From NCBI GenBank assembly GCA_001791995.1, contig MGFR01000001.1:177148-241147 (forward strand): a stretch of 64,000 nucleotides of DNA. The letters are read 5' to 3'. The translations under genes were made by a program, and so were the position numbers. The notes under the pieces are model-generated. The model was not told the DNA's origin. It made no database searches and worked only from the letters and a program-made list of their open reading frames with translations. Positions 1-64,000 of this stretch are shown in pieces (positions within the stretch are counted from its first letter, which is position 1; every line of letters begins with the position of its first letter). Source of the DNA: Candidatus Woesebacteria bacterium RBG_13_46_13 (lineage in GTDB: Bacteria; Patescibacteriota; Microgenomatia; UBA8517).

Positions 1-1358
1 TCTACGGAGTTCTGGCTCCGGGTTTTTCGCTGGAGCACAGAAGCCAGATAGTCGGGCTGACCAGAATACTTTTCGCCGCACAAGGGTTCTTTGTGGTCAG
101 TTATGTCTTGACGGCTGTTCTTGAGTCTTCGAGAAGATTTTTGATTCCGGCCATTGCGCCTCTTTTTTACAATATCGGAATAATTGCGGGCACCGCTCTT
201 TTCTCTCCGAGCATGCACCTTCTTGGGCCAACCTTGGGTGTGGTCATCGGTGCGGGAGCCCATTTTTTGATACAACTGCCCCTGGCCATGAAATTGGGTT
301 TTAGGTTTAAGCCAAAGATAAATATCACCGATGAGGTGAAAAAGATAGGCAAGCTGGCGCTACCCAGGATTATCGAAGTATCGTTCTTGCAGGTGGCCAA
401 AAGCGTGGAGCTATTTTTGGCTTCTTTGATATCGACCGCTTCCTATACCTATTTTACGTTTGGAAACTCTCTGCAGCTATTACCTGTGGGCCTTTTCGGA
501 ACATCCATTGCCAAGGCTGCTCTGCCGACCCTGGCCCGGCAGGCGGATTCCAAAATTGAATTCAGGAGAACACTTTTTGCCGCACTTTATCAGGTGGCTT
601 TCTTGGTTTTTCCGGTGGCCACGGCCCTAGTAGTTTTAAGGATACCCATCGTGAGACTGGTTTTCGGGACCGATATTTTCGGTTGGGAAGCAACCGTGCA
701 AACAGGAATGGTGGTTTCAGCTTTCGCTTTCGGTGTGTTTTTCCAGGCCGCGGCGTCACTTCTGGCCAGAGGTTTTTATGCCCTTCATGACACCAAAACC
801 CCGGTAATTATCTCGGTGACCGCGATAGCCTTAAATATTTTGGGCGATTTTATCCTGATCAGAAAGTTTGGTTTCCCGGCCTGGGGATTGGCGGCCGCAT
901 TCTCTTTCGGGGCGTTTTTTCAAACAACCCTGCTTTTTTTCTTCCTGAACAGAAAAATAGGAGACGGCACCAATTTTAAAACCATTTTCCCGATTCTCAA
1001 GGCGGTGGTTGCGTCTTTGGGTTCAGGGATGGTGATGTATTTTCTGCTGAAGTTTTTTGACAGGTCGGTCTGGATCAAAAGACTTTCTTTCTTGGGAAAA
1101 CTTGAAGGAACAAGGGGCATTGCTTTCGAGAAATTTGTACTCGATACCCGCTACACGGCAAACTTGCTGATACTGACTGTTTTTGTCAGCCTGGTGGGGG
1201 CCTTGGTCTATCTGGGGCTTTCGTTAATTTTTAAGTCCAAAGAGCTTCATTATTTCCTGCGTCTTATCAGGAAGGTGGTTGTGGGCAGAAAAGTGGAACC
1301 AATTCCTGCCAAGGAAACCGAATCGGTGACACCCCCACCGACGGATACGGCAGTCTAG
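1..1358 (+). CDS. murJ: Lipid II flippase MurJ/MviN-family polytopic membrane protein, 5'-partial (reading frame open back to window start)
   Basis: Frame 3 has no stop from nt 3; ORF-track 93..1358 product is multi-TM with MurJ-like hydrophobic repeats; GTG at 93 is only an ORF-finder start. Confidence 0.6.
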   Translation, partial: YGVLAPGFSLEHRSQIVGLTRILFAAQGFFVVSYVLTAVLESSRRFLIPAIAPLFYNIGIIAGTALFSPSMHLLGPTLGVVIGAGAHFLIQLPLAMKLGFRFKPKINITDEVKKIGKLALPRIIEVSFLQVAKSVELFLASLISTASYTYFTFGNSLQLLPVGLFGTSIAKAALPTLARQADSKIEFRRTLFAALYQVAFLVFPVATALVVLRIPIVRLVFGTDIFGWEATVQTGMVVSAFAFGVFFQAAASLLARGFYALHDTKTPVIISVTAIALNILGDFILIRKFGFPAWGLAAAFSFGAFFQTTLLFFFLNRKIGDGTNFKTIFPILKAVVASLGSGMVMYFLLKFFDRSVWIKRLSFLGKLEGTRGIAFEKFVLDTRYTANLLILTVFVSLVGALVYLGLSLIFKSKELHYFLRLIRKVVVGRKVEPIPAKETESVTPPPTDTAV

Positions 1359-1364
1359 CGGGTC

Positions 1365-1393
1365 TTGACAGACATTAGCACTCATGTTAATCT
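1365..1393 (+). promoter_or_regulatory. sigma70-like promoter TTGACA-17-(TGt)TAATCT upstream of hrcA
   Basis: TTGACA at 1365-1370, 17-nt spacer, TG-extended TAATCT at 1385-1393, 20 nt before hrcA ATG. Confidence 0.45.
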
Positions 1394-1401
1394 TCTGCTA
1401 A
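1375..1401 (+). promoter_or_regulatory. CIRCE-like HrcA operator (TTAGCACTC-N9-TTCTGCTAA), right arm partly degenerate
   Basis: Left arm matches CIRCE consensus TTAGCACTC exactly; 9-nt spacer; right arm keeps TGCTAA; overlaps the hrcA promoter directly upstream of hrcA-grpE-dnaK-dnaJ. Confidence 0.5.
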
Positions 1402-1413
1402 ATTAGAATTGCC

Positions 1414-2142
1414 ATGATGGAACCGCTTTCCGCCAGACAAACACAAATTCTCAAAGCCCTCATCGATGAATATATCGAAACCGCCGAACCGGTAGGATCG
1501 GAAAACTTGGACAAGAAATACAATCTCGGAGTTTCCCCGGCAACGATAAGAAACGAGATGGGTACCCTAACCAAAATCGGATACCTAAAACAGCCCCATA
1601 CCTCCGCAGGCCGTGTGCCGACCCCTACCGCCATGAAGTTTTTCATCGACCAGCTGATGGAAGAAAAACAGATGAGTCTTGCTGACGAGGTCAAGGCTAA
1701 AGAAGAGGTTTGGGATGCCAAAGACGATATCGATGAACTTTTAACGGAAGCAACGCACGCTTTGGCGGAAAGAACCAGAAGCTTAACCGTTGCCGCCACC
1801 GACGAAGGCAAGGTTTGGCTTTCCGGATATTCCAATATCTTTACCAATCCCGAATTCGCCGATTTGCACACCTGCGCAAATCTTTTCAATTTTCTGGAAG
1901 AAGCCGAGAAAATTCATGAGCTTTTCTTCGAACGCCCTCTTTCGGGTAGCCCGATAGACGTTTTTTTTGGTGAAGAGCTGGGTTGGCCGGATCTTTCCCC
2001 CGTGGGGGTTATAGCCACCCATTTCAGCGCCAAAGGCAAAAACGGCGCACTCGGAATTATCGGGCCGGTCAGAATCAGCTATCCCACGGTAATTCCGGTA
2101 CTCAGGTATTTCAGAAATTTAATCGAGGAGGTAGCCGGATGA
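1414..2142 (+). CDS. hrcA: Heat-inducible transcription repressor HrcA (compact, 242 aa)
   Basis: N-terminus LSARQTQILKALIDEYIETAEPVGS...ATIRNEMGTLTKIGYLKQPHTSAGRVPT is the HrcA wHTH signature; C-terminal GIIGPVRISY motif. Confidence 0.85.
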   Translation: MMEPLSARQTQILKALIDEYIETAEPVGSENLDKKYNLGVSPATIRNEMGTLTKIGYLKQPHTSAGRVPTPTAMKFFIDQLMEEKQMSLADEVKAKEEVWDAKDDIDELLTEATHALAERTRSLTVAATDEGKVWLSGYSNIFTNPEFADLHTCANLFNFLEEAEKIHELFFERPLSGSPIDVFFGEELGWPDLSPVGVIATHFSAKGKNGALGIIGPVRISYPTVIPVLRYFRNLIEEVAG

Positions 2143-2558
2143 AAAAGAACCCAGAGATTAATCTTAAAGCGCAACTTGCAAGAGCCCTGGCAGACTATGA
2201 TAATTTAGTTAAGAGGGTTGAAAGAGAAAAATACGAGTTTGAGAAGAAAGCCAATCTCAAGCTTGCAATCAGGTTGCTTCCGGTTTTAGATATATTAAAG
2301 CAAGCGCAGAGACACTTGGGGGATCCCGGAATTGCAATCACGATTGTCCAGTTCGAAGACGCTTTAAAAGCGGAGGGGATAGAGGAGATTAACGTTGCCC
2401 CTGGGGATAACTTTGATACCCAGTTGCACGAGGCGGTCGAAGTTGTCGAGGAAGGCAAAGGGAAAGGTAAAATCAAGGAAATTGTCATGACCGGCTGGAG
2501 ATTTAACGGGGGGTCCGTAATTAGGCACGCAAAGGTAAAAGTATCCAAGAAAGGATAA
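2139..2558 (+). CDS. grpE: Nucleotide exchange factor GrpE
   Basis: ATG at 2139 overlaps the hrcA stop (ATGA); coiled-coil followed by a beta-domain typical of GrpE; lies between hrcA and dnaK. The ORF-track 1983 start is an out-of-frame overlap with hrcA. Confidence 0.8.
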
Positions 2559-2563
2559 AAAAT

Positions 2564-4477
2564 ATGAGCAAAATAGTCGGAATTGATTTAGGAACCACGA
2601 ACAGTGTCGTTGCGGTCATGGAAGGTGGCCGTCCCAAGGTTATTCCGGCGGCTGATACGGGGAGAAATATTACTCCTTCGGTAGTCGAGCCTGTTAAAAA
2701 CCTGGTCGGCGACGTTGCCAAGAGACAGGTGATTTTAAATCCCAAAAACACAGTTTATTCGGTTAAACGACTTATGGGCCGCAGGGAATCGGATAAAGAG
2801 GTCGAAAGGACCAAGAAAATGGTTCCTTATGAGATTAAAGCAGGCAAGGACGGAATGGCCGTAATTTCGATTGAGGACAAAGAGTATTCTCCCCAGGAAA
2901 TCTCGGCCAGAATCCTGATGAAGCTTAAAAAGGACGCCGAAGCTTATCTGGGAGAGAAAGTGGAATCAGCGGTAATTACTGTCCCTGCGTATTTTGATGA
3001 TGCCCAGCGTCAGGCCACCAAACAAGCCGGTGAAATTGCGGGATTTAAGGTCGAAAGAATTATCAACGAACCCACGGCTGCCTCCCTGGCCTACGGACTG
3101 GATAAGAAAAGCACGGAAAAGATTGCCGTCTACGACTTGGGCGGGGGAACTTTCGACATCTCCGTTCTTGAACTCGGTGAGGGTGTTTTTGAAGTCAAGG
3201 CCACCAATGGGGATACCCACTTGGGCGGGGATGATTTCGACGAAAGGATAGTCGACTACATTGCGGAAGAGTTTAAGAAGGAGCACGCGGTTGATCTGAA
3301 GGCGGATACCCAGGCCTTGCAGAGAGTCAGAGATGCCTCCGAAAAGGCGAAAATAGAGCTATCTGCTGCCGAGGAGATTGAAATCAATCAGCCGTATATC
3401 ACCCAGAAAGACGGGCAGCCGCTTCACCTGACAATGAAGTTGACCCGGGCCAAGTTGGAAAGTTTGGTCGAGGATCTTGTGGAGGCAACAATGAAGCCGA
3501 CCGAGGCCTGTCTGAAAGACGCGAAGCTGGACCCCCACGATATTGACGAGGTGATATTGGTGGGAGGAATGACCAGAATGCCCAAAGTAATAGAGGCAGT
3601 CAAGGGATTTTTCGGTAAAGAGCCCAATAAGTCCGTCAATCCGGACGAGGTGGTTGCGGTTGGGGCAGCCATTCAGGCGGGGGTCCTGGGCGGGGAGGTC
3701 AAAGACATACTGCTCCTGGATGTGACCCCTTTGAGCTTGGCAATCGAAACTCTGGGTTCGGTTGCAACCCCCATGATTTCCAGAAACACTACGATTCCGA
3801 CCTCCAAGACGGAAATTTTCTCAACGGCGGCGGATAACCAGACCCAGGTTGAGATTCACATCACCCAAGGAGAGCGTCCTTTAAGTGCCGATAACAAAAG
3901 CCTGGGGCGCTTCGTCCTGGACGGGATCCCCCCGGCTCCCAGAGGTGTTCCCCAGATCGAGGTCACCTTTGATTTGGACGCTTCGGGTATCTTAACCGTT
4001 ACCGCCAAGGATAAAGCCACAGGCAAAACCCAGAACATCAAAATTACCGGTGCGGTGGGGCTGTCCGAAGACGAAGTCAAAAGAATGCAGGAAGAGGCGG
4101 AAAAACACAAAGAGGAAGATACCAAGAAGGCAGAAAAGATAACAGCCAAAAACCAGGCCGATTCATTGGTGGCCGCGGCAGAAAAAGCTCTTAAGGATGC
4201 CGGAGATAAGGCCCCCAAAGACGTTAAGGAAAAAGTGGAAGAAAAAATAAAAGCAGTTAAGGAGATTATGGCCAAAGAAGATTTTTCGAAAGACGAACTC
4301 GATGCGGCAACCAAGGATCTCTCGGATACTCTTTCCCAGATAGGTCAAGCGATGTACGGTTCGGGAGCCCAAGAAGCAAAGAAAGAAGAAGCCGGGGAGA
4401 AGTCAGAAGAAAAAGAGGAAAAAAAGGAAGAGAAGAAAAAAGAAGAAAAGGTTGAAGAAGGGGAAGTTGTAAACTAG
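2564..4477 (+). CDS. dnaK: Chaperone DnaK (Hsp70)
   Basis: [23 protein letters not shown] and the Hsp70 signatures; 637 aa with an acidic/lysine-rich C-terminus. Confidence 0.97.
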
Positions 4478-4483
4478 TAATGA

Positions 4484-5371
4484 ATGGCCGCGAAATCCGA
4501 CTACTACGACATTCTGGGAGTCTCCAAAAGCGCCTCAGCTGAAGAAATAAAAAAAGCCTACCGGAAACAGGCCTTAGAGTGGCACCCCGATAGACACAAA
4601 GACGAGAAAGAAGCTGCGGAGCGGCGCTTCAAAGAAATAAACGAGGCTTACCAAATTTTATCCGATCCTCAGAAACGCTCGGCCTATGACCAGTTCGGAC
4701 ATTCTGCTTTTTCCCCGGGGGGCATGCCCGGTGGTTTCGGGGGAGGCGGAGGACCATTTGGTCAAACCGGCCGCTATGGACCCTTTACTTATACCTATAC
4801 GACCTCGGGTGGAGGCGGGGGCAATCCCTTTGCGGGATATGATTTCGGAGATCCGTTTGAAATCTTCGAGCAATTTTTCGGCGGGGGCAATCCCTTTCGC
4901 CAGGCAAGGCAAATTCCGCGCTACTCAATCAGCATCGATTTCATGGACGCGATAAAGGGGGTTGCCAAGGAGGTGGACATTGAAGGGAAAAAGCGCAAGA
5001 TTAAAATTCCCGCCGGAGTTGGGGAGGGTTCAAGAATCAACTTCGGAGATTTTATGCTCTCTATTAATATCAGGCCGCACGAGGTATTTGAAAGAGACGG
5101 AGACGATATCTACGTAAAAGTCGAAATTCCCTATTCGATGGCGGTTTTGGGAGGGGACGTCGACGTTCCCACGGTTTACGGAGATGTAAAAATTCGTATC
5201 CGTCCGGGAACCCAGTCGGGTACGATGGTTCGCCTGCGCGAAAGGGGCGCTCCCCGGGTTCACGGCCGGGGAAAAGGAGATGAGTATGTCAGGATCAATC
5301 TTCTGGTGCCCGACAAACCCACGCATAAGCAAAAAAAGATAATCGATGAAATGAAAGAGGAAGGGTTATAA
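4484..5371 (+). CDS. dnaJ: J-domain co-chaperone DnaJ/CbpA-type (G/F-rich linker, no Cys-rich zinc finger)
   Basis: DYYDILGV...HPDRHKD J-domain with HPD motif; Gly/Phe-rich region; C-terminal beta-sandwich domains; no CxxCxGxG repeats. Confidence 0.8.
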
Positions 5372-5372
5372 C

Positions 5373-6080
5373 TTAAACGTATTTTATTGCCTTAAAAGGA
5401 AAAGTTTTTTGGTAAACGATTGCATCAAGGAGAAAGGTGGGGGCGACTCTTAAGTCTCCCTGTTTCCCCTCTTTAATAACCTGAAGATCCAATAGCTCCT
5501 GATAAGTGTAGGTTTTTCTGATGGAGCGCCAAGCTACTTCATTTAAAGTTGCCGCATGAACCAAACCGACTCTTTCTGGTCCGGTGAGTTTTCCTCCCAA
5601 GACACAAGCGCCGACATCGTGGGCCAAGTCGTCTAAGCTGAAAACTCGCTCGTGTTCGGTGCCGACAAATAGCCTGTTTCCCTGCCCAATCCTTACCGAG
5701 TTTTCTCTGGTCAGAAGATCGTTTTGTCCTCTGGCATTAACAAAGCTGGTTCCCAGCGGAACCTCCTGGGGGGTAAAACCCACATCTTTGGCTATTTCAT
5801 AGAAGGACTCAATAGAACGGTCGTGGTAGGCAGCTGATAAGCGATGTCCGTGTTGGGCAATTTTATCCCTGACGTTTTTTAAGCTATTTAATTCCCTTTG
5901 CTTGAGGGAAGGCTCGATTCCTTCTTTAATCTCCATTAAACTGATTTTATCGTTTTTGTTTTCGGAAAAGAAATAGATTGACTTAAGGGAGCTTCCGGAG
6001 TAAACTTCAGGGTGGATTTGGATTTGAATGGTGGGATTTTTGCCCGCCATTTTTTTTAGAAAGATATATGCAAACACCAA
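5373..6080 (-). CDS. Hypothetical protein (235 aa, soluble, no recognised motif)
   Basis: Clean 235-codon ORF with protein-like composition, convergent on dnaJ and start-overlapping nusA; no family assignable from sequence alone. Confidence 0.5.
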   Translation of the reverse strand: MVFAYIFLKKMAGKNPTIQIQIHPEVYSGSSLKSIYFFSENKNDKISLMEIKEGIEPSLKQRELNSLKNVRDKIAQHGHRLSAAYHDRSIESFYEIAKDVGFTPQEVPLGTSFVNARGQNDLLTRENSVRIGQGNRLFVGTEHERVFSLDDLAHDVGACVLGGKLTGPERVGLVHAATLNEVAWRSIRKTYTYQELLDLQVIKEGKQGDLRVAPTFLLDAIVYQKTFPFKAIKYV

Positions 6081-7168
6081 GAACTGAATTTGCCCAGGCT
6101 TTAAAAGCCATTGCCACCGAAAGGGGGCTTGACCCCAACGTTATTTTGGAAACGATTGAACAGGCGATAATTGCAGCTTACAGGAGGGATGCCAGAGAAC
6201 GCGGAGAAGATACGGAAGAAATGGATTTTGACGTTGAGATTAATTCAACCAACGGAGAAGCAAGAGTTTTTGCCTGGCCCCTGGAGAAGCCGGAAGAAAG
6301 AAAAGACGTTACGCCTCCGGGATTTGGTCGAATAGCGGCCCAGACCGCAAAACAGGTTATTCATCAGAAAATTCGCGAGGCGGAAAAAGGAGCGATTATG
6401 GATGAATTCTCGGGAAGAGTGGGAACGCTCATTTCTGGAATGGTATTAAGATTCGACGGACCGAATGTCAGGGTGGATATCGGCAGGACCGAGGCCCTAA
6501 TGCCTGCCGAGGAAAGAATCCCCAATGAAAGGCTCAATTTGAACCAAAGATTTTCTTTTCTTTTGAAGGATATTCAAGAAGGACTTAAAGGCAAAGAAAT
6601 AATCCTCTCAAGGGCAGACCCCCGCTTTGTAGAAAAGCTTTTTGCCAGGGAAGTTCCGGAAATTTCCTCAGGTAATGTTGTTATCAAGCAAATAGCCAGG
6701 GAAGCCGGAACCAGGACTAAAATAGCGGTCATCTCCAACCAATCCGGAGTTGATCCTGTGGGAAGCTGTGTCGGGCAAAAAGGTGTTAGAGTGCAGGCGG
6801 TGACCAATGAACTTGGCGGAGAAAGGGTTGATATTATTCCCTTCAGTGAAGACTCCTCGGAGCTTATCGCCTCTGCGCTTTCTCCGGCCGAGAATATCAG
6901 TGTGGAGCTTAATGAAGAAAGCAAAACCGCCAAGGTCAAGGCTCCCGAAGACCAACTCTCTTTGGCGATAGGCAAAGAGGGGCAAAATGTCAGGTTGGCC
7001 GCCAGACTTACGGGTTGGAGAATTGAAGTCGAATCTTCCGGAGTTAAAACCGAGGGAGAGGCTAAACCCAAAACCAAAGCGGTTGCCAAGAAGAAAACCA
7101 AAAAATCTGTAGCCAAAAAAGAAGAAAAGGTAAAGGAAGAACCGAAAAAAGCCGAGAAAAAGGAATGA
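6068..7168 (+). CDS. nusA: Transcription termination/antitermination factor NusA
   Basis: N-terminal domain, S1 and KH regions (IAREAGTRTKIAV.., GQKGVRVQAV..); K/E-rich tail; precedes infB. Confidence 0.9.
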   Translation: MQTPRTEFAQALKAIATERGLDPNVILETIEQAIIAAYRRDARERGEDTEEMDFDVEINSTNGEARVFAWPLEKPEERKDVTPPGFGRIAAQTAKQVIHQKIREAEKGAIMDEFSGRVGTLISGMVLRFDGPNVRVDIGRTEALMPAEERIPNERLNLNQRFSFLLKDIQEGLKGKEIILSRADPRFVEKLFAREVPEISSGNVVIKQIAREAGTRTKIAVISNQSGVDPVGSCVGQKGVRVQAVTNELGGERVDIIPFSEDSSELIASALSPAENISVELNEESKTAKVKAPEDQLSLAIGKEGQNVRLAARLTGWRIEVESSGVKTEGEAKPKTKAVAKKKTKKSVAKKEEKVKEEPKKAEKKE

Positions 7169-7198
7169 AAAGCTTTTTCTCTCAAAACAAATTAAATT

Positions 7199-8599
7199 AT
7201 GGAAAAAGGACACGAAAGACCTCCCATAGTCACAGTCTTGGGTCACGTTGACCACGGTAAGACTACCCTTCTTGATGCCATCAGAAAGACTAATGTTGCT
7301 TCGAAAGAAGCAGGCGGAATCACCCAGTCTATTGGAGCCTCGGTCATAACCACCAAAGATGGTAAAAGGATAACTTTTATCGATACCCCCGGGCATGCGG
7401 CCTTCAGCAAAATGCGCTCAAGGGGGGCGGATGTTGCCGATATTGCCATTTTGGTCGTCGCGGCGGAAGACGGAGTAAAACCGCAAACCATGGAGGCACT
7501 TCAATTGATTAAAGAAGCAAAAATTCCCTTGATCGTTGCCATCACCAAAATAGATTTATCCTCGGCCGATGTGGAGGGATCAACGGGGCAGATAGAGAAA
7601 CAGGGCATTCTTTTTGAAGGCAGGGGCGGCAGCACTTCTCTGGTAAAGGTATCCGGAAAAACCGGCCAGGGAATAGACGATTTGATAGAAACCATTAGCC
7701 TCTTATCCCAAGTCTCGGAGATTTCGGGAGACCCCAAGGCTCCCCTGGTCGGAGTGGTTATTGAAACCCAGAAAGACAAAAAAGGACCTCTGGTTTCGGC
7801 AATAATCCGTGAGGGCAGCCTAAAGGTAGGCGACGATATTTCGGCGGGAGACACCTCAACCAAAGTGCGTGGGCTCTTTGACGACAGGGGACTTCCTGTA
7901 AAAGAAGTTTTACCCGGAGAACCGGTGCAGATCTTGGGTTTTGGCGTACTTCCGGAAATCGGAGCCAAAATTGAGATTAATAAAAAAGAGCCCAGCGAGG
8001 AAGAGTATAAGAAAACGCTGCCCGTTGCGAAACTTAAAAAGGGAGAGCTGGGGGTTATTATCAAGGCGGAAAATGCCGGAGGCCTGGAGGCTGTTCTGGG
8101 CAATTTACCGCCGCGTATCGTAGTGGTAGATTCGGGTATTGGCGATATTTTCGAATCCGATATCTTGCTGGCCAAAGCCTCGGGAATAAAAAGGATTTTT
8201 GCCTTCGAGGTCAAGGCTTCCCCTAACGTAATCAAATTGGCTGACGCAGAAGGGGTAAGAGTTGAGAAGTTTGAAATTATCTACGAACTTTTTCAAAGAC
8301 TTCAGGAGCTTGTCCAAAAAGGAGACGTCGAAATATTGGGTAGGGCCGAAATTCTGGCGTCCTTCCCTTTCAACAACAGGAAGGTTGCCGGCGCTAGGGT
8401 AGTCAGCGGCAAGATAGCCAAAGTCGATACCCTGATTCTTACGCGGGGCGATAAAGAACTTGGCAAAATCAGGGCGATTTCTCTGAAAAAGCAGAAGCAG
8501 GAAATAGCAGAAGCCAAGGCGGGAGAGGAATTCGGTATGATTTTTGAGCCCCAGCTTGATTTTGCAATTGGCGATGTGATAGTATCCGTGCGCAAGTAA
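7199..8599 (+). CDS. infB: Translation initiation factor IF-2 (minimal form, G domain to C-terminus)
   Basis: [24 protein letters not shown], and NKID-like TKID G motifs; nusA-infB order. Confidence 0.9.
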   Translation: MEKGHERPPIVTVLGHVDHGKTTLLDAIRKTNVASKEAGGITQSIGASVITTKDGKRITFIDTPGHAAFSKMRSRGADVADIAILVVAAEDGVKPQTMEALQLIKEAKIPLIVAITKIDLSSADVEGSTGQIEKQGILFEGRGGSTSLVKVSGKTGQGIDDLIETISLLSQVSEISGDPKAPLVGVVIETQKDKKGPLVSAIIREGSLKVGDDISAGDTSTKVRGLFDDRGLPVKEVLPGEPVQILGFGVLPEIGAKIEINKKEPSEEEYKKTLPVAKLKKGELGVIIKAENAGGLEAVLGNLPPRIVVVDSGIGDIFESDILLAKASGIKRIFAFEVKASPNVIKLADAEGVRVEKFEIIYELFQRLQELVQKGDVEILGRAEILASFPFNNRKVAGARVVSGKIAKVDTLILTRGDKELGKIRAISLKKQKQEIAEAKAGEEFGMIFEPQLDFAIGDVIVSVRK

Positions 8600-8605
8600 A
8601 ATCTT

Positions 8606-9436
8606 ATGGAAAATTCATTTGGCTCGATTATCAACTCAGCGAACTCTATCTTGATCCTTCTTCCCTTGAAGCCCTACTTCGACCAGGTCGCGGCAGCGCT
8701 TTCGCTTTATTTGGCCATCAAAGGCAAAAAGGAGGCAACTATAGTTTGCACCACACCCATGATAGTGGAGTTTAACCGCCTAGTCGGGGTGAATAAAATC
8801 TCGACCGAAGTCGGAAACAAGAATTTGGTTATCCGTTTTGCCGGCTATAAGGCCAGCGAAATTGAAAAAGTCAGTTACGATGTCGAAAACGGCGAATTTC
8901 GTCTGACCGTGGTACCCAAAGCGGGGTTTGTCTCTCCTAAAAAGGAGCAGGTTGACCTTGGCTATTCTGGAATTTCAGCGGACACCGTAATTTTGGTGGG
9001 TGGAGCGATGGAATCGCACTTCCCAACCCTTTCCCAGGAAATCGCAGGGGCCAAGATTTTGCATATAGGGACCAGAGCCCTATCTGGAAGCGCCGCGCTT
9101 TCCTTTGCCAGACCTGCTTCCTCCACATCGGAGCTGGTTGCCCAGCTTATCGCCGAGGCCGGCCTGACTCTCGATGCGGATATCGCTACCAATTTACTGA
9201 TGGGAATTGAGGAGGGTAGCCGTGAATTCAAAGGACAGGATGTTACCGCTGATACATTTCAGACGATTGCAACATTATTAAGAGCCGGTGGGAAAAGAGG
9301 CGGAGCCAGGCCGGAGAAAACCACATTCCCGGTCGGGGCCATTCCCGGAGAAGTTTTTCAGGAGCCGGAAAAGAAGGAAGAACCTCCTAAAGATTGGCTG
9401 GAACCGAAGATTTATAAAGGGACAAGCGTTAGCTAG
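8606..9436 (+). CDS. DHH/NrnA-like phosphoesterase-fold protein with non-conserved catalytic motifs (probably inactive)
   Basis: Length and layout resemble NrnA (DHH plus DHHA1), and it sits in the infB neighbourhood as in other bacteria; the expected DHH Asp/His and GGGH motifs are substituted (LKPYFDQ..., GGKRGGA). Confidence 0.4.
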   Translation: MENSFGSIINSANSILILLPLKPYFDQVAAALSLYLAIKGKKEATIVCTTPMIVEFNRLVGVNKISTEVGNKNLVIRFAGYKASEIEKVSYDVENGEFRLTVVPKAGFVSPKKEQVDLGYSGISADTVILVGGAMESHFPTLSQEIAGAKILHIGTRALSGSAALSFARPASSTSELVAQLIAEAGLTLDADIATNLLMGIEEGSREFKGQDVTADTFQTIATLLRAGGKRGGARPEKTTFPVGAIPGEVFQEPEKKEEPPKDWLEPKIYKGTSVS

Positions 9437-9438
9437 TT

Positions 9439-9467
9439 TTGCCTTTTGGAAATCCTTGTGTTAATAT
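9439..9467 (+). promoter_or_regulatory. sigma70-like promoter TTGCCT-17-TAATAT for rpsO
   Basis: Hexamers at 9439-9444 and 9462-9467 with a 17-nt spacer, 57 nt upstream of the rpsO ATG. Confidence 0.4.
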
Positions 9468-9523
9468 AACCCCGATGCTTACAAGGTTGTTCGATTAAAC
9501 GAACTACTTTGTTCGACACGACC

Positions 9524-9793
9524 ATGGCTCTAACACCAGACGAGAAAAAAGACATAATTAAAAAATTTGCCAGGGAGAAAGGCGATACAGGTTCCCCCGA
9601 AGTGCAGATAGCCCTATTAAGTCTCCAAATAGACAGGTTAACAGCCCACTTGAAAGAACACTCAAAAGATGTACACTCAAGACGAGGGCTACTGTCAATG
9701 GTAGCCAAAAGAAGAAGACTATTAACCTATCTTCGAAAACGGGATGAGGAGCGCTACAAAAAACTCATCGCAGATTTGAAGCTGGAGAAATAA
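9524..9793 (+). CDS. rpsO: 30S ribosomal protein S15
   Basis: [15 protein letters not shown]...[25 protein letters not shown] is the S15 signature; ATG at 9524 is preferred over the ORF-finder TTG at 9509. Confidence 0.9.
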
Positions 9794-9822
9794 AAAGATC
9801 CACAGTTTAAAAATAAATAGCA

Positions 9823-9845
9823 GGAAAAAGGAACAATCCTTTTCC
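9823..9845 (+). promoter_or_regulatory. Stem-loop in the rpsO-pnp intergenic leader (GGAAAAAGGA-ACAA-TCCTTTTCC)
   Basis: Roughly 9-bp imperfect stem with a 4-nt loop between the rpsO stop and the pnp start; no T-tract after it. Confidence 0.35.
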
Positions 9846-9859
9846 AATTGAATAAAAAA

Positions 9860-12079
9860 ATGAAGAAAGTTGAAAAATCCATCGAATTAGGTGGAAGAAA
9901 GTTAACACTCCAAGCAGGAGTTTTAGCAGAACAAGCCTCGGGTGCAATTTTGGCCCAATACGGTGAGACGGTTGTATTAGCAACGGTTGTCTCGGCGCCT
10001 CTTAAGGTTGATTTGGGGTATTTCCCCCTGACGGTTGAGTATCAGGAAAGGCTTTATGCCGGCGGCAGAATAAAAGGGAGCCGTTGGGTCAAACGCGAGG
10101 GACGTCCTTCCGATGAGGAAATTCTCTCCGCCAGGCTAATCGACCGTTCCATCCGACCTCTTTTCCCGGAAACCTACAAAAAAGACGTTCAGGTCATGAT
10201 CACCGTTCTTTCTGTTGATATCGAAAACGACCCGTCGGTCCTATCCGCCATTGCGACTTCGGCCGCCATTGCGATTTCCCCGATTCCCTGGAAGGGTCCA
10301 GTGGGAACTGTACGTGTCGGTAAAAAAGACGGCACTTTCTTTACCAATCCTCAGGATTCGGAAATGGCATTTTCGGATATGGATTTGGTGGTTTCTTCAA
10401 CCAAGGACGCCGTTTTGATGATTGAGGCGGGAGCCAAAGAGGTAGATGAAGAAGCGGTTTTGGGAGCAATTGAGCATGGACAAAAAGACGCAAAGAAAGT
10501 AATTGAGCTAATTGAGGATTTAGCCAAAGAGGTTAAGGTGGAAAAAGAATCTGCCGGAGAAGCCCTTTTTACGGCTGAAACAAAGACTAAAGTTAAAAAA
10601 CTCCTGGAGGGAAAGGCCGAAGATTTGATAAAGGTTATGGCCGAGCGTGAAGGCGGAGGGGAACTTGACGAGATTAAAACAGCGATTGCTCAGGAATTAA
10701 GCGAAGAATCCCCGGCGGCTGTTTCCTTAATTGTAGAAAAAATAGTTAAGGAAAAGGCCAGAGAAATAACCCTGAAGGGCAAAAGGGTTGATGGCAGAAA
10801 GGTTGACGAGATAAGAAAACTTTCAAGCCAGGTCGGAGTTCTTCCCAGGACCCACGGCAGTGCAATTTTTCAAAGAGGACAAACACAAGTCTTAACCGTT
10901 ACTACTCTTGGAGCCCCGTCTCTGGGGCAACTTCTTGAGTCTGCCGAAGGCGAGGAATCAAAAAGATATATGCACCATTACTCAATGCCTCCCTATTCGG
11001 TAGGGCAGACAGGCAGGGTAGGTTATCCGTCAAGGCGGGAGATTGGTCACGGAGCTTTGGCCGAACGGGCACTGGAGCCTGTAATCCCGGCAGAAGATGT
11101 CTTTCCTTATGCAATTAGGGTGGTATCCGAGGTCACCAGTTCAAACGGCTCAACCTCAATGGCCTCCGTCTGCGGCTCGACACTTTCCTTGATGGACTCG
11201 GGTGTTCCCATTGCCTCTCCGGTTTCGGGAATTGCCATGGGTTTAGTCATCGATACTCCGAAAAAGTATGTGGTCTTATCCGACATCATGGGACTTGAGG
11301 ATTATATGGTCGGGGATATGGATTTTAAGGTGGCGGGAACCCAAAAGGGAATAACCGCGCTGCAGCTGGATGTTAAAACCTTGGATTTAAGTCTTGAGAT
11401 TCTCGGCAAAGCCCTCTCCCAGGCCAAAGAAGGCCGCGCAAAAATTCTTAAAAGCATTCTTGAGACACTTCCGGAGCCCAGAAAAGGCGTTTCCGCTTTT
11501 GCACCCAAAATTAAAGTAGTGAAGATTTCCCCGGAAAAGATTGGGGAAGTCATCGGTCCTGGGGGAAAGATGATTCGAAAGATTATTGCCGAAACAGGAG
11601 CCCAGGTTGAAGTCGAGGACGACGGCAGCATTAATGTTTCTTCCATCACCGATGCCGCGGTTGCGGCAGCGATTGAAAGGATTGAAGGCCTGACCAAGGA
11701 AGTTGCCCCAGGCGAGATTTATGACGGGGAGGTCAAAAGAATTCAGCCTTTCGGCGCATTTGTGGAGATACTCCCGGGTAAAGACGGATTGGTTCATGTA
11801 TCCGATATGGGTGAGGGCTTTGTAAAAAATCCGGAGGATGTGGTGAAACTTGGAGATAAAATTAAAGTCCGGGTCAAAGAAATCGACAATTTGGGGAGAA
11901 TAAACCTTTCGATGAACATGGACCCATCCAAGGACAAGCCTAGAGCCGAAAGAAGAGATAGCTTTGGCCCCAGGAAATTTGAAAGAAGACCCAGTAGGGG
12001 TTTTGCAGACAAAGGTGGTTTTGGTGGACCCCATTTCCCCACGAGTAGATTTGTGGATTCCAAGAAAAAAGGCTTCTAA
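9860..12079 (+). CDS. pnp: Polynucleotide phosphorylase (PNPase)
   Basis: Two RNase PH domains, a KH domain (KIGEVIGPGGKMIRKI) and an S1 domain; classic rpsO-pnp pair; ATG at 9860 is preferred over the TTG at 9848. Confidence 0.93.
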   Translation: MKKVEKSIELGGRKLTLQAGVLAEQASGAILAQYGETVVLATVVSAPLKVDLGYFPLTVEYQERLYAGGRIKGSRWVKREGRPSDEEILSARLIDRSIRPLFPETYKKDVQVMITVLSVDIENDPSVLSAIATSAAIAISPIPWKGPVGTVRVGKKDGTFFTNPQDSEMAFSDMDLVVSSTKDAVLMIEAGAKEVDEEAVLGAIEHGQKDAKKVIELIEDLAKEVKVEKESAGEALFTAETKTKVKKLLEGKAEDLIKVMAEREGGGELDEIKTAIAQELSEESPAAVSLIVEKIVKEKAREITLKGKRVDGRKVDEIRKLSSQVGVLPRTHGSAIFQRGQTQVLTVTTLGAPSLGQLLESAEGEESKRYMHHYSMPPYSVGQTGRVGYPSRREIGHGALAERALEPVIPAEDVFPYAIRVVSEVTSSNGSTSMASVCGSTLSLMDSGVPIASPVSGIAMGLVIDTPKKYVVLSDIMGLEDYMVGDMDFKVAGTQKGITALQLDVKTLDLSLEILGKALSQAKEGRAKILKSILETLPEPRKGVSAFAPKIKVVKISPEKIGEVIGPGGKMIRKIIAETGAQVEVEDDGSINVSSITDAAVAAAIERIEGLTKEVAPGEIYDGEVKRIQPFGAFVEILPGKDGLVHVSDMGEGFVKNPEDVVKLGDKIKVRVKEIDNLGRINLSMNMDPSKDKPRAERRDSFGPRKFERRPSRGFADKGGFGGPHFPTSRFVDSKKKGF

Positions 12080-12139
12080 GAAGCTACCCGAAACCTAAAT
12101 GACTTCTTCAAATCTGTTTGGTGATATAGAATAAAAGAT

Positions 12140-13186
12140 ATGGATACTGCTGCCCAGGAAATTAGTTTACTGGAAGAAAAAATCAAGAAAGCTTCTTTGC
12201 CCGAAAAGCTGACCGAGGTTGTTTTGGTTAGGCTTAATCAGCTGACCAAGCTGACCAACTCCCCGACCTTCTTACCGGAATTTGACCGAATTGGCCGTTA
12301 TATAGACTGGATTACCAAGATTCCTTGGGGTCAAAAGACCCAGGACAGCTTGGATTTGGTAAATGCCAAGAAAATTCTCGACAAGAACCATTTCGGCCTC
12401 GGTGAGATCAAAGACAGAATTTTGGAATATATTTCCGTGATGAAACTCAAACAGGAAAAGGGCGAAGGCATCGAGATAACCCGCGCACCCATTCTTTGTT
12501 TTGTAGGCCTGGTCGGAACTGGCAAAACTACCATTGCCTTTTCGATTGCGGAGGCCCTCGGCAGAAAGTTTGCCAGAATTCCGTTTGGAGGAATGGGCGA
12601 CCCCCTGGATTTAAGAGGACAGTCGAGGATGTACGCCGAGGCCGAGCCCGGCAAGATTGTTAAATCCTTGGTGGTCAGCCAAAGCCGCAACCCGGTAATA
12701 CTGCTTGACGAGATAGACAGGGTAACCGATGCCGGCAGGGCCTCGATTATGGGAGTTTTGGTGGAACTTTTGGATCCCGAACAGAATCATGAATTTATCG
12801 ACCACTACATCGATTATCCGGTGGATTTATCGGAAGTCTTATTTATCGCAACAGCGAATAACACAACCAATATTTCAACTGCGGTTTTGGACAGAATTGA
12901 ACCCATCGCCATGCCGTCCTATTCGGACAACGAGAAAATTACCATCGGAATTTCGTATATCCTGCCCAAGGCAATGAAGGCCGCGGGAATTCCCGACGGG
13001 GCCCTGGTTATCGACCAAGACGTTTGGTCTAGCATCGTCAGGCCCTTGGGTTATGATGCTGGAATCAGAACGCTGGAAAGAACTATTGAAGGGCTGGTCA
13101 GGAAAGTCGCCCGAAGCATCGTTGAGGGAAAATCGACAGGTTTTCATATCAACGCCCAAAACGTCAGAGAATTTTTACCACAATAA
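12140..13186 (+). CDS. Lon-family AAA+ ATPase module lacking both the N-terminal domain and the S16 protease domain
   Basis: Aligns to the Lon region YIDW..PW..D...A...LD..H.GL..IKDRILEY, Walker A GLVGTGKTT, Walker B ILLDEIDR, sensor ATANN and LDRIEPI; the ORF stops exactly where the Lon protease domain would begin. Confidence 0.75.
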   Translation: MDTAAQEISLLEEKIKKASLPEKLTEVVLVRLNQLTKLTNSPTFLPEFDRIGRYIDWITKIPWGQKTQDSLDLVNAKKILDKNHFGLGEIKDRILEYISVMKLKQEKGEGIEITRAPILCFVGLVGTGKTTIAFSIAEALGRKFARIPFGGMGDPLDLRGQSRMYAEAEPGKIVKSLVVSQSRNPVILLDEIDRVTDAGRASIMGVLVELLDPEQNHEFIDHYIDYPVDLSEVLFIATANNTTNISTAVLDRIEPIAMPSYSDNEKITIGISYILPKAMKAAGIPDGALVIDQDVWSSIVRPLGYDAGIRTLERTIEGLVRKVARSIVEGKSTGFHINAQNVREFLPQ

Positions 13187-13187
13187 G

Positions 13188-13802
13188 ATGGAAGAGAAGG
13201 AAAAATCAGCAAGACTCCAGGATTTAAAAAAGAGAATGCAAAACGACACGGCTCTGCCTTTGAGAAATTCAGCCACCCAATTGGTTTTTGGTGAAGGCAG
13301 CCCTGATACTAAAATATTCTTTTTGGGAGAAGGCCCTGGTTATTGGGAAGACCAGAAAGGCAGACCTTTCGTGGGAAATGCGGGCGCTCTACTCAACCAG
13401 CTGCTTTATTCTATTAAACTACCCAGGCAAGACGTATTTATCACCAACGTGATCTGTTTTAGGCCACCGGAGAACAGAGATCCTTTACCCGAGGAGATTG
13501 AAGCTTTTAGGCCCTATATCGACGAAATGATTGATATCATGAAGCCTAAGCTGATTGTTACTCTGGGGCGCTTTTCTATGGCCAAATTTGTTCCCGGAGC
13601 CAAGATAACCGCTGTTCACGGAAAATCTTTCGTTGTAGACTGGAAGGGAAGAAAAATTACCGTTGTTCCGATGTTTCATCCTGCAGCGGCCTTAAGAAGC
13701 GGGGAAGTATTGCGAATGATTAAAGAAGACTTTATGCTTCTTCCTGATATCCTTAAGAAGGAAAACCAGGTACAGGCCGAACAGATGAATTTAAGCATAT
13801 GA
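13188..13802 (+). CDS. Uracil-DNA glycosylase, family 4-like
   Basis: GEGPGYWEDQKGRPFVGNAGALL motif A and a HPAAALR-type motif B; ATG at 13188 follows the Lon-like stop directly. Confidence 0.8.
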   Translation: MEEKEKSARLQDLKKRMQNDTALPLRNSATQLVFGEGSPDTKIFFLGEGPGYWEDQKGRPFVGNAGALLNQLLYSIKLPRQDVFITNVICFRPPENRDPLPEEIEAFRPYIDEMIDIMKPKLIVTLGRFSMAKFVPGAKITAVHGKSFVVDWKGRKITVVPMFHPAAALRSGEVLRMIKEDFMLLPDILKKENQVQAEQMNLSI

Positions 13803-15454
13803 AAAATAGCCTCAAATTTATAGCACTCTCCGGTACGACCGGAGTAACCGAAAATTTCTATATTTATGAATACGGAAACGATATGATCATCGTCGACTGT
13901 GGCGTGGGATTTCCCGAGCATGACATGCTCGGGGTGGATTTGGTCATCCCGGATTTTTCCTATGTCAAGAAAAATATCTCCAAACTGCGCGGAGTACTTA
14001 TTTCTCACGGACACGAAGACCATCTCGGAGCTTTACCCTTCCTCTTAAAAGAGATAAAAACTCCCATCTATTCGACGAAGCTGGTTGCGGGTTTTATTGA
14101 GGATAAATTTGAAGACTATGGATTACCGAGCCCGAGGGTTGTGGTTTTTGATCCGGAAAGGGACGTTATCTCTCTGGGAGTTTTCAAAGTAGCACCCTTT
14201 AGGGTCTCACACTCCGTTCCCGACGGTGTCGGCTTTGCAATCGATACCCCCGAAGGAAAAATTTTCCACGTCCCCGACTATAAGTTTGACTGGACCCCGG
14301 TCGACGGGAAGCCCTTTGATGTGACCAGAATGGTGTCTTTGGCGACAGGGGGCGTATTGGGTGTGGCATCGGATTCCTTAGGCTCCACAACTCCTGGCTA
14401 TACCGAAAGCGAGAGGGAAATAGAAGGCAAACTGGAAGAGATTATCAGGAAGGGCAAACGACGTGTTTATTTCACCACGATTTCTTCGAATATTTCCAGA
14501 GTTCAGCAGGCACTACAGGTAGCTGCCCGTTTGGGCCGCAAGGTGAGTTTTGTCGGAAAATCAATTGACCGAAAAGCCGAAATTGCCAGGAACTTGGGGT
14601 ACCTGCATTATTCAAAAGATCTGGTTATCCCGGCAAAGCAGGCCGCCAAACTGCCGATCGAGAGAGTGATGTATATCATTTCCGGCAGTTACGGTCAGCC
14701 CGGAAGCGCACTCTATAGAGTGGCATTGGGGGATCACGATTTCTTAAAAATAGAGGCTAACGACTTGGTTGTTTTTTCTTCGGATCCGGCCCCGCCCGGC
14801 TCCAAGACAAACGTGGACTTTGTGGTGGATAAACTGATCGAGCTTAATGCCGATGTGCACTATTACGATGTTCAGGAGGATTTGCACGTCTCCGGGCACG
14901 GTAGCCAGAAGGATATCCTGATGCTTTTTGGACTTTTAAAGCCCAAATATTTTATGCCCATAGGTGGGACGGTTAGGCACATGAGGTCTTATAGCCTCTT
15001 GGCCCAAAGCATCGGGGCGGATGGCAGAAACGTCTTTGAGCTAACCCCGGGTGAAATCGTCGAGTTTAAATCCGGCCTGGCCAGGCTTTCCGGAAAGGTC
15101 CCTACCAGAAATATTTTGGTTGATGGCTTAGGAGTTGGAGATGTGGGCAACGTTGTCTTAAGAGACAGGCAGGTTCTTGCCCGGGACGGTGTAGCCATAG
15201 TTCTTTTGATGTTTGACGGGGCCAATAGAGTCTTGGTTGCAGACCCAGAGATAATCAGCCGAGGCTTTGTTTACGAGAACAAAGAGAAAGAGTTTCTACT
15301 TAGAGCCGGTAAAGATTTAAGGCGCCTTATTGAATCCAAAAAAAGAATAGACGGGAAACTTCTAAAAGACGAATCTCAAGACTTCCTTGAGAAGTATTTC
15401 TATGCAAAGACGGGCAGGCGCCCGATGGTTCTTCCCCTGATTGTGGAAGTATAA
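13799..15454 (+). CDS. rnj: Ribonuclease J (metallo-beta-lactamase/beta-CASP)
   Basis: HGHEDHLGALP metal-binding motif, beta-CASP region, 551 aa; start overlaps the UDG stop (ATGA). Confidence 0.9.
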   Translation: MKNSLKFIALSGTTGVTENFYIYEYGNDMIIVDCGVGFPEHDMLGVDLVIPDFSYVKKNISKLRGVLISHGHEDHLGALPFLLKEIKTPIYSTKLVAGFIEDKFEDYGLPSPRVVVFDPERDVISLGVFKVAPFRVSHSVPDGVGFAIDTPEGKIFHVPDYKFDWTPVDGKPFDVTRMVSLATGGVLGVASDSLGSTTPGYTESEREIEGKLEEIIRKGKRRVYFTTISSNISRVQQALQVAARLGRKVSFVGKSIDRKAEIARNLGYLHYSKDLVIPAKQAAKLPIERVMYIISGSYGQPGSALYRVALGDHDFLKIEANDLVVFSSDPAPPGSKTNVDFVVDKLIELNADVHYYDVQEDLHVSGHGSQKDILMLFGLLKPKYFMPIGGTVRHMRSYSLLAQSIGADGRNVFELTPGEIVEFKSGLARLSGKVPTRNILVDGLGVGDVGNVVLRDRQVLARDGVAIVLLMFDGANRVLVADPEIISRGFVYENKEKEFLLRAGKDLRRLIESKKRIDGKLLKDESQDFLEKYFYAKTGRRPMVLPLIVEV

Positions 15455-15465
15455 TGTAGATTGCG

Positions 15466-17547
15466 ATGAGCAAGAGGCACAGACGTTCAACCAAAAGAGC
15501 TTTTAATCTCAGGCTGAAAAAAGGCACGGTCTATTCCATTGTCCAGGTCTTTTTCTTTGCCTTGGCAGGACTTATATTGGTGTCTTTTTCCAGGCAGGGG
15601 CTGGTTTTGGTGAGGCTTAATGATTTGCTCATCAGCGCTTTTTCCTGGACGACTTTTATTCTGCCCTTCCTTTTTCTTTCCTTTGCTTTGCTTGTTTCCA
15701 AAATCAAAAACCCGTTGGGGCAACCGAATGTGGTTATCGGCGGACTGCTTTTTTTTGTTTCGATCCTGACCCTAGGTAGGGCAGGAGCAATCGGCAGGAT
15801 GGCCTGGGGGGGAGCCTCTTCGTTGGTTACCTCCATCGGGGCCTTTATAGTACTTTTAGGTACCACACTGGTGGGGCTGATCATTCTTTTCAATACTTCT
15901 TTCGAACAGGTAATAGAATTGGCCTCGGGTATTATTGCCCAGGCCAAGAAATATATCCTTGGCGAAAAAGGATTTTCCAGGCAAACCTCCCGTGGGCCAA
16001 TGAAAGTCTCGGGTGGAGCTCTGCCCCAGGCTGGGGCAAGACCGCCGCAGGAAGTACCAGGACAACTCGAACAAAAATTGGTAAGTAATGTCCCCGGAGA
16101 AGAAAAGGTTTGGAAATATCCCTCCATCGAACTCTTAAGCGATGTCGAAAGCGGCAAGGCCAATCGCGGAGACATTAAAGGCAACGCCGCCACGATTGAA
16201 AAAACTCTTGAATCGTTTGGTATAACCGCACGGGTGGTTGAGGTTAACTTGGGCCCCGCGGTTACCCAATATGCACTTGAGGTGGCCCTGGGGACAAAGC
16301 TTTCGAAGATTACTTCCCTGGAGCGGGATTTAGCTCTGGCCCTTTCCGCCCCGACGGGAACAATCAGGATTGAGGCGCCGATTCCGGGAAGGAATCTGGT
16401 GGGCATAGAGCTGCCCAACATCAGCCCGGAGTTTGTTCCATTAAGAAGAATGATGGAATCCGATGTGATTAGGGATAATCATTCGAAGCTAGCCGTGGCC
16501 CTGGGATTGGATGTTTCGGGTAAGCCCATCGTCACCGAGATCGGCAGAATGCCCCACGTTCTGATTGCGGGCCAGACCGGCTCCGGAAAGTCGGTTTGTA
16601 TCAACGCTTTCTTGGCAACGATTCTTTTTAGGGCGGCCCCATCCGAGGTTAAGCTGATTATGGTTGACCCTAAGAGAGTAGAGCTGACCCATTACAACGG
16701 TATCCCGCACCTTCTCTCTCCGGTAATCGTCGAACCTGAAAAAGTGATATCTGCCCTGAAGTGGATTCTGGCGGAAATGGACAGGCGTTACAAGCTTTTT
16801 GCCCAAGCTGGAGCCAGAAATATCGATGGCTATAACGAAATGTCGGGTTTCCAGGCTCTTCCTTATATAGTGCTTTTCATCGACGAACTTGCGGATATCA
16901 TGCTTTTCTCACCGGTGGAGGTAGAAGATGCGATTACCAGAATTGCCCAGATGAGCCGGGCCACAGGTATACATATGGTTCTGGCGACCCAAAGACCTTC
17001 GGTGGATGTTATTACGGGTCTTATCAAGGCCAACATTCCCTGCAGGATAGCTTTTGCGGTTGCCTCCCAGGTAGATTCCCGGGTAATACTGGATACCCAG
17101 GGAGCGGAAAAACTCTTGGGGCGGGGAGATATGCTTTACCTGCCTCCCGAACAGGCCAAACCGATCAGAATTCAGGGAGCCTTCGTTTCGGATAAGGAGA
17201 CCAACGCACTGGTTGCCTTCCTTAAAAACCAGGGAGTTACCCCCCAATATACCGAGGAGGTAACCTCAATGCCTAAAGGTGGGGGGGCAACAGTTCCGGG
17301 TCTTACAGGTGAGGCAGACGATTTGTTTGCGGAAGCGGTGAGGGTAGTTTGCCAATACGAGAGAGCCTCGGCCTCCCTTTTGCAAAGACGGCTTTCAATC
17401 GGCTATGCCCGAGCAGCCCGAATTATCGACCAACTGGAAGCTGCCGGCGTCGTCAGCCAGGCTGAGGGATCCAAAGCCAGGGATGTTCTGGTCCAAAACG
17501 CCGAAGAATTTCTAGCTTCTGCCTCACAAGGTAGTGAGCCCCAATGA
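15466..17547 (+). CDS. ftsK: DNA translocase FtsK/SpoIIIE
   Basis: N-terminal TM segments, GQTGSGKSV Walker A, LFIDELAD Walker B, C-terminal gamma (wHTH) domain. Confidence 0.92.
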   Translation: MSKRHRRSTKRAFNLRLKKGTVYSIVQVFFFALAGLILVSFSRQGLVLVRLNDLLISAFSWTTFILPFLFLSFALLVSKIKNPLGQPNVVIGGLLFFVSILTLGRAGAIGRMAWGGASSLVTSIGAFIVLLGTTLVGLIILFNTSFEQVIELASGIIAQAKKYILGEKGFSRQTSRGPMKVSGGALPQAGARPPQEVPGQLEQKLVSNVPGEEKVWKYPSIELLSDVESGKANRGDIKGNAATIEKTLESFGITARVVEVNLGPAVTQYALEVALGTKLSKITSLERDLALALSAPTGTIRIEAPIPGRNLVGIELPNISPEFVPLRRMMESDVIRDNHSKLAVALGLDVSGKPIVTEIGRMPHVLIAGQTGSGKSVCINAFLATILFRAAPSEVKLIMVDPKRVELTHYNGIPHLLSPVIVEPEKVISALKWILAEMDRRYKLFAQAGARNIDGYNEMSGFQALPYIVLFIDELADIMLFSPVEVEDAITRIAQMSRATGIHMVLATQRPSVDVITGLIKANIPCRIAFAVASQVDSRVILDTQGAEKLLGRGDMLYLPPEQAKPIRIQGAFVSDKETNALVAFLKNQGVTPQYTEEVTSMPKGGGATVPGLTGEADDLFAEAVRVVCQYERASASLLQRRLSIGYARAARIIDQLEAAGVVSQAEGSKARDVLVQNAEEFLASASQGSEPQ

Positions 17548-18170
17548 AAACCATAGGCAGTTTTATTAAAGATGCCCGTGCCAAAAAGAGATATTCTTTG
17601 GCCAAACTAGAAGAAGCTACCAAGATCAAAAAGGATTTTATTGAGGCAATAGAGAAAGAGGATTGGAAGACCCTCCCCGATTATTCTGTTGTTGTGGGTT
17701 TTGTAAAGAATATCGCAGCGTATCTGCAGGCCGGCGAAAGGCAGGCAATAGCGCTTCTAAGAAGGGACTATCCTCCGCAAAAGTTATCCATAAATCCCAA
17801 ACCCGATGTTTCCAGGCAGTTTGTTTGGAGCCCAAAACTGACATTTTTTGTCGGCGTGGGAGCAGTGATTGCCATAATTGTCGGATATCTTATCTTCCAA
17901 TATGTCAGATTTATCAATCCTCCGCATCTTGAGGTTTTCGAGCCCAAAGAAGGACAGGTAGTTAATACGGCTGCAATCAGAGTCTCAGGAAAAACCGACG
18001 GCGACGCGGTAATTAAAGCCAATAATCAACCGATATTGGTATCCGACGACGGAAAATTTAGTGCAGACATTGAGATTTTCGCCGGAACTGGTGAAATCGT
18101 GGTCAAGGCCGTTTCCCGCTCTGGAAAAGAAACTACTGTAAAGCGTATGATAAAACCGGAGTTGAAATAA
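17544..18170 (+). CDS. HTH (XRE-type) membrane protein, RodZ-like
   Basis: N-terminal HTH (RYSLAKLEEATKIKKDFIEAIE), a single TM helix (VGVGAVIAIIVGYLIF), and a C-terminal beta-rich domain. Confidence 0.5.
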   Translation: MKTIGSFIKDARAKKRYSLAKLEEATKIKKDFIEAIEKEDWKTLPDYSVVVGFVKNIAAYLQAGERQAIALLRRDYPPQKLSINPKPDVSRQFVWSPKLTFFVGVGAVIAIIVGYLIFQYVRFINPPHLEVFEPKEGQVVNTAAIRVSGKTDGDAVIKANNQPILVSDDGKFSADIEIFAGTGEIVVKAVSRSGKETTVKRMIKPELK

Positions 18171-18171
18171 T

Positions 18172-18420
18172 ATGGACGGGGTACAAACATTATTGGCGGT
18201 TGTTGTGGTTTCTTTGACCGCCCTGTTGGTAATTGTCGGAATTCAAGTTCTTTTGATTATTGTCGATTTAAGGAAAGCAATAAAAAGACTCAATAGTATT
18301 CTGGAGGATGCCATCTTGGGTGGTGGGCTAATCAGGCCGGAAAAGCTTACTGGAGTAATCGAGATTATCAAGAGAAACAAGAGATTGGAAACTCTTGGAG
18401 CGGATTCCTCGGAGAAATAG
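18172..18420 (+). CDS. Small membrane protein (82 aa), hypothetical
   Basis: N-terminal TM helix followed by a charged helix; tightly coupled 1 nt after the RodZ-like gene. Confidence 0.35.
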   Translation: MDGVQTLLAVVVVSLTALLVIVGIQVLLIIVDLRKAIKRLNSILEDAILGGGLIRPEKLTGVIEIIKRNKRLETLGADSSEK

Positions 18421-18426
18421 ACAGTC

Positions 18427-18455
18427 TTTATATCAGCCTCCTTTGTCTATATAAT
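18427..18455 (+). promoter_or_regulatory. sigma70-like promoter TTTATA-17-TATAAT upstream of alaS
   Basis: Perfect -10 TATAAT at 18450-18455; weaker -35 at 18427-18432. Confidence 0.4.
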
Positions 18456-18489
18456 CTAGCCAGAAGCAAAGCTTTTTAAGTCGGCTATT

Positions 18490-20259
18490 ATGACCACAGA
18501 CGAGATTCGCGAAAAATACCTAAAATTTTTTGAAGAAAGGGGACACGCAAAAATAGAGGCAGCTCCTCTGGTTTTGGAAAACGATCCGACTACCCTTTTT
18601 ACCTCGGCCGGAATGCAGCCTTTAATTCCCTACCTTAAGGGTGAAGTGCACCCCAAAGGCAAAAGGCTGGTGGATATTCAGCCTTCTTTAAGACTGCAGG
18701 ATATTGAAGAAGTGGGAGATGCTTCCCACACTACTTTTTTTGAGATGCTTGGCAACTGGAGCTTGGGAGATTATTTCAAAAAAGAGCAGCTTGCCTGGTG
18801 TTGGGAGTTTTTTACAAAAGAACTGGGACTAGAGCCCGAAAGACTTTATGTTTCTGTTTTTGAAGGAACAAAGGATGTTCCCAAAGATACAGAGTCCGCC
18901 GATGTTTGGAAAAGCCTGGGAGTTCCCGAGGAGAGAATTTTTTACTACGGAGTCGATAAGAACTGGTGGAGCAGAAGCGGAACTCCGGATTCAATGCCCG
19001 ATGGAGAAATCGGCGGTCCGGACTCCGAAATCTTCTTTGAATTTACAGATATTCCCCACAACAAAAAATACGGCAAGGATTGTCACCCCAACTGCCAGTG
19101 TGGAAGGTTCATGGAGATAGGCAACTCCGTCTTTATTCAGTACGAAAAGCAAAAAGACGGCACCCTTTCCGAGCTCCCCCAGAAGAATGTTGACTTTGGA
19201 GGGGGACTGGAAAGAATCTCGGCCGCCGTTGGCGGCTATTCAGACATTTTTCTGACCGACATTTACGAGCAGGCCATAAGGGTGATGGAAAAGATTACGG
19301 GAAGAAAGTATCGCCAGGTAAAATCGGAAAGCGCAGATTTTAGAATCATTGCCGACCACCTAAGGGCTGCGGTAGCAATTGCAAAAAACGGAGTCTATCC
19401 CGGCAATAAACTTCAGGGTTATGTTCTACGCAGATTGATAAGAAGAGCCGTTGCGAAGATACGCCAGATTAAACCAGATTCTGCAGTGGATATTATCGGA
19501 AAAATGTGCGAATCGTTTGGGGCGAGTAACGACGTGGGCGACGTGATTAAGGAGGAAGTGGAAAAATTTGAAAGAATCTTACTTGAGGGCGCAAGGGTAG
19601 TAAAACAGAATCCCAAAATTGACCCCTTTGAACTTTATCAATCGTTCGGAATTCCATACGAGATGTCTCTTGAGATTTTTTCGGGAGTGGGGAGATTGCT
19701 GACGGATAAGGACAAAAAGGAGTTCGAGAAAAAATTCGAAGAGCATCAAGAACAATCAAGAAGTGCCTCCGCTGGAATGTTTAAGGGAGGCTTGGCCGAT
19801 GCGTCTGAAGAGGTAACCAAACTTCATACCGCCACTCATCTGGTCCATGCCGCGTTAAGAAAAGTATTGGGAGAGACCGTGTCCCAGAAAGGCTCAAATA
19901 TCACTGCGGAAAGATTAAGATTCGACTTTTCCCATGCTGAAAAATTAACAGATGGACAAATAAAGAAAGTAGAAGGTCTTATTAACGAAGTTGTTGATAA
20001 AGACTTACCGGTTACGTTTGAAACTAAAACATTGGACGAAGCTATTAAGGAAGGTGCTTTGCATTTCTTCGGCGAAAGATACGGGAATGAAGTAAAAGTC
20101 TATACCATCGGGGACCCCAAGGGCGGCTGGTTCTCAAAGGAAGTTTGCGGCGGGCCTCATGTTGAACACACGCATCTTATTGGCCATGTTAGAATAGTTA
20201 AGCAGGAGAAAGTCGGCTCGGGAATTGTCAGAATCTATGCCACGAATAAGCCCGAGTAG
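18490..20259 (+). CDS. alaS: Alanine--tRNA ligase (catalytic plus editing domains; no C-Ala domain)
   Basis: FTSAGMQP, FFEMLGNWSLGDYFK class II motifs; editing domain HTATHLVHAAL...CGGPHV; 589 aa. Confidence 0.9.
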   Translation: MTTDEIREKYLKFFEERGHAKIEAAPLVLENDPTTLFTSAGMQPLIPYLKGEVHPKGKRLVDIQPSLRLQDIEEVGDASHTTFFEMLGNWSLGDYFKKEQLAWCWEFFTKELGLEPERLYVSVFEGTKDVPKDTESADVWKSLGVPEERIFYYGVDKNWWSRSGTPDSMPDGEIGGPDSEIFFEFTDIPHNKKYGKDCHPNCQCGRFMEIGNSVFIQYEKQKDGTLSELPQKNVDFGGGLERISAAVGGYSDIFLTDIYEQAIRVMEKITGRKYRQVKSESADFRIIADHLRAAVAIAKNGVYPGNKLQGYVLRRLIRRAVAKIRQIKPDSAVDIIGKMCESFGASNDVGDVIKEEVEKFERILLEGARVVKQNPKIDPFELYQSFGIPYEMSLEIFSGVGRLLTDKDKKEFEKKFEEHQEQSRSASAGMFKGGLADASEEVTKLHTATHLVHAALRKVLGETVSQKGSNITAERLRFDFSHAEKLTDGQIKKVEGLINEVVDKDLPVTFETKTLDEAIKEGALHFFGERYGNEVKVYTIGDPKGGWFSKEVCGGPHVEHTHLIGHVRIVKQEKVGSGIVRIYATNKPE

Positions 20260-20265
20260 TTTTCT

Positions 20266-22479
20266 ATGGATTTCAAGAGCTTTTTATCAGGCGAAAAATT
20301 GGGAGCAAAGGAGCATTACTGGGCTTTGGTTATTGAGCCCGGTTGGATCCAAGCGGGCATATGGGAAATAGCAGGAGATAAGGCAGAGGTGACCTCGGTA
20401 AGCCCCCCTGCAGCTTGGGAGGTAGAAGAAGAAATAATCGGGGCGGCAGACACGGCCCTTTCGGCAGCAGTACAGAATTTACCTGAGGATATCGGTGAGC
20501 CTTCAAAAACCGTATTTGGAGTTCCAACTTCCTGGGTTTCCGAAGGACAGATAAAAGCAGAACACCTGGAAAAGATTAAAAGAATCTGTTCGGAGCTTTC
20601 ACTGGAGCCTTCCGGTTTCGTAGTTTTACCCGAGGCAATAGCCCATCATGTTAAGTCCGAAGAGGGAGCTCCCCTTAATGCCGTGGTTATCGGCGTTGGC
20701 GATGAAAACATTGAAATATCCGTCTTTAAACTGGGGAATTTGGTGGGAAACTCCGTGGTGGCCAGAAGCGTCTCGATCGCCGATGATGTTGCCGAGGGCC
20801 TGGCGAGATTTTCCGGAAGCGAAGCGCTTCCCTCAAGGCTCCTGCTTTATGACGGCAAAGAAGGAGAACTCGAAGAAGTCAGACAAAATCTCTTAAAGGT
20901 TTCTTGGGAAGAGCAGGAAAAAGTAAAATTCCTACACACTCCCAAGGTAGAGATTGTGGACCCCGACACCAAGGTTTTGGCAACGGCTCTGGCCGGAGCC
21001 TCGGAAATAGCTAACGTTTCCAGTGTCGAGTCCACCAAAAAAGAGTATGAGGAGGAAGAGGGAGAAATTCCGCCCGAGACCGAAAACGTCGGCAAACCGG
21101 ATGGGGGCATCAATGCCGAGGATTTGGGTTTTGCGATAGGGGAAGATGTTGCCAAAAAGCCCGGAGCGCCCAGCCCCGAGACAACGCAAGCCCTTCCCAC
21201 ACAAAACGCCCCGCAACCTTCGAGACCAGCCCCGCCCGCGACCTTACCAAAAGGTTTTGAGGTTGGACGATTCTTCGCTAGGGTGAAAAATTTTCTGGTA
21301 TCACTATTGCCCACCAAGACGATCCAAACAGGATTCCCCGCCCCAGGCAAAAGAGTATTTGCCTTGGGTCTAGGATTTTTTGTATTTCTGATAATTTTGA
21401 GCTTTGTTCTTTGGTGGTATCTGCCCAAGGCCGTGGTTTCTATTTATGTTTCCCCTAAAAACATCGAGCAAAAGACGGATGTGGTTTTTGACACCACTGT
21501 CTCCAGTCCGGATTTGGCCAGCGCGGTAATACCTGCGCAGATAGACAAGACGGAAGTTTCCGGGGATAAGACAAAATCAACGACCGGAACCAAGGTAGTC
21601 GGAGAGAAGGCCAAAGGGAGTGTCAAGATTCGTAACGGCACAGCCAGCAACATTAATCTTGCGGTCGGTACCATTTTGGCAGGAACAAATGACCTTAAAT
21701 TTAGCATCAATTCCGCAGCTTCCGTATCGGCTGCACTTTCTCCTTCCGAGCCGGGTACGGCAACGGTTGATGTTTCGGCTGTAGATATCGGTTCGCAATA
21801 CAATCTTGGCAAAGACGAAACCTTTAAAGTGGGCAATTACCCCAAAGCGGATGTTGACGCGGTTGCGCTTTCGGATTTTTCCGGAGGTACCAGTCGGGAG
21901 ATTTCCGCCGTTTCCGAGGACGACCAAAAGGGATTGGAAGAGGAGTTGACCGCCGAGCTTTTGGATAAAGCCAAGCAATCTCTTTCCCAGGAGGTGGGAG
22001 AGGATAAATTGTTTATTGAGGACAGTCTCACTCCAACTGTCGGGTCGAAATCCTTCAGCAACAAGGTGGGAGATGAAGCCTCAACCCTCAAGCTCTCTTT
22101 GGATCTAAAAGTCAGCGGAATTGCGGTCGACAAAAAGATGTTTTACGAGTTTGCCAGAGAAACGTTGAAAGAAAAAGTACCTTCAGGGTTTGTCTTAAGA
22201 GACGAACAGTTAAAAAACAGATTTGTGCTTATTGACGAGAACAAGGGCGTATACGAAATGGAGGCGGTAATTGCTGCAAACCTTCTGCCGGAGTTAAAAA
22301 TTGATGAGATTGCCAAGAATATTTCAGGGAGATCCAGCGTTGTTGCCGAAAGATACCTTTCCTCCATCCCCGGATTTAGCCGGGCGGAAATTAAAATCAA
22401 ACCCCCGCTTTTTGGCAAGCTTAAGGTGTTGCCGAGAATAACGAAGAACATTCAGATAGAAGTTGCTGCCGAAAGATAA
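20266..22479 (+). CDS. Large bitopic protein: N-terminal actin-fold ATPase-like domain (FtsA/PilM-like), Pro-rich linker, one TM helix, roughly 350-aa extracytoplasmic beta-rich domain
   Basis: Sugar-kinase/actin-fold-like segments (HYWALVIEPGWIQAGIW; LNAVVIGVGDENIEISVF); linker PSPETTQALPTQNAPQPSRPAPPATLP; TM VFALGLGFFVFLIILSFVLWWYL. Confidence 0.5.
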   Translation: MDFKSFLSGEKLGAKEHYWALVIEPGWIQAGIWEIAGDKAEVTSVSPPAAWEVEEEIIGAADTALSAAVQNLPEDIGEPSKTVFGVPTSWVSEGQIKAEHLEKIKRICSELSLEPSGFVVLPEAIAHHVKSEEGAPLNAVVIGVGDENIEISVFKLGNLVGNSVVARSVSIADDVAEGLARFSGSEALPSRLLLYDGKEGELEEVRQNLLKVSWEEQEKVKFLHTPKVEIVDPDTKVLATALAGASEIANVSSVESTKKEYEEEEGEIPPETENVGKPDGGINAEDLGFAIGEDVAKKPGAPSPETTQALPTQNAPQPSRPAPPATLPKGFEVGRFFARVKNFLVSLLPTKTIQTGFPAPGKRVFALGLGFFVFLIILSFVLWWYLPKAVVSIYVSPKNIEQKTDVVFDTTVSSPDLASAVIPAQIDKTEVSGDKTKSTTGTKVVGEKAKGSVKIRNGTASNINLAVGTILAGTNDLKFSINSAASVSAALSPSEPGTATVDVSAVDIGSQYNLGKDETFKVGNYPKADVDAVALSDFSGGTSREISAVSEDDQKGLEEELTAELLDKAKQSLSQEVGEDKLFIEDSLTPTVGSKSFSNKVGDEASTLKLSLDLKVSGIAVDKKMFYEFARETLKEKVPSGFVLRDEQLKNRFVLIDENKGVYEMEAVIAANLLPELKIDEIAKNISGRSSVVAERYLSSIPGFSRAEIKIKPPLFGKLKVLPRITKNIQIEVAAER

Positions 22480-22491
22480 TTCTCTTCCTAA

Positions 22492-23184
22492 ATGAATAAA
22501 AAAGTATTTTATAAAATAGCAGCGGTTGTTTCCGCGATATCGGGACTTATCATCTTGGCGGCGGTTATGCTGCCGATTTTAAGCTATGAAAACTCTTCCG
22601 CCAAACTGTACCCAAAACTTATCAGTCCCCTGACCCCGAATAAGGTACTTTCGGGGGAGGCCCAAAACCTGGATTACACCAAGGCTTCAAACTGGTTTCC
22701 CGCCGCCGCTTCTAAAGAAAAATTTATCTCCAGCAATATTTCTTTCTATACCCTGAGTATTTCCAAGCTGAAGATTGAAAATGCCAGCGTTGCCATCGGC
22801 GGAGAAGACTTGGCCAAGAGTCTGATTCAATATCCCGGTACGGCCTTACCCGGCAGACCCGGTAACTCGGTAATTTTCGGGCACTCGATTCTCCCCATTT
22901 TTTATAATCCCAAAGATTATATTTCGATTTTTTCAACTCTCCCCAGTTTAAAAAAGGGAGACGATATTGAAGTAAACTACGACGGGGCCACCTATAAATA
23001 CAAAGTCGAAAATCTATTTGAAGTATTACCCTCCGATATCCAGGTTTTGGAACAGGACTCAACAGACTCGTTTCTGACGCTGGTTACTTGTGTTCCGCCG
23101 GGGGACCCCAGAAAACCTAAAAGGTTGATAGTCAGGGCCAGGATAGTTCCTTTAAAGGAGGCAAATGAAGTACTTGGGCGTTGA
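22492..23184 (+). CDS. Sortase-family transpeptidase
   Basis: N-terminal TM anchor, conserved His (VIFGHS), catalytic TLVTC motif and downstream Arg (RLIVRAR). Confidence 0.75.
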   Translation: MNKKVFYKIAAVVSAISGLIILAAVMLPILSYENSSAKLYPKLISPLTPNKVLSGEAQNLDYTKASNWFPAAASKEKFISSNISFYTLSISKLKIENASVAIGGEDLAKSLIQYPGTALPGRPGNSVIFGHSILPIFYNPKDYISIFSTLPSLKKGDDIEVNYDGATYKYKVENLFEVLPSDIQVLEQDSTDSFLTLVTCVPPGDPRKPKRLIVRARIVPLKEANEVLGR

Positions 23185-23545
23185 TTATGGCAGGAGCAAA
23201 GTCGGGATTTCCCTGGCGGTGGCGGGTTTGGCTGAACCTTATCGCGTAATCAGATATCAAGATTTAAATACACTCAAAGGACAGATTGCTGAGATTGTTA
23301 AAAAAGAAGAAATAGATAAGATAGTGGTTGGGGTCTCCGAGGGAAAGTCGAAAGAGGAAGCGGAAGATTTCGGTAAAAACTTAAGCGTTGATGCTCCGGT
23401 TGTCTTTTTTGACGAAACTCTTTCAACCCAGCTGGCCCAGGCGCTCTCCCGGGAAGCCGGGGTAAAGAGGAAAAAAAGAAAAGCACTCGAGGATGCTTTT
23501 GCCGCAAGCGTTATGTTACAATCCTTCTTAGACAGCAATGTTTAA
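23165..23545 (+). CDS. ruvX: Holliday-junction-resolvase-like nuclease YqgF/RuvX
   Basis: YLGVDYGRSKVGISLA N-terminal RNase H-fold motif; about 126 aa; conserved neighbourhood with mltG downstream of alaS. Confidence 0.75.
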   Translation: MKYLGVDYGRSKVGISLAVAGLAEPYRVIRYQDLNTLKGQIAEIVKKEEIDKIVVGVSEGKSKEEAEDFGKNLSVDAPVVFFDETLSTQLAQALSREAGVKRKKRKALEDAFAASVMLQSFLDSNV

Positions 23546-23738
23546 AAATGTAATAGCCCCAATCCAGGCTTGGCTGCTTTCGCAGGGAAGATGCGTGGGT
23601 TGCGGCAGGGAACTCTCCCTTGCCAAAAAAGAGAACAGGCGGGATGGAACTCAAAAAGCAACTTGCGCCTGCGGCCGTATTTTTATCTTCGACCCCAAGA
23701 CCAAAAGATACCGACGCGCTCTTCTGGAAGAAGTTTAG
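23538..23738 (+). CDS. Small zinc-ribbon protein (CxGCG...CxCG), hypothetical
   Basis: 66 aa with two Cys pairs 22 residues apart; positionally like the small gene between yqgF and yceG in other bacteria. Confidence 0.4.
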   Translation: MFKNVIAPIQAWLLSQGRCVGCGRELSLAKKENRRDGTQKATCACGRIFIFDPKTKRYRRALLEEV

Positions 23739-23741
23739 AGG

Positions 23742-24716
23742 ATGAAGAAATACATCGCCCTGCTTGCCCTTGTTGTAGTCTTAATTGGGCTACTTTCTGC
23801 CGCGAATTATTGGTGGCAGAATACGTCTAAACCCGTCAGTAATCAGAGAGAAGATGTTGATTTTTTGATTACTAAAGGAAGTTCTGCTGGCAAGGTCGGG
23901 CTTCAACTTCAGCAAGAAGGTTTAATTCGCTCAGCCACCGCTTTCAGGCTTTATGTTCAGCTGACCGGGAAATCCAAAAGTATCCAGGCGGGGGAATATA
24001 GCCTTTCGGCGAATTACTCTCTGATTAAAATGGTTGATATTCTTTCCAAAGGGCCGATAGAAGTCTGGGTGACGATTCCGGAAGGGCTAAGGCGGGAAGA
24101 GGTTGCCTTAAGATTTGCCGACGGATTGGGCAAGAAAGACAAGGGGCCCTTTGTCGAGGAATTTTTAAGTTCTTCAAAGGGAAAAGAGGGTTATCTTTTC
24201 CCAGATACCTACCTTTTCCCCAAAACGGGCACCGCCCAACAGGTTGTTAATAAAATGCTGACAACTTTTGACAACAAAATAGAACCGTTTACCAAAGATA
24301 TTTCCCCCTCGTCCTTGTCTAAAAACGAAATTGTTACCCTGGCCTCGATTGTAGAAAGAGAGTCCAGATCCGACTCGGAAAGGCCAGTTGTTGCCGGCAT
24401 TCTATTAAACAGAATCGATATCGGCATGGGGCTTGGAGCCGATGCTACTGTCCAGTATGCGGTGGGGACTGCCGAAAATTGGTGGCCGATTCTGTCCAAA
24501 GACGATTTGGCAACGGCTTCCCCATATAATACCTATAGATTCCGCGGACTACCCCCAACACCTATCGCCAACCCGGGAATCTCTTCTTTGCGCGCGGCGA
24601 TTTTTCCCGAGGAGTCCGATTATCTCTACTACCTGCACGACGCAAAAGGACAGATATATTACGCTACAACACTTGCCCAGCACAACGAAAACATACGCAA
24701 GTACTTGGGTAAGTAA
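23742..24716 (+). CDS. mltG: Endolytic murein transglycosylase MltG (YceG family)
   Basis: N-terminal TM, then a YceG domain (GEYSL, VTIPEG..REE motif region, LYYLH near the C-terminus). Confidence 0.85.
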   Translation: MKKYIALLALVVVLIGLLSAANYWWQNTSKPVSNQREDVDFLITKGSSAGKVGLQLQQEGLIRSATAFRLYVQLTGKSKSIQAGEYSLSANYSLIKMVDILSKGPIEVWVTIPEGLRREEVALRFADGLGKKDKGPFVEEFLSSSKGKEGYLFPDTYLFPKTGTAQQVVNKMLTTFDNKIEPFTKDISPSSLSKNEIVTLASIVERESRSDSERPVVAGILLNRIDIGMGLGADATVQYAVGTAENWWPILSKDDLATASPYNTYRFRGLPPTPIANPGISSLRAAIFPEESDYLYYLHDAKGQIYYATTLAQHNENIRKYLGK

Positions 24717-24725
24717 AGATAACCC

Positions 24726-24754
24726 TTGACAGGGTCCTTTCTTTTTGTATAATC
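24726..24754 (+). promoter_or_regulatory. Consensus sigma70 promoter TTGACA-17-TATAAT upstream of rpoB
   Basis: Perfect hexamers at 24726-24731 and 24749-24754 with a 17-nt spacer. Confidence 0.6.
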
Positions 24755-24760
24755 CCATTA

Positions 24761-24778
24761 GGCGTAGGAAACTACGCC
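24761..24778 (+). other. GNRA-tetraloop hairpin GGCGTAG-GAAA-CTACGCC in the rpoB leader
   Basis: Perfect 7-bp stem with a GAAA loop, starting 7 nt after the -10. Confidence 0.5.
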
Positions 24779-24806
24779 CCCTCTTCGTCTAATAGAGGGG
24801 ATTTTT
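24779..24806 (+). terminator. Terminator/attenuator-like hairpin CCCCTCT-N9-AGAGGGG followed by ATTTTT in the rpoB leader
   Basis: GC-rich 6-7 bp stem directly followed by a T5 run, 15 nt before the rpoB ATG. Confidence 0.4.
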
Positions 24807-24820
24807 GTGTTTAGTCGCTA

Positions 24821-27800
24821 ATGACCACCACAAACAATACCCAACATAGGATTTTTGGCAAAGAAGAAAAGAATCTACCCACTCTTGATCTTTCTTTGGT
24901 GCAGAGAGAATCTTGGGAATGGTTTTTGGGAGAAGGGATTGCTTTAGAACTTGTTGAAATTTCCCCGATTGATGATTTTACCGGTAAAAATTGGCAACTC
25001 AAATTAGGCGAGCATGCCTTAGGTCTTCCGACAATTGCTCCCCGCGTTGCTCAGCAAAAGGGAATTACCTACTCCTCTCCTTTAAAGATTAACGCCACCT
25101 TGGTAAATAAAAAGACCGGCAAGGAGGTCTCGCAGGAGGTATTTTTGGGAGATCTTCCCCAGATGACGTCCCGTGGGACTTTCATTATTAACGGAATTGA
25201 AAGGGCGGTTATTAACCAGATAGTCAGAAGCCCCGGAGTTTATTTTTCAGGGGAACTCGATGCCTCCAGCGGCAGAATGCTTTATAAAGCCGAAGTCAGG
25301 CCCCTGCACGGTTCTTGGCTGGAGTTTGAAGTTGCCAGGAACGATGTGTTGGCCGCCAGGATAGACAGAAGGAGAAAAGTGCTGGCAACCGTTTTCTTAA
25401 GGGCCTTGGGGATAGAGACGGACGCGGATATTCTGGAGTTCTTCAAAGAGACAGACAAAAACGCCCAGCATCACTACATCGAGGCCACTCTGGCCAAAGA
25501 TTCAACCAAGAGTAAAGAGGAAGCCCTTTTGGAGATTTATCGAAAGATGAGACCAGGGGAACCAGCGGTTTTGGAAAATGCGGAAACACTATTTACCTCG
25601 TTATTCCTTGAACCCAGACGCTACGACTTGGGGAAGGTCGGCAGATTCAAAATCAACAAAAGGTTAAGCCTGACCTTACCCAATGAAAAATCTACCTGGA
25701 TTCTTACCAGACAGGATGTCGTGGGAGCCATTAAATATCTCATCGGCCTGCAAAACGGGGAAGGTAGGGTGGACGATATTGACCATTTGGCCAACCGACG
25801 TCTAAGGCGGGTGGGAGAGTTGGTCGCGGTCAACGCATTTAGGGTAGGGCTTTTAAGAATGGAACGCTCGGTCAAGGAAAAAATGAGTCTGATTTCACCG
25901 GACGACAGACCGCTTCCGGCGACCTTAATAAATGCGCGCCCGCTTATTGCTTCCCTGAATGAATTTTTCAGGTCGAATCAGCTTTCAACCATACTTGATG
26001 ACACCAACCCTCTTTCCGAAATCGATAACTTAAGAAGGGTTTCGGTCTTGGGCCCCGGCGGAATCAATCGGGAAAGGGCCTCATTCTCCATTCGGGACGT
26101 TAATTCCTCTCAATACTCAAAAATAGACCCCGTTCGTTCTCCCGAAGGACCCAATATCGGACTGGTTACTTACTTGGCTCTTTATGCCCGAGTCAACGAG
26201 TTCGGGTTTATCGAAGCTCCGTACAGAAAAGTTCAAAAGATAAAAAGAGGTAACAAAATTCTAATCAAAGTAACGGATGAGATAATTTTTGTTACGGCCG
26301 ACGATGAGGAAGATTTCCATATCACCCATTCGGGGGTGGAGATTGACGCCAGAGGTTATATAGTAGGCCCCAGAGTCCCCTTCAGGTTTAAGGGTACATT
26401 CACCGAAGGACCGGTCGAACTTATTGATTTGATAGACGTTACCCCCCGTCAGGTGGTGGGTGCCTCGGCCGCCTTAATTCCGTTCTTGTCGCACGATGAA
26501 GGTAACCGTGCCCTGATGGGCTCCAATATGCAATGTCAGGCGGTTCCCCTGGTTTCCCCCGAATCCCCAGTGGTAGGAACCGGAACGGAGATAGAAATTG
26601 CCCAGGCGATGGGCAGAGTAGTCAGGGCCCGCCACGCCGGAACCGTTGAATATGCCGACGGAGAAAGAATAGAGGTCAAACTTAGCCAAAAAGTGGAGAA
26701 CGACAACCATTATGAGGATATTGAAATTGCCGAAGGCGGTAAAAAAGAAATTTATCACCTGACCAAATTCAAAAGAACCGCCCATTCAACCTGTTACAAC
26801 CAAAGAGTCCGGGTTATCACCGGCGATAAGGTAAAGCCGGGCGAGCTTCTGGCCGATGGGCCGGCCGCGGAAAAGGGAGAGCTTGCCTTGGGCAGGAATT
26901 TGGTTATCGCCTACAGCAATTTCGGAGGATACGGATTTGAAGACGCAATTTTGGTCTCCGACAGGTTAGTCAAAGATGATTCCTTAACCTCGATTCACAT
27001 CGAAGAATATGAAGCAGATGTGGTGGATACTAAGCTTGGCCCCGAAGAGTTGACTCGGGATATCCCCAATGTTGCGGAAACCGAACTGGCAAATTTGGCC
27101 GAAGACGGAATAGTGGTCATCGGTGCGGAGGTCGGACCCAACGACATTTTGGTCGGTAAGATTGCCCCGAAGGGAGAGACCGAGCTGACTTCGGAGGAAA
27201 GGCTATTAAGAGCCATTTTCGGAGAGAAAGCCAGAGAGGTCAGAGATACCTCCCTCAGGGTTCCCCACGGAGAGCGCGGAATTGTGGTTGACGTTTCAAT
27301 ACTGGATAAAGACAAAGGGGACGAGCTAGGCCCGGGAGTGATTAAGAAAGTGATTGTTAAAGTCGCCCAGATGAGGAAGATTACGGTGGGAGATAAGGTT
27401 GCCGGACGCCACGGCAATAAGGGTGTAATTTCCAAAATCATGCCGGTTGCGGATATGCCCTATCTTGAGGACGGAACGCCGGTTGATATTATCATCTCAC
27501 CCCTTTCGGTCCTGGCCCGAATGAACCTCGGACAGCTTCTGGAATGCCATTTGGGGTGGGCTCTCTCCAAGAAAGGCCAAAAGGCCTATCTTCCGGTCTT
27601 CGAGAAGATAAAAGAGGATGTCATCGAAAAAGAATTGAAAGAAGCCGGCCTGCCGGTTACGGGAAAGGCCAGGCTCTGTGACGGTAGAACCGGAGAGCCT
27701 TTTAAAGAGGATACGGTAGTTGGAATCAGCTACATCATGAAACTTATCCACATGGTTGAGGACAAAACACATGCGCGCTCGACCGGTCCGTATTCTTTGG

Positions 27801-28213
27801 TTACACAGCAGCCATTGGGAGGCAAAGCCCAAATGGGAGGTCAGCGTTTAGGGGAAATGGAAGTTTGGGGACTCGAAGCCCACAGGGCAGCCTATACTTT
27901 GCAGGAGATGCTGACCATAAAATCCGACGATGTGGTCGGCCGCGCCAGAGCCTTTGAGGCCATAGTTAAAGGCGTGGATATTCCCGAATCCACGGTTCCC
28001 GAATCGTTTAAAGTTTTGGTCAGAGAACTTAATTCCTTGGGGCTTGGAGTTGAGGCCAGGGGAGCGGTTATGGCCAAAGATTTGGGAGGCGAAGAAGGGG
28101 AGAAGGGAACCGAGTTGGCCAAGGCGGCCGGGGCGGAAGTGGTCGCAACCGCGGAGTTGGTTAGTCCGGTGGGGACAATGGAGGTAGAAGAGGTAAAGGA
28201 GGCAACAAGCTAA
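24821..28213 (+). CDS. rpoB: DNA-directed RNA polymerase subunit beta
   Basis: 1130 aa with universally conserved beta-subunit blocks (e.g. GDKVAGRHGNKGV, NMQRQAVPL-like region). Confidence 0.97.
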   Translation: MTTTNNTQHRIFGKEEKNLPTLDLSLVQRESWEWFLGEGIALELVEISPIDDFTGKNWQLKLGEHALGLPTIAPRVAQQKGITYSSPLKINATLVNKKTGKEVSQEVFLGDLPQMTSRGTFIINGIERAVINQIVRSPGVYFSGELDASSGRMLYKAEVRPLHGSWLEFEVARNDVLAARIDRRRKVLATVFLRALGIETDADILEFFKETDKNAQHHYIEATLAKDSTKSKEEALLEIYRKMRPGEPAVLENAETLFTSLFLEPRRYDLGKVGRFKINKRLSLTLPNEKSTWILTRQDVVGAIKYLIGLQNGEGRVDDIDHLANRRLRRVGELVAVNAFRVGLLRMERSVKEKMSLISPDDRPLPATLINARPLIASLNEFFRSNQLSTILDDTNPLSEIDNLRRVSVLGPGGINRERASFSIRDVNSSQYSKIDPVRSPEGPNIGLVTYLALYARVNEFGFIEAPYRKVQKIKRGNKILIKVTDEIIFVTADDEEDFHITHSGVEIDARGYIVGPRVPFRFKGTFTEGPVELIDLIDVTPRQVVGASAALIPFLSHDEGNRALMGSNMQCQAVPLVSPESPVVGTGTEIEIAQAMGRVVRARHAGTVEYADGERIEVKLSQKVENDNHYEDIEIAEGGKKEIYHLTKFKRTAHSTCYNQRVRVITGDKVKPGELLADGPAAEKGELALGRNLVIAYSNFGGYGFEDAILVSDRLVKDDSLTSIHIEEYEADVVDTKLGPEELTRDIPNVAETELANLAEDGIVVIGAEVGPNDILVGKIAPKGETELTSEERLLRAIFGEKAREVRDTSLRVPHGERGIVVDVSILDKDKGDELGPGVIKKVIVKVAQMRKITVGDKVAGRHGNKGVISKIMPVADMPYLEDGTPVDIIISPLSVLARMNLGQLLECHLGWALSKKGQKAYLPVFEKIKEDVIEKELKEAGLPVTGKARLCDGRTGEPFKEDTVVGISYIMKLIHMVEDKTHARSTGPYSLVTQQPLGGKAQMGGQRLGEMEVWGLEAHRAAYTLQEMLTIKSDDVVGRARAFEAIVKGVDIPESTVPESFKVLVRELNSLGLGVEARGAVMAKDLGGEEGEKGTELAKAAGAEVVATAELVSPVGTMEVEEVKEATS

Positions 28214-31200
28214 TGGAACCTTTAGCAGAACTAAGAACATTGGCAGATTTTAAGAGCCTGATTTTAAGGCTGGCATCTCCCGAAGAAATTCGGGCTTGGA
28301 GTCGTGGAGAAGTAACCAAACCGGAAACCATCAACTACAGAACACTCAAGCCGGAAAAGGATGGTCTTTTCGATGAGCGGATCTTCGGTCCAACCAAAGA
28401 TTGGGAATGTTACTGCGGAAAATACAAAAGAATCAGGTATAAAGGTGTGGTTTGCGACAAGTGCGGAGTCGAAGTTACCCAATCAAGGGTCAGGCGGGAA
28501 AGAATGGGCCATATTGCCCTTGCCACTCCGGTTGTTCACGTTTGGTTTTTCAAAGGAGCTCCGTCAAAGATCTCTCTGCTTCTGGGAGTGGCTCCGAGAG
28601 CCATAGAGCAGGTTATCTACTTCGCCCGTTATTTGGTGATCGCCGTTGACGAAAAAGGCAGAAAGGCTGCCATCTCCGGGCTGGAAAAGATCGAAAGCGA
28701 AAGACTCGCGGATATTTCCAGGGAGTTTACGGAAAGGAAAGACGGATTAAGAGGTGAGGCCCAGCAGGCAAAAGAAAAGACTTCTGGGAAGGTAAAGGAC
28801 AAAGAACAGCTGGCCTTGGCAATTTCCGAAATTGAGCTGGACTTGAGGAAAAAAGAAGCCGCAATTTCCGAAGAAGAAGCAACAACCGGACAGAAGACAA
28901 GCCAGCTTTTCGAAAACTTGCTCTCTCTGGTTAGGGGCTTAAAACCGCTTTCCGTATTAACCGAAGAGGAATACGACGAGCTGGCCCAACACGGAGCCGT
29001 AGAATTTTTCACCGCCAGAATGGGAGCCGACGCTATCACCTCGGCCCTTGAAGGAGTAAATCTGGAAGAGCTTTCCGCGACTTTGCGCCGAGAAATCGGA
29101 GAAGCAAAAGGAGCAAGCAGCAAATATGTGAAGTTGGCCAAACGCTTAAAGCTAGCCGACGGAATGAGGAGGGTCAAGATCAATCCCATGTGGATGGTAC
29201 TTAAGGTTCTGCCGGTTCTGCCTCCGGACTTAAGGCCAATGGTTCAGCTTTCGGGAGGGCGCTTTGCAACCAGCGACTTAAACGATCTTTACCGCAGAGT
29301 CATCAATAGAAATAACCGGTTGAAACACCTTATTTCTCTGGGTGCTCCCGAGATTATCTTAAGAAACGAGAAAAGAATGTTGCAAGAGGCGGTTGATTCC
29401 CTGATTGATGCCTCGCAAAGAAAAGCCGTCAGGCGTGGTCGCGGCAAACAAGCTCTAAGGTCTCTCTCGGATATGCTCAAGGGTAAGCAAGGCCGGTTTA
29501 GGCAGAATCTTTTGGGTAAAAGAGTCGACTATTCGGGCCGTTCGGTCATTATTGTCGGGCCGGAATTAAATCTTACTCAGTGCGGATTGCCCAAAGAAAT
29601 GGCCCTTGAGATGTTTAAGCCATTTGTCTTGAGGGAAATGATCACCAGGGGCATTGCGCCAAACGTAAAATCAGCCAAGAACATGCTTGACAGAAGGCCG
29701 CCAGAGGTCTTCGACATCTTGGAGGAAATTACCAAAAACCACCCGGTTCTTCTCAATCGTGCCCCGACCTTGCACAAGCTTTCCATCCAGGCGTTTTATC
29801 CTGTTCTGATCGAAGGCAGTGCCATCAGAATTCACCCCGCAATCTGCGCAGGATTTAACGCGGACTTCGACGGAGACCAAATGGCGGTCCATGTTCCTTT
29901 AGCCCAAAGGGCAATCGACGAGGCCAGGGATTTGATGTTGCCTACCCACAATCTTTTAAGACCCGCAGACGGAACCCCGGTCTCCACACCAGCGAGCAAG
30001 GAAATGGCTTTGGGGGTCTACTATCTAACCAGCGAAGACCCCAGAATTTCTGCCTCCGAGACTGTCTTCGCCGACAGCGAAGAGGTTGTTTTCGCATATC
30101 AGTCGGGCAAGGTGGAGCTGAGGCAAGGAATTTCCGTCAGGGTATCGGGTAAGATTATAGAAACGACAGTAGGCAGAATTCTTTTTAACGAGGTACTTCC
30201 CGAAAGTTTCGAGTATGTCAACGAACCGGCCACCTCCGGGGTCATCAAGAAATTGTTCAATAAAGCCTATGCAACCATAGAAAAAGACAAGGTGGTCGAG
30301 ATGGTGGATGCTATAAAAAATCTTGGTTTTTTTGGCGGGACCCTTTCTGGCTTGTCTTTTGGAATTTCCGACGCAAAGATATTGCCCGACAAGCAGAAAA
30401 TGCTTGATGAAGCGGAAGTTAGGATTGCCGAAATAGAAAATAATTTCATTCAAGGTCTCATTACTAAAGAAGAAAGGAAACGTTTGTCCCAGGAGGTCTG
30501 GATTGAGGTAACGGAAGAGTTGGCAGATAAAACCTGGGAGGCGCTGGACGCAACCAACCCCATCAAGGTTGTCATAGATGCCAAGGTGGGAAGAGCATCT
30601 CGAGATCAGGTCAAACAACTTGCGGCCATCAGGGGTTTGGTCGTTGACCCCCTCGGAAAGATAGTCGAACTTCCCATTAAATCCAACTTCAGGGAGGGTC
30701 TTTCCGTGTTCGAATACGTAACCTCTTCCCGAGGATCCAGAAAAGGTTTGACCGATACGGCCATCAAAACTGCCGATGCCGGTTACTTGACTAGAAGACT
30801 TGTGGATGTGGCCCACGACTTGATTATCAGGATGGAGGATTGTGGCACCAAAGAGGGAATTTTGATAAGCAAAGCAACAAGGCCCAATATTTTCGTATCA
30901 AGAATCATGGGTAGGTTTACCGTTAACGACATAGTTACCCCGAAAGGCAAGAAGGTTATCATCAAAAAGAATGAAATAATTTCCGAGGATAAAGCGATTG
31001 AGATTGACGCTCTCGGGATAACCGAAGTTATTATCCGATCTCCATTGACCTGCCAAGCTCGCTACGGGATGTGTAAGACTTGTTACGGTTGGGACCTTTC
31101 CAACAAAAGAATGGTTGAAATAGGAACTCCGGTCGGAGTAGTGGCGGCTCAATCCATCGGAGAACCGGGAACACAACTGACTCTTAAGACCAAGCACTCT

Positions 31201-31947
31201 GGAGGGATCGTCGGTTTGGACGTTACCCAGGGTCTTCCCCGTGTTGAAGAGCTTTTTGAAGCCAGAACCCCCAAGGCTCTTTCGCCGCTTTCGGAGATCG
31301 GAGGCAAGGTCAGAACCGCCGAAACCGATGAGGGTTGGAAAGTTACGGTAACGAGCGTTAGTGCCAAGCCGAAAGAAGAAAGAGACTACCTTATTCCCAA
31401 AACCTTAAAACTTGCGGTTGATGATAAACAGCTTGTCGAGGCAGGCACGCAACTTGCCGTCGGAGCCTTGGATATTAAAGAAATCCTGATAATTAAAGGC
31501 TTGCGCTCTGCACAGGAATATCTTGTCAGCGAGATTCAAAAAGTATACGAATCCCAGGGAATTCCCATCAACGACAAGCATTTTGAGGTAATAGCCAGGA
31601 AAATGAGCGATGAGGTCAGAATTATTACGCCTGGAGATACCAAATTCCTACCGGGAGATTTGGTCGATAAGGCAGGTTTTGAGGAAGAGAACGAAAAAAT
31701 CTTAGCCGCTGGCGGAGAGCCGGCCAGTGCCCAACAGGTGGTCTTGGGTATAACCAGGAGAGCTCTCTATACCGAAAGCTGGCTATCGGCTGCTTCATTC
31801 GAACAAACTACTGATGTCCTAACCGACGCTGCGCTTTTCGGGAAAGAGGACAGGCTGGTCGGATTAAAAGAGAACGTAATCATTGGGCGCCTGATTCCCG
31901 TAACCCTCGAACGAGCCGTCTTGCCTCAAGAGCAGAAAAGGGGGTAA
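28213..31947 (+). CDS. rpoC: DNA-directed RNA polymerase subunit beta'
   Basis: Zn-binding Cys cluster (CYCGKYKRIRYKGVVCDKCGVEV) and the NADFDGDQMAVH catalytic motif; start overlaps the rpoB stop (TAATG). Confidence 0.97.
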   Translation: MEPLAELRTLADFKSLILRLASPEEIRAWSRGEVTKPETINYRTLKPEKDGLFDERIFGPTKDWECYCGKYKRIRYKGVVCDKCGVEVTQSRVRRERMGHIALATPVVHVWFFKGAPSKISLLLGVAPRAIEQVIYFARYLVIAVDEKGRKAAISGLEKIESERLADISREFTERKDGLRGEAQQAKEKTSGKVKDKEQLALAISEIELDLRKKEAAISEEEATTGQKTSQLFENLLSLVRGLKPLSVLTEEEYDELAQHGAVEFFTARMGADAITSALEGVNLEELSATLRREIGEAKGASSKYVKLAKRLKLADGMRRVKINPMWMVLKVLPVLPPDLRPMVQLSGGRFATSDLNDLYRRVINRNNRLKHLISLGAPEIILRNEKRMLQEAVDSLIDASQRKAVRRGRGKQALRSLSDMLKGKQGRFRQNLLGKRVDYSGRSVIIVGPELNLTQCGLPKEMALEMFKPFVLREMITRGIAPNVKSAKNMLDRRPPEVFDILEEITKNHPVLLNRAPTLHKLSIQAFYPVLIEGSAIRIHPAICAGFNADFDGDQMAVHVPLAQRAIDEARDLMLPTHNLLRPADGTPVSTPASKEMALGVYYLTSEDPRISASETVFADSEEVVFAYQSGKVELRQGISVRVSGKIIETTVGRILFNEVLPESFEYVNEPATSGVIKKLFNKAYATIEKDKVVEMVDAIKNLGFFGGTLSGLSFGISDAKILPDKQKMLDEAEVRIAEIENNFIQGLITKEERKRLSQEVWIEVTEELADKTWEALDATNPIKVVIDAKVGRASRDQVKQLAAIRGLVVDPLGKIVELPIKSNFREGLSVFEYVTSSRGSRKGLTDTAIKTADAGYLTRRLVDVAHDLIIRMEDCGTKEGILISKATRPNIFVSRIMGRFTVNDIVTPKGKKVIIKKNEIISEDKAIEIDALGITEVIIRSPLTCQARYGMCKTCYGWDLSNKRMVEIGTPVGVVAAQSIGEPGTQLTLKTKHSGGIVGLDVTQGLPRVEELFEARTPKALSPLSEIGGKVRTAETDEGWKVTVTSVSAKPKEERDYLIPKTLKLAVDDKQLVEAGTQLAVGALDIKEILIIKGLRSAQEYLVSEIQKVYESQGIPINDKHFEVIARKMSDEVRIITPGDTKFLPGDLVDKAGFEEENEKILAAGGEPASAQQVVLGITRRALYTESWLSAASFEQTTDVLTDAALFGKEDRLVGLKENVIIGRLIPVTLERAVLPQEQKRG

Positions 31948-31968
31948 AATACCTCGTATCGATTTATT

Positions 31969-32433
31969 ATGCCAACAGTATCACAACTTGTCAGACACGG
32001 AAGAAAGGTTCTCGGCAAAAAAGCCAAGACAGCCTCTTTGGGGAAGTGGTTTAATGCCAAAGACAGAAAATTTGGCGAACTATCCTCTCCCTTTAAGCGT
32101 GGGGTTGTGCTTTCTGTGCGAACGATGACGCCCAAGAAGCCGAACTCCGCCTTAAGAAAAGTGGCCAGGGTTAGACTTTCAAACAAACAGGAGCTGACGG
32201 CTTATATCCCCGGTGAAGGGCATGAATTGGCCGAGCACTCTATTGTTATGGTGCGCGGCGGCAGAGTAAAAGATTTACCCGGAGTTAAATATCACGTAGT
32301 CAGAGGTAAATACGACACAACCGGGGTAGTCGGCAGACAGACGGGAAGAAGCAGATACGGAACCAAGAGAGGAGGAGGCCCACGCACGGCCGCGGCAGCA
32401 CCGGCTGTAGCGCCCAGTGAGCCTGCTGTATAA
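31969..32433 (+). CDS. rpsL: 30S ribosomal protein S12 (Ala/Pro-rich C-terminal extension)
   Basis: [28 protein letters not shown] and [12 protein letters not shown] signatures. Confidence 0.95.
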
Positions 32434-32438
32434 ATAAT

Positions 32439-32918
32439 ATGGCCAGAAAAGGACAGACCAAGCCCCGTGAGATAGAGGTCGATCCGATATACGGCAGTAT
32501 CGTGGTTTCAAAACTGATAAATAGGAGTATGCTGGACGGCAAAAAATCCGTAGCCCAGAAAGAAATCTATAATGCCTTTGAGCTAATTAAAGAGAAGACA
32601 AAGGAAGATCCTCTAAAGGTCTTCGAGGCGGCGCTGGACAATATCAAGCCGACAATGGAGGTTAGACCAAGAAGGGTGGGAGGTGCAGCTTATCAGGTTC
32701 CGATGAGCGTCAGAGGTCCCAGGAGAGAATCGTTGGGGATAAGATGGTTGATATTTGCCGCACGCTCAAGGAGCAACTCCGAATATCATTCTTACGCCGA
32801 AAAACTAGCCCAAGAGATAATCGATTCTTCAAAAGGGGAAGGAGTGGCAGTTAAGAAAAGACAAGACATGGAAAGAGTGGCAGAGGCCAACAGGGCCTTC
32901 GCCCACTTTAGGTGGTAA
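32439..32918 (+). CDS. rpsG: 30S ribosomal protein S7
   Basis: Canonical S7 sequence (DPIYGS..., RVGGAAYQVP). Confidence 0.95.
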   Translation: MARKGQTKPREIEVDPIYGSIVVSKLINRSMLDGKKSVAQKEIYNAFELIKEKTKEDPLKVFEAALDNIKPTMEVRPRRVGGAAYQVPMSVRGPRRESLGIRWLIFAARSRSNSEYHSYAEKLAQEIIDSSKGEGVAVKKRQDMERVAEANRAFAHFRW

Positions 32919-32939
32919 AGGATTAGCCTCATTATTTAA

Positions 32940-35102
32940 ATGGCAGAAGTTCAAAAAAAGAAGTCGGCTATGGTTATGACGGTTACCAAAGACCGCGACG
33001 TTCCTTTGGAAAGAATCCGAAACATCGGCATTATTGCCCATATTGATGCCGGCAAAACGACAACCACCGAACGAATCCTTTTTGAAACCGGAAAAACTTA
33101 TAAGCAAGGGTCGGTGGACGAAGGGACAACCGTCACTGACTGGATGGCCCAGGAAAGAGAACGCGGCATTACCATTGTTTCGGCGGCCATTACCACTTTC
33201 TGGGACTTAAAAGCGACTTCTTCTGTGGAATCCGGTCACTATCGGGTCAATATTATCGATACACCTGGCCACATCGACTTTACGGCCGAGGTGGAAAGAT
33301 CGTTGCGGGTCTTGGACGGAGCGGTTATGGTTTTCGACGGCAGAACCGGAGTTGAGAGCCAATCCGAAACCGTTTGGCGCCAGGCTGATAAATATAGCGT
33401 TCCCCGGATTTGTGTTTTGAATAAACTAAACCTGATCGGGGCCGATTTTGAGGGCTCTTTAAAATCTATCCACGAGCGCTTGGGTGCCAACGCCGCCCCG
33501 ATTGTTCTACCCATCGGAGTTGAACACGACCACAGAGGAATCGTCGATTTGGTCAAAATGAAGGCCTTTTCTTATAAAGCCGTTGAGGACAATGCCTTGA
33601 CCGAGGGAGAAATTCCCAGCGATTTATTGGAATCCGCTAAAAAATACAGGAAAGAGCTAATCGAAAAAGTGTCCGAATTCGATGACGCAACCCTCACCAA
33701 ATATCTGGAAGGACAGGAGCCGACCGAGACGGAATTAAAACAGGCGATAAGAAAAGGGGTTATCAAGGGCAAGTTTTTCCCCATATTCGGAGGAGACAAT
33801 AGAACCGCGGAAGTTCAGCTGATTCTTGATGGAGTCATTGAATATCTGCCGTCTCCTTTGGATCTGCCGCCGGTGGAAGGTGTTAATCCCAAAACCGGAG
33901 AGAAAGAAACCCGAGAAAGAAAAAACGAAGCGCCTTTTAGCGCCTTGGCTTTCAAAGTCATGACCGACCCCCACGTGGGCAGACTGGTCTATTTAAGAAT
34001 TTATTCGGGAAAAATATCCTCGGGGCAGGTGGTTTATAACTCAACCCGCCAGAATCAGGAAAGGATAGGTAAACTTGTGCTTTTACATGCCGACCAAAGA
34101 GAGCTTATCGACAGTGCCTTTGCTGGCGAAATCGTGGCTGCGGTCGGGATAAAAGATACCACAACGGGAGACACGGTTTGTGATCCGGGATTTCCCATCC
34201 ACCTCGAGTCCATTAGTTTCCCCGAACCGGTAATTTCGTTAGCCATTGAGCCGGCGACCAAAAGCGACCAGGAAAAGATGGGGATTGCCTTGGGGAAGCT
34301 CTCGGATGAGGACCCGACCTTCAGAATTAAATCGAATCCCGAGACAGGGCAGACGATTATTTCGGGAATGGGAGAGCTCCAGCTTGAGGTTCTGGTCGAC
34401 AGAATGAAAAGGGAATTTGGCGTTGTCGCCACGACCGGTGCACCACAGGTAGCGTATAAGGAAACCATCAAAAAGATTGCCCAAGGCGAAGGAAAATATA
34501 TCCGCCAGACTGGGGGCCGAGGTCAATACGGGCACTGTTTGGTTCGGGTTGAACCCAGAGGCCGGGGTGAAGGATTTCTTTTCAAAAGCGAGATCAAAGG
34601 GGGAGCCATTCCTTCGGAGTTTATCTCCCCAATCGAGAAGGGAATCAAAGAAAAAATGGAAAACGGTATCTTGGCCGGTTTTCCCATGGTGGATATGGGA
34701 GTATTTGTTTACGACGGCAGCTTCCACGAGGTTGACTCTTCCGAGATTGCCTTTAAGATTGCCGGTTCTTTGGCGGTGGAGGAGGCAGCCAGAAGAGCGG
34801 ACATGGTTCTTCTTGAGCCTATTATGAAGGTTGAGGTTTCCACCCCGGAAGAGTTCATGGGAGATGTCATTGGAGATTTATCCAGCAAGAGGGCTCAGAT
34901 CCAGGGGACGGAAAAACGAGGCACAATGACGGTTATTTTGGGGCAGGCGCCCCTGGCCGAGCTTTCGGGATATGCAACCAAGCTGCGCTCGATTTCTCAA
35001 GGTAGGGCCAGCTATTACATGGAGCCTTCGCACTACGAAGAAGTGCCCAGAAACATTGCCGAGCAAATTGTGGCCAAAAGCGGCAAAGCCCAGGCCAGCT
35101 AA
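32940..35102 (+). CDS. fusA: Elongation factor G
   Basis: NIGIIAHIDAGKTTTTERIL, DTPGHIDF and a five-domain length of 720 aa. Confidence 0.97.
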   Translation: MAEVQKKKSAMVMTVTKDRDVPLERIRNIGIIAHIDAGKTTTTERILFETGKTYKQGSVDEGTTVTDWMAQERERGITIVSAAITTFWDLKATSSVESGHYRVNIIDTPGHIDFTAEVERSLRVLDGAVMVFDGRTGVESQSETVWRQADKYSVPRICVLNKLNLIGADFEGSLKSIHERLGANAAPIVLPIGVEHDHRGIVDLVKMKAFSYKAVEDNALTEGEIPSDLLESAKKYRKELIEKVSEFDDATLTKYLEGQEPTETELKQAIRKGVIKGKFFPIFGGDNRTAEVQLILDGVIEYLPSPLDLPPVEGVNPKTGEKETRERKNEAPFSALAFKVMTDPHVGRLVYLRIYSGKISSGQVVYNSTRQNQERIGKLVLLHADQRELIDSAFAGEIVAAVGIKDTTTGDTVCDPGFPIHLESISFPEPVISLAIEPATKSDQEKMGIALGKLSDEDPTFRIKSNPETGQTIISGMGELQLEVLVDRMKREFGVVATTGAPQVAYKETIKKIAQGEGKYIRQTGGRGQYGHCLVRVEPRGRGEGFLFKSEIKGGAIPSEFISPIEKGIKEKMENGILAGFPMVDMGVFVYDGSFHEVDSSEIAFKIAGSLAVEEAARRADMVLLEPIMKVEVSTPEEFMGDVIGDLSSKRAQIQGTEKRGTMTVILGQAPLAELSGYATKLRSISQGRASYYMEPSHYEEVPRNIAEQIVAKSGKAQAS

Positions 35103-35110
35103 ACTGATAC

Positions 35111-35140
35111 TTGACACTATTTATCGAGGCTAGGTATAAT
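35111..35140 (+). promoter_or_regulatory. sigma70 promoter TTGACA-18-TATAAT upstream of tuf
   Basis: Perfect hexamers at 35111-35116 and 35135-35140. Confidence 0.5.
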
Positions 35141-35151
35141 ACGCTCAATGT

Positions 35152-35177
35152 AAGGGCAACTATGCCCTTTTCTGTTT
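35152..35177 (+). terminator. Terminator/attenuator-like hairpin AAGGGCA-ACTA-TGCCCTT plus a T-rich tail in the tuf leader
   Basis: 7-bp perfect stem immediately followed by TTCTGTTTG, downstream of the tuf promoter and 33 nt before the ATG. Confidence 0.35.
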
Positions 35178-35210
35178 GTAAAAGGATTAAGTTTAATATA
35201 AAATACGCAT

Positions 35211-36410
35211 ATGGCAGGTGAAGCAAAAGCAAAATTCGATAGAAGCAAACCGCACGTAAACGTCGGAACCATTGGTCACGTTGACCATGGTAAAACCACA
35301 TTAACGGCGGCCATTACTACTGTTCTTTCTAAGCAGCCGGGAAATCCGACAAAGCCTCTGAAGTTTGACGAGATCGACAATGCTCCCGAAGAGAAAGAAA
35401 GAGGAGTTACGATCAACATCTCCCACGTCGAGTACGAAACGGACAAGCGCCACTATGCTCACATCGACGCTCCGGGACACGCAGACTACATCAAAAACAT
35501 GATTACCGGTGCAGCCCAGATGGACGGAGCCATTTTGGTTATCTCCGCAGCTGATGGCCCCATGCCTCAAACCAGAGAGCACGTTATTTTGGCTCGCCAA
35601 GTCAACGTTCCCGCAATTGTAGTTTTCCTTAACAAGGTTGATGCGGTTGATGACCCTGAAATTATAGATTTAGTCGAAGCCGATGTCAGGGAACTGCTTA
35701 AGAAATACGAATACCCGGGAGACGAAGTTCCCATAATCAAAGGCAGCGCCCTTAAGGCTCTTCAGGGAGATGCCGAGGCAGAAAAGCAAATTGTCGAGCT
35801 GATGAAGGCTGTCGATGAGTATATTCCCGACCCGGTCAGGGATTCAGAGAAGCCTTTCCTGATGCCTATCGAGGACGTCTTCGCAATCAAAGGACGAGGT
35901 ACGGTTGTCACCGGAAGAGTCGAGCGAGGTAAACTCAAAATTAACGAGGAAGTCGAGATTGTCGGGCTTAAAGACACGAAGAAAACGGTTGTTACCGGTC
36001 TGGAAATGTTCAGAAAGACCCTGGACGAAACCGTTGCCGGGGATAATGTCGGAGTACTACTTAGGGGAATTGAAAAAGACGATGTCGAGCGCGGTCAGCT
36101 TTTGGCTAAACCCGCCTCAATTACTCCCCATACGGAGTTTGAAGCAGAGGTTTATATCCTTTCCAAAGAGGAAGGTGGACGCCACACACCGTTCTTTACG
36201 GGTTATAAGCCCCAATTCTATATCAAGACGGCAGATATTACCGGAGACATCACTCTTCCCGAGGGAATAGAGATGGTCATGCCCGGAGATTCCGCTAAGA
36301 TGAAAGTTAAACTTATTCAGCCAGTGGCAATGGAGGAAGGCTTTAGATTTGCAATTCGTGAGGGCGGTAGCACAGTTGGTGCTGGAGCTATCACCAAAGT
36401 TATTGCGTAA
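35211..36410 (+). CDS. tuf: Elongation factor Tu
   Basis: [32 protein letters not shown] and the NKVD (G4) motif. Confidence 0.97.
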
Positions 36411-36432
36411 GTTAGCACCTTAAACGGGCAAA

Positions 36433-36741
36433 ATGCCGGCAGGAAGACTAAGAGTCAAGCTTAAGAGCTACGACCACCGTGTCATAGATGAGGCGGCAGG
36501 TAAGATATTGGATACAGCCCTAGCTACCGGTGCAAAGATAATTGGCCCGATTCCTCTCCCCACAAAAAGAACGGTCATGGCCGTTAAAGAATCCCCTTTT
36601 ACCGATAAAGACGCACAGGAACACTTCGAGATGTTGATTCATAAACGCTTGATTGACATTATCGACCCCTCAGAGCGTACCATCGACTCCCTTTCCAATC
36701 TCGACCTCCCTGCGGGGGTATCTATCGAGATAAAGATGTAA
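36433..36741 (+). CDS. rpsJ: 30S ribosomal protein S10
   Basis: RVKLKSYDHRVIDEAAGKILDTALATGAKIIGPIPLPTK is the S10 signature. Confidence 0.95.
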   Translation: MPAGRLRVKLKSYDHRVIDEAAGKILDTALATGAKIIGPIPLPTKRTVMAVKESPFTDKDAQEHFEMLIHKRLIDIIDPSERTIDSLSNLDLPAGVSIEIKM

Positions 36742-36745
36742 CCTC

Positions 36746-36774
36746 TTGCGCAGTTTAGCTTCCTCTGATATAAT
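36746..36774 (+). promoter_or_regulatory. sigma70 promoter TTGCGC-17-(TGa)TATAAT in the rpsJ-rplC gap
   Basis: Extended -10 TGATATAAT at 36766-36774; -35 at 36746-36751. Confidence 0.45.
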
Positions 36775-36834
36775 TTTCGCATCGTGGAGGTGATCGGTAA
36801 GGTCTAATCACCAAGTTTGCAGGATGTGCCCCTT

Positions 36835-36859
36835 AAAGGTGCCTCCGGCACCTTTTTTT
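36835..36859 (+). terminator. Intrinsic-terminator-like element AAA-GGTGCC-TCC-GGCACC-TTTTTTT, 11 nt before the rplC start
   Basis: 6-bp GC-rich stem flanked by an A3 run and a T7 run (bidirectional terminator form), lying between rpsJ and rplC. Confidence 0.45.
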
Positions 36860-36870
36860 GTGTTCAAAAA

Positions 36871-37641
36871 ATGGATACGATTCTAGCCAGCAAAGGTGGT
36901 ATGAGCCAAGCCTTCGTAGAAGGAAGAAGAATTCCGACTACCAAGCTTATGGCCGGCCCTTGCGTGGTAACACAAGTCAAGAAACTGGACAAGGACGGTT
37001 ATTGGGCAATCCAGCTGGGATTTGGCCAGAAGCGGATTAAAAACGTTACCAAACCCCTTCAAGGACACCTCAAAAGCTTCATTAAAGACAACAAAGCCCC
37101 CAGATATTTAAGAGAAGTCAGGTTAGATAAAGAGCCGGAATTTAAAGTCGGAGATACCCTTAAAGCCTCCGACATTTTTAATAAGGGAGACATAATTGCC
37201 GTTTCCGGGATTTCCAAAGGCAAGGGCTTTGCCGGAGTTGTAAAGCGTTGGCACTTTGCGGGAGGGCCCAGGACCCACGGACAGTCCGATAGAGAAAGAG
37301 CCCCAGGTTCAATAGGTCAAACAACCACCCCGGGGAGAGTTTTTAAAGGTAAACACATGGCCGGTAGGATGGGTGGCGAAAGAGTAACCGTTAAAAATCT
37401 CCAGGTAGTGTCCGTTAATCCCGAGACAAACGAGATAGAAGTTTCCGGCCCCATCCCCGGTATCAAAAAAGGGCTGCTTATATTAAGGCGCATCTCGGCC
37501 GGCAAACTTGAAGGAATAATCGAGGCCCAAGCACAAGTCGTTGAAGGAGAAGCACCCGAGGGAGAAGAGGTAAGGGTGGAAGGCGAAGCCGCTCCGACCC
37601 CGCAGGTGGAGGAAAAGAAAGAAGAGAATGCTCAAAGTTAA
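36871..37641 (+). CDS. rplC: 50S ribosomal protein L3 (acidic C-terminal extension)
   Basis: MDTILASKGGMSQAF... matches the L3 N-terminus. ATG at 36871 is preferred because the upstream in-frame extension from 36817 would span the terminator-like hairpin. Confidence 0.88.
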   Translation: MDTILASKGGMSQAFVEGRRIPTTKLMAGPCVVTQVKKLDKDGYWAIQLGFGQKRIKNVTKPLQGHLKSFIKDNKAPRYLREVRLDKEPEFKVGDTLKASDIFNKGDIIAVSGISKGKGFAGVVKRWHFAGGPRTHGQSDRERAPGSIGQTTTPGRVFKGKHMAGRMGGERVTVKNLQVVSVNPETNEIEVSGPIPGIKKGLLILRRISAGKLEGIIEAQAQVVEGEAPEGEEVRVEGEAAPTPQVEEKKEENAQS

Positions 37642-38257
37642 TACATATTCCCTAAAGGGAACAAAGCTTGCCCCAACCGTTCTTCCCAAAGAATTTGAGA
37701 CAGCGGGGAGCCTTAACCTCTTGGCCCAGGCAATGCGTGTTTATGAGGCCAGGGGGCATGTCGGTTTGGCCAAAACAAAAACCAGGGCAGAGGTAGAGAG
37801 AACCAAGAAAAAGTGGTACAGACAAAAGGGTACGGGGGGTGCCCGCCATGGTGCAAAATCGGCACCGATTTTTGTCGGAGGAGGAGTAGCCCACGGTCCG
37901 CGCCCGATCGAAAGAAAACTTTCCCTTCCCAAAAGGATGGCCAAAAAGGCACTCTACGTTGCCCTTGGTCTTAAAGCCAAAGACGGCGCTATTGTAGTTG
38001 CCGATGGGCTTGCGAAGATTAAAAAGACCAAAGATGTCCAGATTTTGATTGACAGGATTAAAAAAGGAGGAAATTTTACCTTTGCTCTGTCGCAGGAGAA
38101 TATCGGCGTTTCGCAGTATTTGAAGAACATTAAAAACGCCGTTGCAGTGCCCTTTAAAGACCTTAATGCCTACAAAGTTTTTTTGGCCGGGGTGGTTGTT
38201 CTGGATAAAGATAATTTTAAAAAAGCAACAACAATCGCAAAGAAAGGGAAGAAATAA
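37628..38257 (+). CDS. rplD: 50S ribosomal protein L4
   Basis: KKKWYRQKGTGGARHG signature. Confidence 0.93.
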   Translation: MLKVNTYSLKGTKLAPTVLPKEFETAGSLNLLAQAMRVYEARGHVGLAKTKTRAEVERTKKKWYRQKGTGGARHGAKSAPIFVGGGVAHGPRPIERKLSLPKRMAKKALYVALGLKAKDGAIVVADGLAKIKKTKDVQILIDRIKKGGNFTFALSQENIGVSQYLKNIKNAVAVPFKDLNAYKVFLAGVVVLDKDNFKKATTIAKKGKK

Positions 38258-38536
38258 ATGAAATTAATTCCACTATTGACGGAAAAAAGCCTGGCAGAGG
38301 CCAGACGCGGCAGTTACACTTTTTTGGTAGGAGCTGGGTTTAACAAAAGCGAGGTCAGAAAAGCCATCGAATCGGTCTTTGGTGTGCACGTAACCGGGAT
38401 AAACTCATTAAGCGTCAAGGGCCTTTCCAAGAAAAATTTTAAAGGCTATATCCAAAGGCAAAAGGGAGCCAAAAAGGTGATGGTGACTCTTAAAGACAAA
38501 GAAAAAATCGATCTTTTCGAGGAAAAGAAGAAATAA
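38258..38536 (+). CDS. rplW: 50S ribosomal protein L23
   Basis: L23-like 92-aa product in the canonical position. Confidence 0.9.
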   Translation: MKLIPLLTEKSLAEARRGSYTFLVGAGFNKSEVRKAIESVFGVHVTGINSLSVKGLSKKNFKGYIQRQKGAKKVMVTLKDKEKIDLFEEKKK

Positions 38537-38537
38537 T

Positions 38538-39290
38538 ATGAAAAAAATCAAAAGAATATCGCCAAAAAGAAGCGGTAGGAGTTTTGGGAGCTTAACCGTA
38601 CGTCATCAGGGAGGACGGGCCAAGAGATTCTTAAGGGAAATTGATTTCAAAAGAGAAAAAGATGACGTTTGGGGAAGAGTCGAGTCGATAGAATACGATC
38701 CGAATAGAAGCGCCGAGATTGCTTTGGTGCTTTATGAAGACGGGGAAAGAAGGTATATTCTGGCACCTTTTGGACTTAGCGTTGGGCAAAAGATTATTGC
38801 TTCCGCCTCAGCCCCGATTGAGGCCGGAAACACCCTGCCTTTGGCCAAGATTCCGGTCGGAACCCAGATTCACAACATTGAAATCAAACCCGGTATGGGC
38901 GGACAAATGGTCAAATCCGCGGGTTCGGCTGCAATATTGCAGGGTAAAGAAGAGGATTGGGTTTTAGTCAGGCTTCCTTCCGGAGAGGTCAGAAGGTTTT
39001 TGCCCGGCTCTAAGGCTACGGTGGGACAAATTGGAAGGATCGAGGCAAAAACCGAAAGATTGGGGAAAGCCGGCCGAAAAAGGAATATGGGTATAAGGCC
39101 CACGGTCAGAGGAGTTGCCATGCACCCGCATGCCCACCCGCACGGAGGAGGAGAAGGACGAAGCTCGGTGGGGCTTAAATATCCCAAGACCGTTTACGGG
39201 CAACCTGCGGTCGGAAAAACCAGGAGAAAGCATAAATATTCGGATAAACTGATAATTACAGGAAGAAGAAAAGGAGCGCACACGGCGTAA
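38538..39290 (+). CDS. rplB: 50S ribosomal protein L2
   Basis: [18 protein letters not shown] signature. Confidence 0.95.
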
Positions 39291-39295
39291 TAATT

Positions 39296-39577
39296 ATGTC
39301 CAGATCGTCCAAAAAAGGTCCGTATGTCGATGAACGCCTGGTCAAAAAGGTGGTTTCCGGCATGGGTACAAAAGAAAATCCCATCAAGACCTGGTCTCGA
39401 GACAGCCAAATTCCTCCCGAATTTGTCTCCAAGTACTTCCAGGTCCATAACGGCAGAATTTTTATCGATGTTTTCGTAACCGAAGACATGGTTGGCCACA
39501 GACTTGGGGAATTTTCCCCCACCAGAACATTTAGGGGACACGGAGAAATAGTCAAGAGAATTTTGGAGAAAACTTAA
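39296..39577 (+). CDS. rpsS: 30S ribosomal protein S19
   Basis: [15 protein letters not shown]...[23 protein letters not shown]. Confidence 0.95.
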
Positions 39578-39969
39578 TGGAAATTATCGCAACACAGAAG
39601 TTTTTGACGATGTCGCCTCGGAAAATAAGGCCGGTTGTTGACGTGATTAAAAAGCTTAAGCCGACAGAAGCCGTAGAAAAACTTCCCTTTATGGCCAAAA
39701 GAGCCGCCGAACCCCTGGCAAAAGTCATTAAGCAGGCCATTGCTAACGCCAGGAGCCGGGGTTTATCCGATACCGAGCTGACCTTTAAAGAAATTCAAAT
39801 TGGAGAAGGCCCAAGGCTTAAAAGGGGCAGACCCGTCTCAAGAGGCCAGTGGCATCCGGTAAAAAAGAGGATGAGCCATATCAGGGTCGTCCTGGAGGCC
39901 AAAACAGCCCCCGAAAAACCAAAAGCCAAGAGTCAAAAGGTAAAGGAGGAACATGGGACAAAAGATTAA
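39577..39969 (+). CDS. rplV: 50S ribosomal protein L22
   Basis: L22 family sequence in the canonical position. Confidence 0.9.
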   Translation: MEIIATQKFLTMSPRKIRPVVDVIKKLKPTEAVEKLPFMAKRAAEPLAKVIKQAIANARSRGLSDTELTFKEIQIGEGPRLKRGRPVSRGQWHPVKKRMSHIRVVLEAKTAPEKPKAKSQKVKEEHGTKD

Positions 39970-40606
39970 TCCGGTCGGCTTTAGGGTCGGAAACTTCCTA
40001 CCCTGGAAATCCAGGTGGTTTTCCGACAGCTCGAATTTTAAAGATTTCCTGATCGAGGACATCAAATTGAGAAAAGCCTTGATGGAAAAACTTAAGCTGG
40101 CTGGTATTACCGAGGTCAATATCGAAAGGCTTCCCAAGAGTATGTCGATAGGGCTTACTGTATCGCGTCCGGGAGTGGTTATCGGCCGTGGAGGCTCTGG
40201 TATCGAGGAGGTTAAAAATTTCATTCTCAAGATAATCTCTGAAGTAAGGAGAAAGACGATCAAGGATTTAAAGATTGATTTGAAAGTCAATGAGGTCAAA
40301 AATTCCGAGCTTTCGGCCCACCTGGTTGCCGGCAGAATCGCCGCGGAGCTGGAAAGACGAATTCCCCACCGCAGGGTGGTAACCAAGGCCATTGAGCGGG
40401 TTATGGCCTCGGGCGCCCTGGGGGTTAAAATTGTCTTAGGAGGCCGAATCAACGGCGCCGAAATTTCCAGGGTTGAAAAGTTCCAGAATGGCTCTGTCCC
40501 TACCCAAACCTTGAGGGAAAATATCGATTACGCCCAGTTGCCCGCACTCTTAAAAAGAGGTTATGTGGGGGTCAAGGTTTGGATACACAAGAAAGAGGAA
40601 GATTAA
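39953..40606 (+). CDS. rpsC: 30S ribosomal protein S3
   Basis: MGQKINPVGFRVG... with a KH domain. Confidence 0.95.
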   Translation: MGQKINPVGFRVGNFLPWKSRWFSDSSNFKDFLIEDIKLRKALMEKLKLAGITEVNIERLPKSMSIGLTVSRPGVVIGRGGSGIEEVKNFILKIISEVRRKTIKDLKIDLKVNEVKNSELSAHLVAGRIAAELERRIPHRRVVTKAIERVMASGALGVKIVLGGRINGAEISRVEKFQNGSVPTQTLRENIDYAQLPALLKRGYVGVKVWIHKKEED

Positions 40607-41020
40607 ATGTTGCAGCCGAAAAGACGAAAATACATCAAAGATTTCAGGGGCAGAAGGCGGGGAGTGGCTACCCGCGGAGCCACGCTTTCTTTTGGGGAGT
40701 ATGGCCTCAAGTCTTTGGGGACGGCCTGGGTTGCCGCCAACCAAATTGAAGCCGCAAGGCGTACAATTACCCATAACCTCAAAAAGGGAGGAAGAGTCTG
40801 GGTCAGAATTTTCCCAGATAAGCCGATTACCTCCCGGCCGGCGGGAAAGCGTATGGGCGGAGGTAAGGGAGATATTGCCAAATATGTGGTCGTGGTTAAG
40901 CCGGGCAGAATCCTATTCGAGGTTGCCGGAGCAGCCAAAGAATATGTCTTGGATGGTTTTGCCAAGGCAGCTGCCAAATTGCCGGTAAAAACCAGAGTAG
41001 TCAGTAAGGAAGAATTATGA
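40607..41020 (+). CDS. rplP: 50S ribosomal protein L16
   Basis: MLQPKRRKY...RMGGGKGDI signature. Confidence 0.95.
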   Translation: MLQPKRRKYIKDFRGRRRGVATRGATLSFGEYGLKSLGTAWVAANQIEAARRTITHNLKKGGRVWVRIFPDKPITSRPAGKRMGGGKGDIAKYVVVVKPGRILFEVAGAAKEYVLDGFAKAAAKLPVKTRVVSKEEL

Positions 41021-41253
41021 AAAGAAAAGATTTTGTGGAGTTAAAATCGAAAGAGACCAGCGAGCTTAAAAAGCTGCTCAAAGAGAAGAAGCTGGAATTG
41101 GTCAAAATTTATCCGGAGATTGCCATGGGGCGGGAGAAGAATACCAAAAAGGCTGGCCTTTTGAAGAAAGATATTGCCCGGATTGCGACCCTGATTAACG
41201 AAAAAGAAATAGTCAAAAAAGAGGAGGTTAAAGATGAAAATATTCAAAGGTAA
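41017..41253 (+). CDS. rpmC: 50S ribosomal protein L29
   Basis: Helical 78-aa product between rplP and rpsQ. Confidence 0.85.
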   Translation: MKRKDFVELKSKETSELKKLLKEKKLELVKIYPEIAMGREKNTKKAGLLKKDIARIATLINEKEIVKKEEVKDENIQR

Positions 41254-41479
41254 AGTGATCTCGACGAAGATGGCCAAAACCGCGACGGTTGCGGTTGAGC
41301 GGATCGTGGTCCACCCGATCTACAAAAAGAGGTTTAAAAGGATTAGGAAGTATCACGTCCATGACGAGATTGGGGTTAAGGTTGGGGACGAAGTCAAATT
41401 TATTGCGACCAAACCGGTGAGTAAACTCAAGAAATGGAAAATTATTAGGGAGTCTGACAAAAAGGAGAAAGCAAAATGA
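41234..41479 (+). CDS. rpsQ: 30S ribosomal protein S17
   Basis: GKVISTKMAKTATVAVERIVVHPIYKK signature. Confidence 0.93.
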   Translation: MKIFKGKVISTKMAKTATVAVERIVVHPIYKKRFKRIRKYHVHDEIGVKVGDEVKFIATKPVSKLKKWKIIRESDKKEKAK

Positions 41480-41841
41480 TACAGCTCAGATCAATTTTAA
41501 AGCCTGCCGATAATTCCGGAGCCAAGAGGCTGATGACCATCGGCATTTCGGCCAAAATCGGCAAAAAAGCCGGCTTGGGGGATGTGGTTTTGTGTGTGGT
41601 CAAAGGAGCAGACCCTGCGGGAACCGTAATTGACCACGAAAAAGTCAGGGTTTTGATAGTCAGAACCAGGAAGGAAACCAAGCGCCAGGACGGCAGTTAT
41701 GTCCGCTTCGACGACAATGCGGGAGTAGTCATCGACAAAATGGGGCTCCCCCGCGGTACCAGAATATTAGGTCCCATCGCCAGAGAGGTTAAGGAAGCCG
41801 GTTACAACAAAATCTCATCTTTGGCCAGAGAGGTGGTTTAA
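41476..41841 (+). CDS. rplN: 50S ribosomal protein L14
   Basis: MIQLRSILKPADNSGAK N-terminus. Confidence 0.95.
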   Translation: MIQLRSILKPADNSGAKRLMTIGISAKIGKKAGLGDVVLCVVKGADPAGTVIDHEKVRVLIVRTRKETKRQDGSYVRFDDNAGVVIDKMGLPRGTRILGPIAREVKEAGYNKISSLAREVV

Positions 41842-41850
41842 AGGATAAAA

Positions 41851-42177
41851 ATGCAAAAATCAAAATTTAAAGCAGGAGATATGGTCAGAATTACCCTAGG
41901 CAAGGATAAAGGCCGCGAAGCCAAAATCGAAACCATAGATTCGAAAAAACACCTGGCTATCGTTCCTGGGGTAAATATTTATAAAAGACACGTCAAGGGG
42001 GGTAGGGAAAAAGGACAGAAGGGCGGCATTTATGAGCTACCCCGTCCTTTGGCTTTCTCAAAGATTGCGCTTGTCTGTCCCAAATGCAAAAAACCCACCA
42101 GGGTAGGCTTTAGAGTGATGGAAAAAGAAAAAGTCAGAATCTGCAGAAAATGCGGAAAGGAGATTGACACCAAATGA
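41851..42177 (+). CDS. rplX: 50S ribosomal protein L24 with a C-terminal CxxC...CxxC zinc-ribbon
   Basis: KOW motif (GDMVRITLGKDKGREAKI); C-terminal CPKC(x17)CRKC. Confidence 0.9.
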   Translation: MQKSKFKAGDMVRITLGKDKGREAKIETIDSKKHLAIVPGVNIYKRHVKGGREKGQKGGIYELPRPLAFSKIALVCPKCKKPTRVGFRVMEKEKVRICRKCGKEIDTK

Positions 42178-42716
42178 GCCGCTTAAAAGAAAAATATCAA
42201 AAAGAAGTTATGCCTGTCTTAACCAAAGAGTTTGAGATAAAAAACTCTCTCGAGGTGCCCAGGGTTGAAAAAATTGTGGTCAATACGGGACTGGGAGAGA
42301 TGATTAAGGATAAAAACCTTAAAGACATTGTATCGAAGGAATTGGCCGCAATTACCGGACAGATTCCCTCGGTTAAAGTGGCCAAGGTTTCCATTGCCGC
42401 CTTTGGCTTAAGGGCCGGGATGCCGGTAGGGTTGACCGTGACCTTAAGAGGCGAGAAAATGTACGATTTTTTGGATAAATTGGTTTCCATTACCCTGCCC
42501 CGCTTGAGGGATTTCAGGGGAGTACCGCTTAAGAGTTTTGACGTCAGAGGCAACTATACTTTGGGTATTGTGGAGCATACGGTTTTTCCGGAGATAGATT
42601 TAAGCAAGGGAGTAACGCCCCGGGGAATGGAAGTTTCGATTGTCACCAATGCGGGTACCCCGGAAAGGGCCAAAAGACTATTGGAACTATTGGGTATGCC
42701 GTTTGAGAAACAATAA
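42174..42716 (+). CDS. rplE: 50S ribosomal protein L5
   Basis: L5 family sequence ([14 protein letters not shown]). Confidence 0.93.
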
Positions 42717-42718
42717 CT

Positions 42719-42904
42719 ATGTCAACAACAGCCAAGGAAGTCAGAGAAGGTAAGAAATTAAGGTTTAAGGGTCGCTACCACAACCGCTGCAGAATCTGTG
42801 GCAGGAGCAGGGGATATATGAGAAAATTCGGTCTTTGCAGGCTTTGTTTCAGGGAGCATGCCTTAAAAGGCGAGATTCCCGGTGTTAGAAAGGCCAGTTG
42901 GTAA
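42719..42904 (+). CDS. rpsZ: 30S ribosomal protein S14 type Z (zinc-binding)
   Basis: 61 aa, [23 protein letters not shown]. Confidence 0.93.
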
Positions 42905-42911
42905 ATTCGTT

Positions 42912-43289
42912 ATGACAAATTATCCCATAGGAGATTTTTTAACCAGGATCAGAAATGCCGCTTTAGCCCGCAGGCACGAGGTGGTTGTGGACAGCACCAA
43001 TCTGATCAGGTTATCCGCTAAGGCACTCGAACGGGCCGGTTTTGTCCAGGACGTTAAAGAGGCCAAGGGTAAACTTTCCTTGGCGATATGCTACCGCAGA
43101 AAAAAACCCATTATGTTGGGAATTAAGCTTATCTCCAAGCCGGGCTTAAGGATTTATGCCAGCGCGGATGATATCGAGGCCAGAAGAGGTCCGGAGACTC
43201 TGTTGATTTCTACACCCAAAGGAGTGTTGGTTTCAAAAGAGGCAATCAAACAAAGGACGGGCGGAGAAGTTTTGGCCAAAATTTGGTAG
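42912..43289 (+). CDS. rpsH: 30S ribosomal protein S8
   Basis: MTNYPIGDFLTRIRNA N-terminus; ATG at 42912 is preferred over the ORF-finder start at 42882. Confidence 0.93.
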   Translation: MTNYPIGDFLTRIRNAALARRHEVVVDSTNLIRLSAKALERAGFVQDVKEAKGKLSLAICYRRKKPIMLGIKLISKPGLRIYASADDIEARRGPETLLISTPKGVLVSKEAIKQRTGGEVLAKIW

Positions 43290-43299
43290 AAAGATATTT

Positions 43300-43851
43300 A
43301 TGAGCAGAATAGGAAAATTACCGATTATCTTACCCCAAGGAGTTACCCTTGAGGTGGCCGGCCGTGAAGTTAAAGTTGTGGGTCCAAAAGGAAGCCTGGT
43401 ACGCAGACTCGCCCACGGGATTTCCGTTGAGGTAAAAGACGGAGTAGTCCAGGTGCAAAGTACGGGCAAGACCAAACAGGATAAGTCGAATTTCGGCTCA
43501 AGCCGAGCCCATATTGCCAATATGGCCAAGGGCGTTTCCGAAGGCTGGAAGAAGGTTTTGGAATTGGTTGGCACCGGCTACCGCGCAGAGGCAACGGGCA
43601 ATAGCCTGACTCTGACAATCGGCTATTCCCATCCGGTCAAAGTCGAAGGCTCTGACAATATCAGTTTTAAGGTCGAAAAGTCGATAATCACAATTGAGGG
43701 AATTGATAAAGAAGAGGTCGGAGAGGTTGCCGCCAAAGTCAGAGCGGTACGCCCCCCTGAACCCTACAAAGGCAAGGGTATCAAATATCTAGATGAAGTA
43801 ATCAGAAGAAAGGCGGGTAAAGCAGCCAAGACCGTGGGGGCTCCGGCTTAA
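43300..43851 (+). CDS. rplF: 50S ribosomal protein L6
   Basis: MSRIGKLPIILPQGV N-terminus. Confidence 0.93.
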   Translation: MSRIGKLPIILPQGVTLEVAGREVKVVGPKGSLVRRLAHGISVEVKDGVVQVQSTGKTKQDKSNFGSSRAHIANMAKGVSEGWKKVLELVGTGYRAEATGNSLTLTIGYSHPVKVEGSDNISFKVEKSIITIEGIDKEEVGEVAAKVRAVRPPEPYKGKGIKYLDEVIRRKAGKAAKTVGAPA

Positions 43852-43862
43852 TTTATTAAAAA

Positions 43863-44216
43863 ATGGCTAACTTTAAAGCAAAAAGGTTTTTAAAAAGAAA
43901 ACTGCGGGTTAAAATGAAGGTTAGGGGGGATGCCTCCCGACCCAGACTTTCGGTTTTTAGATCGAATAAGAATATTTACGCCCAAATCATAGATGACGCG
44001 GCGGGGAAGACCCTGGTTTCCGCAAAAAACAGGGAGAAAGAGATTGCTAAGATTAAATCCAAAATGGAGGCTGCGAGTGCCGTGGGAGAAGCAATTGCGG
44101 TCAGGGCTTTGAAGGCAAAAATCAAAAAAGTGGTTTTTGATAAGGGCGGTTTTAAATATCACGGCCGTGTAAAAGCTCTGGCCGAGGGAGCCAGAAAGGG
44201 AGGACTTGAATTCTAA
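43863..44216 (+). CDS. rplR: 50S ribosomal protein L18
   Basis: [20 protein letters not shown] signature. Confidence 0.93.
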
Positions 44217-44689
44217 TGGGATATTACAATCCGGAGGTTAAAGAGTTTGAGGAAACGGTTGTCCAAATCAACAGGATTTCCAAGAAAACCAAAGGCGGAA
44301 ACCAAATCAGATTTTCTGCTCTGGTGGTTGTTGGGGACAAAAAAGGCAAAGTCGGCGTCGGCCTTTCAAAAGCGGGCGATGTCAGAAGCGCCATCAAAAA
44401 AGCGGTAGCGGCAGCCAAAAGAAGAATGGTGGTAATACCTTTAAGTGGAACTACAGTACCCTACTCCGTCAGGGAGAAGTTTTCCGCAGCCAAAGTTTTG
44501 ATCAGGCCTGCTCCTCCGGGCTCGGGTATTATTGCCGGGGGTCCCATTAGGGTAGTCATGGAAGCGGCCGGTATCAGGGACGCATCCGGGAAAATCTTGG
44601 GCACGAAAAATAAAATTTCAAATGTTTACGCAACCCTAAAGGCGCTTGAGACTATTTCGGAAATTTCCAAAAGAAGGGAGAAAGAATAA
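44216..44689 (+). CDS. rpsE: 30S ribosomal protein S5
   Basis: S5 dsRBD and C-terminal domain (VVVGDKKGKVGVG). Confidence 0.93.
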   Translation: MGYYNPEVKEFEETVVQINRISKKTKGGNQIRFSALVVVGDKKGKVGVGLSKAGDVRSAIKKAVAAAKRRMVVIPLSGTTVPYSVREKFSAAKVLIRPAPPGSGIIAGGPIRVVMEAAGIRDASGKILGTKNKISNVYATLKALETISEISKRREKE

Positions 44690-45129
44690 TGAGCACTCAA
44701 TTACCAAAACTGGTTACACGAAGGTCAAAAAGGGTAGGCCGCGGTTACGGAAGCGGCAAAGGGGGCCATACCGTCGGACGCGGGCAAAAGGGTCAGAAGA
44801 CCAGGGCCCACATCGGGATTCTTTTTGAGGGAATAAAGGTCAAGAAATCTTTGATTAAAAAGCTGCCTCTGCAGCGGGGAAAAGATAAATTCAGAGCGCA
44901 TCCCAAACCCATCGTGGTCAAGCTTTTCCTTCTGGATCTGTTGCCGGCCAAATCCACGGTTGATATCGCCCTACTGGCCAAGGAAGGAATTGTAGACGCC
45001 AGGGATGCGGCAGAAATCGGAGTAAAGATATTAGGAAACGGCGAGGTCAAGAAAGCCTTTACCATCAAAGTTCCAATTTCGAAATCAGCCGCCAAAAAGA
45101 TAGAGAAAGCCGGCGGAACTATTGCTTAA
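44689..45129 (+). CDS. rplO: 50S ribosomal protein L15
   Basis: [26 protein letters not shown] signature; follows S5 directly, so no L30 gene. Confidence 0.93.
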
Positions 45130-46415
45130 TGTTTAATTCGATTGCCCGCTTTTTTGTCAAGGTCGTAAAGTCGCCAGACATAAGGAAAAAACTTCTTATA
45201 ACGGCACTTATCCTTTTTGTCTTTAGGCTGGTGGCCCATATTCCCGCAGCCGGTATCGACAGAGCCAGTCTGCAGGCATTATTTTTGGGCAGTCCGCTTT
45301 TATCCCTTCTGGATGTTTTCTCCGGCGGAACCCTGGCCAACTTTTCCATAATGGCTCTGGGGCTTAACCCTTATATCAACGCCTCGATTATTCTTCAGCT
45401 TTTAACCTATGTTGTACCAAGCCTGGAGGAGCTTTCAAAGGAAGGCGAGTACGGTCAGGAAAAAATTAATCAATACACCAGATTTTTGACAGTGCCCCTG
45501 GCCGCTGTTCAGGCTTTTGGTATGTATTCACTATTGCATTCACAAGGAATAATCTCGGTTATCTCTCCCCTGGCTTTAATTTCGCTGGTCTTAACCATGA
45601 CGGCGGGAACGATCTTTGCGGTCTGGCTGGGGGAGCTGATCACCGAATACGGATTTTCAAACGGAATATCGCTTCTGATCTTCGCCGGGATAGTGGCACG
45701 GCTTCCGATCACCTTTTTCCAATCGGCAACAACAATTCAGACCCAGGATTTACTTAAAACTGGAGCCTTCGCGATAATCGCGGCGGTGATTGTGGGGCTT
45801 ATTGTCTTCATGAACGAAGCGGTCAGGCAGATTCCGATAAGCTACGCCAGACGTGGAGGGAAAGTCAGTCCTGGCTTTTCTTCTTACCTTCCGCTGCGGC
45901 TTAATCAGGCGGGGGTTATCCCTATCATCTTTGCCGTATCTTTAGTTCTGGCCCCGACCATGATTTCCCAGTTTTTATCGGGAGTAACCAATCCCCAGGT
46001 CGCAAGTTTCGTAAATTTCTTAACAACCGCTTTTAATCCCAAATCGGCCATCTATAACGCTACCTACTTCTTTTTGGTGGTAGGCTTTACCTTTTTCTAT
46101 ACCGCGGTGGTTTTTAATCCCCAAAAGATTTCCGAAAATCTCCAGAAAAACGGGGGATTTGTACCGGGGATTAGGCCTGGGGCCCAGACCGCCAAGTATT
46201 TGTCCTTTGTCTTAAACAGAATTACCCTAATCGGGGCAGTGTTTTTGGGACTGATCGCCATTCTGCCTTCGCTTTTCCAGAACGTCATCGGCGTTGCCAA
46301 TTTGGCCATTGGCGGAACCGGAATCTTAATCGTTGTCTCGGTGGTTTTGGAGATTACGCGCGAACTTGAAAGCCAACTGGTGATGAGAAGATACGAAGGG
46401 TTTTTGGAAAGATGA
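45129..46415 (+). CDS. secY: Protein translocase subunit SecY
   Basis: Ten-TM SecY topology and signature regions; canonical position after rplO. Confidence 0.95.
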
Positions 46416-47038
46416 ATATAATTCTTTTGGGACCACAGGGATCGGGCAAGGGAACGCAGGCACGTCTTTTGACCGAAAAATTGGGCCTTTTTTATATTGA
46501 GAGCGGAGACCTTTTAAGGGCAGCCGCAAAAGATGACCCCAGGATTGACGAAATTATCAACAAACAGGGCCAGCTATTGCCCGATGCGGAAACATTTTCC
46601 ATAGTTACCGATTACATCAATAGCAACAAACCGGAGGCAAAGAACCTACTTTTCGACGGATACCCCCGGACCATCAAACAATATGAGCTTTTGCAAAAAT
46701 GGCTTGGAGAAAAAGGAAGTAAGATCGACTGTGGGTTTTATTTAAATATTAGCGATGAGGAGGCGGTAAGGAGACTTTCGGCCAGAAGAATGGATCCCTC
46801 ATCCGGAAAAATTTATAACCTGATTACGGACCCGCCTGGGTCGGAAGTAAACATGGATTCACTGATTCAGAGGCCTGATGATCGGCCCGATGCAATTAAA
46901 AAACGTCTGGGTTGGTTTAAAACCACGGTAGCTCCGATGATTGAGCTTATCAGGAAAGATATTCCGTTTTATGAAGTAGACGGAGCAAGACCGATTCAGG
47001 TTATCTTCGCTGATATTCTGCAGAAGTTGGAAAAATAA
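46412..47038 (+). CDS. adk: Adenylate kinase (short-lid, no zinc)
   Basis: [15 protein letters not shown]-loop. Confidence 0.93.
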
Positions 47039-47039
47039 A

Positions 47040-47798
47040 ATGACGGATATTTCGCTAAAAACCAAAGAAGAAGTCGCCATCATGCAAGAGGGTGGAGTCC
47101 TTTTGGGGAAAGTGAAAGCTGCTCTCAAAGAAAAGGTCCAAGAAGGAGTAAATGCCTCCGAAGTGGAAGATTTGGCGGTAGAGCTGATTAAGAAATCAGG
47201 TGGCGAGGCTTCTTTCAAGATGGTTCCTGGCTATTCGTGGGCAACCTGCATCAACATTAATGAAGGGCTTGTTCACGGAATTCCCAAAGAAAGCGTGGTT
47301 TTTAAAAAGGGCGACGTGGTGAGTGTGGATGTTGGCCTTTATTACAAAGGTTTCCATACGGACACCTCTTTTACCAAGGCGATAGAGCCGGATAGTATGA
47401 CCAAGAAGTTTTTGCAGGCAGGCCAGGAGGCCTTGGAAAAAGCTATTGAGGCAGTATCTCCGGGAAAAAGGATTTACGATATTTCCCTAGCCATCCAGGA
47501 GACGATCGAAAAAGCAGGCCATTCCCCGATTAGAGTGCTGACCGGCCACGGAGTGGGCCGAGAGCTACATGAAGAACCCAAAATTACCTGTTTTGCGTCT
47601 GGGGACAGAGCCAAAAGTCCGGAAATAACCGAAGGAATGGTTTTGGCGATTGAAGTGATGTATTGCCTGGGTAGCCCCCAGGTAGAAATTTCCAAAGACG
47701 GATGGACAATTTCCATGCGTGATGGTAAAATATCAGCGCTTTTCGAGGAGACCGTGGCGGTTACTTCGCGCGGTCCCCTTGTTTTGACGGAAGGATAA
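47040..47798 (+). CDS. map: Methionine aminopeptidase type I
   Basis: Pita-bread fold metal ligands (VHGIP, D..VDVG, HGVGRELHE). Confidence 0.93.
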   Translation: MTDISLKTKEEVAIMQEGGVLLGKVKAALKEKVQEGVNASEVEDLAVELIKKSGGEASFKMVPGYSWATCININEGLVHGIPKESVVFKKGDVVSVDVGLYYKGFHTDTSFTKAIEPDSMTKKFLQAGQEALEKAIEAVSPGKRIYDISLAIQETIEKAGHSPIRVLTGHGVGRELHEEPKITCFASGDRAKSPEITEGMVLAIEVMYCLGSPQVEISKDGWTISMRDGKISALFEETVAVTSRGPLVLTEG

Positions 47799-47801
47799 TC
47801 T

Positions 47802-48017
47802 ATGGATAGGAACGAAATTACCGAGGTCGATGGGGTGGTTACACAAGCTTTACCGAATACGATGTTTAGGGTCGACCTGGTCGACGGCAGGACGGTTCTG
47901 GCAACGCTTAAGGGCAAACTCAGAAGGCACTTTATCCGCATTTTCCCCGGGGATAAGGTCAAGGTCGAAATGACTGCCTACGACGAAGAGCGGGGAAGAA
48001 TCGTTTATAAGTATTAA
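47802..48017 (+). CDS. infA: Translation initiation factor IF-1
   Basis: S1-like 71-aa product [18 protein letters not shown]. Confidence 0.93.
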
Positions 48018-48022
48018 AAACC

Positions 48023-48136
48023 ATGAAAGTTCAATCATCGCTACAAAAACGCTGTAAGGATTGCAAAATAGTTAAACGTAACGGGATTTTGTATGTAATC
48101 TGCAAAAATCCCCGCCACAAGCAAAGGCAAGGTTAA
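48023..48136 (+). CDS. rpmJ: 50S ribosomal protein L36 (zinc-ribbon type)
   Basis: Hand-translated 37 aa [37 protein letters not shown]; the CxxC...C...H spacing matches L36. Below the ORF-track length cut-off. Confidence 0.88.
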
Positions 48137-48139
48137 TTT

Positions 48140-48553
48140 ATGGCAAGAATTTCTGGAATAGAACTAAACGACAACTGGAAAGTAGACTTCGCCCTGACAA
48201 GGATCAGGGGGCTGGGTTGGCCGTCGGTCAGAACTATTTTGGATTCTTTAAAGATCGACTCCGCCAAAAGGGTTTCCGATCTCACCCCGGAGGAAATTGC
48301 AAAAATTTCCGGCAAACTGGAAGACTATACTACCGAGGGGGAATTGGCACGGGCAGTCAGGGGAAATATTTCCCGCCTGCAGGCAATAGGTTCCTATAGA
48401 GGCTCTAGGCATTCGCGAAATCTGCCGGCCAGAGGACAAAGGACCAGGACCAATGCCAGAACCAAAAGAGGCAAAAGAAAAACAGTAGGCGCCTTCAAGA
48501 AAGAAATACTTTCGGCCCAAAAGACAGCCAAGACCGAGGAGGAGAAGAAATAA
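48140..48553 (+). CDS. rpsM: 30S ribosomal protein S13
   Basis: MARISGIEL...RIRGLG. Confidence 0.93.
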   Translation: MARISGIELNDNWKVDFALTRIRGLGWPSVRTILDSLKIDSAKRVSDLTPEEIAKISGKLEDYTTEGELARAVRGNISRLQAIGSYRGSRHSRNLPARGQRTRTNARTKRGKRKTVGAFKKEILSAQKTAKTEEEKK

Positions 48554-48554
48554 T

Positions 48555-48920
48555 ATGGCAGCCAAAAGACAAGCCGAGGCCGGCAAAGTTTTCATTTCGG
48601 CTTCGTTTAATAACACTCTCATAACGGTCACCGATGAAAAAGGGGCGGTAATTGCCTGGGGTTCATCCGGAGCCGCCGGATTTAAAGGTACCCGTAAGGC
48701 CACTCCCTATGCGGCCACCTTGGCTGTAGAAAAGGTAATCAAAAAAGCCAAGGACGATAATGGCTTGGGAGAGGTTGAAATCTATGTTAAAGGTCCCGGT
48801 CCGGGCAGAGACGCAGCCTTACGCGCGGTGAGAGCCGCCGGGGTTAAAATCTCTCTCATCGCAGACGTTACGCCCATGCCCCACAACGGCCCCAGGCCCA
48901 AAAAGAAAAGGAGAGTCTAA
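48555..48920 (+). CDS. rpsK: 30S ribosomal protein S11
   Basis: S11 family sequence (FKGTRKATPYAA). Confidence 0.93.
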   Translation: MAAKRQAEAGKVFISASFNNTLITVTDEKGAVIAWGSSGAAGFKGTRKATPYAATLAVEKVIKKAKDDNGLGEVEIYVKGPGPGRDAALRAVRAAGVKISLIADVTPMPHNGPRPKKKRRV

Positions 48921-49520
48921 ATGGCACGCTATACAGGACCAAAAGACAGATTATCCAGAAGAGAGGGGTTTGACCTTTTCGGTGCGGGTGCTAAACTTAC
49001 ACGCCTAACAGTTCCGCCGGGGATGCACGGACCCAAGGGTTCCAGAATGCCTTCGCAGTACGGAAGGCAGTTAAGGGAGAAACAAAAAGTCAAAAGACTT
49101 TACGGGGTCTTGGAGAAACAATTCAGGAATTACATTGCTGAGGCTTTAAAGACCAAGGGAAATACGGCGGAGATGCTCCTTTCGCTTTTGGAAAGACGAC
49201 TGGACAATGTAGTTTTCAGGTTGGGATTTGCCCCAACCAGGGCATCGGCCAGACAATTGGTTTCCCATAGGCACGTCTTGGTTAACGGCAAAAGGGTAAA
49301 TTTCCCTTCCTATCAGGTCGGACCCGGAGAAACAATTTCCCTAACCGCCAAGGGAATGGATGTCCCGGCAATCAAGCAAAAGCTGGCCGAGGAAAAATAC
49401 AAAGCACCCGAATGGCTGAAAAGAAAAGCCGCAGTCGGGCTTATCGAAAGAGAGCCGAGGGTGGAAGATTTGACAGAACCTATTTCAGTGCAGGATATTA
49501 TTGAATTCTATTCAAGGTAA
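48921..49520 (+). CDS. rpsD: 30S ribosomal protein S4 (non-zinc form)
   Basis: MARYTGPKDRLSRREG N-terminus; no Cys cluster. Confidence 0.93.
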   Translation: MARYTGPKDRLSRREGFDLFGAGAKLTRLTVPPGMHGPKGSRMPSQYGRQLREKQKVKRLYGVLEKQFRNYIAEALKTKGNTAEMLLSLLERRLDNVVFRLGFAPTRASARQLVSHRHVLVNGKRVNFPSYQVGPGETISLTAKGMDVPAIKQKLAEEKYKAPEWLKRKAAVGLIEREPRVEDLTEPISVQDIIEFYSR

Positions 49521-49536
49521 GAAGGAGGTGATATTA

Positions 49537-50466
49537 ATGAACGAACCGATGTTTGAAATAAAAGAGGAAGAAAGCCAAAAGAACTATTCTAAATTTTTCA
49601 TTTCGCCTTTAGAGCAAGGCTATGGAGACACATTGGGCAATGCTTTAAGGAGAGTTCTTTTGACCTCGCTTCCGGGAGCTGCCATTACAACCGTCAGAAT
49701 TTCGGGAGTAAAGCACCAGTTTTCAACCCTGAAAGGGATGAAAGAGGATGTGGTCGAGTTTTTACTCAATCTTAAAAAAGTCAGATTCTCTTTGGAACCA
49801 GGTGCGCTCAAAGCCGACAAACCGGTCAAGGTAACCATTTCGGTCAAAAGTTCGGGAGAGGTCAAAGCCAAAGACATTAAGGTCCCGGCGGATGTAAAGA
49901 TTGCAAACCCGGAATTCGTTTTGGCTACCCTAAATAAAGGATCAAAACTGGAGGCAGATATGGAGATTACTGCCGGTGCCGGATACTCACCTGCCGAAGA
50001 CAGGGAGAAAGGCCCGATAGGGCAAATCCCACTCGATGCCTCATATTCTCCTATTACCAGGGTAAATTATAAGGTTGAAGAAACCAGAGTTGGACGTTTA
50101 ACCAACTACGACAAGTTAATATTGGAAATTTGGACGGACGGGACAATGACACCCAAAGAGGCAGTTAAGATGGGAGCCAGGACTTTGGTTTCCTATTTTA
50201 ACCAGCTGGTTTCTCCTAAAAAGGTAGCAAAAGCGGAAGAAAAGACAGTTACCGACACGCTCGGTCCAGTAGGCAAACTCTCCGTCGAGGAGATAGGTCT
50301 ACCCACCAGGGTGGCAAACGCCCTAGTTAAAGCCGGATACGAAACCGTTGAGGAGCTTGTTGGGGCAAAGCGAGAAGATTTGGTCAAGGTCAGAAATTTG
50401 GGAGAAAAATCGATAAAGATTATTGCGGTAGCCCTTGCGGAAAAGGGTGTTAATTTAGGAGTATAA
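49537..50466 (+). CDS. rpoA: DNA-directed RNA polymerase subunit alpha
   Basis: N-terminal dimerisation domain plus C-terminal domain; ATG at 49537 sits behind a strong AAGGAGGTGA Shine-Dalgarno; the ORF-finder start at 49501 overlaps rpsD. Confidence 0.93.
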   Translation: MNEPMFEIKEEESQKNYSKFFISPLEQGYGDTLGNALRRVLLTSLPGAAITTVRISGVKHQFSTLKGMKEDVVEFLLNLKKVRFSLEPGALKADKPVKVTISVKSSGEVKAKDIKVPADVKIANPEFVLATLNKGSKLEADMEITAGAGYSPAEDREKGPIGQIPLDASYSPITRVNYKVEETRVGRLTNYDKLILEIWTDGTMTPKEAVKMGARTLVSYFNQLVSPKKVAKAEEKTVTDTLGPVGKLSVEEIGLPTRVANALVKAGYETVEELVGAKREDLVKVRNLGEKSIKIIAVALAEKGVNLGV

Positions 50467-50472
50467 GACCAA

Positions 50473-50925
50473 ATGAGAAAGATGGTTTTCGGCAGAAAGC
50501 TTTCGCGGGGAAGGAAAGCCAGAGAAGCGCTTTTCAGATCTTTGATAAAGGCGCTGATTATCAGTGGAAAAATAACCACCACCAAGGCGAAAATCAAGGC
50601 AATCCAAGGCGAGATTGACAAGCTAATTACTCTTTCAAAGAAGGGGACTCTTTCGGCGGAGAAGAGGGTTTCGGCAATTTTGGGCAACAACAGGGTCTTG
50701 GCCCAAATCCTTTCGGGCAAGATTGTAAAGGCTTTTGGGACAAGGACAAGCGGCTTTACCAGGATGACTTTGCTTTCGAGAAGGAAAGGCGATGCCGCCG
50801 AGATGGCCAGGCTCGAATGGGTAGAAAAGATCAGTTTGGAAGAGAAAAAGCCGGCCGCCAAAGCCAAGCAAGAGACCAAAGCTCCACCGAAGAAAACAAA
50901 GAAGACAGTCAAGAAAGCGAAATAA
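50473..50925 (+). CDS. rplQ: 50S ribosomal protein L17
   Basis: L17 family sequence with a K/A-rich tail. Confidence 0.9.
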   Translation: MRKMVFGRKLSRGRKAREALFRSLIKALIISGKITTTKAKIKAIQGEIDKLITLSKKGTLSAEKRVSAILGNNRVLAQILSGKIVKAFGTRTSGFTRMTLLSRRKGDAAEMARLEWVEKISLEEKKPAAKAKQETKAPPKKTKKTVKKAK

Positions 50926-51341
50926 TGAAAACGTATCAACCCAAAGCAAAAGAGATAACCAGAAGCTGGCATCTTCTGGATGCCAAGGACAAAGTCTTAG
51001 GCAGGCTCTCGACCGAGATTGCCAAGTTTTTAATGGGTAAGCAGAAGCCCGCCTACTCCGCACACATGGATTCGGGCGACTTTGTGGTAGTGGTTAATTG
51101 CGAAAAAGTGTTTGTAACCGGAAAGAAGGCCCAACAGAAGCTTTATCGGGGTCACTCCGGCTATCCCAAAGGATTTAAGGAGGTTAGCTACGTCAAAATG
51201 CTTAAAGAACACCCCGAAAGAATCATCGAGCATGCGGTTTCCGGAATGTTACCGGATAATCGTTTAAAAAGAGACAGAATGGCGAGGTTAACGGTAGTTG
51301 CGGGAGAAGATAATCCGTACAAGGATAAATTTAAGCAATAA
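50925..51341 (+). CDS. rplM: 50S ribosomal protein L13
   Basis: MKTYQPKAKEITRSWHLLDAKDKVLGRL N-terminus; ATG overlaps the L17 stop (TAATG). Confidence 0.93.
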   Translation: MKTYQPKAKEITRSWHLLDAKDKVLGRLSTEIAKFLMGKQKPAYSAHMDSGDFVVVVNCEKVFVTGKKAQQKLYRGHSGYPKGFKEVSYVKMLKEHPERIIEHAVSGMLPDNRLKRDRMARLTVVAGEDNPYKDKFKQ

Positions 51342-51751
51342 TGGCAAAAACTAAAAAACAAACTTATATTTCCGCAGTAGGAAAAAGAAAAACCGCCTCG
51401 GCCCGCGTCAGACTTTATAAAGGCAAAGGCGAAAATATGGTAAACGCTCTTCCTATGGAAAAATATTTTCCGGGCAAGGTTAACCTCGCGCATTGGCAAA
51501 AACCGTTCGTCTTAACCGAAACACTCGATAAATATTATGTCAGCGTCAAGGTTACCGGCAGCGGCAAGGAAGCTCAACTTGAGGCCATGGTTTTGGGAAT
51601 AGCCAGAGCGTTCTCGGAGGCAAATACGGAAAAGTTCAGACTGACCTTAAAGAAAGCGGGGCTTGTCAAAAGAGACTCGAGGAAAAGACAACGACGCATG
51701 GTGGGAACCGGTGGCAAATCCAGACGCAAGAAACAAAGTCCGAAGAGATAA
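51341..51751 (+). CDS. rpsI: 30S ribosomal protein S9
   Basis: AVGKRKTASARVRL signature. Confidence 0.93.
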   Translation: MAKTKKQTYISAVGKRKTASARVRLYKGKGENMVNALPMEKYFPGKVNLAHWQKPFVLTETLDKYYVSVKVTGSGKEAQLEAMVLGIARAFSEANTEKFRLTLKKAGLVKRDSRKRQRRMVGTGGKSRRKKQSPKR

Positions 51752-51779
51752 TTAGCTTCACTGTGTTATAATTTTACCC

Positions 51780-53063
51780 ATGCGCGCTAAAGCCGGAATT
51801 ACACTCCCCAAAGGCACAAAAGTTCCAGACCACATCGCGATTATTCCCGACGGCAACCGCCGTTGGGCCAGAGCCAGAGGACTCCCGACTCTCCAAGGCC
51901 ACAAAAAAGGATTTGACGCTGCAGTACTTGTTTCCAGGGCAGCCAGAGATATCGGTATCCATACCGTAACCATGTGGGGATTTTCAACGGACAATTGGGA
52001 TCGGGCAAAAGAGGAAATAAATTATCTAATGAAGCTTTATGCCAAACTGGTAGACGATTATCTTAAGGACGCAAAGAAAGACAATGTCAAAATAGTTCAC
52101 CTTGGCAGAAAAGACAGGCTTCCCCAACTCCTTCTTAAAAAGATTGCTTTTGCGGAAGAAACAACCAAGGATAACTCCAAATATATTATGAATATCGCCA
52201 TCGATTACGGTGGCCAGGACGATATCATCCGGGCCACCCAAAGCATGATCAAAGATGGGGTCAAAGCCGAACAGGTAGACAAAGCTCTTTTTGAAAAATA
52301 CTTGGATACGAAAGACCAGCCCTATCCTTATGTCGATTTGATAATTAGATCATCGGGTGAACAAAGGACCAGCGGATTTTTGCTTTGGCAGTCCGCTTAT
52401 GCGGAAACATATTGGGAAAACGACCATTTTCCCGACTTCACACCCGAAAAGCTTAAGGCAGCCATTCTCGACTATTCGAGACGCAGAAGAAGGTTTGGAG
52501 GTAATGATGCCGAGGAACACCTCAAATTTAACCCCGAGGTCGTTGCTAAACTTGAAGTTGCCTGGTGGAGATTAAGGAAGATTCCCGAGGGGACGCGCTT
52601 TAGGGATTACGCCTTTAAACACCTAAGAGAGCAGTACGGATTTTCAAAGCACATCGCCAAGAAAGCCGCCAAGTATTTACTTACCGCATTTTTGGAGCAG
52701 GACAACGGCAGAAACTGGGAAAAGGCCATGCGGGAGGTCGGCAAGTTTTACTCTCTTTTAAGAGAAGAGCTGAAGCTGGCCTTTGAGCCGTCCTTGGTTG
52801 CTTCCTTGGAAGTTAAGATGTGGAGGGACCTGGAGGGCAAGGACGAGGTCCGTTCTGCGGGTGAGGCAGAAGAGACCGCCAGAGAGCTTTACGCGGAAGT
52901 CTATAGAATATCTCTTCTGCAGGCAGCCAAAGCGGCCCATTTAAGGGTTATGGCCAATATCGAGCGGGGTTTGGCCGAGCGGGGATTCGGAGACAAACAC
53001 TGGGCCAGGGCAGAGGACTACTTGGAGAAATTCTACCGTGCCCTCAAGGAAAGAGTTGCCTAA
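51780..53063 (+). CDS. uppS: Undecaprenyl-diphosphate synthase (cis-prenyltransferase) with a roughly 180-aa helical C-terminal extension
   Basis: HIAIIPDGNRRWA signature, and the ...RTSGFLLWQSAYAE and DYSRRRRRFG motifs; 427 aa against a typical length of about 250. Confidence 0.88.
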   Translation: MRAKAGITLPKGTKVPDHIAIIPDGNRRWARARGLPTLQGHKKGFDAAVLVSRAARDIGIHTVTMWGFSTDNWDRAKEEINYLMKLYAKLVDDYLKDAKKDNVKIVHLGRKDRLPQLLLKKIAFAEETTKDNSKYIMNIAIDYGGQDDIIRATQSMIKDGVKAEQVDKALFEKYLDTKDQPYPYVDLIIRSSGEQRTSGFLLWQSAYAETYWENDHFPDFTPEKLKAAILDYSRRRRRFGGNDAEEHLKFNPEVVAKLEVAWWRLRKIPEGTRFRDYAFKHLREQYGFSKHIAKKAAKYLLTAFLEQDNGRNWEKAMREVGKFYSLLREELKLAFEPSLVASLEVKMWRDLEGKDEVRSAGEAEETARELYAEVYRISLLQAAKAAHLRVMANIERGLAERGFGDKHWARAEDYLEKFYRALKERVA

Positions 53064-53782
53064 GGGAAGACAAAAAGCTTCAAGCCCAAGACCAAGAGAA
53101 ATATCGCGATTAAATTCTTGAATATTTTTTGAGGAAGCCTATCCACAATCTTCTTGGCAATCCAGGCCCCCAAGAGTGATGCCGGGATAAATACCGCCAA
53201 TCCCCAAGAAAGCGGCGCATTTATTCTGGTTCCGCCAATAAAATAGGTGGTTATTCTTGAGGCATCAATTACCGCTCCCAAAAGCCCCGAGGTAAATATA
53301 TAAGTGGACTTGGGAACGTTGAAGGCCGTCAAAACGATAGCCCTTAAGGCTCCGCCACCAACCCCGGTTAGTCCCCCCAGAAATCCCGAGCCTGCCCCGC
53401 CGAAAGCTGAGGCAAGAACGGATTTTTTGATTCTGAACGTTGGCCGGAAAAGAAGATAGACCACGTAAGAAATCAAAATTGCCCCCACCAGACGCGAGAG
53501 CAGTTTTTCGGGAAGGGTCAAAACCAGGCTCGCTCCAAAGTAAGCCATAATTACCCCGGGAATTCCGAATGAAATCAAAAGCTTCCAGTCGATTCCTTTT
53601 TTGAAAAAGTACATTTTCCAAATGTCTCCAAACCAGTGGATAATACCTACCAAAAGCAGGGTTTCGGGAAGAGGCAGAAAGAAAAGCACAACAGGAACCA
53701 TGATTGTGGAAATTCCGAAGCCGCTGATTGTACCCAAAATACTGGCCAAGAGAGTTAGGGCGCTGATTGCGAGAATTTCCAT
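53060..53782 (-). CDS. TauE/SafE (TSUP) family membrane transporter
   Basis: Polytopic protein with repeated Gly-rich motifs (GFGISTIM..., GGLTGVGGGAL). Confidence 0.75.
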   Translation of the reverse strand: MEILAISALTLLASILGTISGFGISTIMVPVVLFFLPLPETLLLVGIIHWFGDIWKMYFFKKGIDWKLLISFGIPGVIMAYFGASLVLTLPEKLLSRLVGAILISYVVYLLFRPTFRIKKSVLASAFGGAGSGFLGGLTGVGGGALRAIVLTAFNVPKSTYIFTSGLLGAVIDASRITTYFIGGTRINAPLSWGLAVFIPASLLGAWIAKKIVDRLPQKIFKNLIAIFLLVLGLKLFVFP

Positions 53783-53817
53783 TTAAGGGGGTATCTTGAT
53801 AAAATATACCAGATTTC

Positions 53818-53888
53818 CGGGGAGTAGTTTAACGGTAGAATAGGCGCATGGGGTGCGTCTGGACGGAGTTCAATTCTCCGCTCCCCGA
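53818..53888 (+). tRNA. tRNA-Pro (anticodon GGG)
   Basis: Hand-folded cloverleaf: 7-bp acceptor stem (CGGGGAG/CTCCCCG), D-arm with GG, anticodon stem GGCGC/GCGTC with loop AT-GGG-GT, T-arm CGGAG-TTCAATT-CTCCG; CCA is not encoded. Confidence 0.85.
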
Positions 53889-53939
53889 CACGTTTTTCCT
53901 TCTTGAATTTAATCTGGCTGCGTAGTAAAAGGAAACGCT

Positions 53940-55019
53940 ATGGCCAAAAAGAAGAAAGAACTTCAGGAAACCAAACGCCAAGAGGCCGGCTCGGCAAAAC
54001 TTCAGGCGATACGCCTCGCCATGGATCAGATCGAAAAGCAATACGGACGGGGTTCGATTATGAGATTGGGTGAAAGAGGAGGGGATAAATACAAGATAGA
54101 AGTGGTTTCCACCGGCTCCATTGCCCTTGATTTGGCTCTTGGGGTGGGTGGGCTGCCTCGGGGTAGGATTACCGAAATTTACGGACCGGAAGCATCAGGC
54201 AAGACCACACTGGCCCTATCCGTAATTGCCGAGGCGCAGAAAAAAGGTGGACAGGCGGCCTTTGTTGACGCGGAACATGCATTGGATCCCGAAAGGGCGG
54301 AGACCATCGGAGTTGATTTGGATAACCTCTTGATGAGCCAGCCGGATACGGGAGAGCAGGCGCTGGAGATTACCGAAACCCTAATCCGCTCCGGAGGGCT
54401 GGATGTTGTGGTTATCGATTCCGTAGCGGCTCTGGTGCCCAGGGCGGAGCTGGAAGGGGAAATGGGCGATGCCCAGATGGGGATGCAGGCCCGTTTGATG
54501 AGCCAGGCTTTAAGAAAGCTTACCGGTGCAATTTCCAAATCCAAGACGGTTCTGATATTTACCAACCAACTGCGGCAAAAAATCGGGGTGATGTTCGGTA
54601 ACCCCGAAACAACCCCCGGAGGTCTGGCTTTGAAGTTTTACTCTTCGGTCAGAATCGACCTAAGAAGGATAGAGGTCTTAAAAGACGGAGAACAGGTAAT
54701 CGGATCCCGCCATCGGGCCAGGGTTGTCAAAAATAAAGTTGCGCCTCCTCTAAGGGTTGCGGAATTCGATATCATGGAAAAGGAAGGAATGTCCCGTGCC
54801 GGGGGAATCTTGGATGTCGCCGTTAATTTAGGTATTGTTACCAAAAGCGGGTCATTTTTCAATTACGAGGGAAAACCTCTAGCCCAAGGTCGGGAAGGGG
54901 CCAAGGCCTACTTAGAAGAGCACACCAGATTTGCCGAGGAGCTAGATAAGAAAATTAGAGATATGGTCGCCTCCGGCAAAAAACTCCCCAAGGAATTAGG
55001 AGAAGAAAAGGGGGAATAG
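53940..55019 (+). CDS. recA: Recombinase RecA
   Basis: [10 protein letters not shown]-loop and the RecA L1/L2 region. Confidence 0.97.
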
Positions 55020-55024
55020 CCCCG

Positions 55025-55636
55025 ATGCCAGTCATCACGGCAGTTAAGCCTCAAAGGAATAAAAAGCGCCTAAATATCTATCTGGACGGAAAATTCGGAT
55101 TTGGGATAGACTTGGAAAACTTCCTCAGGCTGGGATTAAAAGTCGAAGAGGAATTATCCGAAGAAGATATCGAGGAAATTGTCAAAAAGGCGGAGTTTCA
55201 GAAAACGCTGGACAAACTGTTAAGGTTTGCCACCCTAAGACCCAGAAGCGAGAAAGAGATAAACTACTGGTTTAAGAAACAAAAAGTCCACGAAAGTATT
55301 ATTCCCAAACTTTTCGAAAGAATTAAACATCTGGACTTAGTCGATGATGAGGCCTTCTCTGGCTGGTGGATTGAGCAGAGACTGACCTTTAAGCCGAAAG
55401 GAGTCAGGGCCTTAAGGCAGGAACTTAGACAAAAGGGGATAGCCAAAGAGATAGTAGATAAGGTCCTGGCCAAGACAAAAATCGATGAAGTCGGAATGGC
55501 CAAGGAACTGATGCAAAAAAAGGCTTATAAGTGGCAAAACCTGCCCAAGAGGGAGGCACGGCTGAAGATGTCCCAATTTCTGGCCAGAAAGGGATTTGCC
55601 TGGGAGGTAATTGAAAAGGTTGTCGAGAAGAGGTAA
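55025..55636 (+). CDS. recX: RecA regulator RecX
   Basis: 203-aa helical-repeat protein directly after recA, with RecX-like repeats (ALR.EL..KGI). Confidence 0.65.
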   Translation: MPVITAVKPQRNKKRLNIYLDGKFGFGIDLENFLRLGLKVEEELSEEDIEEIVKKAEFQKTLDKLLRFATLRPRSEKEINYWFKKQKVHESIIPKLFERIKHLDLVDDEAFSGWWIEQRLTFKPKGVRALRQELRQKGIAKEIVDKVLAKTKIDEVGMAKELMQKKAYKWQNLPKREARLKMSQFLARKGFAWEVIEKVVEKR

Positions 55637-55737
55637 AATAGGCTCGGAGTGAAAGAACCAATGTTGAAGAAGACGCTTTTGGTTTCTTCGATCAGCCCGG
55701 TTGAATAACCGGCAGGGCTTCTTTTGCTCCCAAGATT

Positions 55738-56982
55738 ATGGCAGATGACGACATCAAGATATTAGTTGAAGATTTAAGGCACGACAGAGAGAATCTCGAA
55801 AAGCGCCGCGAGGCTCTGAAAAAGAGGGAAGAAGAACTTGTTTCCCGCCTGGAAAAAGCCTCTAATATGACCGCCGATGAGGCCAAAAAGATTCTTTTGG
55901 ATGAGATCCAGAGTGAGCTGACCGCGGAGGTTGCCCAAAAGATCAGAAAATCCGAAGAGCGGATCAAAGAAGACGCCAACGAGAAAGCCAAGGAAATCTT
56001 AATCGATGCGATGAAGCACGGGGCAACCGATTATGTGGCCGAATTTACCGTCTCCAGCTTCGTTTTGCCCAACGAAGACGTCAAGGGAAGAATAATCGGT
56101 GCTGGAGGCAGAAACATCAGAACCTTCGAAAGGGAAACCGGAGTTGAAATCGAGATCGATGAGAGTAACGAAATCAGACTTTCCTCTTTCGATTCGGTCC
56201 GGCGCGAAATTGCCAAAAGAGCTTTGGAACGTCTGATCAAAGACGCCAGAATCCAGCCTTCGAGAATCGAAGAGGTGGTCAAGGAAGTCAAAAAAGAAGT
56301 CGACGATATTATTTTGGAAGAAGGTAAAAGGATAACCCACGAATGTGGAGTCTATAACCTGCCGATGGATCTTATTAATTTAATCGGCAGATATAAATTT
56401 AGGACTTCTTACGGCCAGAATCTGGCGATTCATACGATTGAAGAGACCAAGATAGGTATCTCCATTGCCAATGAGGTGGGGGCGAATGTTGATATCGTCC
56501 GGTTGGGATGTTTGCTGCACGACATCGGTAAAGTTGTAACCGACGAAGAAGGAACCCACGTCGATGTGGGGGTCAGTACCATCAAAAAATTCGGCCTTCC
56601 CAAGGAAATAATTGCCTGCGTAGCCGAGCACCATGAAGACAAACCTTTTTCTTCGGTAGAATCAACCATTGTTTGGGTGGCCGATGCCATTTCCGGTTCC
56701 CGCCCCGGAGCCAGATATGAACCCCACGAAGAGTATGTGACCAGAATGAGCAAAATCGAAGAGATAGCCGGCTCCTTTTCTGGAGTGGATTCCGCCATGG
56801 CATTTCAGGCAGGCCGTGATGTCAGGGTTATCGTTAAACCGGATGAGGTGGATGACGATAAAATAACCGTCTTGGCCCACGAGATAGCCCAGAAATTGGA
56901 AAAGGAAGCCCAATATGCGGGTCAGATTAAAGTCACGGTAATTAGGGAAGTCAGGGCATCGGATACGACCAAGGCCCACTAA
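55738..56982 (+). CDS. rny: Ribonuclease Y (KH plus HD domains; no N-terminal TM)
   Basis: KH motif GRIIGAGGRNIRTFE and HD domain LLHDIGK; recA-rny neighbourhood. Confidence 0.85.
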   Translation: MADDDIKILVEDLRHDRENLEKRREALKKREEELVSRLEKASNMTADEAKKILLDEIQSELTAEVAQKIRKSEERIKEDANEKAKEILIDAMKHGATDYVAEFTVSSFVLPNEDVKGRIIGAGGRNIRTFERETGVEIEIDESNEIRLSSFDSVRREIAKRALERLIKDARIQPSRIEEVVKEVKKEVDDIILEEGKRITHECGVYNLPMDLINLIGRYKFRTSYGQNLAIHTIEETKIGISIANEVGANVDIVRLGCLLHDIGKVVTDEEGTHVDVGVSTIKKFGLPKEIIACVAEHHEDKPFSSVESTIVWVADAISGSRPGARYEPHEEYVTRMSKIEEIAGSFSGVDSAMAFQAGRDVRVIVKPDEVDDDKITVLAHEIAQKLEKEAQYAGQIKVTVIREVRASDTTKAH

Positions 56983-56995
56983 GACCCCTTCTCCT

Positions 56996-57862
56996 ATGAA
57001 AAAGAAAGAATTTTTTCTGTTTCTACTTTTGGTAACAGTTTTTTTCGGGCTATATCTTTTGGCCAAAAACATTTTTTTCCCGACAAATCTCAAAAGGATT
57101 ACGCCTGAAAAAATCGCCCAAAACTATCCTTTATCTACACCGACTCCGATCCCAACCCCAAAGCCCTTAAGCTTTACCGAAATGAATGCACTCTATGGAC
57201 CTTGTGTGGGTTTGCCCACTCTGATGTATCACCATGTTCAAGACGCAGCGGCGGCCAAGGAGAAAAACCAGTCAGGCTTAACCGTAACGACCGAAACCTT
57301 CGGGGAACAAATGAAATACCTAAAAGAGAGAGGTTATCAAAGCGTTTATATGTCCGATTTGGTTAATTTCTTTGCCGGGACGGGTCGAGTTCCCGCCAAA
57401 AGCATTTTGATCACCTTTGACGATGCTTATGACGATTTTGCGATCAACGCGGTTCCGATCTTAAGAGAATTTGGCTTTAAGGCCACGCTTTTCGTACCGA
57501 CGGGGCTGATCGATAATCCCGGTTATTTAAGCTGGCAAACGCTTAAGGATTTAGCCGGAGCCGGGGATATTCTTTTCGCAAACCATACCTGGTCGCATCG
57601 CAATGTCGGGGCGGATAAGGCGGAGGTTGAAAGGGAAATTACAACCGCAGACTTGCAACTTGAGGAAAAGGGCTTAAATACCCCCAAGATTTTTGCCTAT
57701 CCCTATGGTCTTGAAAGCGCCAATGCCAAAACAATACTCCAAAGCTTAGGCTACAAATTGGCCTTTACCACCAGACCCGGATCGACGCTCTGCCAAAAGC
57801 AGAGCCTCGATCTTCCCAGAATAAGAATCGGTAATGTTTCCATTTCTTCCTACGGTTTTTGA
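56996..57862 (+). CDS. Polysaccharide deacetylase (CE4/NodB domain) with an N-terminal TM anchor
   Basis: TFDDAYDD, YLSWQTL and HTWSH motifs. Confidence 0.8.
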   Translation: MKKKEFFLFLLLVTVFFGLYLLAKNIFFPTNLKRITPEKIAQNYPLSTPTPIPTPKPLSFTEMNALYGPCVGLPTLMYHHVQDAAAAKEKNQSGLTVTTETFGEQMKYLKERGYQSVYMSDLVNFFAGTGRVPAKSILITFDDAYDDFAINAVPILREFGFKATLFVPTGLIDNPGYLSWQTLKDLAGAGDILFANHTWSHRNVGADKAEVEREITTADLQLEEKGLNTPKIFAYPYGLESANAKTILQSLGYKLAFTTRPGSTLCQKQSLDLPRIRIGNVSISSYGF

Positions 57863-57877
57863 AAAAGTGCCCAGAAC

Positions 57878-57906
57878 TTGACTTTTTTTCTCCCTTAATC
57901 TATCCT
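57878..57906 (+). promoter_or_regulatory. Candidate promoter TTGACT-17-TATCCT upstream of hup
   Basis: Consensus-like -35; weak -10. Confidence 0.3.
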
Positions 57907-57917
57907 GTTGAGCAGTT

Positions 57918-58193
57918 ATGACCAAAAGAGAATTGGTAGACCTCGTTGCCCGAAAAGCCCACTTAACCAAAAGGGCCGCAATTGAAGCGGTCGATGTTTT
58001 CCTCGGTGAGGTAGGCAGGGTTCTTTCCAAAGGAGAAAAGGTGGTTCTTTCCGGATTCGGAACATTCAGGGTTATCTCCATGAAGGGTAAAACCGTAAAG
58101 ATTCCCAGGACGGATAAAATGGTAACCATCAAAGCCCATCGTTCTCCCCGCTTCACTCCTGGCAAGAAGCTAAAAAGACAAGTCTCCAGATAA
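57918..58193 (+). CDS. hup: DNA-binding protein HU
   Basis: MTKRELVDLVA...GFGTF..R.ARNPRTG-like arm region. Confidence 0.9.
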   Translation: MTKRELVDLVARKAHLTKRAAIEAVDVFLGEVGRVLSKGEKVVLSGFGTFRVISMKGKTVKIPRTDKMVTIKAHRSPRFTPGKKLKRQVSR

Positions 58194-58215
58194 TTGTTGT
58201 AGTATACTTTCATAG

Positions 58216-59214
58216 ATGGACAAGGCTATTGTTGTTGACCATTTGCTTAAAAACTTCGAAGTTACCGAGAAAAAACCGGGTCTGGTAAACTCCTTCACTT
58301 CTATATTTTCTCCCCAGAAAAAAACGATCAGAGCCCTAAGAAACATTTCTTTCACCGTTGAGTCCGGGGAGCTTGTCGGTTTTATCGGCCCCAACGGTGC
58401 CGGGAAAACAACCACCCTTAAGGTTTTATCCGGACTGCTTTATCCGACATCGGGCTTTACCTCTGTTTTGGAATTCGATCCCTGGGACAGAAAACCGGAA
58501 TTTTTGAAACAAATCTCTTTGGTGATGGGGCAGAAAAACCAGCTCTGGTGGGATTTACCCGCCATGGAGACTTTTGAGCTTAATCGGGCGATATACGAAA
58601 TACCCAAAAGGCAGTATGAAGAGACTTTGGATGAGCTGACCGAGCTTTTGGAAGTAAAAAAACTTTTAAACATCCAAGTCCGAAGGCTTTCCTTGGGTCA
58701 GAGAATGAGGCTTGAGTTGGTGGCGGCCTTGCTGCATAGTCCCAAAATTCTTTTCTTGGACGAGCCCACCCTGGGATTGGATTTGATTGCCCAACAGAAG
58801 ATGCGGGACTTTATCTACGAATACAACCGGCGCTCCGGCGCAACAATCCTTTTAACTTCCCACAACATGGACGATTTAATGGACCTGGCCAGGCGGGTCA
58901 TCGTCATCGACGAAGGCAGAATAATTTTCGACGGGGCACTTGAGGAATTGGTTAACCGCTTTGCCAAGGAAAAAATAATCAAGGTATCCCTCTTAAGAGA
59001 AGACGATATCAAGAGAATCGAGGAGATAGGTAAGGTAAAGAAATTGGCCTTTCCAGAAGTTATCCTCTCGGTTCCCAGAAGCACTACGGCGGTGGCCGCG
59101 GCGGAGCTGTTGCAAAACTTTCCTGTTGCCGATTTGACGATTGAGGAAGTTCCGATTGAGGAGGTTATCCGTAAAGTCTTCCGGGGAGAGGGAAAGAAAA
59201 AGCTTCTTAAATGA
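58216..59214 (+). CDS. ABC transporter ATP-binding protein (ABC-2 type)
   Basis: Walker A GPNGAGKTT, signature LSLGQRMR, Walker B ILFLDEPT. Confidence 0.88.
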   Translation: MDKAIVVDHLLKNFEVTEKKPGLVNSFTSIFSPQKKTIRALRNISFTVESGELVGFIGPNGAGKTTTLKVLSGLLYPTSGFTSVLEFDPWDRKPEFLKQISLVMGQKNQLWWDLPAMETFELNRAIYEIPKRQYEETLDELTELLEVKKLLNIQVRRLSLGQRMRLELVAALLHSPKILFLDEPTLGLDLIAQQKMRDFIYEYNRRSGATILLTSHNMDDLMDLARRVIVIDEGRIIFDGALEELVNRFAKEKIIKVSLLREDDIKRIEEIGKVKKLAFPEVILSVPRSTTAVAAAELLQNFPVADLTIEEVPIEEVIRKVFRGEGKKKLLK

Positions 59215-60014
59215 AAAAGTATCTGGCGATTTTTAAAATCTCCTTTGCCCAGGAGTTTGCCTACCGTTTGAACTTCATTATGTGGAGGCTGAGAAACGTC
59301 ATGCAGATTTTTTTGATTTTCTTTCTCTGGAACGCTGTATTTACGGACCCCACCCGAGTAGTTTTCGGTTACGACCGGGGCAAAATTTTAACCTATGTTT
59401 TCGGAATCCTGATTATGAAGGCGATTGTTCTTTCGGCCAGGACTATCGAGGTGGCCGGAGAAATCTCAAGCGGGGATTTAACCAATTTTCTTTTAAAGCC
59501 TGTTAACTATTTTAAGTATTGGTTTAGCCGTGACCTTTCCAGCAAGGCCTTAAATTTGGGCTTTGCCGCGTCTGAGGCACTAATTCTATATCTTATCCTT
59601 AGACCCCCGTTCTTTCTTCAGACCAATCCTTGGCTAATTGTTGCTTTTGTTATTTCTCTGGCTATCGCCGTGGTTTTGTTTTTCGGGCTTTTGTTTTTAT
59701 CCAACCTGATTGCATTTTGGATGCCGGAGCAGGGCTGGTCCGCCCAGTTTCTGATAATCGTGATCTTTACCGACTTTCTCTCCGGAGGGGTATTCCCCTT
59801 GGATATTTTTCCCCTGGTGGTTCAGAAGATCCTCTATACCCTGCCTTTCCCCTACCTCTTGTTTTTTCCGCTCCAGATATATCTGGGAAAAATACCGGTC
59901 ACCCAGGTCTGGGGAGGAATAATGATTGCCTGTGCCTGGACTCTGATACTACTGGCCGGCTTAAAATTTGTCTGGAACAGAGGTATCAGGAAATATGAAG
60001 CCGTAGGACGATAA
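59211..60014 (+). CDS. ABC-2 family transporter permease
   Basis: Six-TM permease translationally coupled to the ATPase gene. Confidence 0.7.
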   Translation: MKKYLAIFKISFAQEFAYRLNFIMWRLRNVMQIFLIFFLWNAVFTDPTRVVFGYDRGKILTYVFGILIMKAIVLSARTIEVAGEISSGDLTNFLLKPVNYFKYWFSRDLSSKALNLGFAASEALILYLILRPPFFLQTNPWLIVAFVISLAIAVVLFFGLLFLSNLIAFWMPEQGWSAQFLIIVIFTDFLSGGVFPLDIFPLVVQKILYTLPFPYLLFFPLQIYLGKIPVTQVWGGIMIACAWTLILLAGLKFVWNRGIRKYEAVGR

Positions 60015-60802
60015 TGAAAAACCTAAGAAAGTATCTCAAAGTATGGTGGATGATGAGTAAAAACAGCTTCATCCAGGTACTTATCAATAAATTCGGGGCA
60101 GGAGTTTTCCTGACGGGGAAAATACTCAGATTTGTTTTCTTCATGACCTTTATAGTCTTTCTTTTAAAAGGCACCCAGAATTTGGCGGGATATTCACTTT
60201 CCCAGACCGTCTTTTTCTTCCTGACTTTTAATCTGGTGGATATTGTTTCGCAGTTTTTGTTCCGTGAAGTTTACCGTTTCAGGCCCCTGATCGTCTCCGG
60301 GGGTTTTGATTTGGTATTAACCAAACCGATAAGCCCGCTTTTCCGTTCTTTGATGGGGGGAGCGGATATTTTGGATTTTATCACTATTCCTCCGCTTATC
60401 GTGGCAATTGTTATTTTGGCAAGGGGACTTAATCCGACAGCCATCTCAGCTTTCTTTTACATTCTCCTTCTGCTAAACGGTCTACTTCTGGCCACCGCTT
60501 TCCATATCATGGTGATATCTATGGGAATTATCACTTTTGAAATAGACCATACGATTATGATTTACAGGGATTTAACCAATTTGGGTCGGTTCCCGATTGA
60601 TATTTATGCTCAACCTTTAAGGGGGATACTGACCTATCTTATCCCGGTTGGAATCATGATTACTCTTCCGGCCAAAGCCTTGATGGGCCTGGTAAGCTAT
60701 CAGGGAGTTTTGGTTTCTCTGGCAATCGGAGTGTTGGCGCTATACGTGGCCAAACGTTTTTGGGGTATTGCTTTAAAAAGATATACTTCGGCATCAAGTT
60801 GA
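60014..60802 (+). CDS. ABC-2 family transporter permease (second subunit)
   Basis: Polytopic paralog-like permease coupled to the previous gene. Confidence 0.7.
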   Translation: MKNLRKYLKVWWMMSKNSFIQVLINKFGAGVFLTGKILRFVFFMTFIVFLLKGTQNLAGYSLSQTVFFFLTFNLVDIVSQFLFREVYRFRPLIVSGGFDLVLTKPISPLFRSLMGGADILDFITIPPLIVAIVILARGLNPTAISAFFYILLLLNGLLLATAFHIMVISMGIITFEIDHTIMIYRDLTNLGRFPIDIYAQPLRGILTYLIPVGIMITLPAKALMGLVSYQGVLVSLAIGVLALYVAKRFWGIALKRYTSASS

Positions 60803-60806
60803 TACC

Positions 60807-61748
60807 ATGGGGAAACTACTTATTATCTGCGGACCCACGGCCGTAGGCAAAACATCTTTAGCGATTGAGCTGGCAAGGACTCTGGAGGGGGAGCTGGTCT
60901 CTGCGGATTCCAAGCAGGTATATAAGGGGCTGGATATCGGAACGGGCAAAGATATTCCGCCTCAGGCCAAAAGGAAAGGATTCTATCTATATAAGGGGGT
61001 TAAGATCTGGGGATACGATTTGGTTGGGGCCAGTCAGGATTATAGCGTTGCCCAGTTTGTGGCCTTTGCCCAGGACCGAATCAAAAGAATCCGCAAGGAC
61101 GGCAAACTTCCTATCCTGGTAGGAGGAACCGGCCTTTACATCAGGGCCATAGTCGACGGTATTGGTACCGTAGAAATTCCCAACAACAATGCGCTGCGGA
61201 AGAATCTGGCGGAAAAAGAAGTCCAGGAGCTTTTCGAACTTCTGGCCCAACTGGACCCGATTAAAGCAGGCTCCTTAAACGCTTCCGACAAGAAAAACCC
61301 CAGGAGGCTGATCCGGGCAATAGAAATAGCCACCTGGAGACTTAACTCAGGGGGTAGGAAACTTAAGCAAGTTAGGCCACAAGAGGACGCCCTCTTTATC
61401 GGTCTTATCGCGCCCAAAAAGGTTCTTTACGAAAGGATAGACAAGAGAGTAGAGACACGTCTTCGGGCCGGAATTATCAAGGAAATAACGGCTCTTTTAA
61501 AAAGCGGGGTGGATTGGGACAACCAATCGATGAGCTCTCTGGGGTACAGGCAGTGGCGGGAATACTTTGCGGGGGTATCCTCCAAAGAGGAGGTGGTTAA
61601 GCTTTGGAAGGTGCAGGAGAGGAAATATGCCAAGCGTCAGATTACCTGGTTTAAAAAAGACCTCCGGATCATCTGGTTTGACGTAGTCTCACCCGGTTGG
61701 AGAGAAAAGGTGGAAAAATTGGTCAAAAAATGGTATAAATTGTCCTGA
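60807..61748 (+). CDS. miaA: tRNA dimethylallyltransferase
   Basis: ICGPTAVGKTSLAIELA...VSADSKQVYKGLDIGTGK. Confidence 0.9.
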   Translation: MGKLLIICGPTAVGKTSLAIELARTLEGELVSADSKQVYKGLDIGTGKDIPPQAKRKGFYLYKGVKIWGYDLVGASQDYSVAQFVAFAQDRIKRIRKDGKLPILVGGTGLYIRAIVDGIGTVEIPNNNALRKNLAEKEVQELFELLAQLDPIKAGSLNASDKKNPRRLIRAIEIATWRLNSGGRKLKQVRPQEDALFIGLIAPKKVLYERIDKRVETRLRAGIIKEITALLKSGVDWDNQSMSSLGYRQWREYFAGVSSKEEVVKLWKVQERKYAKRQITWFKKDLRIIWFDVVSPGWREKVEKLVKKWYKLS

Positions 61749-61760
61749 AAGGGGCCGAAA

Positions 61761-62738
61761 ATGCCGAGAAAAATCGAAATTTCCCACAAAACCATTATTT
61801 TCGCGGTTATGTTTTTGTTGGGTTTGTGGTTTTTCTACTACATTAGGGATTTAATCTTCGAACTTTTCATCGCTCTGGTTATAATGACCATTCTTAACCC
61901 CTTCGTCAGTAAAATCACCAAAATCAAGATTCCCAGAGGGTTTGCTATTTTAATCGTTTATATAGTTGTATTGGGTATTTTCGGTCTGGGAATTGCCGGG
62001 GTAATACCTCCATTGGTCGAGCAGACCACTGGATTTGTAAACAATCTTCCCCATTTTCTTTCCAGGATCGGGGTCAGCCGATTTATGAGTGAGCAGGTTA
62101 CCTCGCAGCTGCTTTCCCAACTGGGGGCCATTCCGGCACAGGCCTTAAAGTTCGGTTATTCGGTTTTTTCCAATGTCCTTTCGGTCTTAACGGTTTTGAT
62201 ATTTGCCTTTTACCTGCTTTTGACACGCGACAAACTGGATACCCAGCTGGCTTTTCTTTTCGGAGAAGACAAAAGGAGAGAAATTGGCAGGATAATCGAC
62301 ATGCTGGAGACCAGGTTGGGAAGCTGGGTGAGGGGGGAGCTGCTCCTAATGCTTTTGGTCGGAACCTTAATTTATATCGGCTTGGCCCTCTTGGGAATTC
62401 CTTTTGCACTGCCCTTGGCCATTATCGCGGGGCTGTTGGAAATAGTACCTATTTTAGGGCCGATTATCGCCGCCGTCCCCTCCGTAATTATCGGATTTAC
62501 CATCTCTCCGGTGATGGGGCTTGCCGCAGCCGCCCTGGCTTTTCTGGTCCAGCAATTTGAAAATTATGTTTTTGTCCCCAAGATTATGGAGAAATCGACG
62601 GGCGTATCTCCCTTAATTACGCTTTTCGCCCTGGCCATAGGCTATAGAATTGCGGGTCCCGCCGGAGCCGTTATCTCCATGCCGGTTGTGTTGGCACTCC
62701 AGGTCGTTTTGCGGGAATACTTCCTCTCCAGGCAGTAG
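61761..62738 (+). CDS. AI-2E family transporter (PerM/UPF0118)
   Basis: Eight-TM protein with a conserved GLLEIVPILGPIIAAVP region. Confidence 0.8.
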   Translation: MPRKIEISHKTIIFAVMFLLGLWFFYYIRDLIFELFIALVIMTILNPFVSKITKIKIPRGFAILIVYIVVLGIFGLGIAGVIPPLVEQTTGFVNNLPHFLSRIGVSRFMSEQVTSQLLSQLGAIPAQALKFGYSVFSNVLSVLTVLIFAFYLLLTRDKLDTQLAFLFGEDKRREIGRIIDMLETRLGSWVRGELLLMLLVGTLIYIGLALLGIPFALPLAIIAGLLEIVPILGPIIAAVPSVIIGFTISPVMGLAAAALAFLVQQFENYVFVPKIMEKSTGVSPLITLFALAIGYRIAGPAGAVISMPVVLALQVVLREYFLSRQ

Positions 62739-62766
62739 CTTTTTCTCCGGATACTATTTTGCCATC

Positions 62767-62792
62767 AAAAAACCCGCTTGCGCGGGATTTTT
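62767..62792. terminator. Bidirectional intrinsic terminator AAAAAA-CCCGC-TTGC-GCGGG-ATTTTT
   Basis: GC stem flanked by an A-run and a T-run; ends both the AI-2E gene (+) and rnpB (-). Confidence 0.7.
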
Positions 62793-63081
62793 GACCTCTG
62801 GAGGGTAGTAAGCCAGGTTCTGTTTCAGATGACCATCTGTCTAATGCCCTCAAACTTTGGGTCTCGGGAAAGCATCCTGATAACGACCCGTTCGGAGGTT
62901 GCAGCGGGGAGGATTGCCCCTTTTCACTCGTTCTCGTCTACCTTTAGGGTAGATGAGTCGACATAGTCTCTGTGGCTCTGACTAGCGCTTTCGCGTTCCC
63001 GCTTGCGCGGGACACCCTGCTTTCTGCTGCCTGGACTTTCCTCCCCGATTTTATTCGGGGCGGTCATCCTTCCTCCAGAGT
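62793..63081 (-). ncRNA. rnpB: RNase P RNA (bacterial type A-like, reduced, about 289 nt)
   Basis: The reverse complement contains the P4 strands AGGAAAGUCCAGGC and ACAGAACCUGGCUUAC, a P3 hairpin (GCCCCGAAUAAAAUCGGGG), the P9-like CCCGCGCAAGCGGG hairpin identical to E. coli M1 RNA, and P1 pairing CUCUGGAGG/CCUCCAGAG. Confidence 0.7.
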
Positions 63082-63087
63082 GGCAAA

Positions 63088-63116
63088 AGTATATCACGCG
63101 AGGCTGAAAAAAGCAA
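63088..63116 (-). promoter_or_regulatory. sigma70 promoter TTGCTT-17-TATACT for rnpB (minus strand)
   Basis: Hexamers read on the reverse complement; the -10 ends 7 nt upstream of the inferred rnpB 5' end. Confidence 0.45.
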
Positions 63117-63128
63117 TTTTCGGGTGAT

Positions 63129-63157
63129 TTGATATTTTTCTATACCTATAGTAGAAT
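63129..63157 (+). promoter_or_regulatory. sigma70 promoter TTGATA-17-TAGAAT for the small ORF, divergent from the rnpB promoter
   Basis: Hexamers at 63129-63134 and 63152-63157. Confidence 0.45.
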
Positions 63158-63218
63158 GCAAGCGCCTTTTAAAGGCAACTCGTCGCTCATTTATTATCCC
63201 ATCTCAAAGGAGGGGAGA

Positions 63219-63515
63219 ATGACCAGCCTAACGGAGCTTGTCAAGCTTGGCAAGGTGGCCTCGCGGGTCCTGATCGAGACGTTGGAGGCTCTGGCCAACA
63301 ACGGCAAAGATTTGGGGCTTGTCGAAGCCAAGGACGTTGTGGGGCTGCTCGATCGTTCGGAGCCACCCCTCTCGCGAGCTGAACTCGAGAGACTCAAGGG
63401 AGCCAGCCGAAAGGCATCTACCGATCTCGGGACTCAGGGGAAGAGCTGGGCAGAGCAGGATTGGGCGAGAATTGTCAATGCAATCGAAGCCAAACTTGCC
63501 AGGATGCCCAGGTGA
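63219..63515 (+). CDS. Small hypothetical helical protein (98 aa)
   Basis: ATG at 63219 sits behind an AAAGGAGGGGA Shine-Dalgarno and has its own promoter and a downstream hairpin; GC-rich; no known motif. Confidence 0.4.
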   Translation: MTSLTELVKLGKVASRVLIETLEALANNGKDLGLVEAKDVVGLLDRSEPPLSRAELERLKGASRKASTDLGTQGKSWAEQDWARIVNAIEAKLARMPR

Positions 63516-63525
63516 GTACGAAAAG

Positions 63526-63578
63526 AAAGACAGAGCCAGCAATGGTGGCCCCAAAGGCCTTAAATCTGTCTTTTTCTT
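63526..63578 (+). terminator. Long hairpin AAAGACAGA...TCTGTCTTT followed by a T-rich tail (candidate terminator of the small ORF)
   Basis: 9-bp outer stem with an inner GGCC-CCAAA-GGCC stem, then TTCTTTG. Confidence 0.4.
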
Positions 63579-64000
63579 TGGCAAAAATGTTGACAAACAA
63601 AGAACCGGCCTGAATGGGGATTTAGAAAAGCTGTAGTACAGCTACCCCAAACCAGGCCGGCAATGATCCACAGGGTGAACCCCTGAACGGAGTCCACCCC
63701 TTGTGGAGGAGGAGAAGGGTGAAGAAACGCCGTTCGCCCTTCTACTATTCAACTGGGGCGCCATCCCCAGGAATAGCTGGTCGGGTGGAAAACAACACCG
63801 GTTACCCTCCCAACATGAGGGGGGCACGCTAGGAAAGTAGCCAACATTGTCTCCACCCGGTGATGGAATCAAGAAGCCGTGGCGGAAAAGCAAATCTTTC
63901 CGCTTGGCGAATCTTGACCCCCAAACTATCAAGGTACTTTCTCTCCGGACCCCGGGCCCCTAACGGGGAGTTAAGAGCCCGGGGCAGCCGGAGGGAGGCG

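Follow-up and report, generated by a model that had tools for sequence, protein, structure and literature searches.

Lon is the textbook AAA+ protease, in which the motor and the peptidase are carried on one chain, and a review (PMC9569914) says that all Lons combine ATPase and protease domains in this way. LonC from Meiothermus taiwanensis is a Lon-family member minus one of these two activities: it keeps the protease and is without ATPase activity (PMC3391209, PMC13069640). The protein described in this work is likewise minus one of the two, and it is the mirror image of LonC, keeping the ATPase and losing the protease. [quoted passage not shown] That fragment, however, is a limited-proteolysis product of the full-length protease, whereas ours is a natural, conserved and separately encoded protein whose pore loops have diverged. 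ClpX and HslU, both single-ring AAA+ ATPases, are also encoded without a protease domain, and they have known peptidase partners (ClpP and HslV) as well as docking elements. We use them as a working model for the action of the protein described here, which on the other hand belongs by sequence to the Lon family, not to ClpX or HslU, and for which neither a partner nor a docking motif was identified.

The gene under study lies in a 64-kb window (the whole stretch of DNA that was analysed). A preliminary description of it, based on the sequence alone, had proposed that it encodes a Lon AAA+ module standing alone, with neither the N-domain nor the protease domain. The analysis reported below agrees with this architecture and goes beyond it in two respects, namely the spread of the family across Patescibacteria labels and its location in a conserved operon-like block.

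Domain architecture, ATPase motifs and pore loops

The stand-alone Lon-type AAA+ ATPase gene (12140..13186, forward strand, as are its segments and neighbours given below) runs from an ATG start to a TAA stop at 13184-13186 and encodes a 348-aa product, hereafter Lon-AAA, composed of a three-helix bundle, a nucleotide-binding domain and a lid. A Pfam scan of the product returned AAA (PF00004, residues 119-255, E-value 6e-17, 62.8 bits against a cut-off of 21.2) and Lon_lid (PF22667, residues 280-332, E-value 8.5e-10, 38.6 bits against a cut-off of 27) and nothing besides, with no match to Lon_C (PF05362). The NCBIfam model 'lon' (TIGR00763) matched with an E-value of 1.7e-100, but over profile positions 253-570 of 795 only, and the score of 337.7 bits is below its equivalog cut-off of 608.05. 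The picture is the same for PRK10787 (profile positions 244-579 of 784; 245.1 bits against a cut-off of 891), and no model specific to a stand-alone Lon-AAA was found in NCBIfam.

Residues 244-579 of E. coli LonA are the end-to-end counterpart of the 348-aa protein (37% identity to E. coli Lon by tblastn). The preliminary claim that the product ends where the S16 domain should start is borne out by this alignment, which places the C-terminus at the position of E. coli Lon residue ~580, in the linker that leads to the S16 protease domain. Among solved structures, the best sequence matches are chains of LonA and LONP1 (3m6a, 2.9e-75), and residues 1-346 align with residues 4-339 of the E. coli fragment chain 6n2i. 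In the AlphaFold2 (AF2) model (pLDDT 91.3, pTM 0.85), the three-helix bundle (residues 2-60) gives way to a pair of linker helices and then to the nucleotide-binding domain, of alpha/beta type, and the helical lid; a Foldseek search with this model gave TMq values of 0.81-0.89 against LonA and LONP1 AAA+ modules and a TMt of 0.90 against 6n2i. The N-terminal bundle (12143..12319), modelled as helices at residues 2-17, 22-37 and 44-60, corresponds to helices alpha8-alpha10 in the LonA HI(CC) domain (domain names of the HI(CC) helices as in PMC6722904), and the alignment starts at E. coli Lon residue 244. At the other end, the conserved C-terminus EFLPQ (13169..13183) sits where LonA has the 'DYLG' linker to its protease domain.

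The resemblance of Lon-AAA to Lon is thus far beyond chance. It shares with LonA the three-helix bundle, the nucleotide-binding domain, the Lon-type lid and the same ATPase motifs, while the N-terminal domain (PF02190), the coiled coil of HI(CC) and the S16 Ser-Lys protease domain of LonA are absent. Since the S16 domain and the N-domain are missing, Lon-AAA cannot be a Lon protease, and with a score below the equivalog cut-off as well it should not be called one. Automatic names in JGI and in some UniProt records are 'ATP-dependent Lon protease' or 'Lon protease' (the PGAP name is 'AAA family ATPase'); on stand-alone proteins, such labels overstate the function.

We compared the motifs of 25 stand-alone representatives (taken at 50% identity) with those of 74 LonA representatives. 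The Walker A motif GLVGTGKTT (residues 123-131; 12506..12532) contributes K129, a Lys in 25/25 representatives, and the Walker B motif VILLDEID (residues 186-193; 12695..12718) contributes D190 and E191, both invariant in 25/25, in line with the preliminary statement that the Walker motifs are intact. Equally invariant (25/25) are N240 of sensor 1 (TANN, 12851..12862), R252 of the arginine finger (LDRIE, 12887..12901) and R310 of sensor 2 in the lid (DAGIRTLER, 13055..13081). In E. coli numbering these catalytic residues are K362, D423, E424, N473, R484 and R542, and they are invariant in the 74 LonA representatives too. The Walker A consensus reads GL(Q/V)G(T/V)GKT in the stand-alone set vs GPPGVGKT in LonA. 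Judged by sequence, all ATP-binding and hydrolysis residues of Lon-AAA, including the trans-acting Arg finger, are intact, and the invariance of the latter implies an oligomeric active site.

The substrate-facing elements are another matter. Pore loop 1 (RGQSRMYAEAEPG, 12614..12652) follows the pattern LRG(Q/R)S(R/K)xx(P/A)(D/E)AEPG in the stand-alone family vs GHRRTY(V/I)GA(M/L)PG in LonA, and its flanks are acidic in the former and basic in the latter. The protein from the window has Y165-A166, Y165 being the equivalent of E. coli Y398, whereas most close homologues have His at this position (the commonest motif is SRMHA) and some members of the family have Tyr or Phe followed by Leu (SRAYL, SRAFL). 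This Tyr is present in 74/74 LonA representatives; among 212 stand-alone sequences the position is occupied by His (98), Tyr (44), Phe (26), Ser (17), Glu (6), Asn (5) and others. An outright loss of the pore-loop-1 aromatic, which had been our impression from the 25 representatives, was softened by this larger sample, as His, Tyr or Phe account for 168/212. The pore loop 2 region (RVTDAGRASIM, 12719..12751) has neither the aromatic residue nor the RGDP motif seen in LonA; the stand-alone set has xRA(D/S)(I/V)M where LonA has (F/Y/W)RGDP. The median pI is 5.5 for the stand-alone modules vs 6.8 for the LonA AAA modules. In MtaLonA, Tyr397 and the pore-loop-2 aromatic Trp431 both touch the substrate and are needed for degradation (PMC8503904). 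Because pore loop 1 is non-canonical and the pore-loop-2 aromatic is absent, polypeptide threading of the LonA type is not assured for Lon-AAA.

Distribution, conservation and phylogeny of the family

An identical (100%) protein is annotated as hypothetical protein A2V61_03660 of Candidatus Woesebacteria bacterium RBG_19FT_COMBO_47_8, and altogether 4 independent contigs carry the same protein. Among close homologues, the best 120 (75-100% identity) span 342-365 aa, 113 of them being exactly 348 aa long, and their domain content is AAA and Lon_lid only. The preliminary description had argued that the truncated form is not a simple frameshift; the identical copies on four contigs and the wide occurrence of homologues of fixed length support this. 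An exhaustive HMMER search added stand-alone representatives of 348-669 aa (41-55% identity), again without Lon_C, which differ chiefly by disordered Q/P/S-rich N-terminal extensions. A profile built from the stand-alone representatives retrieved 3,924 proteins at E <= 1e-20; among the best 120 of these, 118 are 342-456 aa long with AAA and Lon_lid only, and the named sources are Candidatus Dojkabacteria, Candidatus Nomurabacteria and 'Patescibacteria group bacterium'.

To place the family in genomes, we searched a set with a single genome for each GTDB species using the family-specific peptide pattern [DE]AEPGxI[VI]K and followed the hits up by tblastn. The Lon-AAA gene was confirmed in 87 of the 120 loci returned, one of them in the complete Woesebacteria genome CP011214.1; the labels of the confirmed loci comprise Woese-, Levy-, Shapiro-, Ames-, Davies-, Curtiss-, Dojka-, Nomura- and Saccharibacteria, Microgenomates and WWE3. 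In 248 family sequences, the C-terminus lies 28-40 residues past the sensor-2 motif (median 34). The tail itself is conserved; it ends in ...EFLPQ in the close Woesebacteria-type homologues and is longer by six residues, P(E/A)DIG(V/T)(Y/L)S, elsewhere in the family. Comparison with an 88%-identical homologue gave a pS of 0.75 (saturated) and a pN of 0.087, and Lon-AAA is under strong purifying selection. Overall, the stand-alone Lon-AAA is a strongly conserved family across Patescibacteria (CPR) and not a broken gene. No paper on a stand-alone Lon-AAA family of CPR was found in our literature search.

Low-complexity extensions are common in non-Woesebacteria members of the family (P0127, P0132, P0141, P0144, P0145, P0148 and P0164), where Q/P/S/T-rich N-termini reach up to ~330 aa; in addition, P0144 has a ~140-aa insertion before Walker A and P0164 an S/N-rich C-terminal tail. 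A number of loci with a CPR-type Lon-AAA (L012, L014, L022, L026, L030, L049, L052, L053, L055, L064, L065, L073, L074, L081 and L082) are filed under 'uncultured Gammaproteobacteria' or 'Pseudomonadales', mostly 'binchicken' or co-assembly MAGs, and one under 'Nanoarchaeia archaeon'. Their proteins are 50-84% identical to those of Woesebacteria, and most of these loci also have S15, PNPase, RNase J or FtsK in the CPR order. The taxonomic labels look wrong.

The preliminary description had proposed a phylogeny of the AAA module. When AAA+ modules were placed in a neighbour-joining (NJ) tree, the stand-alone proteins grouped in a single clade, separate from canonical LonA, with a bootstrap of 58-65% for all 25 representatives and of 76% once the most divergent one was left out. 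Modules of tandem-AAA Lons, which are among the nearest relatives of this clade in the tree, are the only ones to intrude into it in bootstrap replicates. The tandem-AAA Lons are also without the LonA N-domain; they differ from Lon-AAA in having 2-3 AAA+ modules followed by Lon_C on a single chain, and the named examples, MFC1854773.1 (Candidatus Dependentiae) and P0137 (Candidatus Babeliales), come from another phylum. About 30 cluster representatives, all from outside the window, are tandem-AAA Lon proteases of this kind (including P0121-P0139, P0150, P0153, P0154 and P0160). For example, P0121 (MFC1854773.1; 1113 aa) has three AAA modules and Lon_C, and P0137 additionally has ankyrin repeats. 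A literature search returned no description of such 'stacked' tandem-AAA Lons.

Genomic neighbourhood

The window covers a housekeeping region (hrcA-grpE-dnaK-dnaJ, nusA-infB, rpsO-pnp, Lon-AAA, udg, rnj, ftsK, alaS and rpoBC) and also contains a ribosomal-protein cluster, secY and recA. The upstream neighbour of Lon-AAA, separated from it by a 60-nt spacer, is pnp (9848..12079), encoding polynucleotide phosphorylase. Downstream, a family-4 uracil-DNA glycosylase gene (udg, 13188..13802) begins with an ATG that a single spacer base separates from the Lon-AAA stop, and its own stop overlaps the start (ATGA) of the next gene, rnj (13799..15454), encoding RNase J. The preliminary description had a family-4 UDG gene beginning 2 nt after Lon-AAA, which fits the ATG at 13188, and the UDG assignment passed the TIGR00758 model (180 bits against a cut-off of 125.3). 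Lon-AAA is probably co-expressed with the housekeeping genes pnp, udg, rnj and ftsK.

The order rpsO-pnp-X-(udg)-rnj-ftsK, where X is Lon-AAA, recurs across the CPR radiation. A homologue of Lon-AAA is preceded by pnp in 44 of the 65 loci from other genomes that have enough flank. Of the 70 loci whose downstream flank reaches 900 bp or more, 27 have udg no further than 1.5 kb away, 23 have rnj as the immediate next gene, and 20 have neither. In one locus (L008), where synteny is otherwise broken, the Lon-AAA/udg pair is kept, with the stop and the start overlapping by one base. Other neighbours in loci with broken synteny include groES-groEL (L109 and L124, and also near the gene in L007), L25/FtsA and a VirB4-like ATPase, and nothing consistent emerged among them as a recurrent alternative neighbour.

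A scan of the window for HrcA/CIRCE heat-shock control found no CIRCE element near the Lon-AAA gene. The sole CIRCE-like inverted repeat in the window (1375-1401, forward strand; TTAGCACTC-N9-...GCTAA, 3 mismatches; ~0.03 expected by chance) sits a short way ahead of hrcA (1414-2142). Nothing relevant came out of Rfam and tRNA scans around Lon-AAA.

Some features of the neighbouring genes are recorded here in their own right. The UDG (13188-13802) has a single cysteine, located in VICFRPP. In typical family-4 UDGs a 4Fe-4S cluster is held by four Cys ligands, and the one-Cys protein from the window therefore cannot bind such a cluster. Between infB and rpsO there is a 276-aa ORF (8606-9436, forward strand) with no Pfam match on record; its position is conserved in two related loci (L005 and L006), likewise without a Pfam match, and in L008 the slot next to infB is occupied by a DHH-family protein.

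Possible functions of the stand-alone Lon motor

We favour, at about even confidence, the view that Lon-AAA descends from LonA and is a functional AAA+ ATPase that forms rings, remodelling or unfolding proteins with no peptidase covalently attached. According to this scheme, the S16 protease domain of a LonA would have been lost together with its N-terminal domain for substrate recognition. The remaining module may assemble into a ring, probably a hexamer as in LonA, and would hydrolyse ATP at the subunit interfaces. A more acidic pore, usually with His, Tyr or Phe, would grip polypeptides, which could be remodelled or unfolded without degradation by the protein itself. Lon-AAA would thus act as a ClpX/HslU-like motor or as a chaperone-like remodeller. 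The hexamer of LonA is stabilised in part by its protease ring and its N-domains, and that a ring forms without these is something we infer. For proteolytically inactive Lon, chaperone-type effects have been reported, and their interpretation is debated (PMC7072132).

The preliminary description had left two alternatives, a protease-less unfoldase or chaperone and a domesticated remnant. The former is retained here as a proposal, and the pore loops differ from those of LonA. The latter, in the sense of decay, did not stand in view of the fixed boundaries and the pN of 0.087. More generally, a decaying remnant of full-length lon, or an assembly or frameshift artefact, would account for the truncated architecture itself and for nothing more. 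We give it almost no credence and rejected it because the same protein occurs on 4 contigs, homologues of equal length number in the hundreds, pN is far below pS, the catalytic residues are invariant and no remnant of a protease domain is present in any frame. One live rival is a split Lon, i.e. a two-component protease in which the ATPase docks on a separately encoded peptidase (a Lon_C-only protein or another ring). The cut falls exactly at the linker between the AAA and protease parts, the C-terminal tail is highly conserved, and the placement of ATPase and peptidase on separate chains is an established arrangement among chambered proteases, with ClpX and ClpP or HslU and HslV as precedents (PMC7072132). 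On the other hand, tblastn of the 64-kb window in all frames with the protease domain of E. coli Lon returned nothing (best E-value 1.2), in keeping with the preliminary statement that no protease domain appears in any frame downstream, and the E. coli Lon N-domain gave nothing in the window either. A wider search with 12 protease-domain and 6 N-domain tblastn queries found no match in ~1.03 Mb, made up of the window and the fetched loci (8-kb blocks or up to 10 kb per side), among them ~90 gene-bearing loci in whose fetched flanks no partner peptidase was found. Split genes usually keep their halves side by side in some lineages at least, but among the 240 listed family matches there is neither a fusion of Lon-AAA with a peptidase nor a Lon-AAA gene adjoining a Lon protease half. 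An IGF-type docking loop was not identified in Lon-AAA. We regard the two-component protease as improbable.

The other live rival is a role linked to nucleic acids. Lon-AAA could work with PNPase, RNase J and UDG as a remodeller that strips proteins off RNA or DNA or assembles a degradosome-like complex. In the majority of related loci pnp and rnj enclose its gene, frequently with udg as the next gene; in the window there is a 1-nt spacer to udg and an overlap between udg and rnj, and the Lon-AAA/udg pair persists in L008 despite the broken synteny. Bacterial and mitochondrial Lon, moreover, bind DNA (PMC7072132). However, it is the whole rpsO-pnp-X-udg-rnj-ftsK block that is conserved, and adjacency may simply reflect an inherited housekeeping order. 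In addition, udg is missing in more than half of the loci, 20/70 have neither neighbour and several have unrelated ones. The acidic character of Lon-AAA (median pI 5.5 vs 6.8 for LonA) and of its pore flanks also speaks against this role, and no fusion with UDG was seen among the listed matches. On balance, a dedicated nucleic-acid-linked function seems unlikely to us.

A bolder extension of the remodeller reading concerns the whole phylum. Patescibacteria as a whole may be without a Lon protease, with the protease-less Lon motor serving as an essential stand-alone machine and representing a new functional class; we put this forward as a rather doubtful proposition. Within it, the motor might deal specifically with basic proteins associated with RNA or DNA and operate with the products of the PNPase, RNase J and UDG genes, or it might alternatively be the ATPase of a two-component protease.

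A large bacterial radiation conserves the Lon motor alone, with its ATPase residues intact by sequence and its substrate-gripping loops rewritten. If CPR genomes are truly without a Lon peptidase, this would inform our view of protein quality control in ultra-small bacteria with reduced genomes. In that event the family would likewise be a naturally 'AAA-only' Lon with which to sort out which functions of Lon, chaperone-like or nucleic-acid-linked, do not depend on proteolysis.

Follow-up and report, generated by a model that had tools for sequence, protein, structure and literature searches.

A predicted bitopic actin-fold protein with a baseplate-J-like ectodomain is encoded next to a sortase throughout Microgenomates

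Known actin-fold transmembrane adaptors include FtsA-FtsN, PilM-PilN and GspL. FtsA carries a 1C (SHS2) subdomain, conserves its ATP-binding loops and attaches via a C-terminal amphipathic helix. GspL combines an actin-like cytoplasmic domain, one transmembrane (TM) helix and an outer domain in a single chain and has lost its ATP-binding motifs, and PilN, PilO, GspL and GspM share a ferredoxin-like fold. The Baseplate J, gp47, gp6 and TssF-type wedge proteins are soluble parts of virions or contractile injection systems (CIS) that are assembled in the cytoplasm, and GlxA of Streptomyces is a membrane-anchored radical copper oxidase. Class C and class E sortases are built on the sortase fold, with a His-Cys-Arg triad, the TLVTC motif and an N-terminal anchor. 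Here, we describe a locus of Microgenomates, a large class of uncultured, ultra-small bacteria in which most lineage-specific membrane proteins are uncharacterised (PMC6744442). The locus, here that of a Woesebacteria (CPR) genome, encodes a 737-aa protein and a sortase, and was analysed within a 64-kb window, that is, the whole stretch of DNA studied (64,000 nucleotides).

The first-pass annotation had placed two extra genes between alaS and ruvX, and both ORFs lie exactly where it put them, on the + strand (Table 1); they are genuine genes rather than ORFs that arose by chance. The sortase ORF overlaps ruvX by 20 nt. alaS is the upstream member of an invariant trio, alaS / 737-aa gene / sortase, and the surrounding cluster includes genes of the envelope and of cell division (ftsK, a RodZ-like gene, mltG and murJ). 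No ftsZ or ftsQ was found within the 64-kb window, and the neighbourhood contains neither a sortase substrate nor a gene for FtsZ, FtsA or a pilus. A weak PamR match (E 0.015, far under the cut-off) falls on the RodZ-like neighbour; the CPR Pam pilus was set aside as unrelated, being composed of chaperone-usher-like parts with neither an actin-fold protein nor a sortase. The 737-aa protein corresponds to OGM10239.1/OGM16767.1 at 100% identity, and is named in databases either hypothetical protein or 'baseplate J/gp47 family protein'. Searching the PDB by sequence and by profile gave no match for it, a PADLOC search gave noise only (E>0.003), and no account of the family was found in literature searches (baseplate J, actin-like transmembrane, sortase, CPR/Patescibacteria) or in the supplements of PMC6744442.

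Table 1 Features of the locus, with positions in the 64-kb window
Feature	Positions	Strand	Residues	Basis or remark
alaS, short 589-aa form	18490-20259	+		NCBIfam NF002436, 621.8 bits vs cut-off 529
737-aa gene	20266-22479	+		ORF; ATG 6 nt past alaS stop
Minimal ASKHA (actin-like) domain	20305-21033	+	14-256	Two beta3-alpha-beta-alpha-beta-alpha halves
Disordered Pro/Glu/Gly-rich cytoplasmic linker	21034-21348	+	257-361	pLDDT <50 over most
Short linear motif [DE]-L-G-F-x-x-G-x-D-[VI] (GF motif)	21121-21150	+	286-295	Conserved, within disordered linker
Predicted juxtamembrane helix (RFFARVKNFLVSL)	21268-21306	+	335-347	AF2 helix 334-346
Single TM helix	21355-21423	+	364-386	AF2 helix 362-385; hydrophobic stretch
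Extracytoplasmic domain	21424-22476	+	387-737	Beta-rich with barrel, helix 551-576, C-terminal alpha/beta subdomains
Baseplate_J-type beta-barrel	21604-21900	+	447-545	Pfam PF04865
Sortase gene, 230 aa	22492-23184	+		ORF; 12 nt 3' of 737-aa gene
Sortase N-terminal membrane anchor	22507-22581	+	6-30	Sequence
DYTKASNWF motif	22672-22698	+	61-69	Conserved in 77 orthologues; between anchor and catalytic domain
Sortase catalytic domain	22789-23145	+	100-218	Triad + TLVTC at 196-200
Sortase triad, His131	22882-22884	+	131	
Sortase triad, Cys200	23089-23091	+	200	In TLVTC
Sortase triad, Arg215	23134-23136	+	215	
ruvX	23165-23545	+		Downstream context; profile matches and synteny
Zn-ribbon-like ORF, 66 aa	23538-23738	+		Conserved; downstream context, between ruvX and mltG
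mltG/YceG	23742-24716	+		Downstream context; profile matches and synteny

The full-length AlphaFold2 (AF2) model of the 737-aa protein has a mean pLDDT of 83 and upholds the layout proposed in the first-pass annotation, running from a cytoplasmic actin-fold domain through a Pro-rich linker and one TM helix to a beta-rich ectodomain of ~350 aa. As predicted by the model, the protein is a bitopic membrane protein with an FtsA/PilM-like domain inside and a baseplate-J-like domain outside. The N-domain adopts the two-lobed actin-like (ASKHA) fold of FtsA and the actin fold of PilM, also resembles MreB, ParM and actin, and aligns to 211 of the 370 FtsA residues. It is smaller than the ~330 aa initially assigned to it: the folded part takes up ~245 aa (243 aa in the AF2 model, residues 14-256) and comprises the core halves only, lacking any FtsA-1C-type or 2B-type insert, with the 1C, IB and IIB subdomains missing. 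The equivalents of the Phosphate-1, Phosphate-2 and Adenosine loops (residues 24-27, 143-148 and 195-200) are variable among 362 members, in which the counterparts of DxG, DxGGxT and GGxxxG are unconserved; position 24, for example, is E in 205, S in 36, T in 32, G in 27 and D in 19. Because the canonical nucleotide-binding loops are lost across these members, the N-domain is, as judged from the alignment, a pseudo-ATPase. It further differs from FtsA in being attached by a true TM helix and in carrying a large fused ectodomain. An active actin-like ATPase or filament former, tethered through a TM helix of its own and thereby a genuine counterpart of FtsA, MreB or ParM, would agree with the fold and with a weak match to TIGR01174 (the FtsA equivalog; E 0.065), but is very unlikely in view of the unconserved loops, the reduced domain and a TIGR01174 score of 12.3 bits, which fails the cut-off of 175.85.

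The linker contains 16 Pro, 12 Glu and 11 Gly in 105 residues and is unconserved save for the GF motif, in which G288, F289 and D294 are retained in 348, 351 and 305 of the 362 members, respectively, and around which the pLDDT climbs to ~62. The GF motif is a candidate ligand, a peptide that could bind either in cis or in trans. The sequence of the juxtamembrane helix is unconserved. GKR lies on the N-terminal side of the TM helix, and the topology is therefore N-in / C-out.

The ectodomain is structurally alike to baseplate wedge proteins. PF04865 matches the 737-aa protein with 22.9 bits (gathering score 21.1), over profile positions 21-113 of 255 only, and matches 41 of 61 diverse members (best E 1.2e-9); PF21110 (GlxA beta barrel) is matched in 2 of the 61. 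The likeness is restricted to the beta-barrel part, with only ~117-141 of 352 ectodomain residues alignable to baseplate proteins, and most of the ectodomain is therefore without functional analogue. Likewise, ~133 residues of the 599-residue GlxA chain can be aligned, the shared part being the PF21110 barrel, and no other GlxA-related family was matched. Taken at its NCBI name, the protein would be a genuine baseplate J protein left by a prophage or CIS, a reading that is effectively refuted by context and topology. Specifically, whereas wedge proteins are soluble, the barrel here is extracellular and membrane-tethered, lying behind an N-in TM helix and fused to an actin-fold domain. No gene for a tail or CIS baseplate partner (gp25/W-like, gpI/gp7-like, hub, sheath, tube) was found nearby, the neighbours being alaS and the sortase in every locus, and across a whole class the gene has a fixed place within a housekeeping cluster. 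Additionally, a PHROGs search gave no match, tblastn against 50,697 phage records reached a best E of 0.5, the GC content of the gene equals that of its flanks, and the Pfam match covers just the profile segment given above. The automated label 'baseplate J/gp47 family protein' is misleading for this family.

A role in pilus or secretion alignment, in which a fused PilM-PilN/O-like or GspL-like part would connect an assembly ATPase in the cytoplasm with a fibre outside the cell, is in our view improbable. The single-chain architecture and the loss of ATP-binding motifs fit GspL, but the 737-aa protein matches no GspL structure and no T2SS genes lie nearby. The ferredoxin-like fold is not that of the ectodomain, and no PilM or GspL Pfam family was matched in 61 members. 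The pilus or secretion context of PilM-PilN and GspL is absent around the gene, with no type IV pilus genes (pilB/C/T/N/O) in ~95 loci. The first-pass interpretation is thus supported in part: the actin fold common to FtsA and PilM is present, and the PilN/PilO fold, the FtsA 1C subdomain and conserved ATP-binding loops are not.

The sortase is readily recognised by PF04203 (E 5e-24, 84.9 bits vs a cut-off of 26.6) and TIGR01076 (53.3 vs 39.35 bits), in accord with the membrane-anchored TLVTC sortase that had been annotated. Its N-terminal anchor places the catalytic domain outside the cell, and the triad of His131, Cys200 and Arg215 shows no variation among 77 orthologues. Class C gives its best PDB and NCBIfam matches, with class E next and then class D, but none of the class A-F models attains its cut-off (class C, 54.2/160 bits; E, 45.7/160; D, 41.1/165; F, 26.9/166; GN, 27.1/158). 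It also differs from class C and class E enzymes in the lineage-specific DYTKASNWF motif, which we infer may be a lid-like element, and in the lack of an adjacent pilin or substrate gene. The first-pass annotation had remarked that no LPXTG substrate is visible nearby, and neither the 64-kb window nor any of 93 related loci contains an ORF that ends in a sorting signal (motif, hydrophobic stretch, basic tail). Unlike a dedicated sortase-plus-substrate cassette, the adjacent 737-aa protein itself carries no such signal, its C-terminus being a folded beta-strand with pLDDT >85. Two candidate motifs were rejected: NYPK (524-527) as a pilin-type 'YPK' nucleophile is attributed to chance, K527 occurring in only 193 of 362 members, and the 'LPRxxKN' at the C-terminus, considered as a sorting signal of non-canonical type, has no conserved Thr and no hydrophobic tail, and lies in the confidently folded strand.

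The family comprises 5126 clusters (50% identity) at E<=1e-3 and 1262 at E<=1e-30, and retains its full-length architecture to ~24-32% identity. All named members belong to Microgenomates (Woese-, Beckwith-, Shapiro-, Curtiss- and Gottesmanbacteria), so that the family is present in all five named lineages recovered, fixed in a core housekeeping operon. The sortase lies immediately 3' of the 737-aa gene in 86/86 testable loci and in 3/3 further ones, at identities as low as about 24-30%, and the pair is not the chance insertion that the first-pass annotation had named as a possible refutation. We read the pair as a two-gene module that is inherited vertically throughout Microgenomates. The gap between the two genes has a mode of -4 nt (ATGA overlap) and is mostly <=30 nt, and the ATGA start/stop overlap itself is seen in 18-22 loci. 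Insertions of >400 nt are found at neither the alaS/737-aa (0/85 loci) nor the 737-aa/sortase junction (0/86), but do occur at other junctions of the cluster. Since the former junction is as invariant as the latter, adjacency alone cannot tell functional coupling from a frozen operon.

There is a considerable chance, though clearly short of even, that the two proteins are functionally independent and merely share an ancient superoperon, rnj-ftsK-rodZ-alaS-X-srt-ruvX-mltG-rpoB, the 737-aa protein having a role of its own in the envelope or at the surface, for instance in organising a surface layer, in contact with a host or in facing phages. The co-linearity of the whole cluster in ~90 loci fits such a frozen order, as does the equally uninterrupted junction with alaS, whose product is a tRNA synthetase for which no link is plausible. 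In a rate-covariation test, in which pairwise distances from 33 non-redundant loci were regressed on the cluster background, ectodomain and sortase gave no positive signal (residual r = -0.35), a crude test with which interaction is still compatible. The ectodomain also evolves faster than any other part of the cluster (mean distance 0.83 vs 0.43 for the sortase), as expected of a surface domain that is exposed and subject to pressures of its own. On the other hand, the pair survives in three loci with replaced or reshuffled flanks (L086, L092 and L093, both flanks being affected), which together with the ATGA overlaps suggests selection for co-expression, and both proteins work on the same membrane face.

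The reading we prefer, with confidence that stops a little below even, is that the 737-aa protein is a lineage-specific transmembrane adaptor, by analogy with FtsA-FtsN, PilM-PilN and GspL, possibly organising the sortase. As such it would act as an envelope-spanning scaffold. Its N-domain would dock onto a cytoplasmic partner, such as a cytoskeleton of the FtsZ/FtsA/MreB type or an assembly ATPase, and the ectodomain would organise an extracellular step beside the membrane. The best candidate for this step would be the sortase-mediated anchoring of surface proteins to the nascent wall, by an enzyme whose gene is often translationally coupled to the 737-aa gene, and surface-protein attachment could thereby be placed relative to envelope growth or division. 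Speaking for this reading are the class-wide conservation of the family, the uninterrupted 737-aa/sortase junction and its persistence where the flanks differ, the variable nucleotide-binding loops, the envelope and division genes of the cluster, and the phyletic pattern: sortase is reported to be near-ubiquitous in Microgenomates and patchy in the rest of the CPR (PMC6744442), and the range of the 737-aa family parallels this distribution. Speaking against it are the equally invariant alaS junction, the negative rate-covariation result, the absence of sortase substrate, FtsZ, FtsA and pilus genes from the neighbourhood, and the small share of the ectodomain that aligns to baseplate proteins. 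The analysis shows the genes themselves, their folds and topology, the lost ATP-binding motifs, and conservation and adjacency across the class; any physical or functional link of the 737-aa protein to the sortase, the divisome or pili is an inference.

An adaptor with a surface barrel would be a concrete candidate for coupling cytoplasmic organisation to wall and surface, and the family may bear on sortase-dependent surface display. Its ectodomain is an example of how a domain of baseplate type can be put to use where there is no injection system, and its N-domain appears to be another actin-fold protein having given up ATP binding, as in GspL. A bolder version, which we think unlikely, holds that a CIS baseplate barrel was domesticated as a Microgenomates surface module, was connected across the membrane to the nucleotide-free FtsA/PilM-like domain and, with the co-translated, unclassified sortase, forms an envelope-spanning machine. 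If true, this previously unrecognised machine would build or position a surface structure, for example an attachment organelle for an episymbiotic lifestyle, under cytoplasmic or cell-cycle control.

The two ORFs that the first-pass annotation placed between alaS and ruvX are genuine, and their coordinates stand. The first encodes a 737-aa protein, identical to OGM10239.1/OGM16767.1 of Candidatus Woesebacteria bacterium RBG_19FT_COMBO_47_8 / RBG_13_46_13, and the second a sortase; the source genome belongs to the Candidate Phyla Radiation (CPR; Microgenomates). On the same strand, the pair is flanked upstream by rnj, ftsK, a RodZ-like gene (HTH-TM product), the gene of an 82-aa TM protein (small82) and a short alaS, and downstream by ruvX, a 66-aa Zn-ribbon-like ORF, mltG and rpoB/rpoC. 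murJ lies further upstream, and the GC content is unchanged across the pair.

Features in the window, with parts of the two proteins given in residues
Feature	Position	Strand	Description
276-aa ORF	8606-9436	+	between infB and pnp
Lon-like AAA+ module	12140-13186	+	348 aa; only TIGR00763 positions 253-570 matched
UDG-family gene, longest ORF	13053-13802
RodZ-like protein	17544-18170	+	HTH_25 domain, TM helix, extracellular Glucodextran_B-like (Ig-like) domain
82-aa TM protein	18172-18420	+	single TM; between RodZ-like gene and alaS
737-aa gene	20266-22479	+	737 aa; starts 6 nt past alaS
N-domain	residues 14-256		two beta3-alpha-beta-alpha-beta-alpha halves, minimal ASKHA (actin-like) core; AlphaFold2, mostly pLDDT >90
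Linker	residues 257-361		disordered; Pro-, Glu-, Gly-rich
Linker motif	residues 286-295 (21121-21150)		[DE]-L-G-F-x-x-G-x-D-[VI]
Short helix	residues 334-346		just before TM helix; AlphaFold2
TM helix	residues 362-385		single; AlphaFold2
Ectodomain	residues 387-737
PF04865 match	residues 447-545
Sortase gene	22492-23184	+	230 aa; starts 12 nt past 737-aa gene; 20-nt overlap with ruvX
Sortase membrane anchor	residues 6-30		N-terminus
DYTKASNWF motif	residues 61-69 (22672-22698)		between anchor and catalytic domain
66-aa ORF	23538-23738	+	between ruvX and mltG; two CxxC pairs
UppS homologue	51780-53063	+	427 aa; prenyltransferase domain only residues ~13-245

The full-length AlphaFold2 model of the 737-aa protein (71 homologues, mean pLDDT 83) shows a bitopic membrane protein. 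GKR lies on the N-terminal flank of the TM helix, and therefore the topology is N-in/C-out. The first-pass annotation had regarded the cytoplasmic half, or N-domain, as an actin-fold ATPase; the two-half core of the model upholds the fold, which is FtsA/PilM-like, but neither the family nor the activity. Specifically, no actin-fold Pfam/NCBIfam model is matched by the protein or by 61 diverse relatives, the sole family trace in the 737-aa protein being TIGR01174 at 12.3 bits (cut-off 175.85), and the modelled domain is too small for an FtsA 1C or actin IB/IIB subdomain. Additionally, the equivalents of the Phosphate-1, Phosphate-2 and Adenosine loops are variable among 362 family sequences (24-71% identity), in which position 24 is E in 205, S in 36, T in 32, G in 27 and D in 19, and the DxGGxT pattern is absent at positions 143-148. 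The conserved elements lie elsewhere (W33, the EPxKTVFG segment, GFVV, RSxSxxDDVxEGLxRF, LPSR and FLHTPK). From the lack of a family match, the small size and the variable nucleotide loops, we read the N-domain as most likely a nucleotide-free scaffold domain, such as the actin-like domain of GspL is. An active ATPase or filament, for which the ASKHA core would speak, appears very unlikely beside these loops.

The linker, a long flexible tether, is unconserved except for one nearly invariant motif (G288 in 348, F289 in 351 and D294 in 305 of the 362 sequences), at which the AlphaFold2 confidence is locally higher. It looks like a candidate short linear binding motif and, speculatively, may serve as a peptide ligand of the N-domain itself, in the manner of PilM, which binds the N-terminus of PilN, or of another partner.

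The ectodomain is confidently folded, with a pLDDT of 94.2 and a pTM of 0.76 when modelled as a separate domain (93 homologues). Pfam Baseplate_J (PF04865) matches it at 22.9 bits (gathering score 21.1), spanning only profile positions 21-113 of 255; among the 61 diverse relatives, this profile is matched in 41 (best E 1.2e-9) and PF21110 (GlxA beta barrel) in two. These results show a folded surface domain around a baseplate-J/GlxA-type barrel. The analogy first drawn with a PilM-PilN/O or FtsA-FtsQ fusion fails for this outer half, because no PilN, PilO, GspL, GspM or FtsQ structure is found among its top 60 structural matches. UniProt/NCBI name close relatives 'Baseplate protein J-like domain-containing protein' or 'baseplate J/gp47 family protein'. 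That the gene truly derives from a phage is excluded, since the barrel sits outside the cell, beyond a TM helix, the neighborhood contains no further tail genes, a PHROGs search of the protein gave no match, and the best tblastn match in 50,697 phage records had an E of only 0.5; the prophage remnant that these names might suggest is exceedingly improbable. Within the cluster, no protein segment evolves faster than the ectodomain (mean distance 0.83; N-domain 0.61, sortase 0.43), a pattern that fits an exposed surface domain.

The neighboring gene product matches PF04203 (E 5e-24), exceeds the TIGR01076 cut-off, and carries an outward-facing catalytic domain whose His131, Arg215 and Cys200 (in TLVTC) do not vary among 77 orthologues, bearing out the membrane-anchored sortase with TLVTC proposed at first reading. 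It falls below every NCBIfam class A-F/GN cut-off, the best being class C (54 bits versus 160). The conserved DYTKASNWF motif could be a lid-like element, perhaps analogous to the class C sortase lid. Neither the window nor 93 related loci contain an ORF with a sorting signal, in line with the earlier remark that no LPXTG substrate is visible nearby. The 737-aa protein was itself rejected as a substrate, because it ends in a folded strand and lacks a hydrophobic tail; its NYPK Lys was rejected as a sortase-related feature, with a conservation of only 53%.

The 737-aa family is very large: grouped at 50% identity, it gives 5126 clusters at E<=1e-3 and 1262 at E<=1e-30, and among the best 150 listed, full-length matches reach down to ~32% identity. 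All named matches are Microgenomates, and searches seeded with distant members reach Beckwith-, Shapiro-, Curtiss- and Gottesmanbacteria and 'Microgenomates group' genomes. One MAG locus labelled 'uncultured Gammaproteobacteria bacterium' (L002, CAZOUV010000002.1) holds the full Microgenomates-type cluster (ftsK, rodZ, alaS, pair, ruvX, mltG, rpoB); this label is probably wrong. Among 90 loci from genomes and metagenomes, the sortase lies directly downstream of the 737-aa gene in all 86 with enough DNA, the other four contigs ending first, and likewise in three loci added afterwards (L091-L093). The two genes most often overlap by 4 nt (ATGA; 18-22 loci), and the gap is mostly <=30 nt. Insertions >400 nt were found at other junctions (small82-alaS 10/60, sortase-ruvX 3/75, ruvX-Zn ORF 8/67, mltG-rpoB 4/52) and never between the pair (0/86). 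The trio of alaS, 737-aa gene and sortase is intact where flanks are remodelled (L086, L092, L093); L092 carries NUDIX, peptidase and DUF5652 genes, and in L093 the whole upstream region differs. In L086 (9963-13341) and L093 (9422-10681), ruvX is replaced directly after the sortase by nucleotide-salvage RuBisCO pathway genes (IF-2B-like isomerase, form II/III-type RuBisCO large subunit, AMP/thymidine phosphorylase), which makes the position just past the sortase an insertion hot-spot, while the pair is never split. Given adjacency in every testable locus, the absence of insertions >400 nt and the survival of the trio, the pair goes back to the ancestor of the class, and a chance insertion is refuted.

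The 737-aa gene has a fixed place beside the sortase of this lineage, in an operon with many envelope and division genes (ftsK, RodZ-like, mltG, and murJ further upstream). By analogy with FtsA-FtsN, PilM-PilN and GspL, its product may be a transmembrane adaptor: the N-domain would dock on a cytoskeletal or assembly partner in the cytoplasm, and the ectodomain would organize an extracellular step, the best candidate being sortase-mediated anchoring of surface proteins to the nascent wall. We propose this model tentatively, at somewhat less than an even chance. Almost as probable is a rival reading, in which shared inheritance alone keeps the two genes together and the scaffold acts at the surface in a role of its own. 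Adjacency argues only weakly for a joint function in this case, because the alaS-to-737-aa junction is equally invariant (0/85 insertions), and a functional link of alaS with either gene is implausible, and because CPR genomes retain long housekeeping superoperons. A crude comparison of residual pairwise distances (33 non-redundant loci) gave no positive signal of ectodomain/sortase rate covariation (r = -0.35). A pilus or secretion alignment role is unlikely, since the ectodomain is not PilN/O-like, pilus genes are absent in ~95 loci, and one Microgenomates genome is reported to have its pilus genes, including its own pilM, in a single separate locus (PMC7143001).

With the adaptor reading preferred, we rate the protein, by analogy, as a transmembrane actin-fold adaptor in kind. 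It does not qualify as FtsA, PilM/PilN or genuine baseplate J, and resembles GspL only partly. Both folds are already known, as is the principle of coupling an actin-fold domain across the membrane. Our literature search found no paper describing this actin-fold domain combined with a baseplate-J-type ectodomain, the 737-aa family, or the constant presence of an unclassified sortase beside it, and no Pfam/NCBIfam model covers the N-domain; the first-pass view of architecture and pairing as undescribed agrees with this. Judged from its sequences, the family appears to be a class-wide, misannotated and probably important envelope protein of an uncultured lineage.

Several other genes deserve mention. 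The RodZ-like protein shows a weak, sub-threshold match (E 0.015) to the CPR pilus protein PamR. The 82-aa TM protein, 58-87% identical across loci and without a Pfam or NCBIfam match, is always encoded within 400 nt of the RodZ-like gene. The Zn-ribbon-like ORF is 61-85% identical in ~67 loci, above ruvX itself (40-65%), and its family search gave only Pfam A24_N_bact (E 0.009, below cut-off). The ~180-aa C-terminal extension of the UppS homologue has no family match, and the 276-aa ORF, beside a short infB (466 aa), has no Pfam or NCBIfam match. The Lon-like module lacks the N-terminal and protease domains, and its 3' end runs into the start of the UDG-family gene, taken as its longest ORF.

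Follow-up and report, generated by a model that had tools for sequence, protein, structure and literature searches.

In Escherichia coli, a terminator-like hairpin with a U-run lies just upstream of rpoB, the rplL-rpoB attenuator, and is thought to set the entry of RNA polymerase into rpoBC. This attenuator sits inside the rplKAJL-rpoBC operon. Its transcription comes from ribosomal-protein promoters further upstream, and a long double-stranded processing stem for RNase III lies next to it. To our knowledge, the balance of RNA polymerase levels is only partly understood even in E. coli, and we know of nothing on gene regulation in uncultured Patescibacteria, which have very small genomes and few recognisable regulators. 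Autoregulation of nusA by leader attenuation was reportedly described by Mondal et al. in 2016. Lacto-rpoB and Rhodo-rpoB are lineage-specific conserved structured RNAs upstream of rpoB that are presumed to be cis-regulatory and have mutually unrelated structures (Weinberg et al. 2010, 2017; PMC5737381). Leader attenuation has been described for rplJL in Bacillus subtilis, where it is exerted by L10(L12)4 (PMC4538822), and for infC in Firmicutes, where it is exerted by L20 (PMC1865079), and NusA and NusG stimulate termination at suboptimal terminators in B. subtilis (PMC8060035).

Results

Location of the rpoB leader

The window, that is, the whole 64-kb stretch of DNA analysed here, is a co-directional, tightly packed part of a Patescibacteria genome (Woesebacteria-like Microgenomates), and the best relatives of its RpoB are metagenome-assembled genomes of Woesebacteria, Microgenomates and Gottesmanbacteria with 64-84% identity. 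The sequence under study lies in a 104-nt gap between the YceG/MltG gene and rpoB (Table 1) and is best read as the 5' leader of a Microgenomates (Patescibacteria) transcription unit comprising rpoB-rpoC(-rpsL-rpsG-fusA). A Pfam search with a subset of the window ORFs revealed neither rplJ nor rplL, and there is no rRNA within the 64-kb window. For comparison with relatives, 80 rpoB loci were taken from species-representative genomes, each rpoB start was located and the upstream DNA was read; the same leader is present in ~72 of these loci, across the range of 64-84% RpoB identity.

Table 1. Positions in the window of the rpoB leader elements, of neighbouring genes and of the other leaders with a hairpin and T-tract
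Feature	Position	Strand	Remarks
YceG/MltG gene	23742-24716		upstream of rpoB
-35 hexamer TTGACA	24726-24731	+	promoter score 12/12; 5 of 6 positions invariant in 58 related leaders, flanks variable
Spacer, 16 nt, T-rich	24732-24747	+	sequence unconserved; no column above ~57% identity
-10 hexamer TATAAT	24748-24753	+	from promoter scan and position counts
C-rich discriminator CCCATT	24754-24759	+	directly after the -10
Predicted transcription start	24760-24761	+	A24760 or G24761, inferred as the 7th-8th nt after the -10
Hairpin 1, GGCGUAG-GAAA-CUACGCC	24761-24778	+	7 bp, -11.6 kcal/mol; sequence-conserved element
Hairpin 2, CCCUCU/AGAGGG	24779-24784 with 24794-24799	+	6 bp, 9-nt loop, ~-11 kcal/mol (-11.0); terminator-like
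U-rich tract ATTTTTGTGTTT	24801-24812	+	directly 3' of hairpin 2
Tail after hairpin 2	24802-24812	+	G24800, A24801, then TTTTTGTGTTT
Unstructured stretch including AGTCGCTA, then rpoB ATG	24813-24823	+	no Shine-Dalgarno
rpoB ATG	24821-24823		14 nt after T24806
rpoB	24821-28213		followed by rpoC, rpsL, rpsG, fusA
RNase J gene	13799-15454		from the Pfam assignment of the syntenic gene
nusA leader	hairpin 6027-6051, ATG 6068	+	TTGACT-17-TAAACT; 9-bp hairpin + T8; nusA at 6068-7168
tuf leader	promoter 35111-35140, hairpin 35152-35169, ATG 35211	+	hairpin + TTCTGTTTGT
rplC leader	hairpin 36835-36855, ATG 36871	+	TTGCGC-17-TATAAT; hairpin + TTTTTGTGTTC

Promoter and predicted transcription start

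The preliminary description had placed a perfect TTGACA-17-TATAAT promoter between mltG and rpoB. Both hexamers are there and match at all twelve positions, but the spacer is 16 nt and not 17. Perfect TTGACA-N15-19-TATAAT sites occur twice in the 64-kb window, at rpoB and in the tuf leader, compared to 0.02 expected from shuffled sequence. Among 81 leaders, 52 contained a perfect TTGACA-16-TATAAT and 6 more scored 11/12 with the same spacing; the 16-nt spacing as such was found in 60. When positions were counted in 58 leaders, the hexamers were 97-100% conserved compared to 30-57% for the spacer, so that the site has the conserved hexamers of a sigma-70-type housekeeping promoter, and its 16-nt spacer falls within the 16-18 bp usual for that type. 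No extended -10 (TGn) results from the G that immediately precedes TATAAT. The first two positions after the -10 are C in 55% and 66% of leaders and rarely G, and with its fixed 16-bp spacer and C-rich discriminator the promoter appears to be designed like the rRNA P1 promoters of E. coli, whose open complexes are short-lived.

Among the 59 leaders that have both a promoter scoring at least 11/12 and an assigned hairpin 1, there are 45 in which the hairpin starts 7-9 nt past the -10; the corresponding distance in Gottesmanbacteria-like genomes is 21-30 nt. An inverted repeat around the -35, ACCCT-TGAC-AGGGT (24722-35), was considered as a terminator of yceG or as an operator and set aside, as the mean repeat in leaders was 3.15 bp vs 2.75 bp in shuffles, with no clear conservation.

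A sequence-conserved hairpin at the start of the leader

The perfect 7-bp GAAA-tetraloop hairpin that had been noticed after the promoter is present as described, and RNAfold gives exactly two hairpins for the 71-nt leader (-24 kcal/mol, z = -2.7 vs dinucleotide shuffles). A MAFFT alignment of 73 hairpin 1 segments (A1) yielded the consensus tAGGCGTAC-N3-9-GTACGCT, in RNA GGCGUAC-loop-GUACGCU. Across the 7-pair helix of this alignment, 95.7% of cells were paired, compared to 27-48% when the 3' partner was slid by 1-3 columns. Compensatory double changes were found in three of the seven pairs (G-C to C-G; U-A to A-U; C-G to A-U, U-A or G-C), a level of covariation reached by none of 500 column shuffles, and the G24767-C24772 pair of the window is itself a double change from the consensus C-G. 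Non-Watson-Crick pairs were G·U in 77 cases vs A·C in 5, and the loop ranged from 3 to 9 nt with varied sequence. This excess of G·U over A·C and the variable loop length are both in keeping with an RNA hairpin on the + strand, and both speak against a palindromic DNA operator. Hairpin 1 thus shows compensatory changes that follow the pairing of one strand, as is expected of a conserved structured RNA.

The preliminary description had proposed comparing the rpoB leaders of relatives for covariation, with a lack of conserved hairpins counting against its reading; the comparison gave the opposite, with hairpin 1 conserved and covarying in ~72 of the 80 loci. Its account of a GNRA hairpin holds for the GAAA loop of the window and not for the relatives, where only 3 of ~16 four-base loops are GNRA. 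Hairpin 1 keeps one consensus across 64-84% RpoB identity, compared to 17 stem variants of hairpin 2 in 36 loci; this far stronger constraint on sequence points to specific recognition and not to stability alone, and since the loop is variable, recognition would have to read the stem. A variable hairpin 1 loop, as seen in the clade of the window, is unusual for a protein-binding hairpin. A short peptide across the Gottesmanbacteria-type hairpin (ATT/TTG start after AAGGAGG) was also considered and rejected because frames and stops were inconsistent.

A terminator-like hairpin before rpoB

A CCCCTCT/AGAGGGG stem with a T-tract had been described downstream of hairpin 1. Stem and tract are both present, but the stem is 6 bp when hairpin 1 is formed in full, and reaches 7 bp only by sharing C24778. 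The window therefore contains a GC-rich stem-loop (6-7 bp) followed by a U-rich tract, AUUUUUGUGUUU, as in an intrinsic terminator, and it lies where an attenuator would, between the predicted start and the ATG; the order of promoter, hairpin(s), T-tract and ATG is constant in the relatives. Terminator signatures, defined as stems of 5 bp or longer that contain three or more G-C pairs and have five or more T in 8 starting within 2 nt, were present in 72 of 77 leaders, compared to 5.9±2.6 (maximum 16) in dinucleotide-preserving shuffles. Hairpin 2 occurred with 17 different 5-bp cores in 36 loci, all of them paired (for example CCCGC/GCGGG, CCCAA/TTGGG, CCCTC/GAGGG and GCCGT/ACGGC), and the three pairs with the highest mutual information, in 25 leaders aligned by structure, all fall in its stem. 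These conservation figures for hairpin 2 come from structure-anchored counts; MAFFT/RNAalifold on whole leaders left hairpin 2 out of register.

The AGAGGGG of the stem is not conserved as a Shine-Dalgarno-like element, with relatives carrying GCGGG, TTGGG and others at that place, and the rpoB starts of relatives also mostly lack a Shine-Dalgarno. The distance from terminator to ATG ranges from 14 to 71 nt across leaders, and this variability gives no suggestion of an element tied to the ribosome-binding site. A 5'-terminal hairpin and U/A-rich sequence before a Shine-Dalgarno-less start could equally serve mRNA stability or translation. In the clade of the window many U-tracts contain interruptions (CUUUAGUGUUUU, AUUUUCUGU) and hairpin 2 has a large loop (8-11 nt), so that intrinsic termination could be weak. 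A terminator that follows a consensus promoter so closely seems wasteful unless a substantial share of transcription reads through it.

Scanning 25 structure-anchored leaders for mutual information revealed no conserved antiterminator, anti-antiterminator or pseudoknot pairing, which means that the switch, if the leader is regulated, would not be of the classical two-structure kind. Mutually exclusive antiterminators are a trait of riboswitch- and T-box-type attenuators and not of attenuators generally. Two further candidates were rejected. A pairing of AGGCG with CGUCU in the loop of hairpin 2 showed neither covariation nor consistent pairing beyond the two stems. A leader mini-ORF starting at GTG 24807 (GTG TTT AGT CGC TAA) lies 6 nt past the Shine-Dalgarno-like GAGGGG, which is unconserved, and its stop overlaps the rpoB ATG (TAATG); the GTG was missing in 11 of 28 close leaders, and lengths and stops were erratic.

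The relatives combine the two hairpins in three ways. In the window and ~25 loci, hairpin 1 abuts (0-5 nt) a second hairpin with a T-tract (arrangement A). In ~11 loci, hairpin 1 is followed by a T-run and then by a second hairpin with a T-tract (arrangement B), which gives tandem hairpin and T-tract units. In ~25 loci, a 9-bp hairpin 1, GAGGCGAAC-GTTCATT-GTTCGCTTC, is directly followed by TTTTTGTCGTT and there is no second hairpin (arrangement C); at the RNA level, hairpin 1 of the Gottesmanbacteria-like genomes, GAGGCGAAC-GUUCAUU-GUUCGCUUC, itself directly precedes UUUUUGUCGUU. What is kept across the three layouts is the coupling of the conserved hairpin with a terminator. Judged by this comparison, the conserved unit is a sequence-specific hairpin coupled to a generic signal of the intrinsic-terminator type, sometimes fused in one stem-loop. 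The retention of hairpin 1 in arrangement A, where it is no longer the terminator stem, argues for its recognition by something.

Specificity of the leader for rpoB

The gene upstream of the leader is YceG in 47 of the 80 loci, a different gene in more than 20 and a divergent one in ~10, and the leader, including its terminator signature, persists at loci with a different or divergent upstream gene. Because it is kept whatever the upstream gene, the leader is an element of rpoB rather than a terminator serving one particular upstream operon. A covariance model built from hairpin 1 (R1) gave one good match in the 64-kb window, the rpoB leader (26.3 bits, E = 8e-7). In 707 kb of rpoB loci it matched only at the rpoB-leader position, apart from a palindromic echo on the opposite strand, and it recovered a leader outside the training set (L075). 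There was no convincing match in 175 kb around tuf (26 loci) and no match in 84 kb around nusA (4 loci), and no further copies of hairpin 1 were found in the ~1.03 Mb made up of the window and the 80 rpoB, 26 tuf and 4 nusA loci. A 17-bit match at 4545-4576 (- strand), antisense inside dnaJ, was considered as an extra copy and, since it is missing from relatives, is taken as chance. By these searches, hairpin 1 is rpoB-specific within the ~1.03 Mb sampled.

Searches against Rfam gave no match at 24600-24950 with E up to 10, and none at the gathering score on 16 related loci; a search of the L080 locus gave noise only. The leader is apparently an undescribed rpoB leader motif, class-wide in Microgenomates.

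Leaders of nusA, tuf and rplC

On the + strand of the window there are four strong hairpin and T-tract sites outside ORFs, all of them 15-40 nt before an ATG, and the genes behind them are nusA, rpoB, tuf and rplC, which are transcription or translation genes. A recurrence of the layout before tuf and rplC had been noted in the preliminary description, which did not mention nusA; both are present in the window, but conservation of the tuf leader stops at the closest relative. Its hairpin was kept in 2 of 15 promoter-bearing tuf leaders; the tuf metagenome matches are mostly non-Patescibacteria, so that this comparison rests on those 15 loci. Relatives whose NusA identity is as low as 74% still have the nusA leader, and its stem shows a compensatory U·G to U-A change. 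The rplC hairpin is identical in the closest relative, and other Patescibacteria-like contigs also carry a hairpin with a T-tract shortly before the ATG of rplC. Since the same design stands before nusA and rplC, this lineage seems to place leader terminators habitually in front of genes of the transcription and translation machinery. Among the four leaders, only that of rpoB has the sequence-conserved extra hairpin. The starts of rpoB, tuf, rpsL and rpsJ have no Shine-Dalgarno, whereas internal operon genes have one.

Discussion

The elements of this leader exist, are conserved, pair as + strand RNA, travel with rpoB and are rpoB-specific in the sequence sampled. We favour, with slightly better than even confidence, the reading that they form an rpoB-specific transcription attenuator in which hairpin 1 would be the recognition element for a putative factor. 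The earlier proposal of an attenuator or of a protein- or RNA-binding leader gains support, as far as sequence can give it, from the covariation of hairpin 1, the terminator signatures in 72 of 77 leaders and the near-invariant promoter hexamers. A strong dedicated sigma-70-type promoter would start transcription at ~24760, and the first 18 nt of the RNA would fold into hairpin 1, whose stem sequence (GGCGUAC/GUACGCU) appears to be under selection. The GC-rich hairpin and U-tract would then act as an intrinsic terminator, releasing a fraction of the polymerases as a ~47-52 nt RNA before the rpoB ATG. Recognition of hairpin 1, most likely by a protein or by the transcribing polymerase/Nus complex as the presumed factor, would set read-through, and this control would provide feedback, in its presumed direction, on RNA polymerase synthesis.

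An unlikely alternative would place the role of the leader after transcription, with hairpin 1 shielding the rpoBC mRNA from 5'-end-dependent decay and the U/A-rich stretch serving as a landing site for the ribosome (protein S1). Hairpin 1 does lie at the predicted +1/+2 in 45 leaders, RNase J is encoded in the genome (13799-15454), all four strong non-coding hairpin and T-tract sites are close to an ATG (15-40 nt), and the starts of rpoB, tuf, rpsL and rpsJ are Shine-Dalgarno-less, unlike those of internal operon genes. However, hairpin 1 is not 5'-terminal in the Gottesmanbacteria-like genomes, where it lies 21-30 nt after the -10, and stability alone fails to explain why its sequence is kept while that of hairpin 2 drifts. 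A GC-rich stem always stands right before the T-tract, as is the hallmark of terminators; the tract lies 14 to 71 nt from the ATG, and tandem units occur in some leaders. Together with the non-5'-terminal hairpin 1 of arrangement C, these properties favour termination over translation or stability. The conserved and rpoB-specific sequence of hairpin 1 would also suit an operator for autogenous control of translation or stability by beta/beta', S12 or S7, with the terminator-like hairpin incidental or constitutive. The operon holds rpoB, rpoC, rpsL, rpsG and fusA. This gene content counts in favour of such an operator, as do two examples from E. coli, the repression of rpoBC translation by RNA polymerase and the control of the str operon by S7. 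We nevertheless consider it distinctly unlikely, as hairpin 1 does not overlap the start codon, its loop is unconserved and the near-universal T-tract would be left unexplained.

That the hairpin and T-tract are the terminator of the upstream yceG operon, now displaced past the next promoter in a compact genome and acting as an insulator against read-through, is very improbable. In its favour are the close packing of genes that all run in one direction, the presence of YceG in front of the leader in 47 of 80 loci, and a preprint that reportedly describes widespread promoter-terminator coupling in bacteria. The leader and its terminator-like site are nevertheless kept at ~10 divergent loci and at more than 20 with a different upstream gene, the conserved sequence of hairpin 1 would be left unexplained, and the constant order of promoter, terminator and ATG means that RNA derived from the promoter always contains the complete terminator. 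Least credible of all, and hardly to be expected, is that the inverted repeat GGCGTAC...GTACGCC serves as a DNA operator for a dimeric repressor acting on transcription start. It forms a near-perfect palindrome at +1 to +18, and symmetric changes in its half-sites would mimic covariation. Against this stand the variable spacing of the half-sites (3-9 bp), asymmetries that nearly always take the form of G·U on the + strand (77) and rarely that of A·C (5), as expected only for RNA, and the position of the repeat 21-30 bp downstream of the -10 in distant relatives.

Going beyond attenuation by a putative factor, a more specific and rather unlikely possibility is that hairpin 1 serves as a sensor RNA dedicated to the transcription machinery, bound by polymerase in cis, by NusA/NusG or by a protein of rpoBC-rpsLG, and tuning the adjacent terminator. 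If this were true, the leader would be a minimal self-contained feedback loop for RNA polymerase dosage in Microgenomates and a new class of protein- or polymerase-responsive attenuator without alternative RNA folding, and it might work in concert with the leader terminators of nusA and the rplC operon, which are similar. The conserved leader terminators of nusA and rplC, as parallels, suggest that attenuation may serve as a main regulatory currency in these reduced genomes. A leader of ~60 nt that is kept class-wide offers a testable handle on RNA polymerase homeostasis in Patescibacteria, and it is short enough for direct in vitro testing with a heterologous polymerase and Nus factors.

Comparison with known systems

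The comparison with the E. coli rplL-rpoB attenuator made in the preliminary description stands as a likeness of function and fails for the arrangement, as the leader studied here has its own promoter and rplJL are not upstream. It is not in an rplL-rpoB intergenic location, since YceG/MltG precedes it, in the window as at 47 of the 80 loci, with other genes in that place elsewhere, and its 61 nt hold only a 7-bp and a 6-bp stem and no long stem of the RNase III type. Unlike the E. coli system, it combines its own consensus promoter, 8 nt upstream, with an extra sequence-conserved 7-bp hairpin. 5'-terminal stem-loop stabilisers (E. coli ompA, B. subtilis aprE/ermC) are stable hairpins within 1-2 nt of the 5' end of highly expressed mRNAs; they need structure and not sequence, whereas hairpin 1 keeps its sequence and is not 5'-terminal in distant relatives. 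The put RNA of phage HK022 consists of two larger stem-loops that act in cis on the transcribing polymerase and suppress termination. Both put and the rpoB leader would place promoter-proximal hairpin(s) before a terminator, but put is larger and antiterminating, and the likeness is one of analogy only.

Like the rpoB leader, the leader attenuators of Firmicutes have a promoter-proximal intrinsic terminator in the 5' leader of housekeeping genes, and their read-through is set by a protein product of the system itself. They are 100-200 nt long and use alternative structures, in contrast to the ~60 nt of the rpoB leader, in which no alternative pairing is detectable. These attenuators and NusA/NusG-stimulated termination are plausible mechanistic relatives. 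Lacto-rpoB and Rhodo-rpoB differ in that their Rfam models match neither the leader of the window nor the 16 related loci, and the Microgenomates motif, with one 7-bp hairpin and a terminator, is much simpler. The rpoB leader would stand beside them as a third, structurally unrelated and lineage-specific rpoB leader, which supports the idea of a repeated evolution of RNA-based rpoB control.

Promoter-terminator leaders of nusA, tuf and rplC

We found that nusA (6068-7168) has a promoter-terminator leader of its own (5979-6070, plus strand; elements in the table), which is kept in relatives (loci L161-L167) at 74-97% NusA identity and whose stem shows a U·G to U-A change among these relatives. 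These features suggest that nusA is under attenuation control, and control of this kind is known for nusA from other bacteria. In the public gene calls of two of the relatives (L163, at 10001, and L164, at 4980), nusA starts at a TTG within the leader terminator hairpin, giving a protein of 403 aa versus about 366; this start is probably mis-called. Upstream, the dnaJ-nusA gap is ~700 nt and holds a minus-strand ORF of 225-235 aa (5373-6080 in the window, 9306-9983 in L161), for which a Pfam comparison yielded no match. Apart from the window, the nearest relative (L161) alone has this ORF; the distance from dnaJ to nusA is 70-100 nt in other relatives.

The tuf leader (35103-35210, plus strand) has a perfect TTGACA-18-TATAAT promoter, and was retained in the closest relative (L081) and, among more distant relatives, in just 2 of the 15 tuf leaders that bear a promoter. 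In addition, the stretch separating rpsJ from rplC (36742-36870, plus strand) carries a promoter, TTGCGC-17-TATAAT, and ~90 nt of leader, the hairpin of which has the same sequence in L081 (5540-5690). A hairpin and T-tract directly 5' of rplC were seen again in other Patescibacteria-like contigs (L082, L086, L091, L095, L101, L124 and L136), and the rplC leader may be an S10-operon-type (L4/L3) attenuator.

Leader elements, candidate start regions and RNA genes, in window positions
Feature	Position	Strand	Details
nusA -35, TTGACT	5979-84	+	17-nt spacer to -10
nusA -10, TAAACT	6002-07	+	
nusA leader hairpin, 9 bp, AATGGTGGG/CCCGCCATT	6027-6051	+	T8 next; ATG 17 nt on
tuf leader hairpin, AAGGGCA/TGCCCTT, then TTCTGTTTGT	35152-69	+	
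rplC leader hairpin, 9 bp, AAAGGTGCC/GGCACCTTT, then TTTTTGTGTTC	leader 3' end	+	15 nt to rplC ATG (36871)
TATAAT-like hexamer region	51755-51782		ATG 51780
TATAAT-like hexamer region	15440-15468		ATG 15466
TATAAT-like hexamer region	58190-58218		ATG 58216
RNase P RNA, bacterial type A	62793-63079	-	287 nt
tRNA	53818-53888		

Translation starts and RNase P RNA

TATAAT-like hexamers were located just 7-10 nt 5' of three ATGs, a placement suggesting that these genes may have leaderless or near-leaderless mRNAs. Shine-Dalgarno motifs were present for 28 of 61 starts overall, frequently for internal operon genes and seldom for first genes. The RNase P RNA matched all 367 model positions despite its length of only 287 nt; reduced RNase P RNAs like this one are common among Patescibacteria.

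Hairpin 1 and the rpoB promoter

The second-best match of the covariance model built on hairpin 1, the sequence-conserved hairpin of the rpoB leader, was AAGGCCTGTTTCCGGTAGGCTT followed by T7 (4545-4576, minus strand; 17.4 bits), lying antisense within dnaJ. Because no counterpart was found in related nusA/dnaJ loci, this match is probably due to chance. The rpoB leaders of Gottesmanbacteria-like genomes (L056, L062, L065-L069, L071, L074, L076, L078 and L080) share a 37-nt block, GAGGCGAACGTTCATTGTTCGCTTCTTTTTGTCGTTC, that hardly varies even in its loop and lies some 25-55 nt past the -10. Ahead of this block is a conserved AGCCU-N5-AGGCG, which could form a putative 4-bp mini-hairpin overlapping the 5' arm.

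The -35 hexamer of the rpoB promoter lies inside a 5-bp inverted repeat, ACCCT-TGAC-AGGGT (24722-24735, plus strand), with a T-rich spacer next to it. This repeat has the look of a terminator of the upstream gene yceG overlapping the rpoB promoter, but its conservation in relatives was not clear, and we did not retain it as such. The promoter itself is of fixed design: in the window (24748-24760), as at the corresponding sites of the related rpoB loci L001-L080, a 16-bp spacer is combined with a C-rich discriminator. Directly after the -10, 55% of leaders have a C, and 66% have one at the next position; G was seldom found at either. Judged from what is known in E. coli, this spacer and discriminator would liken the rpoB promoter to the kinetically unstable promoters of the rRNA-P1 type.

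Follow-up and report, generated by a model that had tools for sequence, protein, structure and literature searches.

The 129-nt gap between rpsJ and rplC (positions 36742-36870 of the window, by which we mean the whole 64,000-nucleotide stretch of DNA that was analysed) appears to contain the promoter and 5' attenuator leader of a separate ribosomal protein (r-protein) transcription unit that begins at rplC, with a surplus r-protein encoded in that operon as the likely effector. Our confidence in this reading as a whole is a little better than even. The promoter, hairpin, terminator and antiterminator predicted from the sequence are conserved and follow one another in the layout familiar from classical attenuators; which way control runs and which molecule exerts it we infer. 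Most likely, the element acts in the manner of the r-protein attenuator leaders already known and is an undescribed switch for a large r-protein operon.

The gene order in the window is rpoB-rpoC-rpsL-rpsG-fusA-tuf-rpsJ, followed by rplC-rplD-rplW-rplB-rpsS-rplV-rpsC-rplP and, through the spc and alpha genes, on to rplQ. The gene for S10, rpsJ (36433-36741, plus strand), is 76-95% identical to the S10 of relatives and closes the upstream tuf-rpsJ unit, its stop codon ending at 36741. The gene for L3, rplC (36871-37641, plus strand), has its ATG at 36871 and opens the controlled unit; rplD, rplW, rplB, rpsS and the genes beyond follow without large gaps at least as far as rplQ (about 50.9 kb). 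Between rpoB and rplQ the only gaps of about 100 nt or more that lack an obvious small r-protein gene are the rpsJ-rplC and fusA-tuf spacers. No Shine-Dalgarno sequence precedes rplC. Such sequences are absent from the first genes of transcription units more generally (start regions of rpsL, rpsG, fusA, tuf, rpsJ and rplC), where the upstream DNA is A/U-rich, and AGGAG-like sites are found at many internal genes (rpsC, rplN, rplE, rpsE, rpsK and rpsD).

The closest relatives by L3 sequence are metagenome-assembled genomes labelled Candidatus Woesebacteria, Microgenomates or Patescibacteria, with 62-86% identity. The original prediction held that the S10 operon is interrupted between rpsJ and rplC, and in the Woesebacteria-like clade the break is real: rpsJ is genuinely apart from the rest of the cluster. 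Its distance from rplC is about 130 nt at the least and exceeds 2900 nt at the most, and the intervening DNA holds unrelated genes, some of them on the opposite strand. Directly upstream of rplC, all related loci with enough upstream DNA (31 distinct sequences) carry the same unit, composed of a promoter, a leader of 84-102 nt and a terminator that lies 3-120 nt before the rplC start codon. The spacer element and its structures are therefore kept among relatives, which was one of the comparisons on which the original prediction had been staked.

We built a covariance model, R1, from nine leaders. Searched against the window, R1 gives a single match (36781-36859; 90.9 bits with E about 1e-18), and in the relatives it gives one match each, upstream of rplC, wherever the upstream sequence suffices. 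R1 matched none of the 100 rpsJ-rplC loci searched from other phyla (about 0.5 Mb) and none of seven loci from other Patescibacteria (L039, L044, L125, L127 and L152-154), among which the L039 spacer is vaguely similar and not alignable. Judged from these searches, the element is apparently restricted to the sampled Woesebacteria-level clade. Rfam 15 returned no match for the whole window at the gathering score, for the gap at E <= 10 or for nine relatives at E <= 0.1; the only near-match, Atu_C8, scored 17.6 bits against a 50-bit cut-off and aligns with the terminator alone. A literature search on r-protein leaders and Patescibacteria found no paper mentioning both; the nearest elements in print are a candidate L4 leader of Archaeoglobi and an S10 leader of Firmicutes, both compared below.

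The premise that rpsJ normally abuts rplC proved only partly correct. Spacers of about 10-30 nt are the rule in many phyla, but in many Clostridia they measure 100-260 nt and in Mesorhizobium 65-200 nt. These long spacers, which occur in Lachnospiraceae and other Clostridia (L016-L034) and in Mesorhizobium (L057-L080), include no match to R1; they do leave room for elements at the rpsJ-rplC junction in other lineages too.

The promoter of the source window reads TTGCGC-17-TGATATAAT (36746-36774, plus strand). Its -35 element, TTGCGC, occupies 36746-36751, and its extended -10, TGATATAAT, occupies 36766-36774, with the TG at 36766-36767 and TATAAT at 36769-36774. Among 32 distinct promoter strings, 31 keep the TTG of the -35 element and 31 keep the 17-nt spacer, while TATAAT and the TG are each present in 29. 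The two clear promoters without the TG (L090 and L096) carry a near-consensus -35, TTGACG, instead, which is the compensation expected of a working promoter. A consensus scanner omitted the source-window promoter because its -35 hexamer fits just three of six positions; the site relies on the extended -10. At three loci (L084, L085 and L091) the neighbouring upstream gene runs in the opposite direction; there rplC must have its own promoter, and the conserved promoter is the only candidate. Inspection by eye of the 3-120 nt between terminator and rplC revealed no promoter-like sequence in any relative, and transcription of rplC must therefore pass through the terminator.

Transcription would start near 36781, at the conserved A of a CA dinucleotide about 7 nt past the extended -10, and the leader RNA from this predicted start to the end of the U-tract (36781-36859, plus strand) would be about 79 nt long. 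The short leaders of the family are of type A (as in the source window), type A2 (a GUGGU/ACCAC variant) or type C (with a small insertion); the longer leaders, type B, have GUGGU..GCCAC as their hairpin P2. Folded by itself, the gap does not stand out (z = -1.6 and -1.3), and for this reason the case rests on comparison with relatives. Alignment by MAFFT followed by RNAalifold recovered the terminator alone, so a hand-made structure and the covariance model were needed.

In the source window P2 spans 36789-36812 on the plus strand, GGTGAT (36789-36794) pairing with ATCACC (36807-36812) to give GGUGAU/AUCACC around a 12-nt loop. One of its pairs is A:U in 10 sequences and G:C in 8, the closing pair is variously GC, AU or GU, and P2 is the sole consensus helix that RNAalifold predicts in the 5' half of the leader. 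In a model-based alignment of 19 leaders of types A, A2 and C, 93.8% of cells are paired, compared with 38-57% when the partners are slid, and four pairs show double changes. We propose P2 as the core of a sensor domain. The minimum-free-energy fold also contains a helix, P1, whose 5' strand (AUC-G-UG, 36781-36786, plus strand) pairs with 36820-36825. Its two sub-helices are paired in 77% and 97% of cells with zero compensatory changes, P1 was not recovered in the RNAalifold consensus, and no equivalent helix was found in the B-type leaders. Because double changes are missing and the consensus does not contain it, we rejected P1 as a proven family-wide helix and treat it as a tentative feature of the source window.

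The intrinsic terminator (36835-36859, plus strand) is predicted to consist of a 9-bp stem, AAAGGUGCC/GGCACCUUU, with the loop UCC, followed by U7. In the DNA it reads AAAGGTGCC-TCC-GGCACCTTT at 36835-36855, with the T-run extending to 36859, 11 nt short of the rplC ATG. It was the top-ranked site in a scan of 18 kb and is among three hairpins of the 64-kb window that are followed by at least seven T. The helix is paired in 100% of cells and covaries, one pair being C:G in 11 sequences and U:A in 7. The original prediction had named an extended -10 promoter, a hairpin of 6 bp with a 12-nt loop and an A3-stem-T7 terminator ending 11 nt before the L3 start; each is present where it was placed and conserved among relatives, and the hairpin and the terminator covary. 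A further suggestion, that the element would also terminate transcription on the other strand, did not hold up, as only TTT follows the stem there and the 18-kb scan lists no minus-strand site at this position.

Several observations suggest that the terminator is one of two alternative structures. A conserved linker, UGCAGGAUGUGCC (UGC-A-GGA-U-GUGCC; 36818-36830, plus strand), overlaps the 3' strand of P1 (36820-36825) and could serve as the 5' strand of an antiterminator, the 3' strand of which would consist of the terminator's 5' arm and loop together with the start of its 3' arm (36838-36850, plus strand). Constrained folding produced the alternative linker-terminator structure in every lineage. 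In the source window the predicted energy of the antiterminator state is -21.7 kcal/mol, as against -24.4 kcal/mol for the terminator state. In the B-type leaders the antiterminator state is itself the minimum-free-energy fold, at -25 to -31 kcal/mol, so that termination there would need something that blocks it.

Pairing between linker and terminator is also conserved. In A-type leaders the antiterminator is paired in 88% of cells, compared with 36-56% with slid partners, and the changes in its pairs are one-sided only. In the ten B-type leaders, 15 antiterminator pairs are paired in 87.8% of cells and four of them show compensatory changes. Three of these four (52:84, 53:83 and 55:81; the changes are U:A/C:G, G:C/U:A and A:U/G:C) join the linker to bases of the terminator loop, which have no role in the terminator itself. 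Direct reading of L005 and the C-type leaders revealed further complementary changes: the loop is CUUGG or CCUUGG as opposed to CUCCGG, and the linker is CCAAG or CCAGGG as opposed to GCAGGA. Column counts miss these changes because the pairing register shifts. Relative to dinucleotide-shuffled linkers, the linker-terminator duplex has z = -1.8 in the source window and a family mean of -2.2, with a median of 4% of shuffles equalling it, values whose significance is overstated because the leader sequences are related. Taken together, the loop-linker compensation, the pairing and the duplex energies argue that the element is a terminator/antiterminator attenuator and not simply a leaky terminator, and on the evidence of comparison and folding the two structures are a conserved, mutually exclusive pair. 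The attenuator of the original prediction is thus supported, in that a conserved leader with its own promoter, terminator and antiterminator is best read as a regulated attenuator; the L4 or L3 that it named as effector is still a conjecture.

According to the mechanism that we propose, the first 45 nt or so of the transcript would form the sensor, composed of the P2 hairpin and its conserved flanks. Left free, the linker would pair with the 5' arm, the loop and the start of the 3' arm of the terminator, and with the antiterminator so formed RNA polymerase would read into rplC-rplD and beyond. A factor that holds the sensor and the linker would prevent the antiterminator from forming, and the 9-bp/U7 terminator would then stop transcription 11 nt before rplC; in the source genome P1 (36781-36786 with 36820-36825) would assist in blocking the antiterminator. 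The factor would most likely be a surplus r-protein encoded downstream, uL4 by precedent, with uL3 or uL24 as alternatives, and its binding would exert negative feedback on the whole cluster. Since rplC has no Shine-Dalgarno sequence, additional control at the level of translation is unlikely.

An operon-encoded r-protein, of the kind that binds 23S rRNA as a primary binder, is a likely effector by analogy with known systems, and uL4 is the one to which precedent points. In E. coli uL4 controls the S10 operon, and domain I of 23S rRNA competes for uL4 (PMC10931766); uL4 and uL24 share a binding site at H18-H20, 23S nt 281-359 (PMC6426284). Visual comparison suggests a likeness between the leader (GUGGAGG, hairpin, CAGGAUGUGCCCC) and the uL4/uL24 site of E. 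coli 23S at 292-343 (GUGGAAG, hairpin, CAGGGUGACAGCCCC). In an unbiased two-block scan of E. coli 23S, a median of about 12 other places outrank 292-343, and a search of the E. coli rrn operon with R1, for which E. coli is a poor proxy of Woesebacteria rRNA, gave E values of at least 1.5. We have accordingly dropped the resemblance as evidence. With so poor a proxy, the 23S comparison neither supports nor excludes mimicry.

The same features might be those of a passive leader, in which the promoter and a leaky terminator would keep read-through at a constant level or shield rplC from the strongly transcribed tuf-rpsJ unit, without any ligand, and the alternative pairing would be a by-product of a GC-rich palindrome. 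Such a leader would fit with the promoter and terminator being the best-conserved parts, with the terminator state being the minimum-free-energy fold in the source window and with the one-sided changes of the A-type antiterminator. It would leave a conserved sensor of about 45 nt, with a covarying hairpin, without a role, and it does not account for the compensatory changes that tie the B-type linker to terminator-loop bases. An unregulated terminator would moreover be pointless in B-type leaders, where the antiterminator is far more stable, and insulation would be needless where the unit is kept although the upstream gene is on the opposite strand. We consider a passive leader unlikely. A riboswitch-like attenuator that senses something other than an r-protein of the operon, whether a small molecule (an alarmone or NTP, for example), another RNA-binding protein or an RNA, would have the same switch architecture; small aptamers of 35-45 nt exist, and with E. 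coli rRNA as the comparison no rRNA mimicry was detectable. This alternative is quite improbable given that the sensor is one simple hairpin, without the junctions or pseudoknots that are typically conserved in metabolite aptamers, that no Rfam riboswitch matched, and that the context is purely one of r-protein genes, for which every characterised leader binds an r-protein (PMC10931766, PMC7247131). The least probable of the explanations weighed here is that the conserved promoter, conserved structure and strong terminator are those of an independent small-RNA gene of about 79 nt, located upstream of rplC by chance and acting in trans. The element keeps one position and orientation with respect to rplC whichever gene lies upstream of it, the stretch between terminator and rplC has no promoter-like sequence discernible by eye in any relative, and the conserved antiterminator argues for a role in cis. 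The terminated leader could nevertheless have a second role in trans.

A different kind of likeness to rRNA is found in the 5' half of the leader. The segment GGAGGUGAUC (36786-36795) is perfectly complementary, over 10 nt, to the canonical 3' end of 16S rRNA (GAUCACCUCC), and AUCACC, which forms the 3' arm of P2, is a copy of the 16S 3' tail; these features are conserved in A-type leaders but not in B-type leaders. Overlapping them is an open reading frame of seven codons, GUG..UAA, encoding MEVIGKV (36784-36807, plus strand). These features allow for ribosome-mediated attenuation, in which the mini-ORF would be translated or the 30S subunit would bind GGAGGUGAUC, and occupancy of the sensor would select the antiterminator or the terminator. 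An R-U-G triplet is found at the homologous position in 31 of 31 leaders, always opening an ORF of 5-14 codons, and it is AUG in L090, L096 and L011 and GUG in the others; the sequence GGAGGUGAU occurs just twice in the 64-kb window. Against translation of the ORF, no Shine-Dalgarno sequence lies upstream, and the codon is only 3-5 nt from the predicted start site. The start codon is conserved, but neither a ribosome binding site, the frame nor the stop is: the position of the stop varies, and frame-shifting 1-nt indels are tolerated (L089 and L094). Pairing within P1 accounts for the codon's U-G in leaders of type A (97% paired), variable codon positions track the base-pairing of P2 rather than amino acid conservation, and B-type leaders lack the Shine-Dalgarno-like sequence. 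We consider it very unlikely that the switch is read by the translation machinery in this way, through 30S subunits or ribosomes on GGAGGUGAUC and the GUG/AUG mini-ORF. If it were, free ribosome capacity would directly set termination before a r-protein super-operon of about 14 kb in a bacterium of the candidate phyla radiation (CPR). A mimic of the Shine-Dalgarno/anti-Shine-Dalgarno pair in P2 (GGUGAU:AUCACC) and a leader peptide were both rejected as features of the family, the former not being conserved in B-type leaders and the frame of the latter being unprotected.

The reading that we prefer, an attenuator governed by an r-protein of the operon, can be compared with several known systems. 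Like r-protein leaders in general, the element lies in the 5' UTR of an r-protein operon and has a conserved RNA structure, with 31 distinct homologues, each of them upstream of rplC. The original prediction likened it to the E. coli S10 leader, relocated in front of L3. The two are alike in that each is the 5' leader of an S10-type cluster with an intrinsic terminator just before the first gene, and negative feedback would be expected of both (PMC10931766). They differ in position, the E. coli leader preceding rpsJ whereas the Woesebacteria element follows rpsJ and precedes rplC, and in size (about 170 nt compared with about 79 nt). The mechanisms also appear to differ. In E. coli, L4 stabilises a NusA-dependent pause at the attenuator hairpin, whereas the Woesebacteria element has a conserved antiterminator alternative, and with no Shine-Dalgarno sequence to sequester it has no apparent translational arm, unlike the E. 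coli leader. The element has no match in Rfam 15 even at E <= 10, a set in which the E. coli leader may or may not be included. With an architecture that differs as well, the notion of a relocated E. coli leader is not sustained: by the Rfam search the two are apparently not homologous, and they agree in the terminator but not in position.

The candidate L4 r-leader of Archaeoglobi, whose ligand was assigned by precedent only (Eckert & Weinberg 2020, PMC7247131), occupies the same place, directly upstream of rplC-rplD-rplW-rplB. That motif is archaeal and has no detectable relationship to the Woesebacteria element (Rfam, E <= 10), which has a sigma-70-type promoter and an intrinsic terminator. 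The S10 r-leader of Firmicutes/Clostridia, as it is cited in PMC7247131, is likewise a structured leader of the same cluster, but it precedes rpsJ, and no Rfam match to it was found here. In mechanism the closest match is with those Firmicutes r-protein leaders that attenuate transcription, for example the bL20-dependent leader of B. subtilis infC-rpmI-rplT, which is 200 bp long (PMC1865079). In such leaders, binding of the protein is linked to the choice between terminator and antiterminator. The bL20 leader differs from the Woesebacteria element in protein, operon, sequence and size, and rRNA mimicry, which is documented for L20, is not detectable here with E. coli rRNA.

The cis-regulatory RNAs of CPR bacteria are almost uncharted. 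Here a compact switch of about 79 nt, made up of a promoter, a sensor hairpin, an antiterminator and a terminator, seems to govern the main r-protein cluster of Woesebacteria, and it can be tested in vitro though the organisms are uncultivated. No concept is overturned, autogenous attenuation of r-protein operons being already well known. The detachment of rpsJ and the insertions at the junction matter for operon annotation and for the use of the S10-spc cluster as a syntenic marker.

The clade has an insertion hot spot at the rpsJ-rplC junction, where inserts of 0.3-2.9 kb lie between rpsJ and the leader (L001-L011 and L084-L115). The inserted genes encode an NAD-dependent epimerase (on the opposite strand), a GT87 glycosyltransferase, a histidine phosphatase (His_Phos_1), an FtsJ-like methyltransferase, a TAT-signal protein and unknown membrane proteins. 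Just before the promoter of the B-type leader, on the same strand, lies a conserved ORF of about 74 amino acids (..EKRLSWEKYLGCDSEVA..YL.R..G.P..DW..AE..V), which had no match in Pfam. It is present in six of the six B-type loci examined: L002 (73-288 of the gap), L004, L006, L007, L097 and L109.

Three further features of the window deserve mention. The 3' end of rplC (37480-37641) encodes a C-terminal L3 tail of about 50 amino acids, rich in E, G, A and P (..EGEAPEGEEVRVEGEAAPTPQVEEKKEENAQS), that extends past the roughly 206-210 residues alignable to L3 of other phyla. The RNase P RNA (bacterial type A; 62793-63079, minus strand) is only 287 nt long yet matches the full 367-position model, and so is a reduced version. 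The fusA-tuf spacer (35103-35210) contains a perfect TTGACA-18-TATAAT promoter sequence (35111-35140). Next, at 35152-35179, come the hairpin AAGGGC..GCCCTT and its T-rich tail, and another -10-like box immediately precedes the tuf ATG. The same layout is found in most of the eight relatives for which the region upstream of tuf is available, and this spacer may be a second conserved leader or attenuator.
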